Shown: piece by piece, positions 1 to 13,279 of the stretch
Layout of the letters: each line of letters starts with the position of its first letter
Numbering within the stretch: the stretch's first letter is position 1
IMG/VR virus record: IMGVR_UViG_3300033142_000627
Span: 1 to 13,279 of that record
Strand: one strand, 5' to 3'
Length of the DNA stretch: 13,279 bases
Source: a virus
Lineage: Duplodnaviria > Heunggongvirae > Uroviricota > Caudoviricetes
The notes under the pieces: generated by a model
What the model saw: only the letters and a program-made list of their open reading frames with translations
Told to the model about the DNA's origin: nothing
Databases searched by the model: none
Made by a program: the position numbers and the translations under genes

Positions 1-1683
1 GTCATATCTATTAAATCCCCACACAGATCCAGTAAATGCAATACTATAAAGGATTGATCCCGTATCATTAAAAGATAATCCTGCTGTAGTCGGCCCCTCT
101 GTACCTACATCTAATAAAACACTATCATAACTGGCATTCTCTAAATCATATGCAGTAGGGATTGAGTCAAACTGTTTAATAACTGCACTGTCAACGATAT
201 ACATTTTCTCACCACTATCGCCAAATGTTATGCCATACCCTGCTCCATCCAACGGAGCATTATAAATTTCATCACTATATGTTGCTGTACTAATATCCCA
301 AGGAGTAGTTAAGATGGTTACATTAACTGCGTCAGTAGAACGTACACCAAACACTTTTGTACCATCATCACTACACCAAAAACCGTCCCAAGCATATGCC
401 ATTGTAAAAAATTTAGAATCGTAGGATGCAGTAGACACATCCCACGCAGTACCTAAAGTGTATTGGTAAATTTTAGAAGTAGCTCTACCATTGACGAACA
501 TTGTGTATCCATCAGGACTAAATTGAATACCATAAGGTAATGTGTCTTCTGATATTACTTTAGTCTTTGAATCATCACTTGCTGTAGAGATATCCCAAGG
601 AGTACCCATAGTCCATTGATGAATAGTGTCGGTGGTGTATTCTAATAAATATACTTTCGTCCCATCCACGCTAACATCAAATACAAACGAAGTACCATCT
701 AAGTGAGCTAAAGATTTTGAGTCGTATGTAGAAGTAGATACATCCCATGCAGTACTTAAAGTATATTGAAATATATACTCTCCATAACCAGAAATATACA
801 TAATCGTGCCGGTGGGATTAAACACTACACTATCATATGGCGAAGCTGTTTCTGCTGGATCATAACTCTTACCAGTATAACTAGCATGTTCAAGGTTATA
901 ACCTTCAAGAAGCATTGAGTATTGATAGAGTACAGTAGGTGAACCACCCATGATGTACATTGTTTCGCCATTATCACCGACCACCACATTACTTACGGTA
1001 TTTACTGGCGTATATGGGGTAGTATCCAAGGCTTTATTATCATATGTTGTAGTAGATAAATCCCACGCTGTAGATAATGTATATTGGTAAATGCTAAAAT
1101 TACTATTTCCTGCCAACCATAATTTAGTACCATCACTACTGAATGACATACCGTACATAGTAATATCTTCTGATGTTGTTGAGAATGAAACAGTGTCATA
1201 AGTTGCTGTACTGACTATATACGGTGTGCCTAGAGTATATTGAAAAATAATATCTGGATCTTCATCTAGTACGTACATCTTAGTACCGTCACTATTAAAT
1301 TCAATCGCTCTAGCATCAGTAGTTTCTGTTGGGTCATAATCACTACCAGTACCATCATATACAGCGGTATCTAAATCCCAAGGTGTATCAAGAGTAAATT
1401 GCTTTACCTTTCCACCACCTACCCCAACAATGTACATTTTAGTACCGGCAGGATTAAAACTAATATCTGTTGGCGCAATATCTTGAGCACCAACACTCTT
1501 TGAGTCATATGTGGCTGTTCCGACATTCCACACTGTAGATAATGAGTACTGGTAAACTGTGTCAGTAGCAGTACCACACACATACATCTTAGTTCCATCG
1601 GGTTTAAATGCTAACCCCCACATACCAGATTCTTCGCTAGAAGTGAATTCTGTCCAATCATAAGTCGTAGTAGCTAAATCAGG
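1..1683 (-). repeat. C-terminal array of about 11 beta-propeller blade repeats (about 50 aa each) in the giant fibre
   Basis: Successive units include KPDGTKMYVCG..YQYSLSTVWNVGTATYD, NPAGTKMYIVG..KQFTLDTPWDLDTAVYD, NSDGTKMYVLD, SSDGTKLWLAG, GDNGETMYIMG, NPTGTIMYISG, SVDGTKVYLLE, SPDGYTMFVNG, SDDGTKVFGVR, GDSGEKMYIVD, NDTGSILYSIA. Confidence 0.85.
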
Positions 1684-4600
1684 AACAACACCACTACCAG
1701 CCGTATCAGCTAGTGTAAGAGTAATATCACCAGTAGTACCAGAGGGTGTAACGCCAGTAGAATAAGAGGTGTCTTCAATATCATATCCAGTTTCAACAGC
1801 ATCTACATCCCAGTCGTTATTAGTTAGTCCAGTTTGTGCAACTTCTTTAGTAACAGTAACAACAGGAGCCGAAGTCAATGCACTAATTAAAGTCATATCA
1901 TATGTTTCGTTTGTGGTGAATGTCTTTGTTAATGTAGCGAGTTCACTAACATCTCCACCACCTTCACCACCGCCGTTTGCTATTCCACCTAAAGCGTATA
2001 CTTCAACAATGTCGCCTAGATTAAGACCAACAGAAAGAGTGATGATTGCTGTACTAGTTTCTGTATATTCGGCCTTAGGTATAACAAAACCATTAACCAT
2101 GACCATAACAGAACCAAGTACATATTCGAGAACATTTGTATTGTTATCAGCACCGTCAAATACTGTTTGCCCTTGTGTTGATGTATATTCATATGTGAAA
2201 GAACCAAGGTCTGGTACATCACTGATATTTTCCCAAAGATGATTGTGACTATTATCAACGACTGATACATTACCAGAAGAATCAATCTCAATATCTGTGC
2301 CGTCTAATACACCACCTAGAACGCCGGTATCTGCAACAGGTAGACTATATGTTGAACCTGCGCCAATTGTAATCGTGTTGCCGATGTGTGTTACTGTTGC
2401 GCCACCAGTCGCGCCAAATGTAACAAGGTCACTTGAACCGATGCTCTGATTACCAGCTGTTTCGGTAGTGAAGTCCCAAGATACATACGCATCAGCAGTG
2501 TCAGCGATTCCGTCTAACTTGGATTCGTCAGCTAATAGGAATGAAGCAGTTGTTGCATCAAGCACGGCCTGATTAGTATGTGTATGTGCCGTTGAAATAG
2601 CGGATGTAATATCAGCGTTTGTTTGGTCATATGTTTCTAATAACACTAGGTTACCGTGTACGTGTTCCTTGGTAATCGCGTCAGCTATATCAACATCTAA
2701 CTGTGTGTATGTATCAAGTAGTGCCTTATTAGAATGTGTGTGTCTTGCAGCAGTATTCGCCGCAACATCAGTGTTAGCAGATACTTTCGCCTCTGTGTAG
2801 TATAGATTCGTACCTTCTGCAATATCAGAAGTTGTTAATACAACTATTCCAGTATAAGTATTAACAGAATCAACTGCACCAGAAGTAATATAAACATAAG
2901 CACTGCCAGACCAACGGTAAGTTTTGTTAGTATCGAGAGCAACATAGATTTTTCCTGTTTCGCCGGTTGGTGGGAATGACGCAAGGTCCGCATATTCAAG
3001 AACGTCATCAACATATGAAGGAAGTTGCGCTGTTGGAATTAATGCAGAAGAATCCAGGGTGGCAACGCCATTAGCAACACCTAGTAACGATACACTAACT
3101 TTTCCATCTAGCGCGGTCTGTAATCCAGTGATGCCTGAAATAGCATGACTGTGAAGAGTTATATCTGTGCCGCTTGTAAGGTCTGTATGTTGAGCAGATG
3201 TTAGGTGATAATACTCAGCAGTGGTTCCACCTTGCATGTTCACCAAATCATTATGATTCTTATCAGAATCGATATATTCATCAATTTGTACGTGTGTGTA
3301 CGTACCAATATCAGATAGATTAAGGTGACTAGAAATCTGTGTAGAACCGAAAGTTGTTGTGAATGAAGAATCTATTCTTTCTAAAACAGTGTCGCCTTCA
3401 TTAAGGGTTACAACGCCAAGAAGAATGCCTAGTCCAGATATCGATGGAGGAAGAAGAGAAGGAGGATTCTCTGTTAGTGCATCACTTAAAAGTTGATAGT
3501 CATCTTGGCCGTATACAACAGCATAATGAGAATCACCTTCTGTACTCATAACAGAGTAAATCCAATGGTTTACGTATCTGTTGTTTCCAATAGCAACAAG
3601 ACCGGTTGTTATGTCATTGTAATATGTATTATCTACTTGTGATTGGTCAGATACTACCCAATTAGCACCGTTATCAGCAGTATAGTAATATTCAAATGTA
3701 TCTACGCCGGTACTATCAAATGCTGGTAGGTCAATCTCTGTAAAACCGAACCAGAATACACCAGAAGTACAGGCTATATATAGGTCTGATGGATTCGAAA
3801 CTACTGCTCCGCCATTTGCTCGTTTGAATGTTTCTGTGTAGAATGACTTTACACGTTGTTTCGCGTTGGAATCAATCGAGTCCTCGCCTACATGCAAAAT
3901 AATTAGGTGGTTATCTTCTCTAACAATAATAGAGTGAGCAACAATATCTCTCATGTTTATAATTGCTGGGTCTGTTGTAACCTGGAATATTGGAGTACCA
4001 GCATTGTAATATACATATACAAAGTTTGTTGCGTAATTTGTAAGAGTTAAACCAGTTACTCCTTCAAATGTCGAACTTATCAACTCCGCATGAACGCTAT
4101 CCGATGGTCTTATTAAACACTCGCCGGCCGCGATATTAATGGTTCCGTTTAAATTATCGGTTATCGCTGCACCATCGACAATACCCGATGAACCTATGTG
4201 ATCTGATAATCTATCAATAGTTATGATATGCATAGGGTCGTTAATCGTGTTACTTAATAGAATATCAGAATCAACGTGAAGGTGGCCGACTATTGATAAT
4301 TCTGGAACATAATTTGTATCATATTCGTAAACAATATCATCGTCAACAACACTGTAGAATTTACTAGAGTCTGTAGTGAAATATAGACCGCGTTTGGTTC
4401 CTGCACCAGATAAAGTAAATGTGCTTTCGTTTTGAACAGCAGTAGAGATATCGTAAGGTGTAGATAGACTATATGAGATTAAATCTCCGGCGTCAACGCC
4501 TGATGTTGCAGGTGCGTATAAAACTGTTCCGCCGGCCGGCGCCCACAGGCCATAGAAGTTAGGGCTGTTAATTCCAAAATCATATGTTGCACTAATAGTA

Positions 4601-5811
4601 CTCAGATCCCAAGGTGTTGCAAGTAAGAATCCTCTTGTCTCTGACCATGCAAGGTCATGAAAATAGAAACACTTACCATCTGCACTAATACACACACCAG
4701 CTGACGAAGCGATACCAGATGTAACGGTAATGCCATTGGTTGCACCACAAGTCGCAAGACTCCATGCTGTGCCTAATGGATATTGAATAATCTCCTTGGT
4801 TCCGTTACCAAAGATGTACATAATATCTCCATCAGGATGGAATTGTAACATAGTTGGAGTACTTTCTTCTCCTGTAATAGAGAAAAACACATTATTATAT
4901 ACAGCAGAACTTGGGTCTCCAGGAGTACCTAGGTCATATTCGTATACTGTATTAGTTGTATCACCAATCATCCACATTCTAGTTCCATCAGGACTTAGAA
5001 ATATATCTCTAGGATTATCATCTTGTGCCGTAAATGAGAAATTATTTGTAGTGTATGTTACATCACTAAGGTCTGTTGGTATATCAAAAGCAGTCTTTAT
5101 GACCTCTGACTCAGCAGGAGACATATGGTAATAATCACCACCGGCGCCTCCTTGGAGATTTTCAAGTTTGACATTATGGTCTAATAGAGGAATTTGTGAA
5201 AGAGGAACAGTTCCGGTTCCATCAAGTTCAGCAAGTCCATCAGTTGCGCCTTTGAGTGAGGTAGGCAAAGCACCGATATCAGATGTTGTAAGAACTCTTG
5301 TGGTCATATTCGAAATATGACCTTGTGTGGTAGTTGTGATACTATCAACAATAGTCGCGCCAGAGGTATTGATGTCTGTTACAACATATGAAGGATGTAT
5401 ATACGGTGATATATCATTGTTGATTGTGATTACATCATCAACTCTAGTAAGACTAACATTGGTGCCACCAACAAAATCTACACTAGAATCAGAACCAATT
5501 ACTGTACTACCAGCACCATCTGTTAATAGATTCCAACCGGTGTATTTGTCATAGTCGTGATAATGTAAGTCGGTCTCATTACCTTGAGTAAGACCTATGT
5601 ATTGGGCCTCTGTAAGAGCGTACTCAAGGTCCGCAGCAAGGCCTTCTACATTAAGGATCGATACCTTATTTTCAATGATTTCTTCAACAATAGCATTTGC
5701 TATCGACTCAGAAAGTTGAAAGGCGTATGAGTGTTCATTACCGACCGCAGCTCCGTGATCGAAGAACTCGGTTATGATTCTGTTTCTTAAATCTATTTTA
5801 TTTAATGCCAC
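1..5811 (-). CDS. Giant tail fibre/adhesin-like virion protein, partial (at least 1937 aa, runs off the left edge); shaft repeats plus multiple beta-propeller modules
   Basis: Manual translation finds no stop from GTG at 5811-5809 (VALNKIDLRNRIITEFF...) to position 1. The start is 3 nt after the gp5 stop. Contains phage-tail-repeat-like HSHAISGITGLQTALDGK, fibre motif GVATLDSSALIPTAQLPSYVDDVLEY...TGETGKIYVALDTNKTYRWSG, and about 16 repeats of type F-x-x-DGTKMY...YQY-x-L-x-T-x-WD-x-STA-x-YD. Absent from the ORF track, probably because there is no stop inside the window. Confidence 0.9.
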   Translation of the reverse strand, partial: MALNKIDLRNRIITEFFDHGAAVGNEHSYAFQLSESIANAIVEEIIENKVSILNVEGLAADLEYALTEAQYIGLTQGNETDLHYHDYDKYTGWNLLTDGAGSTVIGSDSSVDFVGGTNVSLTRVDDVITINNDISPYIHPSYVVTDINTSGATIVDSITTTTQGHISNMTTRVLTTSDIGALPTSLKGATDGLAELDGTGTVPLSQIPLLDHNVKLENLQGGAGGDYYHMSPAESEVIKTAFDIPTDLSDVTYTTNNFSFTAQDDNPRDIFLSPDGTRMWMIGDTTNTVYEYDLGTPGDPSSAVYNNVFFSITGEESTPTMLQFHPDGDIMYIFGNGTKEIIQYPLGTAWSLATCGATNGITVTSGIASSAGVCISADGKCFYFHDLAWSETRGFLLATPWDLSTISATYDFGINSPNFYGLWAPAGGTVLYAPATSGVDAGDLISYSLSTPYDISTAVQNESTFTLSGAGTKRGLYFTTDSSKFYSVVDDDIVYEYDTNYVPELSIVGHLHVDSDILLSNTINDPMHIITIDRLSDHIGSSGIVDGAAITDNLNGTINIAAGECLIRPSDSVHAELISSTFEGVTGLTLTNYATNFVYVYYNAGTPIFQVTTDPAIINMRDIVAHSIIVREDNHLIILHVGEDSIDSNAKQRVKSFYTETFKRANGGAVVSNPSDLYIACTSGVFWFGFTEIDLPAFDSTGVDTFEYYYTADNGANWVVSDQSQVDNTYYNDITTGLVAIGNNRYVNHWIYSVMSTEGDSHYAVVYGQDDYQLLSDALTENPPSLLPPSISGLGILLGVVTLNEGDTVLERIDSSFTTTFGSTQISSHLNLSDIGTYTHVQIDEYIDSDKNHNDLVNMQGGTTAEYYHLTSAQHTDLTSGTDITLHSHAISGITGLQTALDGKVSVSLLGVANGVATLDSSALIPTAQLPSYVDDVLEYADLASFPPTGETGKIYVALDTNKTYRWSGSAYVYITSGAVDSVNTYTGIVVLTTSDIAEGTNLYYTEAKVSANTDVAANTAARHTHSNKALLDTYTQLDVDIADAITKEHVHGNLVLLETYDQTNADITSAISTAHTHTNQAVLDATTASFLLADESKLDGIADTADAYVSWDFTTETAGNQSIGSSDLVTFGATGGATVTHIGNTITIGAGSTYSLPVADTGVLGGVLDGTDIEIDSSGNVSVVDNSHNHLWENISDVPDLGSFTYEYTSTQGQTVFDGADNNTNVLEYVLGSVMVMVNGFVIPKAEYTETSTAIITLSVGLNLGDIVEVYALGGIANGGGEGGGDVSELATLTKTFTTNETYDMTLISALTSAPVVTVTKEVAQTGLTNNDWDVDAVETGYDIEDTSYSTGVTPSGTTGDITLTLADTAGSGVVPDLATTTYDWTEFTSSEESGMWGLAFKPDGTKMYVCGTATDTVYQYSLSTVWNVGTATYDSKSVGAQDIAPTDISFNPAGTKMYIVGVGGGKVKQFTLDTPWDLDTAVYDGTGSDYDPTETTDARAIEFNSDGTKMYVLDEDPDIIFQYTLGTPYIVSTATYDTVSFSTTSEDITMYGMSFSSDGTKLWLAGNSNFSIYQYTLSTAWDLSTTTYDNKALDTTPYTPVNTVSNVVVGDNGETMYIMGGSPTVLYQYSMLLEGYNLEHASYTGKSYDPAETASPYDSVVFNPTGTIMYISGYGEYIFQYTLSTAWDVSTSTYDSKSLAHLDGTSFVFDVSVDGTKVYLLEYTTDTIHQWTMGTPWDISTASDDSKTKVISEDTLPYGIQFSPDGYTMFVNGRATSKIYQYTLGTAWDVSTASYDSKFFTMAYAWDGFWCSDDGTKVFGVRSTDAVNVTILTTPWDISTATYSDEIYNAPLDGAGYGITFGDSGEKMYIVDSAVIKQFDSIPTAYDLENASYDSVLLDVGTEGPTTAGLSFNDTGSILYSIAFTGSVWGFNRYD
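2521..2745 (-). repeat. Three tandem 26-aa HxH repeats in the fibre shaft (third partial)
   Basis: RHTHSNKALLDTYTQLDVDIADAITK / EHVHGNLVLLETYDQTNADITSAIST / AHTHTNQAVLDATT. First His codons at 2742, 2664 and 2586 give an exact 78-nt spacing. Confidence 0.85.
4321..5079 (-). repeat. Isolated N-proximal propeller module (5 blade repeats) in the giant fibre
   Basis: PTDLSDVTY lead-in, then SPDGTRMWMIG, HPDGDIMYIFG, SADGKCFYFHD, PAGGTVLYAP, TTDSSKFYSVV..VYEY, with TAWSL/TPWDLST/TPYDIST motifs between them. Confidence 0.75.
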
Positions 5812-5814
5812 TTT

Positions 5815-6981
5815 TTATTTTCCGCAAGTTACTTGACTAGATTTATCAGCGTGAGGTAGACCTGTTAAATGACAAATTGATTCTCCTGTGATTACACCAG
5901 AACCGCCATTGATACTAACATTGTCTCCTTGAATAGAAATCTTACCTCCAGAAGTGACGTTTGTTGTGCCGTCAGAATTGATAGATGTATTTCCACTAGT
6001 ATTTATCGAGGTATCTCCACCAGCAGAGATTGAAGTGTTTCCTTCGGTTGTAATTGAGGTATTTCCACCAGTTACAACCGTTGTATCATCAGCAACATTA
6101 ACAGATAGATTCTTACCAACAACCGAGTTGACATTTCCATCAACCTGTTCTTCTACATTTCCTTTAACGTATAGACTCGCATCACCTTCTATGTGAACAT
6201 CACAACGACCAACGATATTAACCTTATTGTCACCAAGAATAATCGTATAATCATCCTTGACAACCTTGGTCATCTTCGAACCGTCTGGTCCTATTTCTTC
6301 AAATGTGCCAGTTCTGTGATATGTGTGTAATCTCTCAGCGCCAGGTGTGTCATCAACTTCACTGATATGTCCAGATTCACTCTCTTTAACGTGATTGAAC
6401 GGATACTCAGCATCGTAGGTATTCGGTTTTTCGTCCCAAGTACCGGTACCGTTTGCGTTCGGTATGCCTTTCTTCTCGCCATCTGTTTTTTGTTGAACAA
6501 TAGTCTCGTCTATCTTCTCACCACGAGCAAGTCTGTTAGTATCAGGCTCGTCCAAGTAGTCTTCTCTTGGATATTGTTCATTTGGGTCAAAGAATCCGAC
6601 TCCGGACGCCTGTTTGTTCTTCGAAGACTCTCCCGGAACGCCTCCAATGACACCAAGTATCACCAGGTCGTTCATAAACTTGCCGTCACGCGAGAACCCT
6701 ACTACATTGGTGCCCTCGACAGGACCAAGTGGAGTCTCTCCTATACCGTTCATACCGGTAGAGGTGATTGGCAGAATTGGATATGCCCACGGCAAGTCTT
6801 CTACCGCGATACCAGAACCAGTGAAATCGTCAGGTTTGTTGGATTCTGAGTGTATGCCATAGATTCTGACACGAACACGACCAAGTTTCATTGGGTCGTT
6901 TCTGTCTTCTACGACACCATAGAACATAGGAACTCCGGCCATGCCGGTGAACATTGTGTTTGTTGCTGATTCGATGCCCAT
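5815..6981 (-). CDS. gp5: Baseplate central spike, T4 gp5-like (OB-fold plus beta-helix, no lysozyme domain), about 388 aa
   Basis: FYGVVEDRNDPMKLGRVRVRIYGIH...DLPWA OB-fold motif; YPFNHVKESESGHISEVDDTPGAERLHTYHRTGTFEEI motif; C-terminal 8-residue repeats. The start is more likely the ATG at 6981, which overlaps the upstream stop (TAATG) and follows AGGTGG, than 6993 as in the track. Confidence 0.93.
   Translation of the reverse strand: MGIESATNTMFTGMAGVPMFYGVVEDRNDPMKLGRVRVRIYGIHSESNKPDDFTGSGIAVEDLPWAYPILPITSTGMNGIGETPLGPVEGTNVVGFSRDGKFMNDLVILGVIGGVPGESSKNKQASGVGFFDPNEQYPREDYLDEPDTNRLARGEKIDETIVQQKTDGEKKGIPNANGTGTWDEKPNTYDAEYPFNHVKESESGHISEVDDTPGAERLHTYHRTGTFEEIGPDGSKMTKVVKDDYTIILGDNKVNIVGRCDVHIEGDASLYVKGNVEEQVDGNVNSVVGKNLSVNVADDTTVVTGGNTSITTEGNTSISAGGDTSINTSGNTSINSDGTTNVTSGGKISIQGDNVSINGGSGVITGESICHLTGLPHADKSSQVTCGK
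5910..6243 (-). repeat. About 14 octapeptide repeats of the gp5 triple-stranded beta-helix
   Basis: IILGDNKV NIVGRCDV HIEGDASL YVKGNVEE QVDGNVNS VVGKNLSV NVADDTTV VTGGNTSI TTEGNTSI SAGGDTSI NTSGNTSI NSDGTTNV TSGGKISI QGDNVSI. Confidence 0.88.
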
Positions 6982-8192
6982 TATTCTACCCACCTATCAC
7001 TTCTTAGTTCAAGAACTTGATTATATTCTGATTCGCCGGTCGATAACACACTAATACTGTGACGAACTGCTGTAATCAAGAACTTCTGAGGAAATCTCTT
7101 GTGTGTTTTATTCCATTCCTCTGTCATTAAACAAGATGCCATCTTATATTTAACCGTTTGTCCTACGGTGATATTACTATTGCCAGGAACCACAAGATTA
7201 ATCTTGAAACCATCGAACAATCTCTTATCTCTATCGGTAACAGCGCCCCAATACTTCGCCTTGGCCATATCGTAATTACTTGACATCATGGTTACACGGT
7301 TGTTGGGAGAATACTCCCTGTTGTATACCATAGGATCTTTAATCTCTCTATCTTCATTATACGAATTGGTTGTAGTTGTAATCTTTTTGTTGATTATATC
7401 GTGTTCAATGATAGTATTTGCATAAGCACCAGTCATTGCGTTTGTAAGATGGTCAACAACTTGTTCAACTTTATGACTTGTAGCTGTTTCAAGATCGCCT
7501 TTCACACCAGAGACTCTTTCAAAGATTTCGAACGGTTCATTTTCTTCGTACAAATTACGGAGGTGTCTGAACTGATATCCGACAGAATTCTCATAGAAGA
7601 TATATCCTGTATCATAATCGTTATCACTGAAACCATCGATACTGGTTGAACCCAAGTAATTGAATAGTCTGTATGGTTTCCAATTAGGCACAACCATATC
7701 TCTATCATACTTTGTTATATCATAACCGTACATCTTAGACCAATCAGAAGGAATCATTTCCATTGTCTTCTCAAGAATGGTTCCAATTATATCCTCTGGT
7801 CGACCACTATATGACTTAGATATTCTAGTGTTCTCATTCTTGAAGGCGCCCTCTGTGGTACCTTTGAAACTATAGTATCTGTCAAAGTCACCACCAGAAT
7901 CAAACTCTGAAATCTTTGTGATGTCAAAAGTCTTTGTGTGTTCGTGATGAACATCTGATGTTTTGAATGAGAAGTTTAGTTTTTCTTCTCCTGTGAAACC
8001 CTTGCTTTCGAACATGCCCTCCAAATCCATCAACTTGAACGAACAAGTCATATAGTTCATAAAGATATCTTCATATATCTCTATATAGGCCATATGTTCT
8101 CTGATATCAATTCTTTCGTTACCAGATAGTACCAATTCGGCTTTAATCAACTGGTAATCACCAGGATTTTGCCATTCAAGCGTCTCAGCCAT
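6981..8192 (-). CDS. Baseplate hub protein, gp27-like, 403 aa
   Basis: Lies between gp53 and gp5. N-terminal IDIREHMAYIEIYEDIF..CSFKLMD, mid-protein VVPNWKPY..GYIFYENSVGYQFRHL, and C-terminal INLVVPGNSNITVGQTV...FLITAVRHSI fit the hub fold of T4-like phages. Confidence 0.72.
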   Translation of the reverse strand: MAETLEWQNPGDYQLIKAELVLSGNERIDIREHMAYIEIYEDIFMNYMTCSFKLMDLEGMFESKGFTGEEKLNFSFKTSDVHHEHTKTFDITKISEFDSGGDFDRYYSFKGTTEGAFKNENTRISKSYSGRPEDIIGTILEKTMEMIPSDWSKMYGYDITKYDRDMVVPNWKPYRLFNYLGSTSIDGFSDNDYDTGYIFYENSVGYQFRHLRNLYEENEPFEIFERVSGVKGDLETATSHKVEQVVDHLTNAMTGAYANTIIEHDIINKKITTTTNSYNEDREIKDPMVYNREYSPNNRVTMMSSNYDMAKAKYWGAVTDRDKRLFDGFKINLVVPGNSNITVGQTVKYKMASCLMTEEWNKTHKRFPQKFLITAVRHSISVLSTGESEYNQVLELRSDRWVE

Positions 8193-8655
8193 TCTTAGTA
8201 TTGTCCTTTAGTTCTTGTATCAACTGTTGTATGTATACATTCTTAAGCACCTTGATTTCTTTCTTCTGAAAGTTCAATCTCTCTTCGTGTTCAAAGTTTG
8301 ATACCGCAGCGGCACCAAGTGTACCTTCATCAACAACATAACCATCAAGTTCCCAGTGATGTGCCGCTGCGATATCGTCATAGTTGAATTCTGTGTATTT
8401 CGTTAACTCTACATCATTCATAAACCAATCGTGTATAGGGTCAATCATATTGTTCATTGACAATACAATCCAGTGGTATTCGGTTTTACCATAGAACATA
8501 TATGATACGTCCTCTGGTTTCTCATTTTCTTTCACTGTATATAGGTCGTATCTGTTTGTATCATTTCTCAGCGAATTGTTGATTTCAAACTTGACAGTAA
8601 TATTGTCCATTTCGAAACCTTCAAATGTTGTAGTAGGTAAGTCTTGAAAATACAT
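8185..8655 (-). CDS. gp53: Baseplate wedge subunit, gp53-like (LysM-like), about 156 aa
   Basis: MYFQDLP...YTVKENEKPEDVSYMFYGKTEYHWIVLSMNNMIDPIHDW...HHWE...NFEHEERLN..KKEIKVLK pattern. Likely start is the ATG at 8655 with GGAG upstream, not 8676. Confidence 0.88.
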   Translation of the reverse strand: MYFQDLPTTTFEGFEMDNITVKFEINNSLRNDTNRYDLYTVKENEKPEDVSYMFYGKTEYHWIVLSMNNMIDPIHDWFMNDVELTKYTEFNYDDIAAAHHWELDGYVVDEGTLGAAAVSNFEHEERLNFQKKEIKVLKNVYIQQLIQELKDNTKNG

Positions 8656-8657
8656 CG

Positions 8658-9611
8658 TTATACAACTCCGTTCCAAAGTGAATCTCTATTCAATGTTTCA
8701 TCCTCTGTGAACTGCAAAGAAACACCAAATTTAACAGGATGTCCGCTTTCAAACGTACTCCATACTTGGCCCGCTGTGTAGTCCGCAGATACACTGGTCA
8801 ACCAACATTTTTTCGAAGTTAAAATACCTAGACTCACAGCACTATCGTTTTTGCCTTTTGACATAACATCTATAGACCACTCATCCGGATAGATGTATTG
8901 TCCTCCAGATGATATATCTGGTAGACTGTTGTATCTGAACCTGTCGATGATTTCCATTGATTCTTTTAGCTCCTCGTAACTACGGGGAACAAAATCAAAC
9001 CTGAATACAAATGTTCTTAGATTAACGCCTGTGAACTGTGAACGAATCTTCGGGTCATATTGAATTTTCTGTGCTCTTTTAACCATTGCGCCGATGCCTG
9101 ATGAACCTAGACTCTTTACTCCCGCTGAAGCGGCCGCTTCGCCTGCGCTCGCCAAAGATAATTTTCCTTCAAGAGTATCAGCTACCAATCCTGCAAGAGG
9201 ACCACCAGTTTCTAAACTATCCCATCCTAAACTAACACCGTTCAACATACTATTAACAGGAACGTAAAGATATATATAACTGTGGTCGCCTTTCTTCTTA
9301 GTTGGGTCGAATCTACTAGGACTCTTCTGTTCCTTTTTAGTTTTGTCAATCTCAGGTTTTATAATATCATCACCGAAGATTTCTTGTGGTTTTGACCTTG
9401 TATTCTTGAACACAATGAACTCACCATATTCAGGATTCGATAACAAATCTTCTGGATATTGTTGTCCGGTGATGGATTCTGGTTGAGGTTTATATAGTCC
9501 TCGTTTTTTATTCAATGAACCAAGGCCGCTTACTTTATTAATAGCACTGTCAACCTTATCTCCAATATTGGATCTGATTGTGCTTGAGATTTTCGTTTGT
9601 ATGCTTGCCAT
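8658..9611 (-). CDS. gp48: Baseplate tail-tube cap, gp48-like, 317 aa
   Basis: YIYLYVP, DPKIRSQFTGVNLRTFVFRFDFVPRSYEE, YPDEWSI, CWLTSVSADYT, PVKFGVSLQFTEDETLNR motifs of the gp48 family. Confidence 0.82.
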   Translation of the reverse strand: MASIQTKISSTIRSNIGDKVDSAINKVSGLGSLNKKRGLYKPQPESITGQQYPEDLLSNPEYGEFIVFKNTRSKPQEIFGDDIIKPEIDKTKKEQKSPSRFDPTKKKGDHSYIYLYVPVNSMLNGVSLGWDSLETGGPLAGLVADTLEGKLSLASAGEAAASAGVKSLGSSGIGAMVKRAQKIQYDPKIRSQFTGVNLRTFVFRFDFVPRSYEELKESMEIIDRFRYNSLPDISSGGQYIYPDEWSIDVMSKGKNDSAVSLGILTSKKCWLTSVSADYTAGQVWSTFESGHPVKFGVSLQFTEDETLNRDSLWNGVV

Positions 9612-9629
9612 TTATATATAAACCTTTGA

Positions 9630-9637
9630 AATAAATA
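9630..9637 (+). promoter_or_regulatory. Putative T4-like late promoter (AATAAATA) for the rightward operon
   Basis: NATAAATA 31 nt upstream of the gp4 ATG. The T4 gp55 consensus is TATAAATA, relaxed to NATAAATA in T4-like cyanophages. Confidence 0.6.
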
Positions 9638-9650
9638 TGGTATTACTATA

Positions 9651-9658
9651 TATTTATG
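9651..9658 (-). promoter_or_regulatory. Putative T4-like late promoter (CATAAATA) for the leftward operon
   Basis: Plus-strand tatttatg reads CATAAATA on the minus strand, 39 nt upstream of the gp48 ATG. Confidence 0.6.
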
Positions 9659-9668
9659 TGACCAAACT

Positions 9669-10124
9669 ATGGCCTACAACTACAAAAAGGGAAAATTTAC
9701 TCCAATCAACAAAGAGAAGTATGTTGGTGATGTGAATAACATCGTATACCGCTCTGGATGGGAGAAGTCTTTCTGTAAATACTGTGACTTGAATCCTGCA
9801 ATACTATTCTGGCAATCAGAAGAGACTATCATACCTTATGTGTGTGAAACTGATGGACGCATACACCGTTACCACATCGACTTCACTATAAATATGAAGG
9901 CATCAGATGGTACCACGAAAACATTGTTGATAGAAATCAAACCATTCGCACAGACACAAGAACCAAAGAAGAGAAGTAGGAAGACTAGAAAATATCTGAA
10001 TGAAGTAATGACATACGTTAAAAATCAATCGAAATGGCGCGAAGCAGAGGCATTTGCTAAGAAAAACAATGCAGAATTCAAGGTTTTGACAGAGAAAGAT
10101 TTGAAAAGTATCATAAATAAATGA
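9669..10124 (+). CDS. gp4: Head completion nuclease, gp4-like (TnsA-like PD-(D/E)xK fold), 151 aa
   Basis: KGKFTPINKEKYVGDVNNIVYRSGWE...WQSEETIIPY...DGRIHRYHIDF...LIEIKP...NQSKWREA motifs. Confidence 0.93.
   Translation: MAYNYKKGKFTPINKEKYVGDVNNIVYRSGWEKSFCKYCDLNPAILFWQSEETIIPYVCETDGRIHRYHIDFTINMKASDGTTKTLLIEIKPFAQTQEPKKRSRKTRKYLNEVMTYVKNQSKWREAEAFAKKNNAEFKVLTEKDLKSIINK
10112..10119 (+). promoter_or_regulatory. Putative late promoter (CATAAATA) upstream of gp2
   Basis: NATAAATA 22 nt upstream of the ATG at 10142. It overlaps the last gp4 codons in AT-rich sequence, so a chance match is possible. Confidence 0.4.
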
Positions 10125-10141
10125 TAACCAAGGAATAATTT

Positions 10142-10696
10142 ATGCCAGAATCAGAAGTAGTTGACAGTTTAAAGAGATTGAAGCGTTCGCCGTCAAGGGC
10201 CGCTCAAGTTCGTTCGGGCAAATGGTTGAAAGATAAGATTAATAAGTCTAAAGGCAAACGCATAGGTAAATCTTCACGACCAACTATTGGCAAGATGTAC
10301 TTGATGGGTTATAACCCAAAACATAGTGATACGTTACCATACTATGACGCATTACCTCTAATTATTCCAATCGGAATGTATTCTGATGGATTCCTTGCGC
10401 TGAATCTACACTATCTTCCAGCGAAGCCTCGTATCAATCTGTTACTGGCACTGATGCAGACAATGACAGGCAAAGGAGAGAACGCACGTATCAAGGCAAG
10501 TTACGAAATGCTTAATGCTGCGGCAAAGTATAAAGAGTTTACACCAACAGTACATCGTTACCTGTGGTCACAAATATCTAGTCCACCACTGATTATCGAA
10601 CCTGATGATTGGGAATATGTGGCATTGTTACCACTAGCGAAGTTTAAGAAGAAATCACGAGCGGCCATATACCGCGACTCAATGGGAATGATCTAA
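10142..10696 (+). CDS. gp2: DNA end protector protein, gp2-like, 184 aa
   Basis: GKMYLMGYNPKHSDTLPYYDALPLIIPI..GFLALNLHYLP..R..LL..L and HRYL...DWEYVALLP motifs; adjacent to gp4. Confidence 0.9.
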   Translation: MPESEVVDSLKRLKRSPSRAAQVRSGKWLKDKINKSKGKRIGKSSRPTIGKMYLMGYNPKHSDTLPYYDALPLIIPIGMYSDGFLALNLHYLPAKPRINLLLALMQTMTGKGENARIKASYEMLNAAAKYKEFTPTVHRYLWSQISSPPLIIEPDDWEYVALLPLAKFKKKSRAAIYRDSMGMI

Positions 10697-10697
10697 C

Positions 10698-11462
10698 ATG
10701 GGCATCGATATAGCAACACTAAAGACAGTTGTTGGAGAATACGCTAAACCTAACAAATATATGGTTCAAGTATTTCCTCCTACTAAGTTAGGAATGAAGG
10801 ATGCTGGCAAAGTATCTGACATCACAAAGAACTTCACAGACCTGTTTGGCAATAAAACAAATGAAGGCAACTATGGAGAACTTAGGTCTGTAGGACTTAA
10901 CTGTTCACATGCAACGTTTCCTGGTATATCTTTTAGTACACATGATGTTGCTCAGTCTGGTGGCGTAATGTTCAAGATGCCTTATGAGAAAATATATGAA
11001 CCAATCACACTGACATTCTATAATGATATTGATTTTAATTCATACAGAATGTTCGTAGATTGGATTGGACTATTAAAGAGTAGTGAACACAACAATGGAA
11101 ACCATATGAGTTTCTATAAAGAGTATATCGGCAATATACACATCTATCAGTTTGATGCAATGCAATTCCCATCACACGTTGTAACATTCGAACAACTTTA
11201 TCCAGTATCCGTTTCTGAGATTGAAATTGGTTATGATATAAAGGACCAGATTGAGACATTCACTGTAACATTTACATATAGGTCTTGGAAGTACGAACCA
11301 ATCAAACGTTCTGCCGCGGATATTGCTGCGACACTGAAAGGATTGACAAATAAAAACATCACCACCGGCGGAGACTTATTGAAAGCAGTTGCCACAGCTT
11401 CTGTTCCTGGTGGAGAATCCACATTGAAAGCTCTTGATAAGTTGAATGATAGATTTTTCTAG
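10698..11462 (+). CDS. gp54: Baseplate tail-tube initiator, gp54-like (gp19 tube fold), 254 aa
   Basis: KPNKYMVQV, CSHATFPG, PYEKIYEPITLTFYND..F.DW, FYKEYIGNIHIYQFD, YPVSVSEIEIGYD..DQIETFTVTFTYRSW tube-fold pattern. gp54 versus another gp19 paralog is not certain. Confidence 0.7.
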   Translation: MGIDIATLKTVVGEYAKPNKYMVQVFPPTKLGMKDAGKVSDITKNFTDLFGNKTNEGNYGELRSVGLNCSHATFPGISFSTHDVAQSGGVMFKMPYEKIYEPITLTFYNDIDFNSYRMFVDWIGLLKSSEHNNGNHMSFYKEYIGNIHIYQFDAMQFPSHVVTFEQLYPVSVSEIEIGYDIKDQIETFTVTFTYRSWKYEPIKRSAADIAATLKGLTNKNITTGGDLLKAVATASVPGGESTLKALDKLNDRFF

Positions 11463-11463
11463 T

Positions 11464-11504
11464 GATAAATAAAATAACTAATAATGATACATTATGTATA
11501 GGAG
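11464..11504 (+). promoter_or_regulatory. Putative late promoter (GATAAATA, 11464-11471) and ribosome-binding site (AGGAG, 11500-11504) for gp26
   Basis: NATAAATA in the intergenic gap; AGGAG 6 nt before the ATG at 11511. Confidence 0.55.
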
Positions 11505-11510
11505 TATGAA

Positions 11511-12254
11511 ATGGGATTACCAGTAATAGACGCACCAGTATATAAACTAACTCTACCTTCGAGTAGAAAGGATATAGATTATAGACCATTCCTTGTTAAA
11601 GAGGAAAAGGTACTTCTAATGGCCATGTCTTCTGATGATGAGAAAGAAAAGATTACCGCGATAATGCAGGTCATCAATAATTGTACATTCGACAAGTTTG
11701 AAATCGAAGAGATGCCAATTATTGATATTGAGTATATCTTCCTACATCTTCGTATGAAGTCTAAAGGAGATATCGCTGAGTTCTCATTCCGTTGCCAGAA
11801 CATCATCGAAGACAAAGATGATCCAGAGAAGAAAGATAAGTGTGACCATATAAATGATATGGGAATTGACCTTAATAAGGTTGAAGTTATTAACAAAGAT
11901 GTTGATCCTGTTATTAAATTAACAGATTCGATTGGTGTTGAGATGAGGTTGCCTAATTATGAACTAGCGGAAAAACTGAATGGTATCTCTGACACTGATA
12001 TTGATGGTATGTTTGGCATCATCGTAGATACAATCAAATACACATATGATGGTGACGATGTTACCGATATGTCAACAGTTGACAGGAAAGACGCTATTGC
12101 CTGGATTGAGACATTAACAAAAGAACAGTTTGAGAAGATTCAAAACTATTACGCGAATTTGCCTAAACTTAGTATGAGTGTTCAATTTGTTTGTGAATCG
12201 TGCGGTTATAAAGACGATATTCTTATCGAGGGACTAGAAAGTTTTTTAGTGTAA
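11511..12254 (+). CDS. gp26: Baseplate hub assembly protein, gp26-like, 247 aa (short product)
   Basis: MGLPVIDAPVYKLTLPSS..IDYRPFLVKEEKVLLMA, DIEYIFLHLRMKSKG, Cys ligands (RCQN..KCDH; CESCG) and terminal IEGLESFLV. Confidence 0.9.
   Translation: MGLPVIDAPVYKLTLPSSRKDIDYRPFLVKEEKVLLMAMSSDDEKEKITAIMQVINNCTFDKFEIEEMPIIDIEYIFLHLRMKSKGDIAEFSFRCQNIIEDKDDPEKKDKCDHINDMGIDLNKVEVINKDVDPVIKLTDSIGVEMRLPNYELAEKLNGISDTDIDGMFGIIVDTIKYTYDGDDVTDMSTVDRKDAIAWIETLTKEQFEKIQNYYANLPKLSMSVQFVCESCGYKDDILIEGLESFLV
12242..12248 (+). other. Candidate -1 ribosomal frameshift slippery heptamer T_TTT_TTA
   Basis: gp26 frame is AGT TTT TTA GTG TAA. The X_XXY_YYZ heptamer is correctly phased, and its -1 frame (TTT TTT AGT GTA ATC...) is the gp51-module frame. 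Confidence 0.75.
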
Positions 12255-12424
12255 TCCTCAGAGATGGGGACCTTTCGGATTATTACATATTAAATTTTGA
12301 GTTGGTTCATGAAGGATATGGTTTCACATTAACAGAATTGGAGAATATGTTACCTTTTGAAAGAGAGGTATATTCTAGTATGGTTATAGCAAGACTAAAA
12401 AAGAAATCGGAAGAGAGAAAGTAA
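12242..12424 (+). CDS. gp51: gp51-like C-terminal module, probably translated as a -1 frameshift extension of gp26 (fusion about 304 aa)
   Basis: The frame reads FFSVILRDGDLSDYYILNFELVHEGYGFTLTELENMLPFEREVYSSMVIARLKKKSEERK* (TAA 12422-12424). YY..NF.L....TLTELENMLPFERE is the gp51 signature. There is no ATG/GTG/TTG in frame between the upstream stop (12209-12211) and TTG 12302, which lies inside the conserved core. Confidence 0.8.
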   Translation, partial: FFSVILRDGDLSDYYILNFELVHEGYGFTLTELENMLPFEREVYSSMVIARLKKKSEERK

Positions 12425-13279
12425 ATGGCTATTGAAAACACAAGAGAAGCAGTATCGGATGTAACGCCTGAATCTGTAAGGCGCGCCCTAGGCGCCCTCA
12501 AAGAAGGTATGGGTTCGGTAGTACAAGTGGTGAAAAGAACCTCGTCCGAAGCTGGTCAAGGTGGCGAGAACATCAAGAAAGGGCTCGCCTCAGCAGGAGA
12601 TATGATGAGTCAAACCATCATGGCCGAACTCAGTGATTCTCCATTGATGATGGCTGGACTAGACATCGGCAAAGGTATTACAAAAGACATTGGTAAAGGT
12701 TTCGGTTCATTGTTTTCTAAATCCGAAGACAAGAAGGAAGAAGGTGATGATAAAACAGAAACATCGGCCGATGAAAGAGTAGAGAAACAAACCAAAGCGA
12801 TTGTGAAGAGTAATCCTAAAGAAGGCATATTCTCTTCGATGAACAATAAACTGGGTATGATATATGAATCTCTTACAGGTCAAAAACTTGAAGAAAAGAA
12901 GTCCAGCACGGCATTACATGATGCTCTAACTGGAGGAATCATAGTCAAAGCTCCTGGATTAGAAAAGGCGGTCGGAGAACTGGCGCCCTCAACAGAGGAA
13001 AAAAGAGAAGCGAGCAGAGAAGACGACCTATCCCCCAAAAAAGAAACAAAGAAGACAAAGAAGGTCGGATTCTTTGGTAAAATCTTTGATAAGATTAAAA
13101 TCGCTGCAATGGGAATATTCAGCATTATTACTAAAAGTCTCTTGGGCATAGGTAAATTCTTGTTGAAGAGGGTCGCTCCGTGGGCGATTGCTGCGACACT
13201 AGCATATGCCATTTTCTCTTCATTTGATAACATCGCTGACGGTATGAAGAAGATGTGGGCCGGTTCAGAGGGAGATAAT
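12425..13279 (+). CDS. Probable tape-measure / baseplate hub protein (gp29-like position), partial, at least 285 aa
   Basis: ATG directly follows the gp51-module TAA. Open to the window end (MAIENTREAVSDVTPESVRRALGALKEG...). Helical, low-complexity, Lys/Glu-rich stretches are followed by an amphipathic/hydrophobic segment (KIAAMGIFSIITKSLLGIGKFLLKRVAPWAIAATLAYAIFSSF). The call rests on composition and position after gp26/gp51. Confidence 0.65.
   Translation, partial: MAIENTREAVSDVTPESVRRALGALKEGMGSVVQVVKRTSSEAGQGGENIKKGLASAGDMMSQTIMAELSDSPLMMAGLDIGKGITKDIGKGFGSLFSKSEDKKEEGDDKTETSADERVEKQTKAIVKSNPKEGIFSSMNNKLGMIYESLTGQKLEEKKSSTALHDALTGGIIVKAPGLEKAVGELAPSTEEKREASREDDLSPKKETKKTKKVGFFGKIFDKIKIAAMGIFSIITKSLLGIGKFLLKRVAPWAIAATLAYAIFSSFDNIADGMKKMWAGSEGDN

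Follow-up and report, generated by a model that had tools for sequence, protein, structure and literature searches.

How many proteins does a gp26-like gene of a T4-like phage encode when its end is overlapped, in the -1 frame, by a gp51-like module that opens without a start codon? The question is raised by a 13,279-nt stretch of viral DNA, referred to throughout as the window, which is part of a 77-kb IMG/VR contig from an uncultured T4-like phage. Levin, Hendrix and Casjens in 1993 and Xu, Hendrix and Duda in 2004 reportedly described the gpG/gpGT pair of lambda and a conserved -1 frameshift of tail assembly chaperone genes, and an original prediction, made from the letters of the window alone, had placed a programmed -1 frameshift at a T-rich heptamer near the end of the gp26-like gene. 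Here, we compare this junction with those of its relatives. Judging from sequence conservation, the gene very probably makes a short and a long protein through a -1 slip on UUUUUUA, and ribosomal slippage, rather than polymerase slippage, is the likely source of the fusion.

Anatomy of the junction

The gp26-like open reading frame (11511-12254, plus strand) translates into 247 aa with the C-terminus ...GLESFLV*. Its 3' end reads GAA AGT TTT TTA GTG TAA, with AGT at 12240-42, TTT at 12243-45, TTA at 12246-48, then GTG, and TAA at 12252-54; the original prediction had given this end and an in-phase T_TTT_TTA at 12242-12248, with which the sequence agrees exactly. The -1 frame is open from 12212 to a TAA at 12422-12424, and a slip at 12248 would add 58 codons in that frame, SVILRDGDLSDYYILNF...EERK, giving a predicted gp26-gp51 fusion of 246 + 58 = 304 aa. 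A scan for start codons places the first ATG, GTG or TTG of the -1 frame at TTG 12302, within the conserved block of the module, in agreement with the claim that no start codon precedes that block. The nearby ATG at 12264 was likewise correctly set aside in the prediction as lying outside the module frame: it belongs to the gp26 frame and runs for 9 codons before a stop. The features of the junction are as follows.

11511..12254, plus strand: gp26-like gene, read as the short chaperone form (TAC-N), 247 aa; from PF12322, phrog_150 and an AlphaFold2 model
12228..12232, plus strand: Shine-Dalgarno (SD)-like GAGGG, 9 nt before the heptamer, a candidate 5' stimulator of the dnaX type; from synonymous GAG enrichment
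12242..12248, plus strand: slippery heptamer T_TTT_TTA in X_XXY_YYZ phase; from the sequence and from NNT TTT TTN in 87/87 relatives
12252..12254, plus strand: zero-frame TAA of the short product, one codon past the heptamer; from translation
12255..12270, plus strand: small hairpin UCCUCA GAGA UGGGGA, 6 nt beyond the heptamer, which may act as a local stimulator but is not conserved; from folding
12248..12424, plus strand: -1 extension, the gp51 module (58 codons and TAA), predicted C-terminal part of TAC-NC (304 aa); from phrog_634

Both parts of the predicted fusion are homologous to T4 proteins. The 247-aa product matches the Pfam family PF12322 (T4_baseplate) over residues 9-246 with 179.2 bits (E 1.2e-52), against a curated cut-off of 24.5 bits, and matches phrog_150 at 9.4e-59. 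In the 58-aa piece read in -1, profile positions 59-113 of phrog_634, 'baseplate hub assembly catalyst' (gp51), are recognized at 3.7e-16, in line with the gp51 signature that had been read in the 58 open codons. Profiles alone connect the module with T4 gp51, given that pairwise BLASTP of one against the other gave no significant match.

The junction in distant relatives

By tblastn, gp26 relatives are found in 863 phage records and the module in 163, with the module match starting at, or only a few bases away from, the gp26 stop. A scan of IMG/VR with a five-sequence alignment as query added 80 more loci with 31-42% identity to the window protein, and no DNA near-identical to the window was found in the phage collection. 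The junction set analysed here consists of 87 loci (the window, 9 isolates and 77 IMG/VR contigs in which the junction is complete), scored with profiles for gp26 and for the module and with a median pairwise gp26 identity of 38%. The isolates are the cyanophages S-WAM1, S-CAM1, S-T4 and C48C1, together with Pelagibacter phage HTVC008M, Methylophilales phage Melnitz, Vibrio phage D479, Caulobacter phage Cr30 and Paraglaciecola virus GD1. Four further isolates, Vibrio phi-ST2, Stenotrophomonas BUCT608, Pseudomonas pf16 and Aeromonas CC2, have the same site.

All 87 loci carry NNT TTT TTN in phase, 0-3 codons ahead of the gp26 stop, with the module in -1. Under the original prediction, the gp26 3' ends of T4-like relatives should share a slippery site with the module always in -1, as opposed to modules in variable frames with good starts of their own; the first pattern is what is seen throughout, and in 35/87 loci the -1 frame lacks any ATG, GTG or TTG between its opening and the 14th codon beyond the run. 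In the -1 frame, the module is recognized by its profile with E-values of 1e-21 to 1e-35. The gp26 stop follows the heptamer after one codon in 70/87 loci and directly in 13/87. Most runs (66 loci) are T6, with T7 at 10 loci and T8 at 11, and the heptamer ends with C at 61 loci, with T at 21, with A at 5 and never with G.

Conservation extends to positions that the protein leaves free. The codon ahead of the run is AGT, AAT, GAT, TCT, GCT or GGT, in which the amino acid varies and the wobble T is invariant, with a chance of about 1e-15 given the amino acids and the codon usage of the same genes. The first Phe is always TTT, with a chance of about 1e-12 given that codon usage. All conservation features hold in 37 representatives with less than 50% identity. 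Read from sequence, the slippery-site signal is real and not a product of chance, because the -1 piece matches phrog_634 at 3.7e-16 and because the same relation of heptamer and frame is present at every one of the 87 loci. The predicted pair of products, 247 aa and 304 aa, thereby gains support from the 87 loci, from the invariant wobble T and from an in-frame equivalent, T4 gp51.

The joined gp26-gp51 product is annotated in 0/15 GenBank/RefSeq records, in which the module is omitted or called as a truncated small ORF; annotation pipelines hence need a rule for the gp26/gp51 site. The RefSeq records of S-WAM1, S-CAM1 and Aeromonas CC2 have no feature over the module, so that some 190 nt after gp26 look empty up to the following gene. 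In Cr30, Paraglaciecola GD1, phi-ST2 and BUCT608 the heptamer is kept and an ATG at the gp26 stop (TGATG, ATGA, TAATG) is annotated as the start of gp51.

Outside the junction set, Salmonella phage barely (Ackermannviridae) has at 1900-2102 a gp26-like gene that ends GAA ATT TTC ATT TAA, with no canonical X_XXY_YYZ heptamer, and an unannotated gp51-like module (…ESMPW…) is open in -1. The Ackermannviridae may rely on another slip site or another mechanism.

The in-frame equivalent in T4

In T4, the two forms come from divergent neighbouring genes, 26 (208 aa) and 51 (249 aa), which have no T run, whereas the window has one gene and a -1 shift. T4 gp51 has the same domain as gp26: its residues 1-201 match PF12322 with 177.5 bits (3.9e-52), and T4 gp26 matches with 215.6 bits. 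Residues 147-246 of T4 gp51 match phrog_634 positions 2-103, and a profile built from 85 of the -1 frame modules matches T4 gp51 residues 200-244 at 2e-9, beginning at the Phe that is aligned to the slip site; the same profile has no match to T4 gp26. T4 gp51 is thus a gp26-type domain followed by the module, which is the architecture predicted for the 304-aa fusion of the window, and T4 gp26 is built like the short form. At the end of T4 gene 26, GAG TTC TTT GAG TTA CTA TAA, the run is broken (TTC TTT), as expected where no shift is needed. Judged from these sequences, T4 shows the frameshift replaced by gene duplication.

The comparison also bears on an older observation, namely that the 'gp51' genes of cyanophages and marine phages come to just some 20% of the T4 gp51 length (Sullivan et al. 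2010, PMC3037559). Their shortness would be explained because gp26 supplies the missing 200 residues via the shift. Separately, T4 is annotated with an internal product 26' (4803-5090) of 95 aa, corresponding to the C-terminal part of gp26, and hence the gp26 family already has a second route to two products from one gene.

Stimulatory elements around the heptamer

In the E. coli dnaX cassette, the heptamer A_AAA_AAG is accompanied by a 3' stem-loop and by an SD-like element about 10 nt upstream, a known 5' stimulator of the -1 frameshift. Sites of the window type likewise have an SD-like element 9-10 nt 5' of a tandem heptamer: in most of 85 loci, conserved Glu-Gly codons form GAGGG, GGAGG or AAGG at this distance. 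That the element overlaps codons that are themselves conserved counts against its role; its support comes from synonymous choice. The upstream Glu codon is GAG in 38/63 loci (60%), compared with 21% of the Glu codons elsewhere in the same genes (p 9e-12) and with 20% of the Glu codons before GGN elsewhere in the loci (Fisher 5e-9), though common descent of the loci means that the p-values overstate independence. When the loci are clustered at 50% identity, GAG is found 16 times and GAA 6 times (p 3e-7). By analogy with dnaX, the SD-like GAGGG probably pairs with 16S rRNA and promotes the slip.

Downstream of the heptamer, RNAalifold gave no consensus structure for the relatives' loci, in which neither a stem-loop nor a pseudoknot is conserved and the 60 nt after the site have a median z of -0.2, and a local hairpin of -6 kcal/mol or better is present in 8/85 relatives and is not conserved. 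The hairpin of the window (12255-12270) has 6 bp and a dG of -7.3 kcal/mol, with a z of -1.3 that is not significant. Without a conserved 3' stem-loop, the gp26 site is dnaX-like at most on its 5' side. It differs from dnaX also in that the heptamer is U-rich instead of A-rich and in that the shifted product is the longer one in the window and the shorter one in dnaX. We put forward, tentatively, that the T4-like tail chaperone site is a dnaX-type cassette whose sole conserved stimulator is an upstream SD-like element at a synonymous position. If this reading is true, the mechanism is settled as ribosomal and not transcriptional.

The heptamer of HIV-1 gag-pol, U_UUU_UUA, is identical to that of the window. 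However, the site in HIV-1 acts in a eukaryotic setting with a 3' stem-loop as its stimulator, and only 5/87 relatives of the window end the heptamer in A, most ending in C.

How the long form would be made

We think it likely, on the sequence evidence above, that the gp26-like gene encodes a tail (baseplate-hub) assembly chaperone and is read in two ways, through a ribosomal -1 slip. Most ribosomes would terminate at 12252-12254 and yield the 247-aa short form, while a minority, with tRNA-Phe and tRNA-Leu on UUU UUA (12243-12248), would slip back by one base. The tRNAs would re-pair on U UUU UU and the -1 frame would be read for 58 codons, resulting in a 304-aa long form with the C-terminal module that stands at the end of T4 gp51. 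The GAGGG 9 nt upstream would pair with 16S rRNA and aid the slip, much as its counterpart does in E. coli dnaX. If the two forms act like lambda G and GT, the N-terminal part common to both would coat the product of the next gene, the probable tape measure protein, and a tube-fold or hub partner would be recruited by the module that only the long form has. We infer that the slip occurs and how often, what the SD-like element does and which partners are bound.

The same fusion would arise if RNA polymerase, in a fraction of the transcripts, added one U on the T6 run at 12242-12247, with Phe in place of Leu at residue 246. Hybrids of rU and dA are the most slippage-prone, the conserved element is a homopolymer of 6-8 T (66, 10 and 11 loci), and the conserved 3' RNA structure sought in the relatives was not found, all of which fits a slipping polymerase, as does the title of Vladimirov et al. 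2022. Nevertheless, we regard transcriptional slippage as unlikely. The run is just T6 in 66/87 loci, and, to our knowledge, productive bacterial transcriptional slippage sites have 7-9 or more A or T; nor is the run being lengthened, because C is far commoner than T as the last base (61 vs 21). A slipping polymerase also gives no role to the SD-like GAGGG enriched 9-10 nt upstream. Ribosomal slippage is favoured because of that element, because T6 ending in C dominates and because the last base is never G. The window is a rare natural UUA variant (5/87) in which the junction residue, Leu or Phe, could tell the two mechanisms apart: Leu would show tandem tRNA slippage.

Both forms of slippage yield a fusion, whereas the records themselves suggest two separate proteins, in that they annotate a small 'baseplate hub assembly catalyst' gene, and Cr30, Paraglaciecola GD1, Vibrio phi-ST2 and BUCT608 have an ATG overlapping or directly adjoining the gp26 stop. 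The module would then be translated alone, by reinitiation at the gp26 stop or from a non-canonical start (ATC 12254), as a peptide of about 55 aa, and the T4 product 26' illustrates that unusual initiation occurs in the gp26 family. We find this very improbable for the window, which has no ATG, GTG or TTG before 12302, with none near the junction in 35/87 loci and with the SD-like element 21 nt from ATC 12254, too far for a ribosome binding site. The annotated starts sit within the conserved block and shorten it; homology starts at the T run itself (profile position 1). Independent translation also leaves the invariant synonymous T and TTT unexplained, and T4 has the module nowhere but at the C-terminal end of a gp26-type domain. 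In some lineages, the fusion may be accompanied by a free module that arises from translational coupling.

Some sequencing chemistries are prone to errors in homopolymers, and a metagenome contig is the source of the window, which leads to the suspicion that the T6 run is an assembly error in one fused ORF or that the module is a dead remnant. We give this almost no credence. A second IMG/VR contig is identical over window positions 10701-12940, T6 run included, and an identical -1 shift is required in each of the 87 independently obtained assemblies and isolates, with none fused in frame; because of these two observations, an assembly slip does not account for the site. A dead remnant is at odds with the clear purifying selection on the module, which is recognized in the -1 frame at E 1e-21 to 1e-35. 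No sequencing runs, RNA included, that contain window positions 11900-12700 were found.

Relation to published frameshifts in T4-like phages

The author of the original prediction knew of no described frameshift at this locus in T4-like phages. This part did not stand: Vladimirov, Gautam and Davidson (Virology 2022;566:9-15), as far as the papers that cite it convey, covers such phages. PMC10885494 cites it for T4-like phages in which a short gene stands beside a long fusion gene, and PMC12846349 for -1 frameshift signals of the poly-T type in the TAC-N genes of such phages. According to the summary in PRFect, it shows that some T4-like phages, in place of frameshifting, have one short gene and one long fusion gene. 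Going by these citations and its title, Vladimirov et al. 2022 may argue against ribosomal slippage for some or all such phages. The T4-like phages it covers appear, from the same citations, to have the same family (PF12322 with a gp51 C-terminal module) and the same pair of short and long forms as the window. On what the citing papers say, the kind of frameshift seen in the window is already published for T4-like phages, and the window is a new, uncultured and well-supported case of it. The synonymous-site evidence for an upstream SD-like stimulator may go beyond that literature.

A tail assembly chaperone in its gene neighbourhood

The AlphaFold2 model of the short form has a pLDDT of 91.3. 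In an exhaustive structural comparison, its N-terminal ~90 residues (1-88 in this alignment) match the HK97 tail assembly chaperone 2ob9_B with a Z of 8.0 (rmsd 3.6 A, 84 aligned), a value that is borderline by the fold tool's own scale; further matches are 3fgx_B (Z 8.0), YqbN 3klu_A (Z 7.4) and the PICI-element protein 5ir0_B (Z 5.2), and the first clearly unrelated chain, 5fvm_B, follows at Z 4.4. Foldseek against the PDB returned nothing at E 0.001 or better, and its highest probability also fell on 2ob9_B (0.77), but at E 0.44. The model thus lends moderate, not decisive, support to a TAC-like fold of the N-terminal domain.

The neighbouring genes around the junction are as follows.

9669-10124: gp4-like head closure gene; phrog_218 at 1.3e-54
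10142-10696: gp2-like end protector gene
10698..11462, plus strand: tube-fold gene, gp54-like baseplate tail tube initiator; phrog_45 'tail tube' at 2.3e-40
12425..13279, plus strand: start of a probable tape measure gene (gp29-like); weak phrog_4070 match

The tube-fold gene lies directly 5' of the gp26-like gene, in the place of lambda V in V-G-T-H, and records of relatives annotate the same upstream neighbour as tail tube or tube initiator. On the other side, the ATG of the downstream ORF abuts the module stop and the frame runs to 14044 in the genome. It encodes 539 aa, which is close to the length of T4 gp29 (590 aa), and matches phrog_4070, 'tail length tape measure protein', weakly at 4e-4; in HTVC008M and Cr30 the same position is annotated as tape measure. 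From its sequence and place, this ORF is probably the tape measure gene, an assignment that is weak. The order tube-fold gene, gp26, module and probable tape measure (on that 4e-4 match) then resembles V-G-T-H.

The lambda slip site is G_GGA_AAG. As in lambda gpG/gpGT, the window has a predicted short product and a predicted -1 extended one, with a heptamer near the end of the first ORF, and the second ORF lies in -1, overlaps the end of the first and has no start of its own. In contrast to lambda gpG, the gp26-type protein is without detectable sequence similarity to it and is larger (247 aa), with an extra Cys-containing C-terminal domain, and T4 proteins of the gp26/gp51 type are known as baseplate hub assembly factors. 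T4 gp26 and gp51 are listed as hub assembly chaperones, with gp51 absent from the particle (PMC3004832). We read the gp26-like/gp51 pair as the putative G/GT-type chaperone of the window's phage because of the TAC-like fold of the model, the probable lambda-like gene order and this listing; its binding partners are inferred by analogy. T4-type phages would then fit the general tail-chaperone rule of long-tailed phages. A complex prediction of the module with the upstream tube-fold protein scored 0.00, with a partner pLDDT of 49, and speaks neither for nor against their pairing. The major tube protein gp19 (PF06841) had no match in the 77-kb contig, and the control genomes gave none either, which makes this negative uninformative.

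The gp4-like head closure protein (9669-10124) also matches the TnsA-like endonuclease N-terminal domain PF08722 at 7.2e-16. Baseplate genes of the gp48, gp53/25, gp27 and gp5 types lie on the opposite strand, as does a giant ORF that resembles a fibre gene. This open frame (window positions 1-5811, minus strand) begins 3 nt past the gp5-like gene and runs off the window after at least 1937 aa. Its N-terminal 1000 residues have local matches to several minor-tail, fibre and peptidase PHROGs, and it looks like a mosaic fibre.
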